Source: an uncultured Acidimicrobiia bacterium
GTDB lineage: Bacteria; Acidobacteriota; Terriglobia; Versatilivoradales; Versatilivoraceae
Assembly (NCBI GenBank): GCA_963786955.1
Contig: CAWBAT010000007.1
Coordinates: forward strand, 128,001 to 192,000
Direction of reading: 5' to 3'
Length of the DNA stretch: 64,000 nucleotides
Below the pieces are notes generated by a model. It saw only the letters and a program-made list of their open reading frames with translations, was not told the origin of the DNA and made no database searches. A program made the position numbers and the translations under genes. Below, piece by piece: positions 1-64,000 of the stretch. Position 1 is the stretch's first letter, and each line of letters starts with the position of its first letter.

Positions 1-3
1 CCG

Positions 4-576
4 ATGCAGTTGGACCACGCCATTCTCATGGAAGAGATCAGCCAGGGAGAACGAGTCAGAGAATATGAGCTTGAAGGGTTGCGGCGAGGAAGGTGGATTC
101 CGCTCGCTCGAGGAACCGCAATAGGCCAAATCCGTATTCAACCATTTTCGTCCATCGAAGTGGAGGCGATCCGCGTGCGCACCACAAGTTCATCTAATCT
201 CCCGATACTTCGAAGGCTGGCCGTGTTTGCAACGAATGTCCCGCCTCCAAAAAGTTGGGAGGCTCAGCCGAAAATCTGGTCAGATAACCAGATTGGAAGC
301 TGGACGCGGGACCACTTCGAAGTGAATTTTTCGGACAAGATTAAAGCTTCAGGCGAATATCTAATGCGCTTTGTTCCGGAAGGGGGGACACCGATCCTGG
401 TCTTTAATCTGGAGATCCTGGTCGGGGGAGTTCCTCAGCCGCAGATCCTGAAAGAAGTGGCGGGTAAGAAAAATTTATATGATTTGACTTTGCCTGCCAA
501 TGGGCCAATCGTCACGATCCGCGGGCAGATACGTGGAGCGGAAGCCGGGACAGTCTTATTACGGAAAAAATTCTAA
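4..576 (+). CDS. C-terminal part of a glycoside hydrolase (alpha-L-fucosidase-like, F5/8 type C/discoidin domain); 5'-truncated by window edge
   Basis: 'E(E)ISQGERVREYELEG...W..LARGTAIG..RI' resembles the F5/8-C domain that follows GH29 catalytic domains. Confidence 0.55.
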   Translation: MQLDHAILMEEISQGERVREYELEGLRRGRWIPLARGTAIGQIRIQPFSSIEVEAIRVRTTSSSNLPILRRLAVFATNVPPPKSWEAQPKIWSDNQIGSWTRDHFEVNFSDKIKASGEYLMRFVPEGGTPILVFNLEILVGGVPQPQILKEVAGKKNLYDLTLPANGPIVTIRGQIRGAEAGTVLLRKKF

Positions 577-634
577 TTAAAGCCTCTGGCTTTGGTCTAT
601 TTTCAAGGGCCATTGGCCATGAAGTGAGGTCTCA

Positions 635-1729
635 ATGCACATCGAAGACCTGGACACACCTGCGATCCTTGTTGATCTGGACATCCTAGAGAGAAATCTA
701 GATTCTCTTGCCCATTACTGCCGGCAAAACCAAATTGCCTTGCGTCCGCACACCAAGACACACAAGACCCCACAGATTGCCAAAATGCAAATCGCGTCCG
801 GATGTCATGGGATTACCGTTGCAAAGGTTGGCGAAGCTGAAGTGATGGCGAAATCGGGAATAGAAGACATTTTGATTGCTTATCCCATTGTCGGGCAGTC
901 GAAAATAGAACGACTGACCAAGCTGGCGCAGTTAAGCAAAATCGCCGTGAGTCTGGATTCCCTCGAAGTGGCTCAGTCCATCTCAGAGGCTGCTCGTCAG
1001 GCGGGATGCCATATTCAGATTCTGGTTGAGTTTGACGTAGGAATGCATCGCTGCGGCCTTCAGTCGATTTCGGAGTGGTTGAGAGTGGCACAGGGAGTCG
1101 ATCAATTACAAAATCTTCAATTCAAGGGATTGATGTTTTACCCCGGCCACATCTGGGATCCCCCGGATCAGCAGACCGCAGCTCTCAATCAATTGAGCGC
1201 TACGATTGAAGAGATCCGGCTTGAGTCCGAAAAGGCGGGCCTGGCTATGGAAACGGTCAGTGGGGGGAGTACTCCGACAGCTTACAACAGTCACCGGGTT
1301 AGAGGTCTCACTGAAATTCGAGCGGGTACTTATGTTTTTTACGACATGAATGAATTGAAAGCCGGCTTTTGTCAGCTCTCTCAATGTGCCTTAAGAGTAC
1401 TGGTGACTGTCGTCAGCCACGCTGTAGAAGGGCGTGCCATGATTGACGGGGGTTCAAAAACTTTTTCAGGAGATCGTCTCGTATCCGGAGATCGGCTGGG
1501 ATTTGGACTGGTTACCGAGGATCCAGGCATTCAATTTGTAAGCATGTCAGAAGAGCATGGGCATCTCGATATTAGCCGCGCAAACCACAGGCCTCGGGCG
1601 GGGGACAAGCTGACGGTGATCCCAAATCACGTTTGTAGTTGCGTCAATATGCACGACCAGATTTATTACCATCGCAACGGTATTGTTGAAGAGGTGTGGA
1701 CCGTTGAAGGGCGCGGGAAGATCCGGTAA
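635..1729 (+). CDS. PLP-dependent D-threonine aldolase/D-serine dehydratase (DSD1, alanine racemase-like) family protein
   Basis: LDTPA..VDLD, RPHTKTHK (PLP Lys), GGSTP, EIRAGTYVF, SEEHG and IPNHVC motifs. Confidence 0.9.
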   Translation: MHIEDLDTPAILVDLDILERNLDSLAHYCRQNQIALRPHTKTHKTPQIAKMQIASGCHGITVAKVGEAEVMAKSGIEDILIAYPIVGQSKIERLTKLAQLSKIAVSLDSLEVAQSISEAARQAGCHIQILVEFDVGMHRCGLQSISEWLRVAQGVDQLQNLQFKGLMFYPGHIWDPPDQQTAALNQLSATIEEIRLESEKAGLAMETVSGGSTPTAYNSHRVRGLTEIRAGTYVFYDMNELKAGFCQLSQCALRVLVTVVSHAVEGRAMIDGGSKTFSGDRLVSGDRLGFGLVTEDPGIQFVSMSEEHGHLDISRANHRPRAGDKLTVIPNHVCSCVNMHDQIYYHRNGIVEEVWTVEGRGKIR

Positions 1730-1839
1730 GAGGCTTTGTCCGTGGGAGCGCAGGCATCTTGCCCGCATTTTGTCATTAACGAACCCGTCTCTACACCCTG
1801 GAGTGTGAAAGAATTGATGAGCGGGCTTATTGAGGGTTT

Positions 1840-1901
1840 GTAGTGACGACTTTAGTCGTTTCTTTTCAACCTGACTCTGGCACGACTGAAGTCGTTACTA
1901 C
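1840..1901. repeat. REPIN-like intergenic palindrome
   Basis: gtagtgacgactttagtcgt ... acgactgaagtcgttactac: GTAG-started inverted pair. Confidence 0.7.
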
Positions 1902-2153
1902 GATCTTTTCACACCTTCCCTTCTGTGAATTGAACTTCCCGGGGATTATTTAGACTCTGCTCCAGATTCTCAGTAACTCCCTCGATTAGCTGAATTGACT
2001 AAGACTTGCCAGCCACTGAGAAAAGGGGAAATGTGTTTCAGTGAAGTCTTGACTTAGGCGGAACGCGCGCTCCGCCGCGCGTTCGTGGAGCGTGCGCGGG
2101 GGACAGCAGCGCCCGCTCCACCTAGTGATGCTAAAGCAACTTCGGAATCCGGG

Positions 2154-3788
2154 TTAAGTACCTCCATCTCGTTCCCGGACAACCCATCCGTAGTTCTCAA
2201 GAAATCTCAACAGGACAGGATCTTTCACCGAAAGCGGAGGCAGCCAGTTTCCCAGCTGGCTGCGGATCCACCAGGCGCCGCTCTTGTCCTGAGGTGGGGC
2301 AAACTGATAGTTGTAGAGTTTGGCTCGAATATAGTGAGGGGGCGAGCTTGGAAATGGATTGGTGGCCAAGAGTCCGAGCGCTCCTGGATCATTGTGCAGC
2401 AACTTCCAGATAAAATGTACAGTCCATGGGTACTGGTCGGGGCTGGACATGGCGGCGAACCATATTTGCCAATCAAGCCGGTATTGATAGGGGGCGACGA
2501 TACAGGGACGGCGATAGGGGTCGCCAGGTTTGCACTTGAATTCATATTCCTTCCATTGAGTGCTGCTAGTGATTGTAGCATCTTCTGTCCCTTCGAAGAT
2601 GATTTCATTGCGCATCTGGCCGACGCTTCCGAATGCGCCGTAGGTGTTGACCAGATGGAGTGGGTCAAAAGAGGTGTTCATTGCCTGTTCAGGCGAGAGC
2701 AAATTAGTGATGGGGGAAATGCTCAATACGGCGACGAGGACGGCCAGCACAGGAACCAGAATTGTCTGGCTTCGCGATGTCCGGGCGGTGTCTCGGGCTT
2801 GGGCAACTCGGGCAACTAAACTTCTAGGGAAAATATGACATAAGAGGGTGTCGTCAAAACAGGCCAGGGCCGGGACAATCGTCAACCAATTCAGGAAAGA
2901 AAGATTTCCGCTGAAAATCAGAATCACCTGAAAGGAGAAGAGCAAGAGGCCAGCTATATGACGGGCGCGGCGCGGCCCAAAGACAAACCAGGGGCAAACC
3001 AGTTCGTTGAAATGGTTCCAGAGCGCACCCAAATTGTGAAACCAGTGAGGCATGAAGTGCAGGGTGCGGCTGAGCGGGTTGGGAATGGGTTGCGTTTCGT
3101 AGTGATAGTAAAGGCAAGTGAGATCGCGCCAGCAAGCATCTCCCCGAATCTTGATGAGGCCTGCACCTAACATAATCCTGAAAATCAGCCAGCGAAACAT
3201 CCAGATGACCAGGACTGGCGGCGGTCGGCGGGGGAATGGCCGCCCATCCATCAACGGGCAAAGGAAGATTGCCAGAAACCCTGTTTCGAGCAACTGAATC
3301 TCCCATCCGTAAGAATACCAGTCCTGGCCGATATGGACGAAGGAGAGGTACAGCCCCCACAGTGCGGCCATGAGAATGGCATTGGCATATCCGAAAAGCA
3401 CCAGCAGTGAAAGGCCCGCGCCCAGCCAGCTTAAGGAAAGGAGCCACGGATCAGAGACACCGACCCAGAATAGGCTGGGCAGCTGCCAGAAGGCAGACCC
3501 ACGCGAACCGAGGAAACGCTCAGCCTGGCGGAGGTACAAATCGGCAGGCAACAAGCCGTCCTTCCCAATGAGTGGCAGGACCTGGTTGGCCAGCGATAAA
3601 AAGGCGACGAAATAGACTAGTCCTAGCCAGCGTAAAATTAGAAAGCGTGTCAGCCAATAGGGCTGCGGTTGCTGCAAAGACGCGCTCAGCCTCTTCCGGA
3701 GGGAGGTGAGCCCACCTTGGCCGAGGTCGATGTACGCCGAAATGGACGAAGACTGGTTCACTGCCACATCGGTCGGATTAGCATGCAC
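2154..3788 (-). CDS. lipase maturation factor (LMF1) family membrane protein
   Basis: GQDWYSYGWEIQLLETGF, CWRDLTCLYYHYETQPIPNP and PYQYRLDWQIWFAAM signatures. Confidence 0.92.
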   Translation of the reverse strand: MHANPTDVAVNQSSSISAYIDLGQGGLTSLRKRLSASLQQPQPYWLTRFLILRWLGLVYFVAFLSLANQVLPLIGKDGLLPADLYLRQAERFLGSRGSAFWQLPSLFWVGVSDPWLLSLSWLGAGLSLLVLFGYANAILMAALWGLYLSFVHIGQDWYSYGWEIQLLETGFLAIFLCPLMDGRPFPRRPPPVLVIWMFRWLIFRIMLGAGLIKIRGDACWRDLTCLYYHYETQPIPNPLSRTLHFMPHWFHNLGALWNHFNELVCPWFVFGPRRARHIAGLLLFSFQVILIFSGNLSFLNWLTIVPALACFDDTLLCHIFPRSLVARVAQARDTARTSRSQTILVPVLAVLVAVLSISPITNLLSPEQAMNTSFDPLHLVNTYGAFGSVGQMRNEIIFEGTEDATITSSTQWKEYEFKCKPGDPYRRPCIVAPYQYRLDWQIWFAAMSSPDQYPWTVHFIWKLLHNDPGALGLLATNPFPSSPPHYIRAKLYNYQFAPPQDKSGAWWIRSQLGNWLPPLSVKDPVLLRFLENYGWVVRERDGGT

Positions 3789-3884
3789 GTCGATTCAACC
3801 TGTAGGGGCAAAGCTTTCGTCACTAGAAAAGAAATTCTTCCCAATATCCCCAGCGAATGCTTTGCCCTTTCAATTACGATGGCT

Positions 3885-4481
3885 TCAGCGCTGAACCATC
3901 TTTTTCCAATAGGCGATGGCGAGGACTAAGAAAACCAAGGAGGTTAGTATGGTTAACACAATCAACAGGTTATTGTGGAGCAGGTCTAGCACCACATGCC
4001 AGTTCTCTCCGAAAAAGTACCCAAGCAAAAGAAACGAAGAAACCCAGACAAAAGCGCCGGAATAAGCAAAGGCCATGAAAGTAGGAGCTTCCAATTCTGA
4101 GAGGCCAGCCGCTATTGCGGTCAGGTGCCTGACCCCCGGCACGAAGTAACCTACCGCCAAAGTCCAGTACCCGATTCTTCTGAACCAATCATGGGTCTTA
4201 TCCAGTCGTTCTGGAGTGATTCCAAAGTATCTTCCGTAATGGGAGACCACCCTCCGGCCGAGCAGCCGTCCCAGCAAATAGCTTATCGAAATACCGCAAC
4301 TACTGCCCAGGCAACCCGCAATGAGCGTCGCAACCGGGTGCAGAATACCCCGAAATATCAAATACCCGGAGAAAACAAGTAATGTCTCGTCCGGCACGGG
4401 TAATCCGACAATGCCGAGGAGCAACAACGAAAAAATTCCGAAATAACCGTAAGACGATATCCAATGTTCAATGTGTTCCAT
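3885..4481 (-). CDS. DedA family membrane protein
   Basis: GLPVPDET and YFVPGVRH motifs; start moved to ATG 4481 (MEHIEHW). Confidence 0.9.
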   Translation of the reverse strand: MEHIEHWISSYGYFGIFSLLLLGIVGLPVPDETLLVFSGYLIFRGILHPVATLIAGCLGSSCGISISYLLGRLLGRRVVSHYGRYFGITPERLDKTHDWFRRIGYWTLAVGYFVPGVRHLTAIAAGLSELEAPTFMAFAYSGAFVWVSSFLLLGYFFGENWHVVLDLLHNNLLIVLTILTSLVFLVLAIAYWKKMVQR

Positions 4482-4563
4482 TTGTGTCCAGGAAGTTAAA
4501 CGATGATGCAGAGGTGTTTCGCGCGAACTGACTACCAAACCGGAGAAATGTCGACTCGCAGTG

Positions 4564-5433
4564 TTACTGATGCATTCTCCATCCACCGCCAACATAAAGG
4601 AGCTGTCCTGTTAGCCAATGGGCTTGTTCAGAGGCCAGAAAGACAATCACCTCGGCTACGTCCCTCGGAGATCCGATCCGGCCGAGCGGAGTATTCGAAG
4701 CGATGTTCTCGACCTCTTGAGGTGTCAGGTAACCAGTCTGAATCGGGCCTGGAGCTACAACATTTACCGTAATCCCATATTTGCCTAGTTCAACGGCCGC
4801 TGAACGGCTGTAGGACTCAATGGCATGTTTGCTGGCGGCGTAACTGATGTTGGCGGCATGCGCATGCGCCGCATCGGTGCTCACATTGATGACCCGACCG
4901 CCGCGGGCCTTTCTTTTGAGATAGCGCTGCACATATTCAGTCATCATGAGAGCATAGGCTCGTGCATTGACCACAAAGTGTGCGTCAATAACAGATGGGG
5001 TGGGAAGGTGAATTCCAAAGCCTTCATCGGTGACTAGCCCGGGGTCAAAGGTTTCCAGAACGCAATAAGTGTGATTGTTGATCAGAATATCCACTGGACC
5101 CAGCGACCGTTCACATCGGTCAAACAAGCGGGGAATGACGGCAGGATCGGACAGATCGACTTCATGGGCGGCACAAATACCCCCCTCGGCTTGAATCGCT
5201 TGGACTAAAGGCTCTGGAGGCGTTTGCTGCATCGCCCGGAAAAAAGTTTCTCCGCCCAGGCCTGCCTGGCGTGATTCCTCTAACTCCTTTTCGGAAAAGC
5301 GGCAGGGCTCACGATAGAAAGTAATAAAAACCTTCGCTTGCTGCTCTGCAAATGCCTTGGCGGTGGCTGCGCCAATGCCGTGATTGGCGCCGGTAACGAG
5401 AACTACTTTATTTTTGAGTTGAGTGTCAATCAT
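4564..5433 (-). CDS. SDR family oxidoreductase
   Basis: TGANHGIG, YAASK catalytic motif, PLGRIGSPRDVA. Confidence 0.92.
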   Translation of the reverse strand: MIDTQLKNKVVLVTGANHGIGAATAKAFAEQQAKVFITFYREPCRFSEKELEESRQAGLGGETFFRAMQQTPPEPLVQAIQAEGGICAAHEVDLSDPAVIPRLFDRCERSLGPVDILINNHTYCVLETFDPGLVTDEGFGIHLPTPSVIDAHFVVNARAYALMMTEYVQRYLKRKARGGRVINVSTDAAHAHAANISYAASKHAIESYSRSAAVELGKYGITVNVVAPGPIQTGYLTPQEVENIASNTPLGRIGSPRDVAEVIVFLASEQAHWLTGQLLYVGGGWRMHQ

Positions 5434-5455
5434 GGGAATGACTCCTTGAACAAAC

Positions 5456-7543
5456 CTACTTCCATTTGACTACGCCCGCTTTGACCAGATCTTCGAGATA
5501 TCTCGCGATGGCTTCGGTCTTGAACGGAGTAAACTCTGCACTGAGAGCATTGCGGATTTCTGATACCGTGCGTTTGCCATCAATGAAATTGACCAGCTCG
5601 AAGCGGGCATCACCATGCAGAGGGAAGTCGGGTGAACGATACCAAGCTCGCTCCTGCTCCGGCAGGCTGCTTTCAGGAAGACTGAAACTCAGGGGGCCTC
5701 GTGTCAAACGCAAGGGAATACGTCCATCCATTTTCGGCTCAATAGGGGAAACAGCGGAAGCATCCAGGCCGCAGGACTGAGCGAGGGTTCGTAATCCCGT
5801 TGCGAGAGACAGGTGTTGCGTCCCGAGTATTTCCTGCATGGCTTTGACTGCAGTTTGGACATCACTTGCATCGTTAAAATAAAGAATGGAGGCCATCACT
5901 TGTTTTTCACGATTTAGCGCCAGATTCAAGATGTTTTGTGCCTCTGCCCAAGTGAGAGCACACGGTTCCTTCGTCCCCGCAGTCATCAGGCGATGACTGC
6001 GCAACGCTGCCAACCCCAGACGTTCGGCGGCCTTTGCCCCTGTCCAAGAAACCCACTCAAGAGCTTGCACTGGATCAAGATTTGCCAAGTACCACAAGGC
6101 TCCTGTAGCGATGATCTCGCTGCGTTCCAGTTCTATGGGATCGACTTTGTCTGGTGTATCTTCGGAGGTATGATGGGTATAATCGGGGCTGTGGGACAGC
6201 ATGATCCCGGGTATCTTTCGGTCGATGAACATCATGTGGTCACTGCCTCCAGTATAAGGAGTCACCTGATAATTGGGGAGGGAGAGGCTTCCCCTGAGTG
6301 TCCGGATGTTCATCCGCGCAACCATGGCAGCGAGGTCAGCCACCAAGTCGTTCACTGCAGACGGCAAGGAATCGGGTGTCTGTGTAACAATCAGCTGCGA
6401 ATGCAGCAATTCGAGTTGCTCCCCAACCATGTCCAAGTTCAGATTCGCGAGAAATCTTCCTCCGAGAGCTGGGCCGGCCAGCTCCGGGTGGGCGTCTACG
6501 TAAGCCATTGTGCCGTTCCACTCTGGAACCCAGAGGAATCGCAGGGTCCGTTTTGGCTGAGGCAATTTCCCGGAATCGATCAAGTTTTTGAGCGACCGCG
6601 CGATGTCGAGTATCGCCGCTGAACCGCTGGCGTTGTCGTTTGCAGATTCCTTTGGATGATCGAGGTGGGCGCTGAAAACCAATTCCTCGTCTGGGTGTTC
6701 CGAGCCAAGGATTTTTGCGACAACCACATCGATGAAGTAGGGCTCCAGCCCTGTGCCAGAGACCGTGCCTTTCAAAACAACCTTCTTTCCCTCTAAGAGT
6801 AGGTCGCGGAGCTTTTTCCCTTGCCGATGAGTGAGATTGAATCCGAAGGTCACCCTGTCCAGTTCCTCGGCGCGCGGCCACATGCCGGTATACTGCAGCA
6901 TATCAGGATGATCTTGAGCGCGCGCATCATCGAGATAGCAGACTACGGCACGAGCTCCGTACTTCAGGACAGCCAAGCGGTGAACGTCGCCGCCATACCC
7001 GGTAGCCAGCACCATCTTCCCGGCTATGTCTTTGCCGGCATAGTCGGCATCGGTCACGCCTGCCCCCACCCATACCAACTCTGTCGTGACGTTTCCCGGG
7101 TTTGAGTTGGTGATGACGCTCATCGCGATTTCGGGATAACCGACAATCCGCTCTTCAAACGGTTCGAGCATCCGTAGCTCCGCGGACTGGATGTCCCAAC
7201 CCGAAGGCGATTGCCAGGTCTGATAGGTTACTTTTCCATTCGACGGGAAGGATTCGATGAAGGCCTCTTTTTCGTCGAAGCCGAACTGGCGTAGTTGAGC
7301 GAGGACGTATTGGGCTGCGGCCCTGTACCCGCGAGACGATTGAATCCGATGGTGTCGGGTGATTTCAATAACATGTTCTTTGGCGAGTTCGCCACTGAGT
7401 TCTTCATGCAAGAGGTCACGCAGTTTTGCATCCAGCAGACCGGAGTGCGCCTGAGCATTCAAAGAGACCGCTAACGCCAAGGTTAATCCACTAAAGAGGA
7501 GCACACGGATTCCGATTTCACGTCGAATGAGCCTTGAAGTCAC
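5456..7543 (-). CDS. exported M28 family zinc peptidase (DUF4910-like) with C-terminal winged helix
   Basis: signal peptide; AHLDH, ANDNASG, PE, LDMVG, GSDH and HHTSEDT motifs. Confidence 0.85.
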   Translation of the reverse strand: MTSRLIRREIGIRVLLFSGLTLALAVSLNAQAHSGLLDAKLRDLLHEELSGELAKEHVIEITRHHRIQSSRGYRAAAQYVLAQLRQFGFDEKEAFIESFPSNGKVTYQTWQSPSGWDIQSAELRMLEPFEERIVGYPEIAMSVITNSNPGNVTTELVWVGAGVTDADYAGKDIAGKMVLATGYGGDVHRLAVLKYGARAVVCYLDDARAQDHPDMLQYTGMWPRAEELDRVTFGFNLTHRQGKKLRDLLLEGKKVVLKGTVSGTGLEPYFIDVVVAKILGSEHPDEELVFSAHLDHPKESANDNASGSAAILDIARSLKNLIDSGKLPQPKRTLRFLWVPEWNGTMAYVDAHPELAGPALGGRFLANLNLDMVGEQLELLHSQLIVTQTPDSLPSAVNDLVADLAAMVARMNIRTLRGSLSLPNYQVTPYTGGSDHMMFIDRKIPGIMLSHSPDYTHHTSEDTPDKVDPIELERSEIIATGALWYLANLDPVQALEWVSWTGAKAAERLGLAALRSHRLMTAGTKEPCALTWAEAQNILNLALNREKQVMASILYFNDASDVQTAVKAMQEILGTQHLSLATGLRTLAQSCGLDASAVSPIEPKMDGRIPLRLTRGPLSFSLPESSLPEQERAWYRSPDFPLHGDARFELVNFIDGKRTVSEIRNALSAEFTPFKTEAIARYLEDLVKAGVVKWK

Positions 7544-7570
7544 GATCTTACAACCTCGAGCCGGTTTGAA

Positions 7571-8950
7571 TTACCCGGAAATGAACTTGAGAATTGCCCC
7601 CATTGCCTCACGCAGCGCGCCTTGTTCCATTCCATAGCGCAAGCGCTGCTTCAAAGGGTTCCGATAGGAATAAGGGATGGCCCGCATGACTTTCCCCGCC
7701 AGGCGGAGGGATTGTCGTTCGATGCGACTACTCCGAGAGAAACGGTGCAATTTGGCTTTAGCCTGCTTCCGAAATTGTCGCGGTGCATCCAAGAGTGCAT
7801 CCAGAATGACCGAACTGGAAACCTGTTGGATTTCAGGAAGAGGGCAACGCGCACAAATGATTTCAGCAGGATACTCCCCTTCAACCTCGGTGAGGCAGCG
7901 TCGAGCTTCCTGCAGACAAGAACTATTCCACAGTCGATGAAAGGCCCCTTGACCCAGTTCCCCCCAGTTGGGATCGCCAGGATATCTCCCGCAACAAGAA
8001 GATAAGGACCCGTCTGCATTGATGCAGGCCTTCAAATAGAGCCAGTCGCAGGGATAACGTTCAAGGGAGGGTGTGGCGGATTCCGAACGCGTTACTCCGT
8101 CATGACGGATGTCTCCGAGAGCAGCGGTCCCGTGCAGACTATCTTCGTCGATGGCCCGGGCTAGATTATTCTTTTCTCCGGACAGTTGGGTGAGTTTTGC
8201 GTACTGGGCCGGCTGTCTGTCCCGTATGGCTTTCTCGGATTGATAAGGTTCACGGACGAATCGATCTTGGGAGGGTAACCAATCGGGGTGCCTGTTCAAG
8301 TCAACATAGGGAGCTGAGGGCCGGAAATCAACTCCAATTTCTTGGGCATGTTGAGATGCTTTCGGTAATTCATGCTCATTAAATGAAAACACCAGATACT
8401 GCCAAACCAATCGTGGCTTCTCTAATTTCAGTTGGTGCCGCAGTCGCGCCAGTGTTTCGAGGTTCGACATGGCCAGACGGAAATCCCCCTGGACGCGGTA
8501 GGTCTCGTAAGTTTCCTGGCTAAAGCCATCTATGGAAATGATGACATAGTCGGGTTGACAGCGAATAAACTGTTCCAAAAACTCTTCGGTAAGTGGTAAG
8601 GAAATATTCGTGCTTAGACGGACCCTGATGGCGTGCCTTTTCAAATACGCAATCATGTCCAGGAGCCTTTTATTCAGAAAAGGCTCTCCCCAGTTATCGA
8701 GATCAACATGAAAAAGGTATGGCGCCAGCTCGTCAATGAGGGACTTGAATAAATTCCAATCCAATGCGGTGTAGGGCTGTAGTGGCGAAGTCATCCCGTG
8801 AATACAAAAGGGACATTTGAGCTGACAGACCGAGGCTGCATCCAGAGTCAAACTGATAGGATAACTTTCCACTCTCTGTTTGTGAGCCTGCTGTTCTTCC
8901 AAAGCACGGAACAAATTCTCATATCTTCTCTGGATGCCCTGCTCGTACAC
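7571..8950 (-). CDS. radical SAM / SPASM(twitch) domain protein
   Basis: CQLKCPFC, NWGEPFL; C-terminal C...INADG...CC...CARC. Confidence 0.88.
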   Translation of the reverse strand: MYEQGIQRRYENLFRALEEQQAHKQRVESYPISLTLDAASVCQLKCPFCIHGMTSPLQPYTALDWNLFKSLIDELAPYLFHVDLDNWGEPFLNKRLLDMIAYLKRHAIRVRLSTNISLPLTEEFLEQFIRCQPDYVIISIDGFSQETYETYRVQGDFRLAMSNLETLARLRHQLKLEKPRLVWQYLVFSFNEHELPKASQHAQEIGVDFRPSAPYVDLNRHPDWLPSQDRFVREPYQSEKAIRDRQPAQYAKLTQLSGEKNNLARAIDEDSLHGTAALGDIRHDGVTRSESATPSLERYPCDWLYLKACINADGSLSSCCGRYPGDPNWGELGQGAFHRLWNSSCLQEARRCLTEVEGEYPAEIICARCPLPEIQQVSSSVILDALLDAPRQFRKQAKAKLHRFSRSSRIERQSLRLAGKVMRAIPYSYRNPLKQRLRYGMEQGALREAMGAILKFISG

Positions 8951-9042
8951 TCGTTCACTCCCGTTTCAGTTTTTCAGTCCAACATTAAAGTTCACCAGTA
9001 GAAATCGCGAAAAAGGAAATTCCCGTCCGGTGGAGTTTCGCA

Positions 9043-9198
9043 TTATCTTTTCTCTTTGTATTCTCTGACGCCATCTACCCATCGCGGGGATGAGGTGAGT
9101 TTGTATTTGTCAAAGCTCTCTTCATCCGCCAGAAACCAGCGGAGAGTCGGGTTGAGAGAGGCGTAGGGCGATTCGGCAAAGAAGGGATGGAGTGCCAA
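9043..9198 (-). pseudogene. internally deleted type III restriction (Res/DEAD helicase) subunit remnant
   Basis: TTG-started 51-aa ORF MALHPFFAESPYASLNPTLRWFLADEESFDKYKLTS...DGVREYKEKR resembles the N-terminus joined to the C-terminus of Res subunits (recognised from memory). Confidence 0.6.
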
Positions 9199-9264
9199 TA
9201 TTCTTCCCCTCAATTTACCGCGAATACACGCGAATTAACGCTAATCATGTTTTTTGTTTCGCGT

Positions 9265-9678
9265 TCATTGGCGTTCATGAGTGGTTTTTTTTGTATTGGC
9301 ATAGCGCTTCCATTCGAGTTGAGGCGTGCCAAAATTGACGATCAAACCAAGCGGCAGCTTCGTGGCGTTAAGATAGTTCAACAGTTGCGCCTCTTCCAGT
9401 TCGGTTATTTCTTTGATCGCCTTAATCTCCACGATAATGCGGTCGAAACAAAGAAAATCAGCTACATATTCTTTTTGAAGTATCCGATCCCTGTATTGAA
9501 TCTGAATCTTTTTCTGCGCCTCAAAAGGAACACGGCTTTCTTTTAACTCGATCTCCATCGCCTCCTGATACACCGCCTCAAGAAAGCCACAGCCCAGCGT
9601 ATTAGAAACCGTCATTGCCGACCCGACAATACGGTACGTCTCTTCTTTATAGATTAATTCGCGTTGATTGGCGTTCAT
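9265..9678 (-). CDS. GxxExxY protein
   Basis: LGCGFLEAVYQEA, ADFLC...IIVEIKA, EAQLLNYL, GLIVNFG. Confidence 0.95.
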   Translation of the reverse strand: MNANQRELIYKEETYRIVGSAMTVSNTLGCGFLEAVYQEAMEIELKESRVPFEAQKKIQIQYRDRILQKEYVADFLCFDRIIVEIKAIKEITELEEAQLLNYLNATKLPLGLIVNFGTPQLEWKRYANTKKTTHERQ

Positions 9679-9855
9679 TAGCGGTTCCTACCGCGTACAC
9701 CTACTTTAACAATCGTTATGGTGTCATTGCCGAAGATTTCCACCACTTTGACCGCCAGCTTACGCCGACCCGGAGCGCAATTGTGAAAAACACTGCTCAG
9801 TTCCAGCGAGCGGTCTTTCTTGGTGCGGAAGGATTCCCACTCGTTCTCAAAATAG
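9678..9855 (-). pseudogene. C-terminal fragment of site-specific DNA methyltransferase (type III Mod-like)
   Basis: FENEWESFRTKKDRSLEL...GRRKLAVKVVEIFGNDT resembles the Mod C-terminal tail; no catalytic domain upstream. Confidence 0.65.
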
Positions 9856-9885
9856 CTTGCCCTAATGGCCAGGGTTATCACCCCT

Positions 9886-10431
9886 CTACCGGATATCGAT
9901 GTCCATGTCTTTGAAGTACAATTGTTGGGCTTCTTTCGTGATCCCGTGGGTGAGCTTCAGACCGCAATGTTTGACAAGGTACTCTTCGATGGGAATCCAC
10001 TTGTCATCAATCCTAATTTGTTTGGTCCAAGCGCAAATCGTGAGGAGTTTTCCCATTTCCCGGATCTTCTTCTTAGCTTTAGCTGTTTCGGTTCCCAGCA
10101 TGGCCGTTATCCAAATGACCAAAATAACGGCAGACCGATCCATGATGACGACCCATCGTGGGACGCCAATTTTGGGAGAGAATAGATAGCCAACTATGGC
10201 TAAGAGGCTGCACAAGAATGCCAACCCCAAAGTGTATTCACGGCGATCACTCATCAGGCTGATCATTATGGGGATTACATAGAAAACTGTGATGGTAACG
10301 CCCAATGGAAGTTGCAGGTCGACATATAGAATGACCGCAGTCACTGCCAGAGCTGTTACGAGAGAGACTTGTGCCAACGCTTTAAATATTCTGTTCATCT
10401 GATACTCCATTTGGAAAATCCCAACATCCAA
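9886..10431 (-). CDS. small membrane sensor-like protein (4 TM plus C-terminal 'ICAW.K.IR...THGI' domain)
   Basis: DLQLPLGV...YVIP TM sensor segment; C-terminal LTICAWTKQIR...W..IEEYL..H...LTHGI. Confidence 0.6.
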   Translation of the reverse strand: MDVGIFQMEYQMNRIFKALAQVSLVTALAVTAVILYVDLQLPLGVTITVFYVIPIMISLMSDRREYTLGLAFLCSLLAIVGYLFSPKIGVPRWVVIMDRSAVILVIWITAMLGTETAKAKKKIREMGKLLTICAWTKQIRIDDKWIPIEEYLVKHCGLKLTHGITKEAQQLYFKDMDIDIR

Positions 10432-10653
10432 ATCTTGTTGGAAAACTCATTTTAACAGTAGTTCGGTTCTTTTGCCTAAGGCTGTTCAAAATCATACACG
10501 GAGGGGGGAACTCCATATCGCTGTGGCAAATCGAAGCTTCCCGACTGTGAAGTGCAAAGGGGTGACCCGATCACTCGCTTTGCCATCCGACAAAAAATCC
10601 CGTTCGATAGGGAATTGACAATGAATACCGACTCTTTGGCATGTCGCATCCGA

Positions 10654-13600
10654 TCACCCTTCGATTGACATTCTTCCTTGCAGTCGGCTGAGTACTTGTC
10701 CAAGTTCCCCGATTTCCACGGGGGCACCATTCTCATAGGCGATGGCGAGATTGGCAAATGGAGAAACTTTGTCACCTGGAGTCAAAATTCCTACAAGGTT
10801 CAAGGGATCGGCCGACGAAACCATTGTTATTGTATTCTTTTCGCTGAACTGTCTCCGCAAAGAGCGCAGGGCGTCGATGGCTTCTGGCAATGCAAACTGC
10901 TCTCCGGGAAAATTCGAGACGAATCGTCCGCCACGAATTTCCCCCCGAGCTTCCATCCTCCAAAATATCTTTAGCAGAAAGCGCCATCCCGGATAGAGGG
11001 TTTCTCGAGACAGAACTTCACGCGTCACTATTCCGTAGCGACGAAGATATTGTCGGGCAAGGGCTTCGGTTGAAAGTGGTGCCTCACTGGTCTCTCTACG
11101 TCTTATCTCTTTTCCGGCTCGCTCTGGGGAAATTGGAGTTTGTTGTAAGGGGCGGGACTCCATTGGCCACAAGAGGGACCAGCGACCCACGGGCATCAAG
11201 CGTCCAGGGGAATGTCCGCCTTTAATCACCCGAAGCCGCTGCTGTGGGGAACGTCTTTTTTCAGGTGGGAGCAAAAGCGTTCGAAGTCCTGCCACTCCAT
11301 CTCCGGTCACTAAGCCCCGACTGACCAATTCCCAGAGAGCATCTTCCACTTCGGCTGCCAGTCGGCCGGAGCTACGAGCGATCTCCTGGATGAATGAAGC
11401 TCCATAACGATCCAAAACTCGCAGAACGTCTCTTGCACTTTCGGTCAGACCCGGCAGGGTGGGGAATTGAAAGGGAGGTGAGTCCAAGAAGTGATGGAAC
11501 TCTTCGCGAAGAAAGAAAGCGAGCGGAGCCGAGCGTGAGGGCTTTTGATGCCGGCGATTCCTTTGCCGGAGGTCTTCCTCATCGGGGATGTTCTCGTTTT
11601 GATCGGGCGGTTCTTTCTGAAGTTTCAACCTCCCCCATCCCACCAGGCCTGAAAGACAAAGGTTTTCCAAATCCGCTGGATCGTAATGAGCGATCCGACG
11701 GCGCAAAATTTCTTGCTCCCAGGAAAGGGCCGGTAATTCAATGCCTTGAAGTTGACGAATCACTTCCAGAATTCCTTGCTTGCCATGGAGCTGTGTGCCT
11801 GGTTCTACGTGCTGCCAGTTGAGCAGAAAGCGGATATAGTCCGTTGAGCTAACCGGCGCGATTTCCCTTCGCAGTGCCCCGATAACCTGACGATGGATCC
11901 GTGCCAAAATGCGGCGCTCACACCATTCTTCACAACATGAGACGGTAAAGCCGCCGCGCAAGACCTGGCCTTGCGATTCCAGCCTTAACAAAGCTCCCTG
12001 AATCAGGCTCACGGATAATCCCAGTCGATGGGAGAGTTCTGCTGCATTGATGGGGCCCAGGATATCCATCCAACCTTGAACCAACAGAGCTTGGTGTTCT
12101 TCCGGGCTGTTCATCGCTGCTTCCTTCCTGCCCCATTCGGGTTCTACAAGATGCGGCTGAAAGAGCACATCATTCAGTAAGCTTCCAATCCAGGAAACTC
12201 TTTCTAAGGAAACCCAAGCCTTATGAGATTCACCCGCTGAGTCCACCCAGCGAGCCAGGGTGGCTCTTTCTTGCCGAACGAGCTCTTGAGCAAACTCTTG
12301 CCAGGCGGCCGATTCCCCGACCGGCAATAAAATAAGGCTCAACAAAACGTCATGCAATTCATCCGCATTCCGGACGTCGGGCCAAAGTTGGGAGACGACT
12401 TCTTCGACGGCAGCAGGGTCAAGCGAACCGTTAAACTCGAGCAGGTCCGGATCCATTCTCCTGAGCGAGACCGCTCGTGCCCGGCGCTCTTCCAGGGGGG
12501 CGTCATCCAAAAATGCATACGGATTTGCATTGAGTATTTCATGACACATCGGAGAAGGTGCGGGAGTGTCACGAGTAATCATTTTAATCTCCCCACGTTC
12601 CAGGTCCTTCAAGACGGCAATGAACCCATCGATGTCCATGGGTTCATGAAGACAATCCTTGATGGTTTCGTTCACAAGGGGGTGATCAGGCAATTCAATC
12701 GGGCCAGCATGGTTGTCTTGGCAAGCCACCTGGGATGGGAAAACCGCGGCCAATAGATCTTCAGCACGCATCCGTTGAATGGGCATGGGGACTTTTTTGC
12801 CTCCGCTAAAGCGGGGCAGGGCCAAGGCTCGGCTTGCATTCCATCGCCAGCGATTGCCAAACATGGGCGAGGCCAGGACGGCTTGGATCACATCCGCTTT
12901 GACGGCATGAGGGCGAGTCATGGATGCCACACTGGCTAATGGAAAACTGTGTTGTTCTCCCAGGGAAAGCACCAGACCGTCATCCGTTGCGGCGGCCTGC
13001 AGCTCAAAATCAAAGGTAAGACAAAACCGCTTTCTCAATGCCAATCCCCAGGCCCGGTTGATCCGTCCGCCAAAAGGCGCATGCAGGACAAGCTGCATGC
13101 CACCTGCTTCATCAAAAAACCGCTCGACGACTAGAGTCTTTTGAGTTGGAACGGCGCCAAGGGCTTTAGCGGTCTCCCGGATATAAGCGATGAGTTGTTC
13201 GGCACCCGAAGATTCGAGACCACAGTGTTCATGAAGCCAAGAAGAAGCGGCAGGGAAAGTTAAAGATTCGTCACAACCCCATTCGGCAAGCTTTTCACGC
13301 AAGTCTGAAACGGCCTTTGAGAGTTCGGCCGTTCGCGCAGGGGCTTCTCCTAGCCAGAACGGGATGGTCGGGGCGGCTCCATGGGCATCTTCAACTCGAA
13401 TCTTTCCCGATCCAACCCGTCGGATCCGCCAGGATTGATTCCCCAGCAGGAACACATCTCCTGCCATACTCTCAACAGCAAAATCTTCGTTTACCTTCCC
13501 GACAAAGATTTCTGCGGGCTCTTGAATGACGTCATAATCGGCTACGTCGGGGATGGCGCCCTCCGCTGGTGATGGCGGCGAGGCGGGCTCCACGGCGGCC

Positions 13601-15050
13601 TTTCAATACGCCATGAACGCGATCTCGATGGATGAGGGCCGTGCTGCGTCCCCGCCTGCTTGAAATCCCTTCGGAGAGCATCTGGAGGATCGCTTCGTAT
13701 TCCTTGGGATCGAGATGACGAAATGGGTAAGCCTGATGGCAGAGCTGCCATAGGTCTTGTTCAGTCAACGGACCACTCGCCAGCGTGGCCACGATCTGTT
13801 GAGCCAAAATGTCCAAAGGTTTCTCCGGAATGATGATTCGGTCCAGCTTCCCACTTTGGATGGCCCAGACTGCCGCGGCACACTGCATGAGTTCGTCCCG
13901 GGTTTGAGGGAATAGCATGCCTTTTGCAGTCCCCCTCAGCTGGTGCCCCGACCGGCCGATGCGTTGGAGCAAAGTAGCCAGCGAGCGAGGAGCTCCCACC
14001 TGGCAAACAATGTCCACATGGCCAATATCGATGCCCAACTCCAGTGAGGCCGTGGCGACGACCACTGGAATGACGCCTGCCTTAAGACCTTCCTCTGCTT
14101 TGAGTCGAGTGGCCCGGGAAAGGCTGCCATGGTGAGCGGCCACTTTGCCTTGCCCAAGCCGCTCTTCAAGCTGATAGGACACACGTTCGACCAAACGCCG
14201 CGTGTTAACAAAGACCAGAGTCGATCGATGTTCTTTCGACTCGGCAGCGATTCGGTCATAGGTCTCGGACCAGATTTCATTGGTTGTAATGGGGCCGAGC
14301 ATTCGGTCGGGTACAACCACCGAAACAGACATCTTCCGGCGGTGCCCCTCATCAACAATGGCACAGCGAACGGAACCATCCGCGAGGATGTTTCTGGTTC
14401 CAACCAGAAGCCGTCGCGATTTCTTCAATGGGATTCTGTGTGGCGCTCAGACCGACCCGTTGAACAGCGCGTCCCGCCAAGGCATCCAATCGCTCTAAGG
14501 ACAGGGATAAATGAGAGCCCCGCTTATCCCCGGCGATGGCGTGAATTTCATCGACGATCAAGGTGCGCGTTGTGCTAAGGAATCGCCGGCTGCCTTCAGC
14601 AGTCAGCAAAATGTAGAGCGACTCGGGAGTCGTAATGAGAATATGCGGAGGCCGGCGCAGCATTTGTTGCCGCTCTTTTGCAGGGGTGTCCCCGCTTCTT
14701 ACAGAAACTCTAATCTCCGGGAAACCCTTGCGGACGGAAGAGGCAATCTCCAGGATCTCGGAAAGAGGCTTTTGCAGATTCTTCTGAACGTCATTTCCGA
14801 GTGCCTTTAAGGGCGAAACGTAAACCACTTGCGTTTCATCCTTCAACGTTCCCTGGTCTGCTTCTTCAACCAGCAGATTGATTGCCCAAAGGAATGCCGC
14901 CAGTGTTTTGCCGGATCCGGTTGGAGCTGCAATTAATGTGTGGCTGCCCGCGCTGATATGCGGCCAACCTGCCTTTTGGGGAGGAGTTGGGGCGGAGAAA
15001 TGTTTACTGAACCATTCACTGACAAATGGATGAAAAGAGGTCTCATTCAT
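10654..15050 (-). pseudogene. lhr: ATP-dependent Lhr family DEAD/DEAH helicase, split by two apparent +1 frameshifts
   Basis: [15 protein letters not shown] (14352-15050); HHGS, LELGIDIG, QRIGRSGH (13532-14428); Lhr C-terminal domains (10654-13593); shifts near 14415 and 13560. Confidence 0.85.
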
Positions 15051-15377
15051 GAAATGAAGTTAGGAAAAGTTTCAAACGGTGATGGTATCTAGAAACTCGA
15101 ACGTCAATTTTCTACGCACATCTTTATCGTCAATCTTGAATTCTAATTATTATTGGAGATGTCCAGCTCTTTCTGTTTCGCCAATTGCCCTACTTTCTTC
15201 GTAAGCTCTTTGATTTTCACATCACTTTTATTAGAAAAAGCTGGGAGTAATAAACACAAAACTGCCCGGACCATAAGTATATTTTTTTTGTATTTTCTCC
15301 AACGACTCCAGCCTCGCCCGGCGCCTGCTTGAGCGGCACATGCGCATCGAGGATACTTATGGTAGTCTCCAACGACG

Positions 15378-15869
15378 TTAATTACTGTTACCTATGTCTC
15401 CAGACTTTTTTGTTACCGATGTCCCCGGCTGCTCATTTTTCTGCTTCTCAAGTTGCTCAACAAGCGCTCTTAAAGACTCTGGCTTCTTAAACAACGTCCA
15501 GGTCTCACTGGGCTTCGCGTCTTTAGATGCAAGCGGGATGAACGATACTTGTACGTTATAACCACGACCACCCTGCTCAATAGCCACAAGCACGGCATCT
15601 GAGCTGAGGCCAGCCAGGGCAAAACGCCGTCTTGGTAATGCAGAATCTACAACATCGGTTGCATTGAACTGGCCATTCTGATCAGCGATACCGTCCAGTC
15701 CTGGCTGGCCAACCCCCAGGGCGTTTTGAATGTGAGTTGGCAAAGACTGAATGGAGCGGGCCTCGCGGAAATGTAGCCCGCGCCACTGCACCGCGCCAGT
15801 TTCGCGGCCGGTGCAAGCGGCCAGAACCGCTAACAACCTCGTGAGGAACAGCCAGTTATAGTTTCGCAT
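15378..15869 (-). CDS. hypothetical exported/lipoprotein (integron cassette gene)
   Basis: ORF starts 3 nt after the GTTAGCC core; lipobox-like LAAC. Confidence 0.55.
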   Translation of the reverse strand: MRNYNWLFLTRLLAVLAACTGRETGAVQWRGLHFREARSIQSLPTHIQNALGVGQPGLDGIADQNGQFNATDVVDSALPRRRFALAGLSSDAVLVAIEQGGRGYNVQVSFIPLASKDAKPSETWTLFKKPESLRALVEQLEKQKNEQPGTSVTKKSGDIGNSN

Positions 15870-15872
15870 AAT

Positions 15873-15934
15873 GGCTAACGACCTAGCTCACCGGCGCGCC
15901 GCTTTTTCGCGTCCGGTGGAGTGTTTTGTTAGGG
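15873..15934 (-). mobile_element. attC: integron attC site (59-base element)
   Basis: minus strand CCCTAAC-AAAACACTCCACCGGACG...GCGCCGGTGAGCTAGGTC-GTTAGCC: YYYAAC...GTTRRYY ends, imperfect palindrome, 62 bp. Confidence 0.8.
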
Positions 15935-16362
15935 ACTTTTTTCTTTCTGCGTTGAAACGCATGGTAGATGGAAATCTCAAGATCGATTCGCAATCGACCA
16001 AGCTGCAATAGAAACTCATGAGGAACACTTTCAAATTGGGCAGCTACGTTTAATTCAAGAACACCAAAGTCCAAGCATGCATTTTGGACCCCTGGAAATT
16101 TTCGAAGACGCTGAATTTCACGGTGGTGTTTATTGATTGCCGAATGAGCACGGCTAACGAGCGTGTGTAGTTTACCTTCTAAGCCATCGGGGCCTTCGAG
16201 ACGCATGTTTACCCCAGATGTAAGATAACGTTTCTTTAGCACCATGGATGAGGGATAAATTAACTGCCCACGCTTGTAAACCTTTACGACTGGGAGTGTT
16301 GTAGATCGAGCACACGCTTCGGCATCAAAATTCTTTCCAGAAATTCGAAAAATCACCGACAT
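15883..16362 (-). CDS. DUF4279-like hypothetical protein (integron cassette gene)
   Basis: ATG at 16362 follows GTTAGGG core (16374-16380); ...LDFG...L.QLGRL.IDLEISIY tail; ORF reads into the attC. Confidence 0.55.
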   Translation of the reverse strand: MSVIFRISGKNFDAEACARSTTLPVVKVYKRGQLIYPSSMVLKKRYLTSGVNMRLEGPDGLEGKLHTLVSRAHSAINKHHREIQRLRKFPGVQNACLDFGVLELNVAAQFESVPHEFLLQLGRLRIDLEISIYHAFQRRKKKVPNKTLHRTRKSGAPVS

Positions 16363-16673
16363 ATTTTTGTGGTCCCTAACATGGTATCGCTGTAGGCTCT
16401 TTAGCCTGCAGCCTATACTGAATTCACCCGTTTTCTTAAATACCTGGATCCTCTTGTGCTTCAGGTATTTGACTCCAATTTTGCCCTGAGCACCAGCGGG
16501 GGTAGGCGGCGCGCTGCAGCCTAACCTTCTGCAAGATAGGCTGCACGATATATCAAAGGGCGTCTTCGGGGCTGCGAACGCCTCGACCACCCCGGTTGAT
16601 CAAAAATTGCGTATTGGTCAAAGTTGAGATCCTCCGCGGCCCACTGAGCTATGAAAAAACTGGAAAACGTCTC

Positions 16674-16830
16674 GTGAGGCTTAGGCTTTGAGAAAGCCTG
16701 AAGCCTACAATAATTTCAAAGGGCTTAACATCATGTTGTAGGCCGGGTCACCCGACCCGGCGCTGGAGATTGGACATTTTTCGAGAAGTGCAGCGGCAGG
16801 ATGCCGCTGCTTCACCTGAGTGCCCTGTAA
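16674..16830. repeat. cluster of REP-like palindromes
   Basis: gtgaggcttaggcttt..aaagcctgaagcctac; gtaggccgggtcacccgacccggc; gcagcggcaggatgccgctgc. Confidence 0.65.
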
Positions 16831-16860
16831 ATTAGGCAATATTGCGTATCAAGTTGTTTT

Positions 16861-17610
16861 TTAGAGATTAGAGGCATTGATTATCTCCACGTATTGTTTG
16901 ACCAGGAAAGGTGACAAGGCAGTGACTTGAGCGATGAACTCAAGGCTTTGATTGTGTTGGAAACAGGTTTTGACCCGATGGAAATCCTTCAGATAGCGGT
17001 CCACGGCCTTTTGTGAATGTTTGGTTTCGAGAGCGATCCGTTTCGGGTCTTTTTTGTCAAGGATGGCCTTTTTGACGATGGTTTTTTTGTGAGAGATACA
17101 AGAGCCAAAGTCCTGCAAACTGCCGCTGTGTGGGAGAGTGGTGTCATGTTCTTTTTCCCAGGCAGCCCGCAAGGAGGAAAGCCTCGAGTTTTGCCGCCAG
17201 CAAAAAAGGCCGATATCCCGCATGGTCAACAAGGCGCCTTGTTGATGGGCCTCGCAGCAAATACGGGCGATGGCCTTTTTAGCGATGGTTGTCATCGAGG
17301 AGCCCTTTGCCAGTTGCTCGACATCGGAAGGATCGACCAACGTCAACAGGACTGGGAGCAATTGCAGGTTCGGGCTGTTAGGTCTGGATTGTTGAGAGAC
17401 CGCATTCCAGACCATCTGGCCCGGCTGCAGATGATCTTTATGGGGCAACTGTTTTTCAACTAGCTCGACAATTTTTTCCGCCAAACGTTCGGCAAGCAAG
17501 GGGCCAAAAAGCTTGGGGCACTGGCTTTGCAAAAACCGCTGGATGGAAGGGCGGAGAAAGCGGTTTTGAGCAGAGCGGTAATGTTTTATGGATTGGGCCG
17601 GAGGATTCAC
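16861..17610 (-). CDS. DUF1670 domain protein (element ORF B)
   Basis: PGQMVW, EAHQQGALLTMRDI, LPHSG..QDFG..ISHK, HSQKAVDRY; 4-nt overlap with ORF A. Confidence 0.8.
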   Translation of the reverse strand: MNPPAQSIKHYRSAQNRFLRPSIQRFLQSQCPKLFGPLLAERLAEKIVELVEKQLPHKDHLQPGQMVWNAVSQQSRPNSPNLQLLPVLLTLVDPSDVEQLAKGSSMTTIAKKAIARICCEAHQQGALLTMRDIGLFCWRQNSRLSSLRAAWEKEHDTTLPHSGSLQDFGSCISHKKTIVKKAILDKKDPKRIALETKHSQKAVDRYLKDFHRVKTCFQHNQSLEFIAQVTALSPFLVKQYVEIINASNL

Positions 17611-18431
17611 TGGGACCTCCGGGTTGGGCGGCTCGGCAGATCGGCTGAGCTTTTTTTTAAGAAGCCCAAGAGTTCCTGCTGCCGGTGGACCGCCGGTTTG
17701 GCCGTCTGATGCAACTGGCGGAATTGCTCCACCAAAGGGGCGGACAAGCGAATCAGGAAAGCGGTGGTCGTCAGATCAAAGCCATGTTGGAGCAAGGCGG
17801 CACAGCGTTTGAATTTTTCCACGTAGTTGGCCACTGAAGAAACGCTGTGATGAGAATGCAAGGCGATGTCGGAATACTCTTTGCCTTCCAGCCACAGTGA
17901 GACAATCAGGCGGCGATGGGTTACAGCTCGACCGATGTCTTTGACGGTGGAACGAAGAGGCGGCACCAGATTCTGCTGGCGCAATGCGGCCAAGTCGCCA
18001 ACCAAAGTGCGCAGGCCGCAATTAAACAACAGGGCCAGATCCTCCAAAGTCAGCAGACCCCCTTGCTGGAAGGCTTCTTCGGCAACTCGCATCAGACGAT
18101 GTTGCCGCAGGGCCGGGATGGTTTGCCGCTGCTGGATCTGGTTGTCTTCCTCTTTATCCAGCAGGGTGAGGGTGGCCAGCTTCTGAGCAGCTTGGGACAG
18201 CGGAACACCGGGAGGCACAGAGGCATCCACTACCATGAGTTGAATCTGTCCGGGCTGCACAGTGGTTGAGTTGTCGAACAAGGGTCCATAAAGTTCATGG
18301 ACTTTTTCGACCATGATCTGGGCTTCGAAAGGGGAACAATTCAGCCCCCGCTGCATGGCGGTCTTAAATTGAGTGTCAATGGATTTAGCACTGATGCGGT
18401 CCCAACGTTGCAAACTGGTGTTGTTGATCAA
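17607..18431 (-). CDS. DUF1670 domain protein (element ORF A)
   Basis: PGQI, EAFQQGGLLTLEDLA.L...RTL..D, PLRSTVKDIGRAVTHR; likely TTG start at 18431 after CAGGAG RBS. Confidence 0.8.
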   Translation of the reverse strand: MINNTSLQRWDRISAKSIDTQFKTAMQRGLNCSPFEAQIMVEKVHELYGPLFDNSTTVQPGQIQLMVVDASVPPGVPLSQAAQKLATLTLLDKEEDNQIQQRQTIPALRQHRLMRVAEEAFQQGGLLTLEDLALLFNCGLRTLVGDLAALRQQNLVPPLRSTVKDIGRAVTHRRLIVSLWLEGKEYSDIALHSHHSVSSVANYVEKFKRCAALLQHGFDLTTTAFLIRLSAPLVEQFRQLHQTAKPAVHRQQELLGFLKKSSADLPSRPTRRSQ

Positions 18432-18537
18432 GAGGGGCTCCTGCTGTCGAAATGAGTTCTCTTGCCCCTGGCATTCCAGTCGCCCTTCGGGCTCCTTCCC
18501 TGCCAGGGGCAAGAGAATAAGCAATATTGCACAACTA

Positions 18538-18910
18538 TAAGGGCGATAGAATTTTAGCCCAGGGCCAGCGAGGAGCAGGAACTCCTCGCGCCGCCCTGGG
18601 TCAGCATTTCAACCAATATTATCTCCTCTCCCCCCGAATTGCTCGCCTTTCGGCGATTCGGGGGAGAGGATGGGAGTGGGGGGCTTTCGTTGCCAAATCC
18701 TGAATCATGCGTTTCGTTGTGGTTGCAGTGTTTGTCGGAACGAAGCATGAGTCTTCGACCTCGACACCTTCTGACCCCCTCACCCTCGCCCTCTCCCCCA
18801 ACACGAAAAAGGTGTTGGGGGAGAGGGTAGGAATTCGTGAGAACGCTGACCCAGGGCGGCCGCAGCGGCTCCTCCGCTGCGGCGCCCTGGGCTAGAATCC
18901 AACGCCCCGA
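18538..18910. repeat. two inverted composite REP units (BIME-like) between the elements
   Basis: tagcccagggc...gccctggg and ccctctcccc...ggggagagg(g) hairpins present in both orientations. Confidence 0.75.
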
Positions 18911-19016
18911 TAGTTGTGCAATATTGCTTGTAGGTTTCTCTGGGGCGTGGAAGGAGCCCGAAGGGCGACTGGAATGCCCCAGAGAAACTGCGCAATTTCA
19001 GGTCGAGGAGGCTCTC

Positions 19017-19840
19017 GTGATCAATAACACTAGCATCCAACGATGGGACCGAATCACAGCCAAGTCCATCGATGCCCAATTCAGCCAGGCCATGCAACAG
19101 GGGCTGAACTGTTCGCCCTTCGAAGCCCAGATCATGGTGGAAAAGGTCCATGAGCTCTACGGTCCTCTGTTTGACTCCTCCACCTCCGTTCAGCCCGGTC
19201 AGATTCAAACCGTGGTGGTCGATGCCTCAGTGCCTCCTGGAATCCCTCTGGCTCAGGCAGTTCAGAAACGAGTGACCGTCACCTTGTTCGATCCCACCCA
19301 GGATGTGGAAACTCAAAAAACCGGAGGGATACCGGCTCTGCGTCAAAAACGCCTCTGTCGAATCTGCGAAGAGGCCTTCCAACAGGGAGGCTTGTTTACC
19401 TTAGAAGATCTCTCCGTCCTATTCAATTGTGGGGTCCGAACCTTGGTGGGAGATCTGGCTGCATTGCGTCAGAAAAAAATCATTCCCCCCTTGCGCTCTA
19501 CCGTCCAAGACATCGGCCGGGCCATTACTCACCGCCGCCTCATCGTTTCCCTCTGGTTGGAAGGTCGAGAGTATACGACATTGCGGCCCGAACTCATCAT
19601 GCGGTAGGGTCGGTCAGCAACTACGTCGAGAAATTCAAACGCTGTGTGGCCCTGCTGGCTAATGGGTTTGATGTCCCCACCACGGCTTTCCTGGTGCGGC
19701 TCTCTGCGCCCTTGACCGAGGAATTCCGCCAGCTCTATGCGTCGTCAAAACCAGCCCTCCACTGACAAGTGAGCTGGACAATTTCCTGAAAAAAAGCCCG
19801 CTCGTTCAGCCGCCCGCCGCGGCCGAAGGTTGCGATGATG
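19017..19840 (+). pseudogene. DUF1670 ORF A homolog, frameshifted
   Basis: GTG at 19017 after GAGGAGG; frameshift near 19575 and stop at 19763-65; collinear with 17607-18431. Confidence 0.75.
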
Positions 19841-20580
19841 CCCCAACCTCAATCCGTCAAACACTACCGCTCGGCAGGCCGCCGCTTTCTGGAAGCCTCC
19901 ATCCAGCAGTTTCGAACTCAATGCCCCAAGCTCTTCGGCTCCCTACTGGCTCAACGATTAGCCGAGAAACTGGTCGAACTGGTTGAAAAATAGCTGCCCG
20001 CTAAAAATCATTTGCGCCCCGGGCAGATCGTCTGGAATGCCGTCTCCATTCACTCCCGGCCCGACAGCCCCCGCCTCCAGTTGGTCCCCGTGATCCTGAC
20101 GCTGATCTCCCCGTCTGATATCGAACAACTGGCCCAGGGCACCCGCATGTCCGCCATCGCTCAAAAGGCCGTCGCCCGTATCTGCCGCGAGGCCCAGCAA
20201 CAGGGAGCCTTGCTGACCATGCGAGACATCGGCCTGTTCACTTGGCGGCAAAACTCCGCTCTCTCCAGTCTGCGCCTCGCTTGGGAAACACACAACGCCA
20301 CCACCTTGCCTCACAGCGGCAGCTCCAAGACTTTGGCTCTTGCATCTCCCACAAGACCACCATCGTGCACAAAGCCATCTTGGAGAAGAAGGATCCCAAA
20401 ATCGTGGCCTTAGAAACCAAACATTCTCAAAAAGCCGTCGATCGTTATTTAAAGGATTTTCATCGCGTTCAAACCTGTTATCAGCACAATCCCAATCTGG
20501 ATTTCATCTGCCAGGTCACCGCTATGTCTCCGCACCTGGTCAAACAATACCTACACCTCATTAATGAAATCGAAGCCTAA
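19835..20580 (+). pseudogene. DUF1670 ORF B homolog, frameshifted with nonsense codon
   Basis: M.QPQSVKHYRSA start; shift near 19910, TAG at 19991, shift near 20325; collinear with 16861-17610. Confidence 0.75.
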
Positions 20581-20757
20581 CGAATGCTTAAAAAATTACT
20601 TGACACGCAAAATTGCCTAACGATGGGGCTCTCGAAGGAGGAAGCGGCCTCCTGCCGCTTCATAAATGCCCAAACCCCTAGGCGCCAGCTAGCTGGCGCC
20701 GGCCAAGGCGGCAGCACGCTGCCGCACTCCAAGGGACTCACCTAAAATATTCCCCCA

Positions 20758-21789
20758 TTAAAACACTTTCCAGTAAGATCCGAAGTTTGCTTTTGATTTA
20801 GCCTGAATGACTTCAAATAGTTCACTGGGCCTCCAGGAACGCGGCGGGCTGCCATGTCCTGTCAGTTCGTCCAGAGTCTTGAGCACGCTGGTCTGCAGCC
20901 CTTTGAGATGGTAACCACCCTCCAATAAGAAAACCACTTTCCCGTCACAGACGTCCTGGGCAAGCGAAAGAATGGTTTGCGTGATCCCCGCAAATCCCGC
21001 GGGGGTCACTTCCATTCCAGCAAGAGGATCTTCAACGTAAGCGTCATAGCCCGCAGAGACAAGGATAAGATCGGGACGGTAGGATTTCCCAATCGGCGCG
21101 ATGATCTTGTCGAATACTAGATTATACGTGTCATCACTGGAATGGGCTGGAAGAGGAAAATTTATAGTAAACCCGACGCCTTCTTTTTCGCCGATTTCAG
21201 GGAAATTCCCTGTCCCCGGATAAAACGGAAATTGGTGTGTCGAGACATATAGGACATCGGAGCGGTTATAGAAGGCATTCTGCGTCCCATTGCCATGGTG
21301 TACGTCAAAATCAATGACCAAGATTCTTGAAAGCCGGTATTTTTCCAAGGCATACGCCGCTCCTATGGCTACATTGCTAAAGAGGCAAAAACCCATACTC
21401 CGGTCAGGTTCCGCGTGATGTCCCGGTGGACGTACGAACCCAAAACCATTTTGGATTTCCCCGGCTTCGACCGCATCGATCAGAACCAACAGACTCCCTA
21501 CCGCATGCAGAGCCACTTCATAACTTTCAGCGCTGGCAATGGTATCTGCATCCAGCTGGGTACGAGGTTTCCCGGATGTCTGTTGAATGGTGCGGATATA
21601 AGATGTCGGGTGAATGAGCCGGAGTTCTTCTTCTGTAGCGCGCCGTGGCTTGAAATGAACCAAATGATCGTGGTGCCCATAGGTCCGAAGACCCTCTCCG
21701 ACAGCAATCAGTCTCTCTTTTCTCTCAGGATGGTAGAGTCCGGTGTCATGGAGCAGAAACATATCATCGTGGACAATTCCTGTTGTCAT
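20758..21789 (-). CDS. histone deacetylase family protein
   Basis: HPE...R, RPPGHHAE, GFCLF.N, DFDVHHGNGTQ, SAGYD, LEGGY. Confidence 0.95.
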   Translation of the reverse strand: MTTGIVHDDMFLLHDTGLYHPERKERLIAVGEGLRTYGHHDHLVHFKPRRATEEELRLIHPTSYIRTIQQTSGKPRTQLDADTIASAESYEVALHAVGSLLVLIDAVEAGEIQNGFGFVRPPGHHAEPDRSMGFCLFSNVAIGAAYALEKYRLSRILVIDFDVHHGNGTQNAFYNRSDVLYVSTHQFPFYPGTGNFPEIGEKEGVGFTINFPLPAHSSDDTYNLVFDKIIAPIGKSYRPDLILVSAGYDAYVEDPLAGMEVTPAGFAGITQTILSLAQDVCDGKVVFLLEGGYHLKGLQTSVLKTLDELTGHGSPPRSWRPSELFEVIQAKSKANFGSYWKVF

Positions 21790-22994
21790 GGGCAGCTATT
21801 CTTAATCCAACCGCCTCCGATGACATTTTCCGCTTCATAAAACACAACAGCCTGGCCAGGAGTAATGGCACGTTGTGGTTCATCGAATTCAACATAGACC
21901 GATCCCTCTTCAGCAAGGCTGACCGTGGCTGGCGCCGCCAGATGACGGCTGCGAATTTGAGCCTCGACACGGATCGGTGAGGTGAGCTTTTCGATGGAGA
22001 TCCAATTCAGTTGATGAGCGATCAGTGCCTGCTTCAGCAAACCTTCAGGCTCTCCCACAACCACACGGCTGTTTTCTACGTCGGTCTGGATCACATAGAG
22101 TGGCTTGCCGACGGCCACTCCCAATCCTCTTCGCTGCCCCACGGTGTACTGATGGATCCCGGTATGATGACCCAATACCGTGCCCTCCTCGTTTACAATT
22201 TCCCCGGGCCGCACGATTCCTGCCGGAGAGGATGTCTGCCTGGAAGCACGGGCTGAGGCGGAAACGGTCACGGGAGCGGGTTCAATGCCCTCTTCTGCTC
22301 CCGCCAGCGTTTCTGCCAGATAATTTTCCACGAATTCTCCGTAGTCCTTGCTTGGAATGAAACAAATCTCCTGGCTGTCTGGCTTCTCAAAAACGGGCAA
22401 ATGATATTTCTCAGCCATTGCCCGAACCGTCGTCTTAGGAAATTCTCCTAAGGGAAAGATCACTCGACCGAGCTGAGCCTGGGTCATTTCAAAAAGGAAA
22501 TAAGACTGATCCCGATTGCGATCAACCCCCCGCAACAATTCGAAGCGCCCAGTGCCCTGGTTCTGCCGGATTCTGGCGTAGTGCCCCGTCGCCATCGTGC
22601 TGGCTCCAATTTGCCCCGCTCGCGTCAATAATTGATCAAACTTCATGAACGTATTACAACGAACACACGGAATGGGAGTTTCGCCAGCCAAGTAGGATTG
22701 CACGAATGGAAGGACCACTTCCTTTTCGAAAGCTTTCTCGAAATTGACCACATAGAATGGAATATTCAAGTAAGTGGCGACGCGTCGGGCGTCATAGATG
22801 TCGTCGATCGAGCAACAGGTTCCGGATTTCTTCAGCTCCTCTTCGGTTCTTCCGGAGGTGGACTCCGGGCGGGTGTAGTCCCACAGCTGCATGGACAGGC
22901 CAATCACGTCGTATCCCTGCTCTCTAAGCAAGGCTGCCGTCGTCGAGCTGTCGACTCCTCCACTCATGGCCACAACAATTTTTTCTTGCGTCAA
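21786..22994 (-). CDS. mnmA: tRNA 2-thiouridine(34) synthase
   Basis: AMSGGVDSS, TPIPCVRCN, ATGHY, DQSYFL, DSQEICF, TPGQAVVFY. Confidence 0.97.
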   Translation of the reverse strand: MTQEKIVVAMSGGVDSSTTAALLREQGYDVIGLSMQLWDYTRPESTSGRTEEELKKSGTCCSIDDIYDARRVATYLNIPFYVVNFEKAFEKEVVLPFVQSYLAGETPIPCVRCNTFMKFDQLLTRAGQIGASTMATGHYARIRQNQGTGRFELLRGVDRNRDQSYFLFEMTQAQLGRVIFPLGEFPKTTVRAMAEKYHLPVFEKPDSQEICFIPSKDYGEFVENYLAETLAGAEEGIEPAPVTVSASARASRQTSSPAGIVRPGEIVNEEGTVLGHHTGIHQYTVGQRRGLGVAVGKPLYVIQTDVENSRVVVGEPEGLLKQALIAHQLNWISIEKLTSPIRVEAQIRSRHLAAPATVSLAEEGSVYVEFDEPQRAITPGQAVVFYEAENVIGGGWIKNSCP

Positions 22995-23045
22995 AATAGC
23001 CTTCCTTCTCTAAACCTAGGCGTACGATTAAGATCCAAAAACGGT

Positions 23046-24212
23046 TTAATATTTTGCAATCCCTTGTGGTGTCATGAGTCGCAGTCGGCGGACCATAGCC
23101 GGAAGCAAACGGATCACCTCATTCACTTCTTCCTCTGTACTGTAACGGGAAAAGCTGAAGCGGACTGACTGAAAAGCTTCCTCCGGGGAAAATCCCAGCG
23201 CCAGCAAGACATGGGAGGGCTCGATCGAGCCGGATGAACAGGCTGACCCGGTTGAGCAGGCGACACCTGACAAATCGAGATTGATCACCATTGCTTCCGA
23301 TTCCACGTCTTCAAATCGAAGATTGGAAGTATTGGGAATACGCAGATCAGGATCGCCATTTACAGAAACCCCAGGCATGTTCTCGATCACCTTGCTTTCG
23401 AAGTCATTTCTAAGTGCAGCCATATTCAGTGATACTTCTGCAAGCTGAGTCTCCGCCATTTCAGCCGCCATCCCCAAGCCTACAATCTGGGGGACGTTTT
23501 CGGTTCCTGCTCGCCGGCTTCTTTCGTGTCCACCTCCATAAATGAGAGGATGCAGACGTGTGCCTTTGCGAACGTATAATGCGCCGATCCCTTTGGGGGC
23601 ATGAAATTTATGCCCGGCCAAGGAAAGCAGATCGACACCCAATGTGTTAACGTCGAGCGGCACTTTCCCGGCTGCCTGTACGGCATCCGTATGAAAATAA
23701 ATGTTATGTTCGCTGGCAATCTCGCCAATGTCTCGAAGGGGCTGAATGGTTCCGATTTCGTTGTTCGAATGCATGATACTGACTAACAAGGTATCCGGAC
23801 CGATCGACTTCCTGACTTCCAACGGGTCAACATGACCCTTCCCGTCGACCCTTAAGTACGTCACTTCGACGCCAATTTTTTGCAGCTCCCGGCAGGTGTA
23901 GAGGACGGCAGGGTGCTCAATTTCGGTGGTGATCATGTGCTTTTTCGCTCTGACCGAGGATTCAATGATGCCGCGGATGGCCAAATTGTCGCTTTCGGTG
24001 CCTCCACTGGTGAAAACGATCTCGTTCGGCTCTGCGCCAATCAGTTGAGCTACTTGCTGACGGGCTCGATCCAATGCAGCTTTGGCCTCTTGACCAAAAC
24101 CGTGAACACTAGAGGGGTTTCCATAGCTGTCACGATAGTAGGGCAGCATGGCCTCTAATACTTCGGGGGCAACTTGGGTGGTGGCATTATTGTCGAAATA
24201 GATTCTCTTCAT
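23046..24212 (-). CDS. iscS: cysteine desulfurase (IscS/NifS)
   Basis: YFDNNATT, GNPSS, FTSGGTE, HTDAVQ, GHKFH, STGSACSS. Confidence 0.93.
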   Translation of the reverse strand: MKRIYFDNNATTQVAPEVLEAMLPYYRDSYGNPSSVHGFGQEAKAALDRARQQVAQLIGAEPNEIVFTSGGTESDNLAIRGIIESSVRAKKHMITTEIEHPAVLYTCRELQKIGVEVTYLRVDGKGHVDPLEVRKSIGPDTLLVSIMHSNNEIGTIQPLRDIGEIASEHNIYFHTDAVQAAGKVPLDVNTLGVDLLSLAGHKFHAPKGIGALYVRKGTRLHPLIYGGGHERSRRAGTENVPQIVGLGMAAEMAETQLAEVSLNMAALRNDFESKVIENMPGVSVNGDPDLRIPNTSNLRFEDVESEAMVINLDLSGVACSTGSACSSGSIEPSHVLLALGFSPEEAFQSVRFSFSRYSTEEEVNEVIRLLPAMVRRLRLMTPQGIAKY

Positions 24213-24489
24213 AATTTCCTACGGTCAACGATTCCTCGACTTCTCAAGCCTTTAAGTATAACTGAAAGAGTACGGAAACTGACGAAAAAGAGTCTGTTTG
24301 CGGATGGGAAAGCGGTGGTGGTGCGGCGTCGGCTCTGATGGCAAATGAATTCAATAAAAGGATGGAAAGGATTTCCAGAAACTAGATTATCCTTGTTTCA
24401 TCCACTTCGTTGAATTGGTCAATCCTCGATCTATTAGCAAGTTTCACCTTCTTCCCCTAGAACAGACTAGCCAAATTGCCTGAAACCTG

Positions 24490-24518
24490 TTGACCACAAA
24501 AGAGGTATCTGTTAAGTT
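24490..24518 (+). promoter_or_regulatory. candidate sigma70 promoter of thrS operon
   Basis: TTGACC-17bp-TAAGTT with TG extension. Confidence 0.4.
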
Positions 24519-24586
24519 ACAGCATTTGTTTGAAGGGCTGTGTGGCGATCATCCCTTGGCAGCCTGGATGGATGATTTCTATAATT

Positions 24587-26512
24587 ATGAAGGAAATTAC
24601 GATCACCCTGCCCGACGGCGGGCACAAAAAATTTGGAGAAGGCGTCAAAGCAGTTGAAATTGCTCAATCCATTAGCAGGGGACTGGCGGACGCAGCAGTC
24701 GTAGCGAGGGTTAACGGGAAACTCATCGATTTGTCGAGGCCCATTGAAGAGGATTCAACCGTAGCGATACTTACCGCGAAGAATCCGGAATCCTTAGCCG
24801 TCTATCGTCATAGTTCCGCTCACCTACTGGCTTTGGCTGTGACCACGCTCTTCCCTGAAGTTCAGCTCGGGATTGGACCTCCTGTTGAGAATGGTTTCTT
24901 CTACGATTTCTATCGCGAACACCCATTTACCGCCGAGGACCTGGAAAAGATCGAAAAGAAGATGGGGGAGTTCATTCAGCAGGACCTGCCCTATGAACGG
25001 ATCATGATGGATAAGGCAGAGGGGATGGAATGGTTTCGCCAGCACGGAGCCACACTGAAGGTTGAACTCATCACAGAGAAAGCGGAAGATCGTTTCTCTT
25101 GTTATACCGTTGGGACGCTAGTCGATTTCTGTTTAGGCCCTCACGTCCCTTCAACGGGTAAGATCAAGGCCATTAAGCTGCTTTCTGTGGCAGGCGCTTA
25201 TTGGAAAGGCGATGAGCGAAATCTCCAATTACAGCGGATATACGGAACCTCGTTTTTTTCGAAGCAGGAACTGGACGACTTCCTGAAACAGCTGGAGGAG
25301 GCCAAGAAAAGGGATCATCGGAAGATCGGAAAAGATTTGGACCTATTTAGCCTTCAGGAACAAGCGGGTCCAGGTTTGGTCTTCTGGCATCCTAAAGGGG
25401 CATTGATTCGCTCCGAAATTGAAAATTTCTGGAAGGCCGAACATTTGCGCGCGGGCTACGATTTCGTTTACACGCCGCACATTGCCAAGCTTGATTTGTG
25501 GCGGACGAGCGGGCACGTCGATTTTTATAAGGACAGTATGTATTCTGTCATGAAAATTGACGAAACGGATTACCAGCTCAAGCCCATGAATTGTCCCTTT
25601 CACATCCTGATCTATAAGAACGATCTCAAGAGTTACCGCGATCTTCCGTTGCGCTACGCCGAAGCGGGGACAGTCTATCGTTACGAACGCTCCGGGGTTT
25701 TGGCGGGGCTTTTCCGCGTTCGGGGCTTTACTCAGGATGATGCCCATATCTTCTGCCAGCCTGAAAAGATCGAAGAGGAGATTCAAGGAGTTATTGATTT
25801 CACCCTGCATATCCTCAAGAGTTTCGGGTTTGTCGATTTTGAAATTTGCGTGTCAACGCGCCCAGAGAAATTTGTTGGGAGCCTGGAAGACTGGCAGCGA
25901 GCGGAAGAGGCGTTGAAGCGATCCGTCGAGGCAAAGAAATTGTCCTATAGCGTGGAAGAGGGCGGGGGAGCCTTTTACGGGCCTAAAATCGACGTGAAGA
26001 TCAAAGACGCCATCGGGCGCTCCTGGCAATGTTCGACAATCCAGTTCGATTTTAATTTGCCAGAGCGGTTCGATATTTCCTACATCGGAGAGGATGGAAA
26101 GCCCCACCGTCCTTACATGGTTCATCGGGCGTTGTTAGGGTCAATGGAGCGGTTTTTTGGGGTGCTGATTGAGCACTATGCTGGGGCGTTTCCTTTATGG
26201 CTTGCTCCGGTGCAGGTGATCTTGTTACCCATCAGCGAACGGCATATCAGTAGGGTTCAAGAACTGGAGACCAACTTGAATGCCGCTCAGTTTAGGACGA
26301 AATCTGATCTGAAAAATGAGAAGATGGGTCTGAAGATTCGCCGTGCCCAACTGGAAAAAATTCCTTACATGGTTGTCATCGGGGACAAGGAAGCTGAAAA
26401 TGGGACGCTCTCAGTGCGGAACCGGTTTGAAGGAGATATGGGTTCCATGTCCTACGAACAATTTCTTAGTTTGATTCAAGGTTTGAAAACGACTCGAGCC
26501 GTAAAACCCTAA
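24587..26512 (+). CDS. thrS: threonine--tRNA ligase
   Basis: TGS domain, HSSAH, DHRKIG, KPMNCP, RVRGFTQDDAH; ATG 24587. Confidence 0.98.
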   Translation: MKEITITLPDGGHKKFGEGVKAVEIAQSISRGLADAAVVARVNGKLIDLSRPIEEDSTVAILTAKNPESLAVYRHSSAHLLALAVTTLFPEVQLGIGPPVENGFFYDFYREHPFTAEDLEKIEKKMGEFIQQDLPYERIMMDKAEGMEWFRQHGATLKVELITEKAEDRFSCYTVGTLVDFCLGPHVPSTGKIKAIKLLSVAGAYWKGDERNLQLQRIYGTSFFSKQELDDFLKQLEEAKKRDHRKIGKDLDLFSLQEQAGPGLVFWHPKGALIRSEIENFWKAEHLRAGYDFVYTPHIAKLDLWRTSGHVDFYKDSMYSVMKIDETDYQLKPMNCPFHILIYKNDLKSYRDLPLRYAEAGTVYRYERSGVLAGLFRVRGFTQDDAHIFCQPEKIEEEIQGVIDFTLHILKSFGFVDFEICVSTRPEKFVGSLEDWQRAEEALKRSVEAKKLSYSVEEGGGAFYGPKIDVKIKDAIGRSWQCSTIQFDFNLPERFDISYIGEDGKPHRPYMVHRALLGSMERFFGVLIEHYAGAFPLWLAPVQVILLPISERHISRVQELETNLNAAQFRTKSDLKNEKMGLKIRRAQLEKIPYMVVIGDKEAENGTLSVRNRFEGDMGSMSYEQFLSLIQGLKTTRAVKP

Positions 26513-26550
26513 ATCGCCATTGGCGTCAGACGAAAAACGGAGGTACAGGT

Positions 26551-27063
26551 ATCAACAAACAGAGCATTCGAATTAATGATCGGATCAGGGCCCGCGAGCT
26601 TCGTGTGATCGATGAGGAAGGGAACCAACTGGGAATTATGACTCCTGTGGATGCCCTAAATTTGGCGAAGTCAAAGGATTTGGATCTTGTGGAAGTATCT
26701 CCGACTGCCCAGCCGCCGGTTTGTCGGATCATGAATTATGGGAAGTTCCTTTACCAGCTTAGTAAAAGGGCGCACGAGGCCAAAAAACATCAAAAAGTAA
26801 TTCAGGTCAAGGAAATAAAGTTTCGTCCCATGACCGATGAACATGATTATGAGTTCAAGAGAAATAACATCCTCCGATTCTTGGAAGAAGGGGATAAGGT
26901 AAAAGCGGGAGTGATGTTTCGAGGACGGGAAGTCACTCACAAGGAGATTGGACGTCAGCTCATCGCAAGACTCATCGCAGACGTTTCCCCCAAGGGGAAT
27001 GTCGAAGGAAACCCGAGAATGGAAGGCAACAACATGTTTGTGATATTTGCTCCAAAGAAATAG
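26551..27063 (+). CDS. infC: translation initiation factor IF-3 (probable non-canonical ATC start)
   Basis: RINDRIRARELRVID, DLVEVSP...PPVCRIMNYGK; GGAGGT 6 nt before in-frame ATC. Confidence 0.95.
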   Translation: MNKQSIRINDRIRARELRVIDEEGNQLGIMTPVDALNLAKSKDLDLVEVSPTAQPPVCRIMNYGKFLYQLSKRAHEAKKHQKVIQVKEIKFRPMTDEHDYEFKRNNILRFLEEGDKVKAGVMFRGREVTHKEIGRQLIARLIADVSPKGNVEGNPRMEGNNMFVIFAPKK

Positions 27064-27112
27064 CTCGGGATGAATGGACTTAAAGATTGATATATTGAAG
27101 AGGAGAATAGAA

Positions 27113-27310
27113 GTGCCAAAACTGAAAACACATAAAGGGGCCAAGAAACGTTTTAGCTTCACGGCTACCGGTAAGGTCAAGAGGGGACATTCGCATGCGC
27201 GTCACATTTTGACCAAAAAGACGACCAAGCGGAAAAGAAAGCTAGATCATACAGCGCTGGTGTGTGCTTCGGAAACGGCCAAGATTCGGCTTATGCTCCC
27301 GTATGCCTGA
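27113..27310 (+). CDS. rpmI: 50S ribosomal protein L35
   Basis: [13 protein letters not shown]; GTG start after AGGAG. Confidence 0.97.
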
Positions 27311-27428
27311 TCGCCTATTGGGAAAAGGGGACACTGAATCTCGAGACGATTCAGCGCTTCCCGCGTAGTCTGAAATCGCCCTACGGGATCGTATTTGTCT
27401 GACGCATTTTTATTGAGGAGAAGATCGA

Positions 27429-27788
27429 GTGCCAAGAGTAAAAAGAGGAACCACCCGGCGGGACCGGAGGAAAAAAACTTTAAAGCTGGCTTCAGGCTTC
27501 CGAGGAACGAAGAGTAAGCTTTATCGCTCTGCCAAGGAAGCTGTAATCAAGTCGTTGAAGTACTCGATGCGTGACCGTAGGGTCCGCAAGCGAGATTTTC
27601 GTAGGCTGTGGATTGTCAGAATTGGAGCCGCCGCAAAATTGAATGGATTGTCTTATAATCGGTTTATTTCGGGATTAAAACGGTCTGGGATCGACTTGGA
27701 CCGAAAAATTCTGGCGGATATGGCAGTCAAAGAACCGGAAGCCTTCGCACAGTTAGTCACTACGGCCAAACAGGCGCTGGCTGCTTAG
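27429..27788 (+). CDS. rplT: 50S ribosomal protein L20
   Basis: [24 protein letters not shown]. Confidence 0.98.
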
Positions 27789-28091
27789 CGCAATTGCAAT
27801 TAATCAATGATACAAGTCCGGCTCGCATCACTCAATCCCCCCTTGCCAAGGGAATGGGTGAAAGAATTTTGCTGGGTCGGAAATGAATTGTTGAGAAGGC
27901 GTCATGCCTACAACACGGTGGCAGGCCCTTTGAAATTATTGTAGGCTTGGGGCTTTGTCAAAGCCCCAACCTCACGCGGCGTGACCCAATTTTTTCACAC
28001 CTTCTTGGGGACTATTTGGGGAGGGTGAAGAATTTCCGGTGATCCGCTCTTTCCTGGAATCGAAATCATTCAAGACAGTTTGAGGACAAGG

Positions 28092-28116
28092 AATGGGGCC
28101 GATGGCCCCATTTTTC
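28092..28116 (+). terminator. hairpin with U-tract upstream of pheS
   Basis: aatggggcc-gat-ggccccatt-tttt. Confidence 0.5.
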
Positions 28117-28153
28117 ATCTGTGGTATAGCCTAACGTTGAATTGAATAATCTC

Positions 28154-29176
28154 ATGATTGAAAAGATTGAAACGATTCGAAGCGGGCTCGCTAAGGAGCT
28201 CTCTGAAGTGAGTTCGGTTCAGGCGCTGGCTTCACTGCGAGACAAATTTCTTGGACGCAAGAAAGGAGTGCTGACTTTGATGATGAAGGACCTCCAGTCG
28301 CTGGCATCGGAACAGCGAAGAGAGGCCGGCAGGCAGTTGAATCTACTAAAGGATTGGGTAGAGAAGACCCTGCAGGACGAAGAACAGCGTCTGGCTGCTC
28401 ATGCTCTGAAGGCGGAACTTGCTGCCGAGATGATTGATATTACCATGCCGGGGAAGCGACGTCCCATCGGGCATATTCACCTTTTGACCCAGGTCCGAAC
28501 GGAAATCGAAGACATTTTCAGCTCCATGGGATATTCGATAGAGGATGGCCCCGAGATCGAGACCACCTTTCATAACTTTGAAGCGCTCAATATCCCCAAA
28601 CAGCATCCGGCCCGAGACGCTCAAGATACTTTCTATATTACCGAAAACTTGGTCCTTCGGACTCATACGTCGCCTGTGCAGGTACGGGTCATGAAAAGCC
28701 AGAAACCCCCGCTTAGGATCATCTGCCCCGGCAAGGTCTATCGCCGTGACAATCCGGATGCCACTCATTCTCCAGCATTCCAACAGGTTGAGGGTCTAGC
28801 TGTCGATGAAGGAATCACCTTTCGCGATCTTAAAGGAACCCTGGAGTATTTTTTGAAAGCATTTTTCAGCGCAAAGACGATCGTACGCTTCCGTCCCAGC
28901 TATTTTGCGTTTACCGAACCCAGTGCGGAAGTCGACATCTCATGCATCTTCTGCAAGGGAGCCGGCTGTCGGATCTGTAAGATGTCTGGCTGGATAGAAG
29001 TGCTTGGAGCCGGGATGGTTGACCCAGCGGTCTTCGATGGCGTGGGTTACGATTCGGAGAAGTATACCGGGTTTGCCTTTGGAGTGGGGATCGAGCGTTT
29101 TGCCATGCTGAAGTATTCCATCAATAACATTCAATACTTCTATGAAAGTGACATGCGGTTCTTGGAGCAGTTTTGA
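28154..29176 (+). CDS. pheS: phenylalanine--tRNA ligase alpha subunit
   Basis: HPARDAQDTFY, LRTHTSPVQ, FRPSYFAFTEPSAE, GFAFGVGIER. Confidence 0.98.
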   Translation: MIEKIETIRSGLAKELSEVSSVQALASLRDKFLGRKKGVLTLMMKDLQSLASEQRREAGRQLNLLKDWVEKTLQDEEQRLAAHALKAELAAEMIDITMPGKRRPIGHIHLLTQVRTEIEDIFSSMGYSIEDGPEIETTFHNFEALNIPKQHPARDAQDTFYITENLVLRTHTSPVQVRVMKSQKPPLRIICPGKVYRRDNPDATHSPAFQQVEGLAVDEGITFRDLKGTLEYFLKAFFSAKTIVRFRPSYFAFTEPSAEVDISCIFCKGAGCRICKMSGWIEVLGAGMVDPAVFDGVGYDSEKYTGFAFGVGIERFAMLKYSINNIQYFYESDMRFLEQF

Positions 29177-29180
29177 AAAG

Positions 29181-29264
29181 GCAGAAGGCAGTAGGCAAAC
29201 GGCAGAAAGCAGAAAGCAGAAAGCAGAAAGCAGAAAGCAGAAAGCAGAAAGCAGAAAGCAGAAA
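29181..29264 (+). repeat. 7-bp tandem repeat (GCAGAAA)x9 plus 3 degenerate units
   Basis: counted directly: perfect units 29202-29264; GCAGAAG/GCAGTAG/GCAAACG upstream. Confidence 0.95.
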
Positions 29265-29284
29265 GCTAATCTCCAATCTATTCT

Positions 29285-31357
29285 ATGAAAATCAGCACTC
29301 GATGGCTCAAGGATTTTGTTGACCTTCAAGTTGCTCCGGCTCAACTGGCGGACGATTTGACGAATTTGGGGGTTGTGGTGGAGACCATCGAGCCCGTTGG
29401 AGAGGATCAGGTTTTGAACCTGGATCTAACAACCAATCGCCCGGATTGTCTCAGTCATTTTGGAGTGGCTCGGGAAATTGCCGCTCACTATCAACTTTCC
29501 TTAAAGCCGGTTCGTTGTGAATTGGAAGAATCCTCTGAGCCTGCCAGCCTTGCGATCGGCCTTCTGATCGATGCACCTCGGCTTTGTTCCCGCTACAGCG
29601 CCCGGATCATTCGCGGTGTGCGGGTGGGACCTTCACCCTCTTGGCTAAGCCAGCGTTTGGAGAGCTTGGGAGTACGGTCGATTAATAATGTCGTGGATGT
29701 GACGAACTACGTTCTTTTAGAACTCGGACATCCGCTGCATGCTTTTGATCTCGCGAAAGTCGAAGGGAATCAGATCATTGTGCGAGAGGCAAGGGCGGGC
29801 GAGATGCTGATAACGATTGACGGCATCCAGAGAGAGCTTAAGGAAGGGATGCTCCTGATCGCAGACCGGCAACGGGGGCTCGCGCTGGCCGGGATCATGG
29901 GGGGGCAGGATAGTGAAATCGGCCTTTCATCGGTCGATGTGCTTTTGGAAAGTGCCTGGTTTGATCCAATTTCGATCCGTCAAACGTCCAAAGCATTCAA
30001 CATGCATACCGAGGCTTCCCATCGATTCGAGAGAGGTGCGGATGTCGAGGCAACAATCCCGGCTTTGGATCGGGCCGCCGCACTCATCCAAGAAACTGCC
30101 GGCGGAGCGATATTACGAGGCATTGTCGATACCTATCCGGGGCGCCAACCCAGACCACTGATCCATTTACGGAAATCCCGAATCTCTCAAGTGATGGGGG
30201 CGGTCGTCGAGCCTGGATATATTGAACAGTTATTGAAGGCTTTGAATTTTCACTTCGTGAGTACGGATGCGAATGGTTGGAAAATTCGCCCTCCGACGTC
30301 TCGACTGGACGTGACTCGCGAAATTGATCTGATCGAAGAGATTGCGCGGCATTACGGATATGGGCGGTTCCCTTCCACGCTCCCAAATTGGCGTGGAGGC
30401 GCCAGCCGGAGGCCGGAAGTGTCCAGGCAAAGGAAGATCAAGCGGAGCCTGATGAGTCTGGGGTATACGGAGGTCCTGACGTACCCCTTTATCAACGCCA
30501 CTGAAAACAGCTCATTCAGTGACCGAGAACCCGTCCGCCTCTTAAATCCGCTTTCTCAAGAAACAGCCGTCATGCGGACCTCGCTACTTCCGGGGTTACT
30601 TTCTTCTTTTCTGAGAAATTACAATCGGGGGACTAAAACGGTCCAATTCTATGAGATGGGTCGGCTTTTTTGGGGGATTGAAGATGAGTTTTCCGAAGAA
30701 GTGGAATCTCTCGGAATGATCATCAGTGGCAATGCCCAAGAAAAATCTGCTCATGCAGGAACCGCAGCTTTCAGTTTCTTTGATTTGAAGGGGGATGTCG
30801 AAATCCTCATAGACGCCTTAGGATTGCCCTCGGAAAGAGTCCGATTTGTCCGCAGTCCCGAGCCCGTTCATGAACCGGAGTACTATCATCCAGCGGTTTC
30901 CTGTGAGCTGCGGCTTGACGAAACGAAGATTGGGGCTCTCGGGAGATTGCATCCAGTCATCTGCGAAGCCTATAAGATTCGACAAGCTGTGTTTGTAGCT
31001 GAGCTCTGGCTCGGTTCGTGCTATGGTTTTGAGATTGAAGAACGGGTATTTGGTGAATTTCCGAAATATCCTGCGGTATTGAGAGATCTCTCCATCGTGG
31101 TCGACAAGAAAGTAGATTACAGTTCGATTGAATCGGCCATACAGTCGGCGGGAATTCCTGAAATTCAGAAGGTGTTTCCTTTTGACCTCTATCTGGGAGA
31201 TCCGATGCCCCCCCACAAGAAGGGAATTTCGATCAGTATTGTGTTTCAAGGCAAGGACAGGACTTTATTAGAGGAGGAAATCAATCGGTATCAAGAACGC
31301 ATCCTGAATTTGCTGCGAGAGAATCTTGGTGCCGAGTTGAGGTCATCGCGTGAATAA
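29285..31357 (+). CDS. pheT: phenylalanine--tRNA ligase beta subunit (short form without B2 domain)
   Basis: TTNRPDCLS, INNVVDVTNY, ASHRFERG, DLIEEIAR, FDX-ACB tail. Confidence 0.96.
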   Translation: MKISTRWLKDFVDLQVAPAQLADDLTNLGVVVETIEPVGEDQVLNLDLTTNRPDCLSHFGVAREIAAHYQLSLKPVRCELEESSEPASLAIGLLIDAPRLCSRYSARIIRGVRVGPSPSWLSQRLESLGVRSINNVVDVTNYVLLELGHPLHAFDLAKVEGNQIIVREARAGEMLITIDGIQRELKEGMLLIADRQRGLALAGIMGGQDSEIGLSSVDVLLESAWFDPISIRQTSKAFNMHTEASHRFERGADVEATIPALDRAAALIQETAGGAILRGIVDTYPGRQPRPLIHLRKSRISQVMGAVVEPGYIEQLLKALNFHFVSTDANGWKIRPPTSRLDVTREIDLIEEIARHYGYGRFPSTLPNWRGGASRRPEVSRQRKIKRSLMSLGYTEVLTYPFINATENSSFSDREPVRLLNPLSQETAVMRTSLLPGLLSSFLRNYNRGTKTVQFYEMGRLFWGIEDEFSEEVESLGMIISGNAQEKSAHAGTAAFSFFDLKGDVEILIDALGLPSERVRFVRSPEPVHEPEYYHPAVSCELRLDETKIGALGRLHPVICEAYKIRQAVFVAELWLGSCYGFEIEERVFGEFPKYPAVLRDLSIVVDKKVDYSSIESAIQSAGIPEIQKVFPFDLYLGDPMPPHKKGISISIVFQGKDRTLLEEEINRYQERILNLLRENLGAELRSSRE

Positions 31358-31601
31358 TGGGATAGAAAAATTCACTGACCTGGAGAATAAGGTCTATCGC
31401 GCCATCGAACTGTTCAAGGCTGGCAGAGTCCAGAAGGAGGCCCTTGAAAAAGAGCTTCTAAAGGTTAAAGCGCAGCTTGAAGAAACGCGGAAAGAAAATG
31501 ACCATCTCAAAAAACTATTGGTCGAGCACAGAGGCGAGCGAGACCAAGTCAAAGAAAAGGTCGAAGCACTCTTGCAGAATCTGGAGACGCTGGCCCTCTA
31601 A
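31350..31601 (+). CDS. zapB: cell division protein ZapB-like coiled coil
   Basis: short coiled coil between pheT and zapA. Confidence 0.7.
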   Translation: MNNGIEKFTDLENKVYRAIELFKAGRVQKEALEKELLKVKAQLEETRKENDHLKKLLVEHRGERDQVKEKVEALLQNLETLAL

Positions 31602-31716
31602 AGAAGAATAAGGTGACGGAAATCAAGTGTCCCCCCTTGGCTAAGTTGAGCATGTCTCACATCCTTTGTGTTGGACACAGGGGGTGTCTGAAAGCCTCAC
31701 GCCGAACCAGTTTTCG

Positions 31717-31880
31717 GCCCTATAGGGGCCACCGATCGTAGCCCAGGGCAAGCGCGTTAGTGCGCCGCCCTGGGTAGAAGTAACAGCCGAGTTGACCCTT
31801 CTCCCCCGCGCCCAGGTCTTTAGGTCCAGTGAAACGGTCTCCCAGCAGGGGGAGAGGGGATTGGGCAGTGGGGGGGACGG
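31717..31880 (+). repeat. composite REP unit (unoccupied homolog of the element target)
   Basis: gccctataggggc-...-tagcccagggc...gccctgggt followed by ccttctccccc...ggggagagggg. Confidence 0.75.
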
Positions 31881-32007
31881 CATAACTTGGTGCTCTCCAC
31901 CAAGCCCCCGTGTCCAGCCACCTGACTTATGGGTCAAGATTACTGAACCCGGAGGGGAGTATCTTGGAAGAGATCGCTGCAAAGAATAACTGCAAAGGAG
32001 AAACGTC

Positions 32008-32301
32008 ATGGTAAACGTGGAGGGCTCCACTAGAGTAGAGGTTTTTGATCAAAGTTATCAAATCCGGGGCGTTGAGAACGATGAATATATTAAGAGTCTA
32101 GCGGCCTACGTAGACAAAAAGATGCGTGTGATTGCGGATGTCTGTAAGACTGTTGATGGTCAAAAGGTTGCTGTCCTGGCGGCTTTGAATATTGCGGACG
32201 AACTCTTCCAGGAGAAAGAGAACTCCCGTAAACTCGACACTCTCATTTACGACAAGAGCGCGCAATGTTCTCGCATGCTCGACCAGGTCCTGCGCCGTTA
32301 G
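32008..32301 (+). CDS. zapA: cell division protein ZapA
   Basis: V.VFDQSY.I...EY...LA.YVD.KM, AVLAALNIADEL. Confidence 0.93.
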   Translation: MVNVEGSTRVEVFDQSYQIRGVENDEYIKSLAAYVDKKMRVIADVCKTVDGQKVAVLAALNIADELFQEKENSRKLDTLIYDKSAQCSRMLDQVLRR

Positions 32302-32390
32302 AAAGCGAATGCGAGAACGGATGAAAACCCAGCAGACCTCTCCACGGGGCTCATTGGGTTTGGAGGGCAGAACTCTGTGAGGCCGCGATG

Positions 32391-32459
32391 GTAGGGCGAA
32401 GCATTCGCTGCATAGCAGAGACTGATTCATCAGCCGACAACGAATGCTTCGCCCTTACG
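32391..32459. repeat. REPIN-like palindrome (related copy at ~53148-53219)
   Basis: gtagggcgaagcattcg...cgaatgcttcgcccttac. Confidence 0.7.
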
Positions 32460-32578
32460 GATGGCCTCTATTGGCGAGACCGACGCTATCATTGCGGCAT
32501 CAGTTGGCGTCGCAGAGCTCCGCCCCCCAAGGCGTTCATTCAGCGTGCGTGGGGGCCCTCCCTGTCACCGAACTGGTT

Positions 32579-33661
32579 TTACATCCCGACGAGTGGCCTG
32601 AGAATTTCAACCTCTTTCATTGTAGTAACCATGATATTCAGGAATAGTCCGCGCGCTTCGAGCGAATCCATCAGCAGACTGAGCTCTGCAGGGGTGAAGG
32701 AACCCCGGATGAGTAGGGGACGCCTCGCCTTTTGAACCCTCTGAAAATAAGGAACCATCTTCTCGAGTGGCGGACCACAGACGTCGTTGTTGATTTCATA
32801 GCACTGAATTTCCTGGATTTCCAGGAAGGCATCTAAAAGGAACATTGAAGTGGAGTGCAGATGAATGAAACTGTTCGCAAATTGACCGGCAAGCATGCGG
32901 TCTACAGGTTGGACGAGTTTTCGATAGAGTTGCGGAGAGTAGACTGCCGTGGCATCTTCTTGTACTCGTATGATGGGTCCGGGCGACCAGAGCGAATATT
33001 GGGCATCAAAATATCCGCCATGGAATAATGGGACGCGTTTCCAAAGCTCTTGCGTGATTTCCACGAAAATGTTTCCCATCTGCCAGAGAATCTCAGCCGA
33101 TTTTTCGGGTTCTTCCTTGAGATCCAGGATGCTTTGGTTATGCCCCCGAAGCATGGCATGGAGGTCCGTGGGTCCGATCTCTGGGCTGTGACTTACCGGA
33201 AATCGCCCGTTGGATTCTGCGACCAGGAACTGGGCAAATTCGAGGTACTTCGCAAACCAAGGGTTTCCATGGTCCAAACGCACTCTTAAGGCTTTATCCC
33301 AGGAAAGCAGTTGTTCTTCACCCATGACATTTTCGGGCAGGACGCGTAATGGGCAGCCGAGCATGGCGGGAAGAAATGGCACAGCTACTTGCATTGGGCA
33401 TGCCCCTCGAATCAGATCGTCACTCACGCGCTCTCCCTCCTGCATCAAGCGCGTATAATCCTCCATGAAAGCTCGAGGATCAATCATATCGGGGGTCAGG
33501 TATTTGACAGAGTCCCAGGACCGGCAAGCCTCAAACTCATTCAAAGGAAACCATCCGATGAAAGTAAAACCGACCAGTGGCCGGCGCACATCGTCGCGAT
33601 TCCAAAACTGACGATATTTTTGAATTTTTTCTTGATCATTCCCGAAGGCAGTTTTAGACAT
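32579..33661 (-). CDS. uroporphyrinogen decarboxylase/methyltransferase-like (URO-D fold) protein
   Basis: GPTD..AMLRG..., ED....SP..Y.K.V.P, HLHS metal site. Confidence 0.6.
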   Translation of the reverse strand: MSKTAFGNDQEKIQKYRQFWNRDDVRRPLVGFTFIGWFPLNEFEACRSWDSVKYLTPDMIDPRAFMEDYTRLMQEGERVSDDLIRGACPMQVAVPFLPAMLGCPLRVLPENVMGEEQLLSWDKALRVRLDHGNPWFAKYLEFAQFLVAESNGRFPVSHSPEIGPTDLHAMLRGHNQSILDLKEEPEKSAEILWQMGNIFVEITQELWKRVPLFHGGYFDAQYSLWSPGPIIRVQEDATAVYSPQLYRKLVQPVDRMLAGQFANSFIHLHSTSMFLLDAFLEIQEIQCYEINNDVCGPPLEKMVPYFQRVQKARRPLLIRGSFTPAELSLLMDSLEARGLFLNIMVTTMKEVEILRPLVGM

Positions 33662-33791
33662 GGAGTCTCCGTTGAGCAAGAGTTATTTCGTTCAGACGCG
33701 GAGGATGATCCTGCAGCTGGGGCGCCTAAACAAGGAAAAGATCTAAGGGCTCCTTTGATCCGTTCAAGAGTGACTTGCGAAAGGGCATGAA

Positions 33792-34400
33792 TCAGTCCGC
33801 AGCTTTGCGAAGCAGACAGAGGACTTCGTCTCCTCCGAAACTGGTTTTCCCGACCGTCATCCCTAGAAATTCAAACCCTTGCTCACCGGCTTGATTCAGC
33901 TCCTTTTGCATGGTGGAAGTCTTGGTGGTGGCTAATAGTTTGAACCGGACAGGCTTGGCAGGCTGGTCTAAAGCCCGCTCCAGGATGATGGCCACTTCCC
34001 GGCCACCGAAAGCCGATTGGAAAACGGTCTGTCCCAGGTACTCGAAACCTTCTTCGCCCGCTTGTTGCAATTCCTTCTGCATAGTGCCAGTACGTTGAGC
34101 GGCCAGCAACTGATACTTCTTATGGACGCTATCTTTGGCACCGATTCTTTTTCCCATCACGACAACGACTTCTTTCCCGCCTGTTCCGGTCTCACCTCCC
34201 ATGACCCCCATGAAGCCATAGCCGGCACTGCCAGCTTCGTTCATCTCCTTCTCCATGGTGGAAGTGCGACTCGTTGCCAAAACACGATAACCGTAATTCA
34301 TCGGGTCGGCTGCGAAACCTGTTGCTGATGTGAATACCAGAACCAGGAAAATTTGAGCGGCTATGAAGAACTGATGTGAGAATACCCTGGCAACCTTCAC
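33792..34400 (-). CDS. exported protein with three internal repeats
   Basis: three copies of Y/F.(V/L)LA..(R/K)T.TM.KE...AG..G(Y/F)..(M/L)G; signal peptide; likely GTG start 34400. Confidence 0.7.
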   Translation of the reverse strand: MKVARVFSHQFFIAAQIFLVLVFTSATGFAADPMNYGYRVLATSRTSTMEKEMNEAGSAGYGFMGVMGGETGTGGKEVVVVMGKRIGAKDSVHKKYQLLAAQRTGTMQKELQQAGEEGFEYLGQTVFQSAFGGREVAIILERALDQPAKPVRFKLLATTKTSTMQKELNQAGEQGFEFLGMTVGKTSFGGDEVLCLLRKAAD

Positions 34401-34507
34401 GCCAGTGTGTGAATGGAGTGTTAAGGACATAGGGACTAACCGGCCACCAACATCTGCTCGGCTTGCTCTCATTTTTGCTTCCATTCGCATTGTCGCACCT
34501 CTTCCTT

Positions 34508-35023
34508 TCATCCTCGGGCCCGCAGGGTGTGTAACATTCTTGCCCATAGGTGGTATGAACCGCCGAGGGTTGCTGCAACGAGAGCAATGCCAAAGGACGT
34601 CTCGGATCCATTCACGAAATACCAGGAGCCGAAAATGGCAAGGGGTACGTAGAGCAAAACGCCGGTAACGAGACCGGGTGAATACCGTCCAGTCTGAATC
34701 GTGCCTACAAAATGAAAGATGGCGTTCGAGAATAGCAATGCCGCCAGTGCAATCCAACTAGCACCTGCGTAGTTGGAGGAAATGCCACTTCGGAGATGCT
34801 CGCCACCAATCACTGTGCCGGCTTTACCCAATCCAGTCAGTCCCACATTCATGCAGAAAGCGATGAGCAGGAGATTCACGATGACATGAAGTCGCGGAGT
34901 GATGCTCTGACGAATCTGAGGACGGTACGCTCGGTCCCAATCTGCAAATCCACCGGGCCAAAAGAACTCTTCAGTAATGTGCAAAGTAACTGCAAACAGC
35001 GGAGCCCACCAAAGCCATTTCAT
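34508..35023 (-). CDS. HXXEE domain membrane protein
   Basis: LHITEEF.WPGGF, NA.FH, YSPGLVTG. Confidence 0.9.
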   Translation of the reverse strand: MKWLWWAPLFAVTLHITEEFFWPGGFADWDRAYRPQIRQSITPRLHVIVNLLLIAFCMNVGLTGLGKAGTVIGGEHLRSGISSNYAGASWIALAALLFSNAIFHFVGTIQTGRYSPGLVTGVLLYVPLAIFGSWYFVNGSETSFGIALVAATLGGSYHLWARMLHTLRARG

Positions 35024-35113
35024 CTCCCTACCTCTTTATTGTTCCGATCAGTATGCAAAGAAAGCGTACCCAACTGCCGCATGCGAGTCAAGCCGGCAGA
35101 ATACACTGTGGAT

Positions 35114-35318
35114 ATGTCAATCAGCAGGAAACTCGGCGAAAACATCAAGAAAATACAAAGCCGAAAAGGAATGTCGCAAGGCAACATCTACCGAGGGCTT
35201 GATATGGATAGGGGTTAGGTTAGCGCCATCTAGAAAGGCAAGAAAAATATAACTATTCCGCAGTTTGAACGCTTGCCCCAAGTACTCGGCGTTTGGGTTG
35301 ATGAAGTTGCTAAAATAA
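35114..35318 (+). pseudogene. XRE-family HTH regulator remnant
   Basis: LGENIKKI...KGMSQG.I...LDMDRG*VSAI*KGKKNITI...ERL..LGV; two in-frame TAG stops. Confidence 0.7.
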
Positions 35319-35420
35319 AAAATACCATTAAGGCAATCGGACGCTAAATGTTGTTCCTTCCGCCGCCTTAGCACCTCTTCCTGATATTCGCGCGCTGATT
35401 TAGCTTGTAACAACGGTTTA

Positions 35421-36896
35421 TTACAACTCAACTTTTATCAGCGCCGGATATTTTGTGACCAAGGATTCTAATGAATTTCCAGTTTCGCCCTTTAGGTGTT
35501 GGTCAAAAAACGCCAACGATACGGCTTCTGTGATTTCAAGACATTTTGCTGGATCAGTTTTTCCGCTTATGCCAATTAGCTCGCGTAGCTTACGGACACC
35601 TATAAAAAGGCCGGCGTCTATGAATTTCATATGATCGCTGCCTTCAATCGTAAACAAATTTCCGGATGCCTTAAGAACCTCGGCAAGTCCTATGATGTTT
35701 TGTTGTGCTCTATTGTAAGTCTCATGATACGTCTGATCAGCAGGCATATCTTCGGGATTTCCCATAAGGTTCTTTCGGTTCTGGATCGCTTGGACATGGG
35801 ATTTATCGTTTGCCAGCATTAGAAAAGGCGCCATATCGTTCGAGCCCTCTTTAGGAGTGATGAAAACGATGCCGTCCAAATCAATAGCGGCCTTAACTCT
35901 GTCGTCATTGATTGCCAAGTTATATGCTACTGCGCCGCCGACGGAATGGCCTATGACACCTATTTTATCAAGATTCAACCTTCCTCTAAAAATGGTGTCC
36001 ATTTTGCCTTCATTCAGTTCGCCTAACTTTTCAATGACAAATTTAGAATCGTCGGCCATGATTTGAGTAATGATCTCTGCAGGCTCGGGCGTGTTGAAGT
36101 CTGTAGTAGCTTCTTTTGCCGAAACAATTCTGTCAGGAAAAACGGTTGCTACTGAGGCATAGGTATGGTCAATGGCCACGACAATATAGCCGTGGCTTGC
36201 CAAATCTTCACTTTGGGATGTTAGAATTTCCATCGTCATCCCTGCGCCGTGAGAAAACAGAATCACCGGGTAGCTTTGTTGACCGTCGGTCAGCTCTAGA
36301 TCATCTTTTGAATTCGTCTTTACGAGCTTGAGATGATCAAACATAAAGCTGGGCATACGATAGCCTTCCGAAAACAACCTTAGAAGGTTGGAAGAATTGT
36401 GAAAGTAGAGGGAAAGTGGTTTTGAGTCATCTTTCTTTGCGGGATAATAGACTTTAACCATCAGCTCTCGCTTTTGAGTTGATTTAGCTAAGAAAGGGTC
36501 GGTGCGGTTTTTATTCACAAGATCAAAGTATTTAATGCCGACCGCATAGGGGCCGGTCGGTTTAGGAAAGGTAAATACGGGGAGGACATAAGCTAAAAAG
36601 AAGGTAAGTGCAAGAAGTACAACGGATAGGCTTATTGCGATGACCTTAAGCGCTTTTGGAATTCTGACTTCGGGGAACTTGCCGCTTGCTTTTGCTAACG
36701 CATAAACCATAAGCAGAATGACAAAAACATAGGAGAAAGCCATCTGATAACGAAAGCCCTCGAAGATACCATGGATCACGAAAACGGATAGATTTGCGCC
36801 TGCAACCCCCAACCACACCGCCTTCGACTGCTTTTTAAAGCTCAAAATCAGAGCCAGCAAGTTCTCGAAAATTAATATAATTTCGAATGTCCTCAT
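35421..36896 (-). CDS. membrane-anchored alpha/beta hydrolase (PAF-acetylhydrolase-like)
   Basis: PKPTGPYAVG, PVILFSHG, LASHGYIV, GHSVGG, LDG, H..F.D. Confidence 0.85.
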   Translation of the reverse strand: MRTFEIILIFENLLALILSFKKQSKAVWLGVAGANLSVFVIHGIFEGFRYQMAFSYVFVILLMVYALAKASGKFPEVRIPKALKVIAISLSVVLLALTFFLAYVLPVFTFPKPTGPYAVGIKYFDLVNKNRTDPFLAKSTQKRELMVKVYYPAKKDDSKPLSLYFHNSSNLLRLFSEGYRMPSFMFDHLKLVKTNSKDDLELTDGQQSYPVILFSHGAGMTMEILTSQSEDLASHGYIVVAIDHTYASVATVFPDRIVSAKEATTDFNTPEPAEIITQIMADDSKFVIEKLGELNEGKMDTIFRGRLNLDKIGVIGHSVGGAVAYNLAINDDRVKAAIDLDGIVFITPKEGSNDMAPFLMLANDKSHVQAIQNRKNLMGNPEDMPADQTYHETYNRAQQNIIGLAEVLKASGNLFTIEGSDHMKFIDAGLFIGVRKLRELIGISGKTDPAKCLEITEAVSLAFFDQHLKGETGNSLESLVTKYPALIKVEL

Positions 36897-36902
36897 GAGA
36901 TT

Positions 36903-37376
36903 CTAAATATTACATACTTTGCGCTTTGGAAAGACGCTCACTAATGCGCTCGCAAACACCCAACTAGTCATCCCGCCTAGCAGGCCGGGAAGTAAGAGTA
37001 AAATCGCAGTCAGAGCGATAAGGGCACCAATTCCGCTCACGTGGGGGTGCGGTAAAGCTAGAGAAATTTTAACAAGTAACGCACAGAATACAGCGTACAG
37101 CGGGACGAGGAGTATTGCCGAAACAACCAATTTAGAGACGGTAACCTTTAAGAAATTATTTCCTTCCGTCAACGAAGTTGCATGTTGTCTTAATATGTTT
37201 TGAATTTCATCGGTTATCGCCGAGATCCCAAAACGTATGCTCACGCTACCATCTGACTCTTCAACGTCCTTATAATTATCCATGAAGGTTTGCATCATTT
37301 GCGCGCCGAAGAATTCTCGGTAGCTGTGCGGATAAAACATTAATATCACGTTGTAAAGACGTATGGCATTTTTCAT
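36903..37376 (-). CDS. PadR-associated membrane protein
   Basis: LY..IL.FYP.SYRE.FG..M.QTF.D motif typical of genes downstream of padR. Confidence 0.65.
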   Translation of the reverse strand: MKNAIRLYNVILMFYPHSYREFFGAQMMQTFMDNYKDVEESDGSVSIRFGISAITDEIQNILRQHATSLTEGNNFLKVTVSKLVVSAILLVPLYAVFCALLVKISLALPHPHVSGIGALIALTAILLLLPGLLGGMTSWVFASALVSVFPKRKVCNI

Positions 37377-37735
37377 ATATGTAAGTTTGCAGTTAGCAAG
37401 TTCGCAACTATCTTGTGATTTTTAATAACTTTTACTGTATCCATATATCTTTTCATTTCCGCTTGCAGCGCTTGTCGTCCTAGGTTTGTAAGTTTGTAAT
37501 ACTTACGCCTCGCATCATCATCCCCGGCTCTATCCCCAGCATACTCGACAAACCCATCCGAAAGCATACGTTTTAGAGAACCGTACAAAGTTCCATTTCC
37601 CATTTTTACTTTGCCTTGCGAATCCTGTCTTACCTCTTTCATGATTTCGTATCCATGCTTCTCGCATTTTGCTAAGGCAAGAAGGATGTGGAATACGGCC
37701 GGGGTAAGCGGCAGTGCATACTTTATGTCTGTCAT
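37373..37735 (-). CDS. PadR family transcriptional regulator
   Basis: FHILLAL...HGYEIM, GTLYGSLKRM, RRKYYKLT.LG; ATG 37735. Confidence 0.92.
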   Translation of the reverse strand: MTDIKYALPLTPAVFHILLALAKCEKHGYEIMKEVRQDSQGKVKMGNGTLYGSLKRMLSDGFVEYAGDRAGDDDARRKYYKLTNLGRQALQAEMKRYMDTVKVIKNHKIVANLLTANLHI

Positions 37736-37741
37736 GGACCT

Positions 37742-37770
37742 ATGATATGTCTGTAGCGGACATATGTCAA
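37742..37770 (-). promoter_or_regulatory. padR promoter overlapped by palindromic operator
   Basis: TTGACA-17-TATCAT on minus strand; ATATGTC-N7-GACATAT at 37745-37765. Confidence 0.7.
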
Positions 37771-37926
37771 GCACAAAAATGGCCATGTCAAGCTTCTTGC
37801 GCACGAACGATTGAAATAGTCCATTTAGCAACTCGCAAATTCAATGCCTTCCGCCTAATCCCTTCTGAATCCGACACAGATCTCCGCCTCAAAAGATCGC
37901 GCTGTTAGGAGGTTCTCAAAATCCGC

Positions 37927-37956
37927 TTGACCCCCTCACGGGAATGCTCTTACTAT
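37927..37956 (+). promoter_or_regulatory. sigma70 promoter of 6S RNA
   Basis: TTGACC-18-TACTAT just before the RNA 5' end. Confidence 0.65.
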
Positions 37957-37962
37957 TTGCAT

Positions 37963-38132
37963 GCCCTGCGATGTTTGTGTTGGCACACCAATATTTGAAC
38001 CAACACCTATTTGAATGGGAGCCCTTGTCTTCTTACGGTGTGCAAACTTCACCATGTGAAGTTTCCTAAAGTAGAAGTTGGGTGCCCACCTGGTAACAGG
38101 TCCAAATAGAGTGCCTCACGGCAAAGCGGGGC
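37963..38132 (+). ncRNA. ssrS: 6S RNA
   Basis: closing stem GCCCTGC/GCGGGGC followed by T7; internal TGAACC, GGGAGCC and GGTGCCCACCT motifs; ~170 nt; lies between zapA and rny. Confidence 0.85.
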
Positions 38133-38279
38133 TTTTTTTCGGTAGCTGGTTTCCGCTTGCCTTGATTGAAGGCTTTCTTGCGACTTGTTTGGATGGTTGA
38201 GAAATGCAGCTGGCGCATTCAGTTTTCACACCTTACCCCCAAAGATATTCTCACCTGAATTAGGAGGGCTTATTTCCTT

Positions 38280-39071
38280 ATGATGGAACCCGGGTATCGC
38301 AGCCTCAATCACCCTCTCGAAATGAGTAACCTCCCGTTCTCTTCTCAACGGAAAAAACGAAAGCACTTTCCGCCGGGAAGGCTCCAAAAGAAGACTTTGA
38401 AGATTTTGATTTTCATGGTGACCGCTCTCCTCACACTGCAAACTGTCGGCCCGGTCTATTCCGCGGGGAAATGGGTCGTGCTCTTCGACGGGAAATCCAC
38501 CGATGCATGGCGCGGTTTTAAGATCAGTAGCTTTCCTTCGACAGGCTGGGTGGTCGAAGACAATGCATTGAAAACCGTTGTGGGAGTGGACCACGTGGAC
38601 CTCATCACTAAAGAAGAATATCAGGATTTTGAATTGGAATTAGAGTGGCGAGTTACGCCCCGAGGTAATGGAGGAGTGTTCTACCGCGGGATTGAAGAGG
38701 GAGCTGCAATTTGGGAAACTGCTCCGGAGTACCAGGTCGTCGATGACGATCGGCACCCTGATGGAAAGAATCCTAAGACATCGGCCGCTTCCCTTTACGC
38801 ATTGATTGCGCCTGCCGGCAAGAAGCTTCAACCCGTCGGTGAGTACAACAAGGTAAGGATCATCGCGAATGGCACTCACGTCGAGCATTGGCTCAATAAT
38901 GTAAAAGTTCTTGAGTATGTGTGGGGAAGCCAGGACTTGAAGGATTTGATCGCTCAAAGCAAGTTTAGCAAGATGCCTGGATTTGCCCAATACAAGAAGG
39001 GCCATATAGCCTTGCAGCACCATGGGCAAGAAGTGTGGTACCGAAACATTCGGATTCGAACCCTGCCGTAA
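38280..39071 (+). CDS. DUF1080 (3-keto-disaccharide hydrolase) protein; true start probably ~38397-38415
   Basis: LFDGK...W, DL.T...YQDFELELEW, PEYQV.DD, GHIALQ.HG..VWYRNIRIR. Confidence 0.9.
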   Translation: MMEPGYRSLNHPLEMSNLPFSSQRKKRKHFPPGRLQKKTLKILIFMVTALLTLQTVGPVYSAGKWVVLFDGKSTDAWRGFKISSFPSTGWVVEDNALKTVVGVDHVDLITKEEYQDFELELEWRVTPRGNGGVFYRGIEEGAAIWETAPEYQVVDDDRHPDGKNPKTSAASLYALIAPAGKKLQPVGEYNKVRIIANGTHVEHWLNNVKVLEYVWGSQDLKDLIAQSKFSKMPGFAQYKKGHIALQHHGQEVWYRNIRIRTLP

Positions 39072-39572
39072 CCGCCTCGTCCCGCGGGGTGATTCTAATT
39101 CAGTAAGAATTGGCAATTTCCAAAACCAGAAGGATTGATTCCTCTTTTCTCACCCTGCTCCCAACCCTGACAGTTCCCGATCCTCTTTCTTAACTCGAAT
39201 TCTTAATTGCCTACCGCCGCAGGAGGTCATTCGAATTGAAAGCGCTCATTGCGAGAAGAACCCGTCCCGGCGGTTTGTCATCGACCTGTCTATAAGAACC
39301 TGTCGGGGCTCAACTTGTTTCCCAACCTTTTATCTGAGGACAAGAATTCAACTCGCCTCAATACGAAATATTGTACTTCCAGTGAATCATGGAATATAAT
39401 CTCAGTTGGAAGTTTGTAAGTAGCTGATTCTTAAGACATAGCGACTTTTGTATTCACCGGGATCCTATGCTGAGAATGTTTCTTTTCTTAATGTTGTTCA
39501 ACTCAATGCTTTTAATTTGGACATGTGCCCGAAGGGGTAGCTCCTTTGGGTTTTTGAGATTTAGGAGAAACC

Positions 39573-41135
39573 ATGCACTCGGTTATTTATATTGCACTAA
39601 CCGTGGCGGTTGCTCTGGTGGTGGTACTGTCGGTCATGTTGGTGAGAAACAAACAGGCCGCACTGACCTTAAAAACAGCAGAACTATCCGCACAGAAGAT
39701 TGTTGGAGATTCGAAGCGCGAAGCAGAGAACATCAAGAAAGAAGCCTCACTAGAGGCCAAAGACAAGATCCTCAGTCTTAGAAGCGAGGTTGAAAGACAA
39801 AATAAGGACCGGAAGATAGAGCTTCAAAGTATTGAAAGGCGCCTGAATCAGAAGGAGGAATCTCTAGAGAAGAAAGAACAGGCCTCAACTCAAAGGGAAA
39901 GAGAACTCACCCAGCGGGAAAAACGCTCTTCTGAAAAGGAATATGCCCTGGCCCTTGACGAAAAAAAGGCCAAGGATCTGATTCAGGAACAGAAACGACA
40001 ACTGGAAGCAATTTCAAACCTCACCACCGAAGAAGCTCGCAAACAACTCTTCAAACAAATTGAAGTAGACTGCCGGAAGGATTGCATCGCTGTCATCAAG
40101 CGGGTAGAAGAAGATGCCCGTTTAACGGCTCTGGAAACCGCCAAAGAGATTATCACGATGAGTATCCAACGATGTGCCGGGGAGCATGTCGTTGAATCTG
40201 CAGTTTCGGTTGTCGATCTCCCAAATGATGAGATGAAGGGCCGCATTATCGGGCGTGAAGGAAGAAACATCAGGGCTTTGGAAGTTGCGACGGGGGTTGA
40301 TCTAATCATCGATGATACGCCCGAAGCCATCATTGTCTCTGCTTTTGATCCTATCCGTCGTGAAATCGCCAAAACGGCGATTGAAAGGCTCATTGCCGAT
40401 GGCCGAATTCATCCCGCTCGAATCGAAGAGGTCGTTGAAAAAGTTAAAGCCGAGTTGGATGGCAGGATCCAGAAAGAAGGTGAAGAGGCCGCTCTCGAGT
40501 TAGGAATCCATGATTTTCACGCTGAAATCATTCGGCTGCTGGGAAGACTGAAATACCGCACCAGTTACGGGCAAAACGTATTGAGTCATTCCAAGGAAGT
40601 GGCCTATTTGGCAGGGATGATGGCGGCTGAGATCAAGGGGAAGGCTGGTGTGTGCAAAAGGGCAGGCCTTTTGCACGACATTGGAAAGGCTTTTGACCGG
40701 GAAGTTGAAGGCACTCATATCCAGTTGGGGGTGGAAGTCGCCCGGCGATGTGGCGAATCAGAAGAAGTAATCCACTGCATGGAAGCTCACCACTTTGACG
40801 TTGATTTCAAAACAGTCGAGGCTCAGCTTGTACAGGCTGCGGACGCTCTGTCGGCCGCGCGCCCTGGCGCCCGGCGCGAGATACTTGAAACCTATGTCAA
40901 GCGACTCGAAAAATTAGAGAATCTTGCCGATTCTTTTGAGGGGGTTTCGAAGTGTTATGCCCTTCAAGCGGGACGGGAGATCCGGATCCTGGTGGAAAGT
41001 GACAAGGTCAGCGATGAGCAAGCTTTCTTCCTGACCCGTGACATTGCACGAAAGATTGAGAACGAGCTCCAGTACCCCGGACAAATCAAGGTTACGGTGA
41101 TACGCGAGACGCGCGTTGTGGATTACGCGCGATGA
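39573..41135 (+). CDS. rny: ribonuclease Y
   Basis: N-terminal TM, coiled coil, KH domain (KGRIIGREGRNI), HD domain (LLHDIGK). Confidence 0.97.
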   Translation: MHSVIYIALTVAVALVVVLSVMLVRNKQAALTLKTAELSAQKIVGDSKREAENIKKEASLEAKDKILSLRSEVERQNKDRKIELQSIERRLNQKEESLEKKEQASTQRERELTQREKRSSEKEYALALDEKKAKDLIQEQKRQLEAISNLTTEEARKQLFKQIEVDCRKDCIAVIKRVEEDARLTALETAKEIITMSIQRCAGEHVVESAVSVVDLPNDEMKGRIIGREGRNIRALEVATGVDLIIDDTPEAIIVSAFDPIRREIAKTAIERLIADGRIHPARIEEVVEKVKAELDGRIQKEGEEAALELGIHDFHAEIIRLLGRLKYRTSYGQNVLSHSKEVAYLAGMMAAEIKGKAGVCKRAGLLHDIGKAFDREVEGTHIQLGVEVARRCGESEEVIHCMEAHHFDVDFKTVEAQLVQAADALSAARPGARREILETYVKRLEKLENLADSFEGVSKCYALQAGREIRILVESDKVSDEQAFFLTRDIARKIENELQYPGQIKVTVIRETRVVDYAR

Positions 41136-41917
41136 GAATTTTCTTTGTTGGCGACATTGTTGGAAAGCCAGGGCGAGAGGCTCTGGAACACAATCTTCCT
41201 CACATTCTCCAAAGTCGTGGCATCGATCTCTGTATTGCGAATGCTGAAAATGCGGCTGCTGGAAACGGAATTACGCCGCGGCTCGGGGAGGAGTTCTTAA
41301 GCCTGGGGATCGATGTTCTGACTTCCGGCAATCATGTTTGGGACAAAAAGGAAGTCCTGCCTTATTTTGATCAACAGCCCCGCCTCCTGCGTCCTGCCAA
41401 TTATCCCCCTACGGCCCCGGGGAAAGGACTCTATAAGGGAACTGCGCGAAACGGGCAGCCCTTTGCTGTCTTGAATCTCCAGGGAAGAGTTTTCATGCCT
41501 TCCATTGACTGCCCCTTTCGAATCGGCGATGAACTCCTTGCGCAACTCAGTGATTCCGTTAAGGTCATCTTCATTGATTTCCATGCGGAGGCAACCGCGG
41601 AAAAACAAGCCGTGGGATGGTATTTTGACGGCAGAGTATCTGCCCTTGTCGGCACGCATACCCATGTGGCGACAGCCGATGAGCAGGTACTCCCTAAAGG
41701 GACGGCATATATTTCCGATGCGGGCATGACGGGTCCCCACAATTCCGTCATTGGAGTGAAGAAAGAAATCATTATACCCAAGTTTATCAATCAACTTCCG
41801 GCGCGGTTCGAAATAGCAACTGAAGATGTCCAAATCAATGGTGTCGAGATTGAAGTCGATGACACGACTGGCCGCGCTTTGAGCATTCAACGTTTCGCCC
41901 GAAAAGTCCAATTGTGA
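41132..41917 (+). CDS. ymdB: TIGR00282/YmdB metallophosphoesterase
   Basis: GDIVGKPG, TSGNHVWD, DFHAEATAEK, GTHTHV. Confidence 0.95.
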   Translation: MRIFFVGDIVGKPGREALEHNLPHILQSRGIDLCIANAENAAAGNGITPRLGEEFLSLGIDVLTSGNHVWDKKEVLPYFDQQPRLLRPANYPPTAPGKGLYKGTARNGQPFAVLNLQGRVFMPSIDCPFRIGDELLAQLSDSVKVIFIDFHAEATAEKQAVGWYFDGRVSALVGTHTHVATADEQVLPKGTAYISDAGMTGPHNSVIGVKKEIIIPKFINQLPARFEIATEDVQINGVEIEVDDTTGRALSIQRFARKVQL

Positions 41918-41926
41918 GGCCTCTTC

Positions 41927-43258
41927 ATGTTTGATCAATTGTCGCAGAAACTCCAGAAGGTCTTTAAGAATCTCCGTGGTGAAGGGAAACTTTCTGCCCA
42001 GCATATTGATGAAGCGCTCAAAGAAATCCGAATGGCGCTGCTCGAGGCCGACGTCCATTTCAAAGTCGTCAAACAGTTTGTCGAGTCCATCAAGGAAAAG
42101 TCCCATGGTCAGGAGGTTATGGACAGCCTGACACCGGGACAGCAGGTCGTCAAAATTGTTCATGATGAATTGGTCGAAATGTTAGGGGGCGCCTCTTCAA
42201 AACTGAATTTTGGCGCACGTCCTCCCAGCGTCTTTATGATGGTGGGTCTCCAGGGATCCGGCAAAACCACGACGGCTGGAAAACTCGCCCTTTGGTTGAA
42301 CCGTCACGGGCACCGGACCCTGCTTCTGTCCATCGACGTCTATCGTCCGGCAGCACGTGAGCAGTTGTCGGTCATTGCCAAGGATATCGGTGCTCATTGT
42401 TTCGCGGGGACTGGGGTGGACGATCCGAGCCAGCTCTGTCGTGATGCTCTCCGGGAGGCGGGGAATTCCGGCTGCGATATCCTGCTTATCGATACGGCCG
42501 GGCGATTACATATCGACCAGCAGTTGATGGAAGAACTGCAAGTGGTCAAGCAGTTAGTCAATCCAGCGGAAATTCTGTTTGTTGCGGATGCGATGACCGG
42601 GCAAGATGCTGTCAAGAGTGCCAAGGAGTTTCATGATCAGCTTGCCTTGACGGGAGTCATCCTCACGAAAATGGATGGCGACGCCCGTGGTGGCGCCGCG
42701 CTCTCCATTAAATCGGTGACGGGTCAGCCCATCAAATTCGTCGGCGTCGGAGAGAAATCAGATGCCTTAGAGCAATTCCATCCCGATCGGATGGCATCCC
42801 GGATTCTGGGGATGGGCGATGTCCTCTCTTTAATTGAGAAGGCTCAGCAATCGATTGATCAGGAAAAAGCCGAAGAACTGGGTGAAAAGCTGCTGAAGGA
42901 TTCGTTTACGCTCGCAGATTTTGGCGACCAATTGCGGCAAATGAGAAAATTAGGTCCCCTGGACCAACTGATCGGGATGCTGCCGCAGATCGGACCGTTT
43001 AAAGATATGAATAAGGTCAAAGTCGATGAACGGGAATTAATCCATATCGAAGCGATCATCAATTCGATGACCCCTTATGAGAGAGCCCATCATCAAGCCA
43101 TCAATGGCAGCCGACGAAAACGGATTGCGCGCGGGAGCGGGACTTCTGTTCAGAAAGTGAATCAGCTGTTGAAGCAGTATGTCCAAACCCGAAAAATGAT
43201 GAAGCAGATGAGCGGAGGAATGATGGCTAAGTTATCAAGAATGAAAATGCCATTTTGA
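41927..43258 (+). CDS. ffh: signal recognition particle protein
   Basis: GLQGSGKTT, DTAGR, TKMDGDARGG, M domain. Confidence 0.98.
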   Translation: MFDQLSQKLQKVFKNLRGEGKLSAQHIDEALKEIRMALLEADVHFKVVKQFVESIKEKSHGQEVMDSLTPGQQVVKIVHDELVEMLGGASSKLNFGARPPSVFMMVGLQGSGKTTTAGKLALWLNRHGHRTLLLSIDVYRPAAREQLSVIAKDIGAHCFAGTGVDDPSQLCRDALREAGNSGCDILLIDTAGRLHIDQQLMEELQVVKQLVNPAEILFVADAMTGQDAVKSAKEFHDQLALTGVILTKMDGDARGGAALSIKSVTGQPIKFVGVGEKSDALEQFHPDRMASRILGMGDVLSLIEKAQQSIDQEKAEELGEKLLKDSFTLADFGDQLRQMRKLGPLDQLIGMLPQIGPFKDMNKVKVDERELIHIEAIINSMTPYERAHHQAINGSRRKRIARGSGTSVQKVNQLLKQYVQTRKMMKQMSGGMMAKLSRMKMPF

Positions 43259-43406
43259 CCTTATGATGTTTGTGGAGACAGTCGCCACTTTTATTATAGC
43301 TTCCGCTCCGGGCGCTTTCTTGAATCTAATGCTGTCCAAACCTGGCTATCCCCTCATTCTCTTCCGCCGAATTTACCGCGAAGAGGGTGTGCTTGGCCAA
43401 TCTGGA

Positions 43407-44432
43407 TCAGGTTTCAAGAACGAGTTCTCTTACCTTCAGCAACGGTCCATCCGCAATGTCATTGGGGACCGAGCACCCGGGCGCCAGGATAAGGCGGCGC
43501 TTCTGCATCGCCTCTACCGCTTCCTGAATTTCGCCCTTGAGTTCGACGTCGGTTAGCTTCGCCATATTGGTTTCGTCCAGGCCACCCATCAAAGTTCCAG
43601 AAAACTTCTTCTTCATTTCATTAAGACTCATTCCCGTCCCATAAACAGAGTAGTTGATCGCCTGAATCGGGTAACTCAGGAGGGTGTCGAAATGAGGACT
43701 GTTCCCGTGAATATGCAGAATATTAAGGTAGCCTTTATCCTTGACCGCATCCAGAATCATCAAATCGGATTCTCGGACGAATTTCAAATACTCCTGCGTA
43801 TCCATAACCGAGTGATCCGCAGCCGCCACTGCCAAAAAAATTCCGGCGGCTCCAGCATCAAGGGCAAGTCTTGCATGGTTGCCTTGAGACTCGGAAATGG
43901 CGCGCAAGACTTTTTTGAGCGTAGAAGGATCCTCCCGTTTCAGCTGTTCCACTGCTTTTTTTGACGACAGCTTTTCCAGGACTGTCCATGATTGGAAAAT
44001 TGTTTCCACGAATGGGGCTTTCCCTTTGAGTTCCTTGTCGATTATTTTGAGAGCTTTGATTTGCTCCGGGAAGGGATTCTTAATAGGCTCAATTTTTTTC
44101 CAATCAGAAAACTCGGTGATGGCGCCCATATTCTCTGGAAGGGGAAAAGAATAGTCACTCATCACCTTCAATAGATCGACGTCGAATTTTCGATAAAAAT
44201 CAAGGGTCGCTTCTGCTTGCTTTTCCCCTGGCAACTTTTCTAAACCAAAATGATGCCAAAAAGTAAAAGGCGGGCGATCTACACGCTCGGCCCGCAACAC
44301 AGCTTTGATGCGCTCTATTTTGGTCATCTGTGACTTAGAGTTGCCCAAAATTGTCCCCCTGTTCATCACTACTGAAGCGAATAGGCCACCCGCAGCCATG
44401 AAATGTCGCCGTGAGATTTTGCTTGAAGGCAT
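43407..44432 (-). CDS. uroporphyrinogen decarboxylase family protein with Tat-like signal
   Basis: SRRHF signal; DRPP..FWHHF, ILHIHG, ILAPGCSV. Confidence 0.8.
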   Translation of the reverse strand: MPSSKISRRHFMAAGGLFASVVMNRGTILGNSKSQMTKIERIKAVLRAERVDRPPFTFWHHFGLEKLPGEKQAEATLDFYRKFDVDLLKVMSDYSFPLPENMGAITEFSDWKKIEPIKNPFPEQIKALKIIDKELKGKAPFVETIFQSWTVLEKLSSKKAVEQLKREDPSTLKKVLRAISESQGNHARLALDAGAAGIFLAVAAADHSVMDTQEYLKFVRESDLMILDAVKDKGYLNILHIHGNSPHFDTLLSYPIQAINYSVYGTGMSLNEMKKKFSGTLMGGLDETNMAKLTDVELKGEIQEAVEAMQKRRLILAPGCSVPNDIADGPLLKVRELVLET

Positions 44433-44745
44433 CGAAAACTCATCCTTTCATTAAGCCAGATTACTTCTTGTGTCGTCGCAATGAAGAACTGCCGTCGCAA
44501 TCTACGAGCGCCTACCGCGGTTATAGCATCCTGCCAGGACCGAAGACAGACTTCCCCGCTTTTGCAACAGTTTCGAAATGTTACCATTTCTGGGTCTAAG
44601 GAGAAAGCTTGGGATCGAATATAATCCTGATTGATGTGGGGAACTAGAATATGGAGGGGGCGCCCTGCACTGAATTTTCAGGACTTTCCATGACGCTTTC
44701 TGAATGATGATCGTTGGGGAGCCAGCTTCTTGAAAGTTGAGGTTC

Positions 44746-46116
44746 TTAAAGATTATCCGCCTCTAGGATAAATTCTTCCTCAATGTCGCTTGCCCAATCC
44801 GCTCCAAGACTTGCTTCCGTGACGCCTAAAGCCATGATTGCGTCAGGCTTTTGGACTCCTTTGTCGAAATGGCCATTCTCAAACGATTTGATTACTCGTT
44901 CTTTCAACCCATTTAGGTCTGAGTCCGGATTCGTGGAGGCCTCATTCATGAGATTTAACAGGTCCAGGTAATAATCCGCATGTCCGTAAACCACGAGTTT
45001 GTTAAGGCTCTCTCTTGCTTCCCGCACATTCCCATCCTGAAGCTGCAGAGTGACGAGCCTTTTCAAGTGCTCTTCGAGATTCCGCTTATCGTTCATTCGG
45101 ATCATGATAGTTGTGAGGGTTTTCCAGATTCTAATATTTTCTCTATCCAACCTCGCCAGATTGTCGAGAATTTCTCGCATGTTGTCTTCATCCTGCATCT
45201 GAATCGAGATATCAATGATGCTTTCCATCAAGTCCAGTGCAGAATCAAGTTTCCCTTCACTAATCAACAGCTTGAGTAATTTTACTGCAGGTACATAAAG
45301 CGCAGTGTTCTCCCGGACGCTTTCTTTAAGGATCTTCAGGGCCGACTCAAGATCCCCTGCCGTGATGAGCAATTCACACATCGTCAATTTGAAGTCCGAA
45401 TCCTCAACCATTGTCAAGGATTGCAGGTATTCAATGGCCCGAGTCGTCATCCCGACTTTCTCCAATAATCGGAATAAGGCCTTTATGATCTCTTTGTTTT
45501 TGGGGCGAATGCGAAGGATATTCTCGGTAACGGTAATCGCCTCGGCGGTTTTGTTTTGATCTGCGAGGAGATTGGCACTCTGGAGGTAACATCGTATAGC
45601 CTCTTCAGCTTTTCCCTGTAATTCCAGATGTTGTGCCAATTTTAGAAAACCTTGGGAACACTCGGGTTCCAGATTACAAGCCTTTTGAAATAAGGATGAA
45701 GCTTCGTTATGTTCCCCAAGGTCCATCTTTTGTTGTGCCAGGATTTGGTAGAAATTCTTTGCATTAGTCTTTTGTCCTTGCCGTTCGAAAATAAGAGCTA
45801 ACTGCATAATCGCCTCTTGATTCTTGGGGGCAAGCTTTAAGATCTTCTTGTAAGTGGCCACCGCATTTGAGAACAGTTCACGAGCGAAAAAGGATTCTGC
45901 AAGCTGGGCGTACCAGAACATTGCATTCTCTTTGTCATCCAAACGGACATAGAGGTCGCCAATGTTGTTTAGAATCGTTGTATCTTCCGGCTCCAATTCA
46001 TGGATTTTTAGATATTGCTCAAGGGCAAGCGTCAGCTTTCCCAGCCTGACATATTTCCCGGCCTGTTGCAGATATTTACTCGTTTTCGCATCCATATGCC
46101 CTCTCCCTTTCCTCAT
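44746..46116 (-). CDS. tetratricopeptide repeat protein
   Basis: repeated A...Y.KIL.L.P, N.IGDLY TPR motifs. Confidence 0.85.
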   Translation of the reverse strand: MRKGRGHMDAKTSKYLQQAGKYVRLGKLTLALEQYLKIHELEPEDTTILNNIGDLYVRLDDKENAMFWYAQLAESFFARELFSNAVATYKKILKLAPKNQEAIMQLALIFERQGQKTNAKNFYQILAQQKMDLGEHNEASSLFQKACNLEPECSQGFLKLAQHLELQGKAEEAIRCYLQSANLLADQNKTAEAITVTENILRIRPKNKEIIKALFRLLEKVGMTTRAIEYLQSLTMVEDSDFKLTMCELLITAGDLESALKILKESVRENTALYVPAVKLLKLLISEGKLDSALDLMESIIDISIQMQDEDNMREILDNLARLDRENIRIWKTLTTIMIRMNDKRNLEEHLKRLVTLQLQDGNVREARESLNKLVVYGHADYYLDLLNLMNEASTNPDSDLNGLKERVIKSFENGHFDKGVQKPDAIMALGVTEASLGADWASDIEEEFILEADNL

Positions 46117-46387
46117 GAACTGCTCAATTTCTAAGTTCCTTTATACGCCACTACACCAATATACAATACACGTACCGTTCCAAAGGTCGGATCTGAATCA
46201 AGCCATTTATAATCAATAGGATAGAAGTAATGTGAAAACGAGAGGACCCGGCTCCACCGGAATAACTGCCTTATTTTCGGTCATTTTTCCCGACCCCGCC
46301 GAGTTTCGAATCCGAATTGCGTTTCCGAAACCAATGACTTAGGATTTGCTGAGTTTACAATTGGGCAGGATGTCGAACAGGTTTCTT

Positions 46388-47377
46388 ATGAACACCAGAT
46401 TGGCCATCGTCGGCTTTGAACATATGCATGCCTCTCATTATCTTAGCTGCCTCCAATCCATGCCTGATTTGAGTGTCGTGGCCATTGTAGAGGCCGACGC
46501 GAGGAAGGTAGCGGAATATTCAGAACAGATCGGCATGGTACCCTGCATGGCGGATTACAGAGAACTTATTCGATCCAGTTCTGTAGACGGGGTCATTCTC
46601 TGTTCGGCCAACAGCAGACATAAGCAGATGGTGATTGATATTGCCCGCGCCGGAACCCCTATACTTTGTGAGAAACCCTTGGCGACGAAGAAGGCTGAAG
46701 CCAGAGAGATGCTAGCCATCGTCGAAGCTCATGGGGCTAACTTGGGTATTTGTTTCCCTTGTCGGTTCAGTGAATCGCTCCAGCAGGCAAAGCATTGGAT
46801 TGAGAATGGGGTGCTGGGTGAAATTATCGCAGTCAATGCCACCAACCACGGCACGATGCCAGGAGGCTGGTTTGCGGACCCGGCGTTATCCGGAGGCGGA
46901 GCCATCATGGACCATACGGTCCATGTTGTGGATGCACTGCGCTGGTTGTTTGACCGAGAATTCGTCCGAGTGTATGCACAAGCATCAACACGTCTGCACT
47001 CTTTGTCCGTGGAGGATGTGGCGGTTCTAAGTCTAGAAATGAGTAATGGATTATTTGTGACATTGGATTCCAGTTGGTCTCGGCCCAGTCTCTCATTCCC
47101 GATCTGGGGAGACGTTAAGCTGGCTGTGGTTGGCACAAGCGGAATCTTGAACCTGGATCTGTTCCCATGGACCCTGAGCCATTATTCAGAGCAGGCAGCC
47201 AAACAGGTGGCCATTTCCCATGATGGAGATCTCATTCGGCGGATGCTCGAAAACTTCGTCCATTGTATTCAAAATGGGCAGCCGATCTCGCCGAACGGTG
47301 TTGATGGATTAAGGGCCTTGGAAGTCGTCGAGGCAGCCTACGGTTCGGTTGCTACAGGAAAGGTTGTCATGCTTTAG
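46388..47377 (+). CDS. Gfo/Idh/MocA family oxidoreductase
   Basis: CEKPLA, GGGAIMDHTVH. Confidence 0.92.
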   Translation: MNTRLAIVGFEHMHASHYLSCLQSMPDLSVVAIVEADARKVAEYSEQIGMVPCMADYRELIRSSSVDGVILCSANSRHKQMVIDIARAGTPILCEKPLATKKAEAREMLAIVEAHGANLGICFPCRFSESLQQAKHWIENGVLGEIIAVNATNHGTMPGGWFADPALSGGGAIMDHTVHVVDALRWLFDREFVRVYAQASTRLHSLSVEDVAVLSLEMSNGLFVTLDSSWSRPSLSFPIWGDVKLAVVGTSGILNLDLFPWTLSHYSEQAAKQVAISHDGDLIRRMLENFVHCIQNGQPISPNGVDGLRALEVVEAAYGSVATGKVVML

Positions 47378-47464
47378 TCCTGACTCGGAATGGCATGGCT
47401 TGGTGGGAAGAGTAAGCTCTTAGATTTGATTTCAGGAGATCACGGAGTGAGATGAGAAACAACA

Positions 47465-48511
47465 ATGAGTGAGTTCATGGACCGATCCGCTGCGCTTGCG
47501 GTTGTGCACAAACCTTTGGATGTGGCCATTCTTGGAGCCGGAAATATGGGCTTAAAGATGGTGCGAGCTTTGCAGAGAATTCCCGGTGTCAGGATCCGGT
47601 TCGTCTATAGCCGTACATTTTCCAACGCCGAGAAGTTAGCGCTCGCCTGCGATGCGGTTCCATTGGATCAACCGGATCCGGTATATGACGAATCTTCAGT
47701 CTCCGTTGTTTTTGACTGTCTCCCTACCTTTACTCGGTTGAGTACGTTGCAAAAATGCGTGGCCGCACAAAAGCACGTTTTTTGCGAGAAGCCTCTCGCG
47801 CTGAACAAGCAGATGGCCGATGGGATCCGCCACTGTCTCTCTGGGTACAAACAGGTCGTCACCGTTGGGCTGGTCCTCCGGTTCTTTTGGGAGTACGCAA
47901 AACTGAGACAAATGGTGATGGCTGGAGACGTCGGCCAGGTGGGGACCATTCGCCTTTCACGTTGTGTGGGATTCCCGGGGCCTGGATCTTGGTTTGCAGT
48001 ACCAGAAAAAAGTGGAGGCGTCATTTTGGATCTACTCATTCATGACCTGGACTTCCTGCGTTGGACGTTTGGAGAGGCGAAAACCGTCTACGCGAAATCG
48101 GCTTCAGAAAAACATCTTAATGGACTGGACTATGCCCTCTTGAGCATTCAGTTAGAGTCTCATGCGATTGCACATCTTGAAGGGAGTTGGGCGCATCCGG
48201 TCGGAAGTTTTCATCAGAGCGTGGAGATTTGCGGTAGCCGGGGCATGCTTGTTTACGACAACCTTGCTTCCAGCCGCTTTCATTGGATGTCCACAACAAA
48301 TAGTCGAGACGAAATGGGTTCTCGGATTTCTCTTCTGCAAGTTGACCCTGACAACGATCCCTACTTAGCGGAAACTCAGGACTTTATTCACTGCGTCAGG
48401 CACGGAAAAAAACCTGCAGTTTCCTGGGAGGATGCGCTGCGTTCCTGCGAGCTGGCTTTTTGCGCGGTTGAATCGGCACGGTCAGGGCAACCGGTCACTA
48501 TGACCAAGTGA
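47465..48511 (+). CDS. Gfo/Idh/MocA family oxidoreductase
   Basis: GAGNMG, CEKPLA, SGGVILDLLIHD. Confidence 0.92.
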   Translation: MSEFMDRSAALAVVHKPLDVAILGAGNMGLKMVRALQRIPGVRIRFVYSRTFSNAEKLALACDAVPLDQPDPVYDESSVSVVFDCLPTFTRLSTLQKCVAAQKHVFCEKPLALNKQMADGIRHCLSGYKQVVTVGLVLRFFWEYAKLRQMVMAGDVGQVGTIRLSRCVGFPGPGSWFAVPEKSGGVILDLLIHDLDFLRWTFGEAKTVYAKSASEKHLNGLDYALLSIQLESHAIAHLEGSWAHPVGSFHQSVEICGSRGMLVYDNLASSRFHWMSTTNSRDEMGSRISLLQVDPDNDPYLAETQDFIHCVRHGKKPAVSWEDALRSCELAFCAVESARSGQPVTMTK

Positions 48512-48673
48512 TAATCGAATGTAATACGTAAGATATCGGGGAATGCCTGGTAGGGCGCGCTCGCTGAGCGCGCCGCGGACGGCCCGGCGGTCCGTCCCTT
48601 CCAAGTCAGCCGAGGCTCGAGCTGTGGTCGCCATTGCCCCCAAATAACTAACCCGTTACGATCGAATCTCAAA

Positions 48674-48702
48674 TTGACTTCAGTCAGTGTCTTGCATAGC
48701 AT
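48674..48702 (+). promoter_or_regulatory. candidate sigma70 promoter
   Basis: TTGACT-17-TAGCAT upstream of 48735. Confidence 0.5.
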
Positions 48703-48734
48703 GACGCTATCTCTTAAAACCAAAAGGAAACTCT

Positions 48735-50093
48735 ATGGACAGAAGGCAAGCACTACGTTGGATCTCATCCAGTGCATTGGCAGGAGGCACGAGTTTGCTT
48801 CCCCTGGACAATTCGCTGCAGCCACTGTGGGCGCAAAGTAAGCCAGGCGTCACTCGAGGTTTACCCCCCGTCAAGATCCGAGATATCGAAACGATCCTGA
48901 CTTATCCCAATGGTGTCCGCCTTGTCATTGTGAAAGTGTTGACTACCGAGCCTGGCTTGCACGGATATGGATGCGCAACCTTCACCCAGAGACCCCTCGT
49001 CGTGCAAACGGCGGTGGAGAAGTACCTCAAACCCTTCCTGTTGGGAAGAAACGTCGATGAGATCGAAGATATCTGGCAGTCCTCCTATGTCAGTTCCTAT
49101 TGGCGCAATGGCCCGGTCCTCTTTAACGCAATGAGCGGGGTGGATATGGCGCTATGGGATATCAAAGGGAAGAGAGCCAATATGCCAGTCTATCAGCTGC
49201 TCGGCGGCAAATGCCGCTTTGCGGCAGAATGTTATTTCCATGCCTCGGGGCGAGACTTTCAAGAAGTTGAGACGAGCGCACGGCAAGCCATGGAGTCAGG
49301 ATTCCGACATATTCGGATCCAAGTGGATGTTCCTGGTCAGAGGACCTATGGAATCGGCGGCACGGACATGGATGATAAAGATATTGGACCCACCAATCCG
49401 CGAGCGGTTTGGGAGAACACTTCCTATCTTCTTCTGGTCCCTAAGCTTTTTGAGTATATGCGCGCGAAATTGGGGGACCAGGTTGAGTTGATTCACGATA
49501 TTCATGAGCGTCTATCACCCAGCGAGGCTGTAAACCTATGCAAAGAATTGGAAAAATATCGCCCTTTTTTTATCGAAGACCCGGTGCCCCCTGAAGAGAG
49601 CGATCATTTTCGCTTGATTCGTCAACAATGCAGTACGCCCCTTGCGATGGGAGAGCTCTTCAATAACTTGCATGAATATCTGCCGCTGATTTCGAATCGT
49701 TACATTGATTTTATTCGCATTCATATCTCGCAGATCGGCGGCCTCAGCATGGCTCGCAAAGTTGCGGCACTGAGTGAATTGTTCGGTGTCAAAACGGCGT
49801 GGCATGGCCCAGGAGACGCCTCTCCGGTGGCGCACGCAGCTCAGTTGGCTCTTGAATTGGCCAGTTACAATTTCGGGATTCATGAAGGCTATCTCTTTCC
49901 GGCGGAGACGCGAGAAGTGTTCAAAGGCTGTCCGGAAATCAAGAATGGATATATGTATGCAAACGAGGCCCCCGGTTTGGGAATTGAAGTGGACGAAAAA
50001 CTGGCCGCAAAGTTTCCCTATCCTACCGATCGTACTTTTGACCCTATATGGGGCACCATCAGAAAGAAGGATGGCACCGTCATACGCCCATAG
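48735..50093 (+). CDS. mandelate racemase/enolase superfamily dehydratase (RspA/ManD-like) with Tat signal
   Basis: DRRQAL signal; YWRNGP, DMALWDIKG, HDIHER, EDP, GELF, WHGP. Confidence 0.9.
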   Translation: MDRRQALRWISSSALAGGTSLLPLDNSLQPLWAQSKPGVTRGLPPVKIRDIETILTYPNGVRLVIVKVLTTEPGLHGYGCATFTQRPLVVQTAVEKYLKPFLLGRNVDEIEDIWQSSYVSSYWRNGPVLFNAMSGVDMALWDIKGKRANMPVYQLLGGKCRFAAECYFHASGRDFQEVETSARQAMESGFRHIRIQVDVPGQRTYGIGGTDMDDKDIGPTNPRAVWENTSYLLLVPKLFEYMRAKLGDQVELIHDIHERLSPSEAVNLCKELEKYRPFFIEDPVPPEESDHFRLIRQQCSTPLAMGELFNNLHEYLPLISNRYIDFIRIHISQIGGLSMARKVAALSELFGVKTAWHGPGDASPVAHAAQLALELASYNFGIHEGYLFPAETREVFKGCPEIKNGYMYANEAPGLGIEVDEKLAAKFPYPTDRTFDPIWGTIRKKDGTVIRP

Positions 50094-50176
50094 GACTCCA
50101 TCCCAATCAGAAGGCTTGAAATGAACCCTTTCTGGAATCTGCGAGTCAAGAAGTTCAGTCGAAACGGAGATAGAGC

Positions 50177-51160
50177 ATGATACGAAAGCAATGGATAATG
50201 ATCGGCAGCCTGGTGTTTGTCTTGACAGCACTCTGGTTTGGAATTGTACGTTGGGAAATGGAGGCGACTTCTAATGGCGTTACCAAAATTGCTCCAGGGG
50301 TCTGGTTCCGGGAAGGTGACCTCAAGGAGAAAGGGTACTGCAATAACATTTGGATTGAAATGAAAGACTATATCATTGTCGTTGATGCTAATTTCCCCAG
50401 CGGCGCTGAAGCTTGTCTGGTGGACATCAAGAAGACCAGCAGCAAGCCGGTCAAGTATGTCTTTGACACACATCATCATGGCGACCACGCCTACGGCAAT
50501 CCGGTGTGGACAAAACTGGGGGCGACCACCCTGGCTTATATTGGTGTCGCGGAGGAAATGAAGCGCTACGAACCCAAGCGCTGGCTGGAAGCAGCGAAGA
50601 CACGCGAAGATGTGGCAGCCTTGAATTTGCCAACAGCCGAGCCTCCCAAGCAGACGTTTGCGAGCAAAAAATATGTGTTGGAAGACTCAACGCGGAAGGT
50701 GGAATTCCATTTCTTTGGATGGGCCCATACCAGGGGTGACGGATTCGTCTACTTGCCAAAGGAAAAAATCCTCTGCACGGGAGATGCCGTCGTGAATGGA
50801 CCCTACAACTATATGGGAGACGGGAATGTGGGTAACTGGCCTGATGTGATCAATCACGCCCTTAAACTCGACGTGGTTACTGTTCTTCCAGGGCATGGAG
50901 TTCCTGGAAGTCGGGAGATGCTTCTCGGGGAACGGCAGTTTATCAATGAGCTCGAAAAAGCTGTTCGAGACGCGGTGAAATCAGGGAAGACACTGGAAGA
51001 TCTGGTCGTCAGGGAAGGTGACAAGTTGACAGGTGCCAAGATCCAGTTGCCTGAGTCGGTAAAGAACTGGGTGGGTGATTTCTTCCCCGGACAAATTGAA
51101 GTCGTCTATAAGGAAATCACGCTGGGAAAGCCACACGGGGAAATCAGCGGGGGAAAATAG
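50177..51160 (+). CDS. MBL-fold metallo-hydrolase (cyclase-like)
   Basis: THHHGDH, AHT.GD, GD, PGHG. Confidence 0.92.
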   Translation: MIRKQWIMIGSLVFVLTALWFGIVRWEMEATSNGVTKIAPGVWFREGDLKEKGYCNNIWIEMKDYIIVVDANFPSGAEACLVDIKKTSSKPVKYVFDTHHHGDHAYGNPVWTKLGATTLAYIGVAEEMKRYEPKRWLEAAKTREDVAALNLPTAEPPKQTFASKKYVLEDSTRKVEFHFFGWAHTRGDGFVYLPKEKILCTGDAVVNGPYNYMGDGNVGNWPDVINHALKLDVVTVLPGHGVPGSREMLLGERQFINELEKAVRDAVKSGKTLEDLVVREGDKLTGAKIQLPESVKNWVGDFFPGQIEVVYKEITLGKPHGEISGGK

Positions 51161-51205
51161 AAAGTGATTTTCGATCGAGCTTGAGGATTAGCGGCTAGGA
51201 GTGGG

Positions 51206-51334
51206 ATGCAGACCAGAAGAGATTTTTTCCAAATCGTGATGGGGCTGGGAACCGCGGCGTTGGTGGCGTTCAAGCAAAATGGCCTGGAGCGAGTTCTTGC
51301 TGCCTCCAAGGATGCGAATTCCCGCTCTTATTAG
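51206..51334 (+). pseudogene. truncated Tat-signal gene remnant
   Basis: AGGAG RBS; MQTRRDFF..MGLGTAALVAF...LERVLAA then stop after 42 aa, followed by a REP. Confidence 0.45.
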
Positions 51335-51453
51335 ATTGGTCTCTGGTCTTTCCTAGCTTTTGACCCTCACTCTTTTCTCAGAGAATTATCGGCTCCCTTC
51401 GCCCCAACGCGGGAGAGGGTTGGGGGTGAGGGGGATCTGCATAATCTTACGTA

Positions 51454-52008
51454 CTACCTCTCAAAGCTCTTTGCTCCAGGCCAGGGACCTGGGGGTAAGT
51501 CGGGAAGAGTCTTCCAGGCTCTTTCTTCCTTGAACAGCCGAAATCCTCTGGACTGATAATTTTTAAGAGCGAATGGGCCATCCAGCGTGCAAGTATGGAC
51601 CCAGACACGTGACGCGCCCATCTGCCAAGCGCGTCTCACCGCGGACGTGAGTAAGGCTCCACCTAGTTTCTTCCCGATGAAAGGTGCCAGCAGACCGAAA
51701 TAGGCGATTTCGATATTCCGATCTTCCTGCTTCTCCAATTCAAAATATCCAGCCACCGAGCCTGAAAGGTAACCTACCCAGGTTTCCAGTTCGGGTCGAT
51801 TCAGATATTCGAGCCATTGCGAATAGCTCCAGACCAAACGATCTATCCAATACCAGTCGCCTCCAACACTCGTATATAAGAAACGGTTCAACTCAGGGCA
51901 GGGGATTGCGGCACGCTTAACTTCAAACCCGGCCAAGGGAGGATCGACCCCACGAAGTTCTGAAGCGCTGAGCATCTCGAGATAGTAGGTAATGACCTCA
52001 GTTTTCAT
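51454..52008 (-). CDS. GNAT family N-acetyltransferase
   Basis: EIAYFGL...FIGKKLGG.LL, VHTCTLD, NYQ.RGF. Confidence 0.9.
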   Translation of the reverse strand: MKTEVITYYLEMLSASELRGVDPPLAGFEVKRAAIPCPELNRFLYTSVGGDWYWIDRLVWSYSQWLEYLNRPELETWVGYLSGSVAGYFELEKQEDRNIEIAYFGLLAPFIGKKLGGALLTSAVRRAWQMGASRVWVHTCTLDGPFALKNYQSRGFRLFKEERAWKTLPDLPPGPWPGAKSFER

Positions 52009-52024
52009 GAATTTGATAACACCT

Positions 52025-52113
52025 GTGGCGGCGGTCTATGACCGCCGACCGAAGCAACTGTAGCGGCGCTCTACGTGCGCCGACGAAGCATGGCGGTCAT
52101 AGACCGCTGCTAC
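52025..52113. repeat. REPIN-like palindrome
   Basis: gtggcggcggtctatgaccgcc ... ggcggtcatagaccgctgctac. Confidence 0.7.
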
Positions 52114-52127
52114 AGCCGACTAGCTCA

Positions 52128-53123
52128 TTACTGGGTAAATCCCTGACAGAGAAATGGCAACGACTCAGACAAGTGGAGGCTCACCAATTCCCAGCCATGA
52201 GGCTCATTCGGATGTTCCACAAATGTGTGGGGAACATGCCGTTCGCTTAACACAGCGTCGAGAGCTTTTATGCTTTGGCCCAAACCCATGATCGCGTTAT
52301 ACCGATCGGCGGTTCCGTAATCAAAATAAATTCTCAATCCTGCTAGATCCGTGGTCTTGGCCAAATCTAACGGGTTGTTGTTTCGCCATTTATGGAGATC
52401 CACCGGATTGCCAAAAATAGGCGTAATCATTTGTGTGAACCAATTAAACCGGCCGCTATTCTTGGTTTCTTCGGACATGTGCTCGGGTTCGTTCAAGAAC
52501 ACGATAGGAGAATGGGCAGCCGTGGCGGAATATAGATCTTTGTGCTTAAAAGCGATTTTAAGGGCGCCAAAACCACCCATCGAAGTTCCTCCGATAGCAC
52601 GCCACTTTGAACCTGTCTTGGCTCGGTAGTTTCTTTCAACGTATTGGATCAAGTCTTGATCAATGTAATCTTCATAGCGTTTGCTGCCATCGAGGTAGTT
52701 CGTGTAAAAACTGTTGTCTCCTTTTGGGTGGACCATCAAGATTTCAGGAATTTTCTTTTCCAGGATCAGTTGATCTACGGTTTGGTGCAGATGGCCGTAA
52801 TGATCCACGATCCAACTGGTATGATCATTATTGAGTCCATGGAGGAAATAAACCACGGGATAGCTTCTCTGGCTCCTGTGGTAGGAAGGGGGAAGGAAAA
52901 TCGAGTACTCGCGATTTTCTTTCAAGGACGCGCTAGGAAAGCTGCCAAATACGACTTGAGAACCGCTCGGCAACTGAATAGGGCTTTTGTCTTCGAGTTG
53001 TCGTTCGTCTTTAGGACCATCAAGTGATTTCGCGCTGGACTCAATCGAGCTGATTTCCCATGTGAATCCAATTGAAAGGCTGATGAATCCGGCGAGGAGT
53101 ATGCAAGTGCGGAATGATTTCAT
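52128..53123 (-). CDS. exported esterase (alpha/beta hydrolase, CE1-like)
   Basis: YPVVYFLHG, GTSMGG, H.W. Confidence 0.88.
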   Translation of the reverse strand: MKSFRTCILLAGFISLSIGFTWEISSIESSAKSLDGPKDERQLEDKSPIQLPSGSQVVFGSFPSASLKENREYSIFLPPSYHRSQRSYPVVYFLHGLNNDHTSWIVDHYGHLHQTVDQLILEKKIPEILMVHPKGDNSFYTNYLDGSKRYEDYIDQDLIQYVERNYRAKTGSKWRAIGGTSMGGFGALKIAFKHKDLYSATAAHSPIVFLNEPEHMSEETKNSGRFNWFTQMITPIFGNPVDLHKWRNNNPLDLAKTTDLAGLRIYFDYGTADRYNAIMGLGQSIKALDAVLSERHVPHTFVEHPNEPHGWELVSLHLSESLPFLCQGFTQ

Positions 53124-53433
53124 ATTTCTTCCCTTCTGGCGTTGCTATAGGGGCGAAGCATTCTTCATCCAGCAATAGGTTTTTCCTGACCTGCCGATCA
53201 GCGAACGCTTCACCCTTACAATGATGCTATCCTTTCACTCTTCGTCACAATACTTAGCATTACCGTGCTGGAGTTTCCATATTAATTTGAGGTTCATGGA
53301 GAACTTTTCGTTATAATAGAAATTTTGGGAGACGAGTCAATCAGCTCAGCTTCCTTACCGCATTTATGATCACGACGAGTTTCCGTTAGAGGGGTTGAAT
53401 TATTTGCAAGTATCATGGAGTCGATCCAGCGTG

Positions 53434-54828
53434 ATGAATCCAAAGACACTTTTTGAAAAGATCTGGGAGGCCCATGTTGTTATGGAGGAGTCGGGGAAGC
53501 CTTCCTTGATCTATATCGATCGACACTTGGTCCACGAAGTCACCTCACCCCAGGCATTTGAGGGTTTGAGGCTGGCCGGAAGGAAGATCCGCAGACCGGA
53601 TCTGACTTTTGCCACCATGGATCACAATGTGCCGACGACACGGCGCGGGTCTCCGATCGAAGATCCCATTTCGGCCCAGCAGATCGAGACGCTGGCAGTC
53701 AACTGCAGGGAATTTGGCGTCACGTTGTACGATTTGAATAGCCCCGAGCAGGGGATTGTGCATGTCATCGGTCCTGAACTCGGGCTCACTTTACCTGGGC
53801 TCACCCTGGTTTGTGGAGACAGCCACACGTCTACGCATGGGGCTTTTGGAGTTCTGGCGTTTGGAATTGGAACCAGTGAAGTGGAACATGTTCTCGCGAC
53901 CCAATGCCTGCTTCAGGAAAGGCCCAAGACTTTTCTCATTCAGGTGGAGGGGCAAAGACCTTACGGTGTCGAGGCAAAGGATATCATTCTTTCCGTTATC
54001 GGGCGGATTGGGACAGGCGGGGGAATGGGGTACGTGATCGAATACGCCGGAGAGGCCATCCGCAACCTCAGCATGGAAGAGCGAATGACTGTCTGCAACA
54101 TGTCGATTGAGGGAGGTGCAAGGGCCGGCATGGTTGCCCCCGACCAGAAGACCTTTGATTATCTGCGAGGGCGGCGATTTGCTCCGAAGGACTTTGACGC
54201 GGCCGTTCAGCGATGGCAGCAGCTGAACAGTGACCCGGGGGCTATCTTTGATCGGACTTTGGAAATGAAAGCTTCCGAACTTACTCCTCAGGTTACCTGG
54301 GGAACTAATCCGGGACAGGTGATTTCAGTGGATGCCCGAGTGCCTAGACCTTCAGACTTCTCTGACCCGAATTCCCGTAGGTCCGCCGAGCATGCCCTGG
54401 AATACATGGGTTTGAAACCAGGAACCCCGATCACGGAGATCCCCATTGATCGTGTGTTCATTGGTTCCTGTACGAATTCCCGCTTGGAGGATCTACGCGC
54501 GGTTGCTCGTTTTATTGCGGGGAAAAAGGTTTCTGGCAAGGTCTATGCCATGGTTGTTCCTGGCTCGCAGGAAGTCAAACGATTGGCAGAGAAAGAAGGG
54601 CTGGACCGAATCTTCAAGGAGGCAGGTTTTGATTGGCGTGAGTCCGGCTGCAGCATGTGCTTGGGAATGAATCCCGATATTCTCAAACCAGGTGAGCGCT
54701 GCGCCTCAACCTCGAACCGGAACTTCGAAGGGCGTCAGGGAAAAGGTGGAAGAACCCATCTCGTTAGCCCGATTATGGCTGCGGCCGCGGCTATCCAGGG
54801 ACATTTCGTTGATGTCCGGCAATATTAG
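53434..54828 (+). CDS. leuC: 3-isopropylmalate dehydratase large subunit
   Basis: [41 protein letters not shown]. Confidence 0.98.
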
Positions 54829-54850
54829 TTGTGCGCAGGAAGGAGAAAGA

Positions 54851-55453
54851 ATGGAACCATTTACCAAGCTCAAAGGGGTTGTCGCTTTGCTGGATCTGCC
54901 CAATGTCGACACCGATCAGATCATTCCTAAGCAATTCTTGAAGCGAATCGAACGGACCGGGTTTGGGCAATTTCTCTTTTATGACTGGCGTTTTGTGGAT
55001 GGAAAGGAATTGAATCGCGAATTTGAAATGAATCAGGAACGTTATCGCGGGGCTCAGATTCTGGTGACCCGAGCCAATTTCGGTTGTGGTTCCTCACGCG
55101 AACACGCTCCCTGGGCATTGCAGGATTACGGCTTTCGCTGCGTGATTGCCCCTTCTTTCGCCGATATCTTCTATAGCAACTGCTTCAAGAACGGGATGTT
55201 ACCCATTCGTTTGGGAGAAGTTCAGATTGAGGAACTCTTTCAGCGGGTACGCAAAACTCCAGGATACACTTTGAATGTCGATCTGCAGGGGAATCGAGTC
55301 CATTCCGATGATGGATTGGTTTTCCGCTTTGAAGTGGAAGAGTTTCGGCGTCATTGCCTGCTCAACGGCTTTGATGATATCGGCCTCACCATGCAGAACC
55401 AGGATAGCATTCGACAATACGAAGAAACCCACCCCGTAGTGATTCCCCGCTGA
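54851..55453 (+). CDS. leuD: 3-isopropylmalate dehydratase small subunit
   Basis: [24 protein letters not shown]; ATG 54851 after AGGAG. Confidence 0.98.
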
Positions 55454-55508
55454 GGGCAGCATTTCATCTATTCACTGATCTGTCTTAGGATTGACGCCGT
55501 TGGAAAAT

Positions 55509-55551
55509 AAAAAAAGGGCCGAAGAGGGGAATTCTTTTCGGCCCTTTCTTT
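55509..55551. terminator. bidirectional intrinsic terminator between leuD and tRNA-Phe
   Basis: aaaaaaagggccgaagag...cttttcggccctttcttt. Confidence 0.75.
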
Positions 55552-55599
55552 CCTCTCCGCTTTTGTGGAGCGCAGAGGCTTTTTGAAGGTGGGTTACGA

Positions 55600-55675
55600 T
55601 GGTGCCCAGGGACGGAGTTGAACCGCCGACGCCAGCCTTTTCAGGGCTGCGCTCTACCGCCTGAGCTACCTGGGC
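55600..55675 (-). tRNA. tRNA-Phe(GAA)
   Basis: GCCCAGG...CAGCC-CTGAAAA-GGCTG...GGTTCAACTCC...CCTGGGC-ACCA; 76 nt with encoded CCA. Confidence 0.97.
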
Positions 55676-56076
55676 ACAATCAGGGCTTCCCTTACGGAAA
55701 GCGCACGAAGTATAGAGAAACTATCCAGGGAGTTCAAGGGATTTTTGGTTGCAGCTAGGGATCGCTGCAACTCCAAGCGCAGAGGGGGGCGGTGTCGACG
55801 GCAGACCTAATCGTTTTCGAAGCCCGAAACTATGGTCCAACCGGAGGACCTCAGTTTCATGATGAAGTGTTCTCTAACTCTCAGCGAGCGCTACAGTTTC
55901 TGCTCAATCCTTGCTGTCGCTTCGAAACCAAGCCGACTGATGCGAGAGGGCTAACAAAGTAGATAGAACGGGTTTGTTTCAACGGAACATTTCTGAGTCC
56001 CCTCTCAGGTGGGGCGGAGAATATGGCCGCCAGGAAGTTTTGACCCAACAATTTTCGCTATGCGGGAGGATCACTA

Positions 56077-58359
56077 ATGACCGCTAGAATGACTCGCCGT
56101 CATTTTCTGGAGACTGGGACGGCCGGCATGCTCGCCGGCGTGATCGGAGCCTCAAAAGACCGCATTCAAGCATCAGAAGGTTCAACCAAACCAGCTTCCA
56201 CGGCTCCCAGTTTCGAAGACTACGCTACGATTGAGGCCTCTTGTAATGGGTTTCCGGTCTATTCCCTTGGCAACATCGCCTATATTTATGCGGTGAGCCC
56301 AGACCTGTACCCGGGGACCATCATGCAAGAGGGCAACACCAACCCCCAGGTCAAGATCAAGCCGAAAAAGTCTTGGGAGATTAAGCGCAATCCTTTTGGT
56401 GTGACGATAGCCGAACCGGGCCCGCGGACGATGTGGAACGACAATCAGTCTATGCTGCCCATCCACCTAATCGACGGCGACCCGGATACGGCTTGGAGCA
56501 GTTACGGCAGCCAAGTGCCCGACGAACGCCCGGAATGGATCCGAATCGATCTGCCAATGGAATCGATCGTAAAAGCGGTCAGTCTGGTTTGTAGCCAGGA
56601 TTTCGCAGGAGCGAAGTTGTGGGAAGAAGGTAAGCTTATTGACATCCAGGACTACCACAAGTGGGCGGGCAGAGCTTTGCCGAACGAACTGACTATCGAG
56701 ACAAGCCGCGATGCCTGGCACTGGGAAGTGGCTTACGAGACCAAGAACTTCTCCGGAAACGAATCGGGGCCGGCGGTAATCGAGTTCGAACCCACCGATA
56801 AGAACGCCAACAAGCCCAGAATTATTCAGTCCCAAAAAGGCGCGACGGTGATCGAGTTCAAGCCCCGCGCAGCCAAGCAAGTCCGCATTACCGGCCGTAA
56901 TTTCAAACGCAGACTCGACAAGTATGTCGGGTACGCATTCTCGATTGGCGAAGTGGAGGTGTGGGACTCAGGCGGACAGAACGTGGCGTTGCTGTCCCGC
57001 GGAGCTGGCGTGACCGTGTCCTCGACGTCTTACTTGATGAACCACGATCGCCTTACTCAGAACTTCCTCTTTGGCCCAGTGGAGTACGACCTCGGGCTCA
57101 AATACATCCGGATTGGCGCAGATAACGGGCTGCTCACGTGGAACTCCGTCGAACGCGAGAAAGGGAAGATGGAGGTTGACCCTGTAGCTGAGCAGACGGT
57201 GACGGAGTTGCATCGCAATGGTATTACCGTGATTCTGAATCTCGATGTCAAAGCCAATTTCGTTTACAAGGGGCGGAAATTGGACTGGAGTCAGGTGCGC
57301 ACGCGGGAGATCAACAACATTTACTATGACCATCCTGGCTGGTGCTGGGAGACGCCGAAGATGTTCGAAGGCTACCTGCATTATGTGGATTTCATGGTGC
57401 GCCACTTCAAGGACCGGGTCGGCTACTGGGAGATCGGCAATGAGTGGGCTGGCCCCAGAGATGTTTACGAGCGGGCGGTTCGCGGGATCAAGAAAATCGA
57501 CCCCAATGCACGGATCATGGTCGGTGTCGGCAGGATGTCCCAGTTCCGGGAAACGCTGGAGAAATGGGTCAAAGAAATTCCCCAAGAGGACTTACCTCTG
57601 CTGATGCCGGATGCCGTCGGGTCCCATCCGGGTACGCGGGTGGATGCCGGGCTCACCTTGGACGACCTCCACTCCTTTTATTGGCAGGAAAACAGGACGG
57701 CCATAAAGGAATGCAATGCGCTTGGCTTCAAGGGCCGGTATATTGCCAGCGAGGTTTATAGCTGGTGTTTATATCCGCCTGGCCCACGTGAACTCAATAG
57801 AGATGAGCCGCGGTATGCCAACTACTACGGAGAATCTGAGATCGTCCGGGCCAAGTATCTGGCTCAAAACCTAGTCGGCCATGCAGGTCTGAACATGCTG
57901 GCGTTCCAGTGCAATACTTATTTCGTTTCAGCCTCAGTTGGCCAATCCCTGTTTCGTGTTCCTGTTCCTTCGCAGACGATTAACGCCGTGCAACCCGATG
58001 CCGGCTACTACACGTTACGAACCCTCAGCACTGTGCTGGATGATTGGACCGGCGTCTCCTTCCCTGTAAAGTTCAGCAGCGGCGACAAGTTTGAGACGTT
58101 TACATTGAAACGTGGTGACGGGGAGTTGATGGTGGCGGCGTGGCTTCCCGGGAACACGACTGACGGGGTTGTAGAAGCAACTACGGACGTGACGCTGCCT
58201 GGAGTAAGCGCAAAGGAGGCTTGGGTGATCGACGTTCTGAACGGCACGGAGCAGAAACTGATTTTCACTACCGACCAGGGCGACACTGTAATCAGGAGAC
58301 TCAGGATTAAGGATTACCCAACGCTGCTTCGGTTAACCCCGTGTGGCCAAAAAACTTAA
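56077..58359 (+). CDS. Tat-exported discoidin-domain plus clan GH-A-like glycoside hydrolase
   Basis: TRRHFL signal; LIDGDPDTAWSS discoidin; YWEIGNE acid/base and ASE nucleophile-like motifs. Confidence 0.65.
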   Translation: MTARMTRRHFLETGTAGMLAGVIGASKDRIQASEGSTKPASTAPSFEDYATIEASCNGFPVYSLGNIAYIYAVSPDLYPGTIMQEGNTNPQVKIKPKKSWEIKRNPFGVTIAEPGPRTMWNDNQSMLPIHLIDGDPDTAWSSYGSQVPDERPEWIRIDLPMESIVKAVSLVCSQDFAGAKLWEEGKLIDIQDYHKWAGRALPNELTIETSRDAWHWEVAYETKNFSGNESGPAVIEFEPTDKNANKPRIIQSQKGATVIEFKPRAAKQVRITGRNFKRRLDKYVGYAFSIGEVEVWDSGGQNVALLSRGAGVTVSSTSYLMNHDRLTQNFLFGPVEYDLGLKYIRIGADNGLLTWNSVEREKGKMEVDPVAEQTVTELHRNGITVILNLDVKANFVYKGRKLDWSQVRTREINNIYYDHPGWCWETPKMFEGYLHYVDFMVRHFKDRVGYWEIGNEWAGPRDVYERAVRGIKKIDPNARIMVGVGRMSQFRETLEKWVKEIPQEDLPLLMPDAVGSHPGTRVDAGLTLDDLHSFYWQENRTAIKECNALGFKGRYIASEVYSWCLYPPGPRELNRDEPRYANYYGESEIVRAKYLAQNLVGHAGLNMLAFQCNTYFVSASVGQSLFRVPVPSQTINAVQPDAGYYTLRTLSTVLDDWTGVSFPVKFSSGDKFETFTLKRGDGELMVAAWLPGNTTDGVVEATTDVTLPGVSAKEAWVIDVLNGTEQKLIFTTDQGDTVIRRLRIKDYPTLLRLTPCGQKT

Positions 58360-58443
58360 AGCGACCGTTCCACCGGTCCTCAATCTATGGTTACTCCATA
58401 CTCCGGTCCCAACTAATCAGCGAGCCTTCCTATTTGGCGACAG

Positions 58444-59247
58444 GTGGTCTATCATTCCAAAAGAGGCGGTACGAATACGCCTCCAAGTTCGATGATTAGA
58501 CCCTATCGATGGCTGGCCCAGTATTACGACGAGCTCTTTTCGTCTCTTCGACTCCCGATCAATTCGGCGCGGGAGAGAGTACTGGGCCGGATCTTGCCCC
58601 ACGTTGAAACCGCCTGCGATCTGGCGTGCGGCACGGGAACGACTGCTCTGATCCTGGCCCGCAGGGGGATCAAAACCTACGCTGTGGATCTATCCCCGCT
58701 GATGTGCCGACTTGCCCGCGAGAAGGCTCGTCGCGCCCGCCTGTCTGTACAGGTACTTCGAGGTGACATGAGGAGTTTTCAGCTTCCGGAATCAGTGGAT
58801 CTCATTACTTGCGAATTCGATGCGCTCAATCATGTGCCGCGCCGAGCCGACTTGCGGAAAGTGGCGAAAGCCGTGGGTCGAGCACTGCGGCCCGGCGGGC
58901 ACTTTTTCTTCGATGTCAACAACTCCCTTGGATTTCAGCGCTACTGGTCGGGTACCGTCTGGTTCGAGAATCCGGGCGTGGCGGTCGTGATGCGCAATGG
59001 CCATAATGGGCAAGCTGACAGGGCTTGGATCGATATTGAATGGTTCATCCGGGACGGAAGCTGCTGGCGCCGGCATTACGAACGCGTGGAAGAGGTCTGC
59101 TGGGATTCTGACGAGATCCGTCGTATTTTCTTAGCGACAGGCTTTGACCAGCTGCGTGGCTGGGATGCAGCTCCCTTCTTTAAGAACAATCCTCTGATCG
59201 GTCGTGGTTGCCGCACAATTTATCTGGCCCATAAATCCCGAGCCTGA
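58444..59247 (+). CDS. class I SAM-dependent methyltransferase
   Basis: DLACGTG, VDLSP.M, GDMR, DALNH, LRPGG.FFFD. Confidence 0.92.
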   Translation: MVYHSKRGGTNTPPSSMIRPYRWLAQYYDELFSSLRLPINSARERVLGRILPHVETACDLACGTGTTALILARRGIKTYAVDLSPLMCRLAREKARRARLSVQVLRGDMRSFQLPESVDLITCEFDALNHVPRRADLRKVAKAVGRALRPGGHFFFDVNNSLGFQRYWSGTVWFENPGVAVVMRNGHNGQADRAWIDIEWFIRDGSCWRRHYERVEEVCWDSDEIRRIFLATGFDQLRGWDAAPFFKNNPLIGRGCRTIYLAHKSRA

Positions 59248-59589
59248 AGGCTCCCTGGAATATGACCCTGCCGTAAGGTGGCCGGCGAGGCGTTTCGGTC
59301 GCGTTGCATTTTGGCCCACATTGCGGCCGTATAGTCGGGAAACCGGAGATTGGGAATGGATCGCAAAGAACCGCCAATTGTGGATCGTAGGTGACCAGCA
59401 AGGGAATCACCTCAGCCCGGGTCGCACAATCCACGAGATGGGTCCACGAAAGCCGCGGAAAGCACGTCAATTTTGGCTACCAGGGGACTACCTTGAAGAA
59501 TGATGAAACACGAACGGGTGTGACGCTTAGAGAGGATTGTCCCAAGAACTGATGGCTATTGTACGGAACTAATGCGAATTGAGACGAGG

Positions 59590-60138
59590 TTATTTCTGTT
59601 TTGAGGTTTTCCCAATCCAATAGAAAAAGACGATGATCAGGCAAGCTGGCAAAACGGGACCCCACCAGCCTTTGAAACCTAGTAGGTTGATGACTGAAGG
59701 GCCGCCCCAGGCGACTAAAGCGAGGATGAGGCCGGCCCAAGCCATCCCGCTAATCAAGCTGAATAGGCTGAAATGCAAGGCCGGAACTCCTGAGTACGCA
59801 CAGGCGGCGGGGATGGCGATTCGCAACCCTGGTAGAAATCGGGAAGCCAGTATCATGCTCGTGGCATGTCGCCGAACTTTTTCTACGATCTGCTTGCCTT
59901 TGGCCGCGATAGCAGGGAAGCGGTCCAGCAGATGCCAAAAGCGCCCTCGGCAGACGTAATAGTAAAACTGATCTCCAGCGGAGCCACCGAGAGCCCCTGC
60001 GGCAAAAACCCCCAAAGGATTGAGCTTTCCCAGACCTACCAGGACACTGGCCGCGACAAAGACCACCTCTCCCTCGACGGCGGCAGCAAGAAATATCGCG
60101 AAATAGGCAAATATTCCGGGCCAAGTTTCCAAGCTCAT
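59590..60138 (-). CDS. DedA family membrane protein
   Basis: EGE..., GDQFYY, SRFLPGLR. Confidence 0.88.
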   Translation of the reverse strand: MSLETWPGIFAYFAIFLAAAVEGEVVFVAASVLVGLGKLNPLGVFAAGALGGSAGDQFYYYVCRGRFWHLLDRFPAIAAKGKQIVEKVRRHATSMILASRFLPGLRIAIPAACAYSGVPALHFSLFSLISGMAWAGLILALVAWGGPSVINLLGFKGWWGPVLPACLIIVFFYWIGKTSKQK

Positions 60139-61409
60139 TTCATCCCTTCTTTGGCAGGAGACATGTTTTGTCCTGAATGTGAAGTGACCGCGGCCCGAAC
60201 TCTCTCAGCCACAAGAGTAACCTGTGATTCGGAAAGGCTCTCATAGATCGGGAGCTGCACTGCGTTGGCTGCACGTTCCGCCCCTGTGGCACGGGAATTC
60301 GTGCCAAACAAGGGAAGCTGTGTGCAGAGGTCGACGTGCAGCGTCTCGACGTCAACACCTCGCCGGATGCAGCGTCTCACGAGGTCGTCCCGATCCGGTA
60401 CGTAGACGCAGTATTGATAGTAAACGTGCTGTCTCTCGGGCGGTACCTTGGGAGGCACCACTCCAGGAAGGTCTTTCAGTATCTGGTCCATCATTCGAGC
60501 ATGCGATTGGGTTCTGCTGGTCCATTCCTCCAGATGCTCCAGCCCCGCCAGACCCAGGGTTGCCTGAACGTTTGAATACTTCCGAGTGTAGGAACTGGGC
60601 AGCGGCGAGAGGGGCTGTATCTTTTCCCACAAGTAGACGTCGGGCCGTGCGTTCAACCAGGATGCGCCGTAAAGGATAGGGAAGGCGGAGAAAGTAAACG
60701 CGGCGGGTCGAGTCAAGATCCTTTGAATTCTCCCCTGGAGAAACCTTTTCAAAATCTCTTTGGGAAGAGGATCGGGCTCAGCAGTCGCCAAATCAGCTAC
60801 GCGCTTGGCAAGAGACGACTCTCTTACAACCGCCATCCCTCCACCGTAAGTGTTTAATGGCTTCAAGGTTTGAAAGCTAAAGAAACTGGCATCACTTAAA
60901 GTCCCAACTTTTTGCCCTTTGTAAGTTGCCCCTAGCGAATGAGCGCAATCCTCAATAACCGCTAATTGTCTTCTTCTCGCAATTGAAAGGATCGAGTCCA
61001 TGTCACAAGGCAAGCCGTAGAGATGCGTGGGTACAACCGCCACGGTATCCGCCGTGACAGCACGTTCGAAAGCTTCTGGATCCAAGTTAAACGTCTCCGC
61101 ATCAATATCGACGAAGACTGGCTTGAAGCCAGCCACTCGCGCCAGTTCCGGGATAACCCAAAAGGTTAGTGCGGGGAAAATAATCTCGGAACCTGGAGGG
61201 AATTGAAACGCCTTGAGGATGTAAAGGAAGGCCATTCGGCCATAAGAGGTGGCAATGGCATGGCTTCCGCCCAAACGCTTTGCAAAGGCCTTTTCAAATA
61301 ACGCAATGGAAGGACCTCGGATCAGCTCATCTCGTTTCTTGCACTCCGCAATGATTTGCTCTGTGTTGGGAATGACTCTCGGGCCATACCGGGAAATTGC
61401 CTTCAACAT
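60135..61409 (-). CDS. DegT/DnrJ/EryC1/StrS PLP aminotransferase
   Basis: PTHLYGLPCD, IEDCAHSLG, FSFQTLKPL..YGGG. Confidence 0.9.
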   Translation of the reverse strand: MLKAISRYGPRVIPNTEQIIAECKKRDELIRGPSIALFEKAFAKRLGGSHAIATSYGRMAFLYILKAFQFPPGSEIIFPALTFWVIPELARVAGFKPVFVDIDAETFNLDPEAFERAVTADTVAVVPTHLYGLPCDMDSILSIARRRQLAVIEDCAHSLGATYKGQKVGTLSDASFFSFQTLKPLNTYGGGMAVVRESSLAKRVADLATAEPDPLPKEILKRFLQGRIQRILTRPAAFTFSAFPILYGASWLNARPDVYLWEKIQPLSPLPSSYTRKYSNVQATLGLAGLEHLEEWTSRTQSHARMMDQILKDLPGVVPPKVPPERQHVYYQYCVYVPDRDDLVRRCIRRGVDVETLHVDLCTQLPLFGTNSRATGAERAANAVQLPIYESLSESQVTLVAERVRAAVTSHSGQNMSPAKEGMK

Positions 61410-62800
61410 TCCACTTGCCTTGACATGACTTCCAACTCCTTTCGAGTATGGATCTCTTGCGCCTTCACGTCTAATTTTCTGGCGAAATTTTGAACGAACG
61501 CATTATTCAGGCGCCAGATATTGGCCACGAAAGAGGGTCTCATGAAAAAACGCGCAAAAGCGGCGCCAAGTAAAAAGGAGAGTTCCTCCGGTTTCAGATT
61601 GGGGTGTTTGAATGTTGGCGTATATCCATTGAATTTTTCCCAATCCTTCTCATAGACTAAAGGCTCTATCTGTTTCCATAAAGGAGTACCGGGATATGGG
61701 GTCAGTAATTTGAATAGGGCATAGGTGGAATCCAAGCTTATCGAATACTCGATGGTGGCGGAAATAGAGCTCCACGTGTCGGTCAAGAACCCGAGAACGT
61801 AAAAGGCGACCGTCCCAATCCCCATGCGCTTACAGGTTGCAATAATGGCTTTGGCGTGCGCGGGGGCGATGGGGGTTCGTGCGACTTTTCGCAGAATCTC
61901 GGGTGACACCGACTCGACTCCGAAATTGATGCGTCTGAGTCCGGACGCATACAGTTTCTTCAAGAGGTCTTCATCCAGGCGGTCCAGCCGGGTCTCACAT
62001 TCATAATGTAACTTGAGCTTTCGAAACTGGATCTCATCAGCCAAGTGGACGCAACGCTCCCTTTGGAAAGTAAACAGAGGATCACGAAAAACGACATAGG
62101 GATTGGGATGCCGCTCACACAATGCCTCCAGTTCATCTACGATGTTCTTGACGCTGCGTGCCCGATAGCTTGCAAGGATGCGGTGTGGACAATAGGTGCA
62201 GAACTCCGGGCAACTCCGGCTGGACATCAAGGAAAAAGAGCCCCCGCCGAGTTGGTCTCTTAGACCGATTTTTTGCCAGACGTCCGGAATCTTCTCAATC
62301 AGATCCCAGCGGGCATAAGGGATTGAATCCAGATCTGCGATGGCGGGGCTTGGCGTTAACCCGCCTAAGGTCTCACCAGCAGCCAAACGCATGATGGCGG
62401 CTTCGGGTTCGCCTTGAATCACGAAGTCTGAATGATCCAGGAAGAGTTGAGAAAGCTTGGAAGCTGCCAAGCCGACGAAACCGACGCGAACCCCTTTTTG
62501 CCGTGCCTCGTCGGCCCACCTGGTCTCGTGCTTGTAATCCACCAGAGACGATAAAACAATGGCCACATCTGCTTCGACCAGCTTGTCGGATGTGGCGACG
62601 ACCTCATGACCCGCTTCCGCCAAAATTCCTGCAATGGTCGCCATTTGAACGCTGGGCACCTGATGAAAATTGCGTTTAAAGTGGCAATATAGCCTGGTTG
62701 TTTTTGAAAAAGGGCTCATCCTTGAGCCATAACCACCAACCACAGTATCTTTGACGACATATCCATGTTTTGACATCAAGTCAGCCAAAAGAATCCGCAT
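61403..62800 (-). CDS. B12-binding-like / radical SAM protein
   Basis: GEPE, SRSCPEFCTYC, FGVES, TPYPGT. Confidence 0.88.
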   Translation of the reverse strand: MRILLADLMSKHGYVVKDTVVGGYGSRMSPFSKTTRLYCHFKRNFHQVPSVQMATIAGILAEAGHEVVATSDKLVEADVAIVLSSLVDYKHETRWADEARQKGVRVGFVGLAASKLSQLFLDHSDFVIQGEPEAAIMRLAAGETLGGLTPSPAIADLDSIPYARWDLIEKIPDVWQKIGLRDQLGGGSFSLMSSRSCPEFCTYCPHRILASYRARSVKNIVDELEALCERHPNPYVVFRDPLFTFQRERCVHLADEIQFRKLKLHYECETRLDRLDEDLLKKLYASGLRRINFGVESVSPEILRKVARTPIAPAHAKAIIATCKRMGIGTVAFYVLGFLTDTWSSISATIEYSISLDSTYALFKLLTPYPGTPLWKQIEPLVYEKDWEKFNGYTPTFKHPNLKPEELSFLLGAAFARFFMRPSFVANIWRLNNAFVQNFARKLDVKAQEIHTRKELEVMSRQVEC

Positions 62801-63009
62801 TATTCCCTCTCATTTCGAATGGCATTAGATTGTGTATCGAGGAAGAACATTTGCAAATCTGCTCTTCGTGAATGCTTAATTTTCAGTAGGAAGTCATAAA
62901 GCCACTTCCCATGACATCGGAAAGGAGACCCATTAGATCCGCCAAGAAACACAGATTCAACGTCTAGAACGGTGAACCCTGTTATTCAGGCGAATCTCGC
63001 CTGTTCTTA

Positions 63010-63438
63010 TTAGGCTGTCGGAGTTTCGGGAGTCAAAGAAGGGGGTGGCCGATCAAAAAGGAAGAGAACAATTCCGTGCTGCACATGTTCAACCCTGGTT
63101 TCGGGGATTAGGATTTCGCAAAGGTCGCTTGGGACCAGAAGATCACAAATCTCCAAACACGCCGAAGGGATAGCTTCATCGTCACCATCGAAATCCTCGT
63201 CAATCGTCGAGTAAAACTCAAGAATTCGAAAGGAAAATTGAAAGTTGGAGCGAACCGGTCGAACGGCGTCAAAAACACTGATTTCCTCGAATGATCTCAG
63301 GGTTGGAACTCTGTCTTCGGCCAAACGAATGGGCGTGCATTGAGCTGCCAAAAGGAAGAACAAAAGTAAAGAAAAGGCCCAGAATGCTGAGGGCAGGTGT
63401 TCTTGGAAGAATCGCTTCGGGATAAAGAACTGTGTCAT
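63010..63438 (-). CDS. hypothetical protein
   Basis: ORF with hydrophobic N-terminus and ..RPPP tail; no family recognised. Confidence 0.3.
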   Translation of the reverse strand: MTQFFIPKRFFQEHLPSAFWAFSLLLFFLLAAQCTPIRLAEDRVPTLRSFEEISVFDAVRPVRSNFQFSFRILEFYSTIDEDFDGDDEAIPSACLEICDLLVPSDLCEILIPETRVEHVQHGIVLFLFDRPPPSLTPETPTA

Positions 63439-63761
63439 GATGAGTTTCTCACGCTCAACACAGGCTCAAGTGTCATTCGCTGGAGCCTGTCCAAATTCTT
63501 CTGCCCAAAGGCTATGCTATTGAAATGCTTGGAACTTAGCACACACTCAACACTAGTCCAATCCATTGGGAGTGTCAACCTGGAAACGACCTGAAAAGGA
63601 CGCAGTGGCAGAACTTGCATCTCATATAATTCTGCTTTGAGGTTCTCCCAACCCAATAGAAAAAAGCCACCATCAGGCAGGGTCGCAAAACGGCATCCTC
63701 GAGCCGTCAAAACCGGGATGATTGATGACTGAATCGATATCTACGAAGACGGGCGTGAAAT

Positions 63762-64000
63762 TCACTCTGCCGGGATCTCAACTCCAGCGGTTGCAGGGCG
63801 GCGCCGAAATATCGTCCCGACCTTCTTCTGGAAGGAATCCAAATAGATGTAATAAACGGGAGTGATATACAGGGTAATCAGCTGAGAAACCACCAAGCCG
63901 CCTACCACGGCAAGACCCAGGGGGCGCCGCGCTTCTGAGCCCGCGCCAAAGCCAAGCGCAATGGGCAGAGTGCCCATCAGGGCAGCCACAGTGGTCATCA
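63762..64000 (-). CDS. RND efflux permease (MdtB/C-AcrB family) C-terminus; truncated by window edge
   Basis: MTT.AAL.G.LP.ALG.GAGSE.RRPLG..VVGGL..SQL.TLY.TPV.Y. Confidence 0.93.

Follow-up and report, generated by a model that had tools for sequence, protein, structure and literature searches.

The window, by which we mean the whole stretch of 64,000 nucleotides analysed here, carries two copies of a 1.7-kb element whose sole genes encode two paralogous DUF1670 proteins. The copies and the parts of the intact one are arranged as follows:

16830-18539, minus strand: copy 1, intact, 1710 bp, with tips fixed by the empty sites L004 and L006
17607-18433, minus strand: ORF A, encoding a DUF1670 protein (PF07900, E 6e-39, 134 bits)
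16861-17610, minus strand: ORF B, encoding the DUF1670 paralogue (PF07900, E 1e-47, 163 bits) and overlapping the stop of ORF A by 4 nt
18457-18517, minus strand: structured hairpin of the leader that separates the left end from ORF A, with a perfect stem of 17 bp
18909-20622, plus strand: copy 2, decayed, ~70% identical to copy 1, frameshifts and a stop interrupting both of its ORFs

Copy 2 is flanked by GCCCC and GGGGC, and its site is the inverted partner of the host repeat that also received copy 1. This repeat bears the target hairpin; at about five loci it forms inverted pairs whose members are separated by a few hundred bases (window 18546-18908 and genome G000). Both members of the one inverted pair in the window are filled, one with intact copy 1 and the other with decayed copy 2, and the two copies therefore lie head to head. 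The same genome contains a third copy on a different contig (L002, G000:C5), 100% identical to copy 1 across 1717 bp. Moreover, near-identical copies are present in sediment and soil metagenomes, namely in 20 public runs belonging to 14 studies, and the DNA contigs of runs X1 and X2 span exactly 16829-18545 before passing into a different flank. The gene adjoining copy 2 (20758-21789, minus strand) encodes a histone-deacetylase-family protein (PF00850, E 2e-93) that is apparently intact and unrelated to the element.

Homologs of ORF B number 606 at E<=1e-5 and are named only “DUF1670” or “hypothetical”. Nearly all of them are found on contigs 1-3 kb in length, as is typical of repeats at which assemblies break. 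The element family is distributed over bacteria of several phyla and archaea, and full-text literature searches for DUF1670 and for insertion sequences without a recognisable transposase found no paper describing it. Both window copies represent an undescribed insertion sequence.

Both ORFs exceed the PF07900 gathering cut-off of 25 bits. At E<=0.01 this was the only Pfam family found in either ORF, with no DEDD/RuvC-like, rve or Y1 HUH domain, and no NCBIfam model matches either of them. ORF A probably starts at a TTG preceded by GGAG, as judged from the M-I-N-N starts of its homologs. The predicted model of ORF B (pLDDT 71.8) is mostly helical, with a helix-turn-helix resembling sigma region 4 and a winged helix, both within noise. 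Structural similarity search with this model using Foldseek returned nothing at E<=0.001, and VIA-align gave only helix-turn-helix and winged-helix matches with Z of 5.3-6.5, below the noise guide of the tool. The ORF B profile had 0 matches among PDB sequences; altogether, the structure and profile searches detected no known catalytic fold in ORF B. Residues invariant in the ORF B alignment (A1) include S13, R17, Y206 and Y240.

The ends of the element were located by comparing empty and occupied sites. The empty paralogous sites L004 and L006 read ..CGCCCT/TACAGGGC.. (in a longer view, ..TCTATCGCCCT/TACAGGGCAC..), the slash marking the insertion point, and the site occupied by copy 1 reads ..CGCCCT/element/TACAGGGC.. 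(..TCTATCGCCCT/element/TACAGGGCAC..), where the element begins with TATAGTTGTG.. and ends with ..GCCTAATT. It follows that the tips are base-exact and that nothing is duplicated. An unrelated Acidobacteriota chromosome with three copies of 99.8-99.9% identity gave the same result: its independent empty site L208 reads ..GCGCC/TTCGGCGC.., or ..CCGCGCC/TTCGGCGCTTTGCT.. compared to ..GGCGCGCC/element/TTCGGCGCTTTGCT.. at the occupied locus L034. The boundaries of multi-copy elements also back this placement of the tips. The 3-bp repeat that the initial annotation placed between the ends is not a target duplication, as the comparison of L004, L006 and L208 with occupied sites shows; the T ascribed to it is where the element itself begins (TATAGT).

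The target arms and the end palindromes of copy 1 are located as follows:

18540-18545, minus strand: target 5' arm CGCCCT, directly left of copy 1; the same six bases stand at copy 1, at the C5 copy and at the metagenome copies of X1 and X2
16822-16829, minus strand: target spacer TAC and 3' arm AGGGC, directly right of copy 1; empty sites read GCCCT-TAC-AGGGC
18521-18530, no strand assigned: left-end palindrome GCAATATTGC, 9 nt from the tip, at ~+3 to +12 of the predicted transcript
16836-16845, no strand assigned: right-end palindrome GCAATATTGC, 6 nt from the tip, matching the left-end palindrome of the same element and lying within the would-be promoter spacer

Reverse-complementary flank arms of 5-7 nt occupy the expected place at 12 of the 20 loci that have a left tip, for instance GCCCACC/../TGC-GGTGGGC and CGACTCC/../GGCC-GGAGTCG, where the chance of paired arms is ~0.4% per locus with four offsets tried; L043 is a thirteenth locus with paired arms, read by eye. 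At the loci without paired arms, just the C-rich left arm is kept. The target rule apparent from these sites is insertion directly 3' of a C-rich pentamer, which in most cases is the 5' arm of a short palindrome in the host DNA with a spacer of 3-4 nt.

Both ends of the element share a 10-bp palindrome of the form GCAAnATTGC, GCCAnATGGC or GTCAnATGAC, which covaries between elements and whose distance from the tip is 9 nt on the left and 6 nt on the right. In copy 2 the palindromes are found at 18918-18927 and 20607-20616, the second one being GCAAAATTGC. The element tips are not inverted repeats of each other.

A copy of the host repeat at L007 (G000:C5, ~1306037-1306144) reads ..CGCC-TAATT-TACAGGGC.., compared to ..CGCC-CT-TACAGGGC.. 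in the empty form, and its additional TAATT equals the last 5 nt of the right end of the element. It may be the scar of a lost insertion, formed via a deletion between two GCC triplets. The Bacteroidota copy L049 follows directly downstream of the end of an IS200-like (Y1 transposase) gene, and may sit inside the hairpin-bearing end of another insertion sequence.

Each copy carries, at its opposite ends, two hexamers that resemble the halves of a promoter:

16847-16852, minus strand: outward -35 TTGATA at the right end of copy 1, facing the right tip at 16830
18534-18539, minus strand: inward-pointing -10 box TATAGT, made up of bases 1 to 6 of the left end of copy 1
16857-16862, minus strand: A-tract upstream of the -35, UP-element-like, with A-rich columns in 15 distinct elements
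20600-20605, plus strand: outward -35 TTGACA of copy 2
18909-18914, plus strand: left tip GATAGT of copy 2, a weakened -10

The hexamers and the palindromes stand where the initial annotation had placed them. When the exact tips of copy 1 are abutted, they give TTGATA-17-TATAGT, the very joint that had been proposed with a 3-bp repeat in between, and no added repeat is needed. For copy 2, the hexamers of the proposed TTGACA-16-GATAGT hold, with a spacer of 16 or 17 bp because the tip of this copy is ambiguous by 1 nt. The two palindromes would come to lie on either side of the joint, as had been suggested, 15 bp apart, one in the promoter spacer and the other at ~+3 to +12. In the integrated element the promoter halves are 1.7 kb apart, and a promoter scan of the window found no sigma-70-like site upstream of ORF A in either integrated copy. 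Promoter-like sites (TTGAAA-17-GATCAT / AATCAT) recur at equivalent positions of the two copies, within the 5' portion of ORF B (17431-17459, minus strand, and 19983-20011, plus strand). They are weak (9/12), and the two sites found in total compare to a shuffle mean of 1.8, i.e. no excess.

The arrangement is conserved among relatives from several phyla. As scored by the own sigma-70 criteria of the promoter-scan tool, the joint is a sigma-70-type promoter in 15/15 distinct bacterial elements, with a spacer of 17-18 bp and 9-12 of the 12 consensus positions matched, these 15 cases not being fully independent because the elements are homologous. Nine of the joints have at least 11/12 matches, and L038 yields a perfect TTGACA-17-TATAAT. 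By the same criteria, the integrated left junction passes in 3/13. Among the 19 rows having both ends, the tip-to-tip spacer is 17 bp in 17 and 18 bp in two; five further loci, at which automatic end location failed, were left out of this count. The distance of the -35 from the tip, a check advised at the outset, proved conserved as well, with the start of TTG 23 nt from the right tip in 17 of the 19 rows and 24 nt in the other two. Of 26 homologous loci, 23 have a right end with the order C-TTGnnn, 1-2 nt, palindrome, 6-nt tail and tip; the exceptions are L035, L039 and L057, of which L039 has no TTG box in place.

At the opposite end, the left tip is TATnnT in 14 of the 15 distinct bacterial elements, and positions +1 to +10 read TATnnTTGTG, near-invariant save +4 and +5. 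The left-tip hexamers comprise TATGAT, TATATT, TATAAT and TATAGT, in addition to GATAGT in the decayed copy 2. Thus TTG and TA...T are fixed and positions 4 and 5 of the -10 vary, and the varying positions are exactly those that promoters tolerate. The 15 distinct elements share an A-rich tract at 4-11 nt upstream of the -35; it resembles an UP element and sits where one would be expected. Recurrence in 15/15 distinct relatives of several phyla puts the split arrangement, as read from aligned ends, beyond chance. The left ends of the Bacteroidota elements L052-L054 start with TATATTTG, and these heads fit the Bacteroidota -7 box TAnnTTTG (PMC9723704). The left end of L049, also from Bacteroidota, starts with TTTCTTTG; its tip TTTCTT is non-consensus, and the fit to TAnnTTTG is partial at most.

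Archaeal relatives serve as a natural control. In the archaeal phylum of L035, DUF1670 pairs occur in tandem and PF07900 is matched in 27/251 genomes. Six archaeal loci were examined, three of which were resolved by script (L178, L185 and L189) and one by eye (L205, which sits in a GGATT/CCGG-AATCC palindrome). The resolved archaeal elements retain the end palindromes at the 9-nt and 6-nt offsets, whereas TTG is found at the -35 place in 0/3 script-scored elements (CCTCTC, AGTATG and AGTACT), and the fourth, by eye, has CGGAGA. Their left heads are TACATC, TACTAT and TGAAAT, with TACCAT by eye. The palindromes, kept where TTG is absent, thus behave as core transposition signals, and the TTG box as something required by bacterial members alone, in keeping with a sigma-70 promoter.

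The leader between the left end and ORF A forms one long hairpin with the invariant cap GCCC-GNAG-GGC. Among 14 sequences, 19 of the 22 predicted pairs are supported by compensatory changes on both sides, and comparison of the leader against Rfam gave no real match. A role of the leader as a target guide RNA gained no support from a comparison of left-flank 10-mers with each leader, as the complementarity is not systematic: 7-nt opposite-strand matches between leader and flank occur only in copies 1 and 2, and other elements have at most 6. In copy 1, the opposite strand of the leader cap (within 18457-18517) contains TCGCCCT, the 7 nt of the target arm at the insertion point. The analogous 7-nt match of copy 2 sits in the leader stem and is absent in other elements. 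The match between leader cap and target arm may be chance in GC-rich DNA. In L049, the leader includes 28 nt that are reverse-complementary (93%) to the coding 3' end of ORF B (2012-2039 and 3697-3724). This internal inverted repeat also occurs in L048, L050 and L051, and is confined to this Bacteroidota subgroup.

We propose that exact joining of the element ends builds a near-consensus sigma-70 promoter that would drive the element genes and that is split upon integration, a reading to which we assign a probability of about 0.7. The junction promoter is strongly supported by comparison, yet unproven; of the interpretation first put forward, the comparative conservation in 15/15 distinct elements speaks strongly for the promoter, whereas the 3-bp repeat has to be dropped. 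In the integrated state, the -35 and the A-tract of the right end point outward and the -10 of the left end inward, and ORF A has no good promoter. Excision would then yield a circle of double-stranded DNA in which the two tips meet exactly, without any extra base. The rebuilt promoter would transcribe the structured leader, followed by ORF A and ORF B, giving a burst of protein only in the transposition intermediate. The two proteins are presumed to bind both 10-bp palindromes and to assemble a recombination complex. As the palindromes would lie in the promoter spacer and at ~+3 to +12, binding of the proteins should shut the promoter off. Integration would finally separate the halves again and destroy the promoter. 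We further infer that the DUF1670 proteins perform the recombination and regulate their own synthesis.

The same hexamers might instead be recognition or cleavage signals of the element's own proteins, with an incidental likeness to a promoter and no working junction promoter. The left end carries GTGT(T)CA beside its palindrome, which mirrors the ACAC/ACAG of the right-end box; as the ACA part of the -35 is mirrored in this way as GTGT, some of the -35 conservation could be a constraint of protein binding. Archaeal left tips keep TA..AT-like heads (TACTAT and TACCAT), so that TA...T may in part be a cleavage signal, and the C-terminal domain of ORF B resembles the -35-reading helix-turn-helix of sigma region 4, a weak likeness (Z ~6). 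However, the TTG has no counterpart in the left end, and it is missing from the archaeal elements, three by script and a fourth by eye, though these keep the palindromes. Moreover, variation falls precisely on the positions that a promoter tolerates, all 19 of 19 rows have a spacer of 17-18 bp, and an A-tract lies where an UP element would sit, so that we regard a purely protein-directed signal as quite unlikely. Less probable still is a role in which the right-end -35 activates neighbouring host genes and the left-end -10 pairs with a chance host -35, the junction having no function. The few integrated left junctions that reach the scan criteria (3/13) would agree with such a role, but past the right tip the target spacer and arm are G-rich and do not resemble a -10, the host flanks of the copies are unrelated, and the fixed 17-bp geometry from tip to tip would be left unexplained.

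A real promoter could also be built in head-to-tail tandems, comparable to IS21 or IS30 dimers, rather than in an excised circle. An identical joint would arise, and one metagenome contig is compatible with a decayed tandem: at L095 (locus 391-418), the left tip of an element directly adjoins 10 nt that equal a right-end tail (..TTGCCTAAAC). In place of ORF B, the end of an IS630-like gene and host repeats are found upstream. L095 may be the remnant of an end-to-end joint or a re-used site; it and L007 are possible joint or excision scars, and weak evidence as such. Against the tandem, no tandem copies were found among 28 genome loci or in the window's own genome, and the duplication-free, site-specific insertion seems to resemble that of site-specific elements which use circles. 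Looking for tandems in 401 genomes of one phylum would have no power, because the right-end pattern matches just 2 of them. Altogether, we consider the tandem unlikely as the source of the joint, and an excised double-stranded circle the most likely one.

The joined ends were also searched for directly in assembled contigs and assemblies, a search of low power in which a rare circle is undetectable. The Logan contigs of X1, X2, X7 and X12 (two DNA and two RNA runs), which drop rare forms, contain no right tip joined to a left tip. “Skip” joints in the run contigs are empty copies of the host repeat, and the RNA-run contigs cover most of the element and not the leader, a gap from which nothing is concluded. 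A metagenome scan with a loose pattern of right tail and left head gave at least 119 stretches; none of the 80 that were fetched has a -35 box and a palindrome upstream, and the matches are mostly chance in AT-rich DNA, the pattern being too loose. Two stricter junction patterns had 0 matches in viral contigs, a collection that may hold no copy of the element, and the junction pattern had 0 matches in the window's own genome. As these searches are blind to a rare circle, their zero results are no argument against it.

Promoters divided between the two ends and restored at the joint of the excised insertion sequence are known for IS3, IS30, IS21, IS256 and IS110 elements. The closest parallel is Pjunc of the IS3 family (IS2 and IS911), for which PMC3219604 describes, in the case of IS2, a -35 that faces outward from the right end, a Pribnow box formed at the IRL tip and a spacer that has to be 17 bp. 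The DUF1670 element shares with it the right-end -35, the left-tip -10 and the 17-bp spacer of the abutted ends, as well as two consecutive ORFs downstream and protein-binding sites that overlap the promoter, which are predicted in the DUF1670 element (PMC3219604). By contrast, IS3 elements have a DDE transposase produced by frameshifting, terminal inverted repeats, target duplications of 3-4 bp and 1-3 host bases in the joint, whereas the DUF1670 element has DUF1670 proteins only, no rve domain, no duplication and tips that are not inverted repeats. Its ends are asymmetric (9 nt versus 6 nt from tip to palindrome), and its 17-bp spacing needs an exact joint.

IS110/IS1111 elements, which often insert into repeated extragenic palindromes, provide a second comparison. 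Like them, the DUF1670 element has no terminal inverted repeats and inserts site-specifically without real duplication. In IS621, a member of this family, transcription from the RE-LE junction promoter yields a structured leader RNA and continues into the recombinase gene (PMC13626964); a promoter rebuilt at the joint, with a structured leader and gene downstream, is what the DUF1670 element would have in common with it. The proposed circuit would thus follow the logic established for IS2 and IS911 (PMC3219604) and for IS621 (PMC13626964). Differences from IS110 lie in the proteins, where only PF07900 and no DEDD/RuvC-like recombinase was found, and in the leader, which is a single long capped hairpin rather than a two-loop bridge RNA and whose target complementarity is not systematic.

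IS200/IS605 elements insert without duplication 3' of a short specific sequence, and their asymmetric ends carry subterminal palindromes whose distances from the two tips differ. The insertion site rule and the asymmetric palindrome offsets of the DUF1670 element are alike in this respect. However, it has no Y1 HUH transposase (TnpA), its palindromes are loopless 10-bp dyads, and the single-stranded circle of IS200/IS605 could not present a sigma-70 promoter. Altogether, the regulatory principle is known; what is new is that it would operate in a family without previous description, through an exact joint and with putative binding sites placed within the promoter.

A more far-reaching proposal, doubtful as it stands, is that the DUF1670 pair represents a new class of recombinase or transposase without a known catalytic fold, moving via an exact double-stranded circle, and that the junction promoter chiefly makes the covarying leader RNA as a partner in target choice or synapsis, be it guide, scaffold or decoy. 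The leader cap resembles the hairpins of C-arm, loop and G-arm at insertion targets. If this were true, the leader RNA would be a functional parallel to the IS110 bridge RNA, yet unrelated to it.

For the family as a whole, the junction promoter has consequences beyond regulation. Its 17-bp geometry is indirect but strong evidence on the recombination route, since conservation of exactly 17 bp argues for a double-stranded form with the tips joined to the base. The predicted joint, with its two palindromes 15 bp apart, is the product to seek and the substrate to offer to the DUF1670 proteins, and the base-exact ends together with the target rule can be used for annotating DUF1670 elements. The split promoter thereby provides the first concrete mechanistic handle on the DUF1670 element family.
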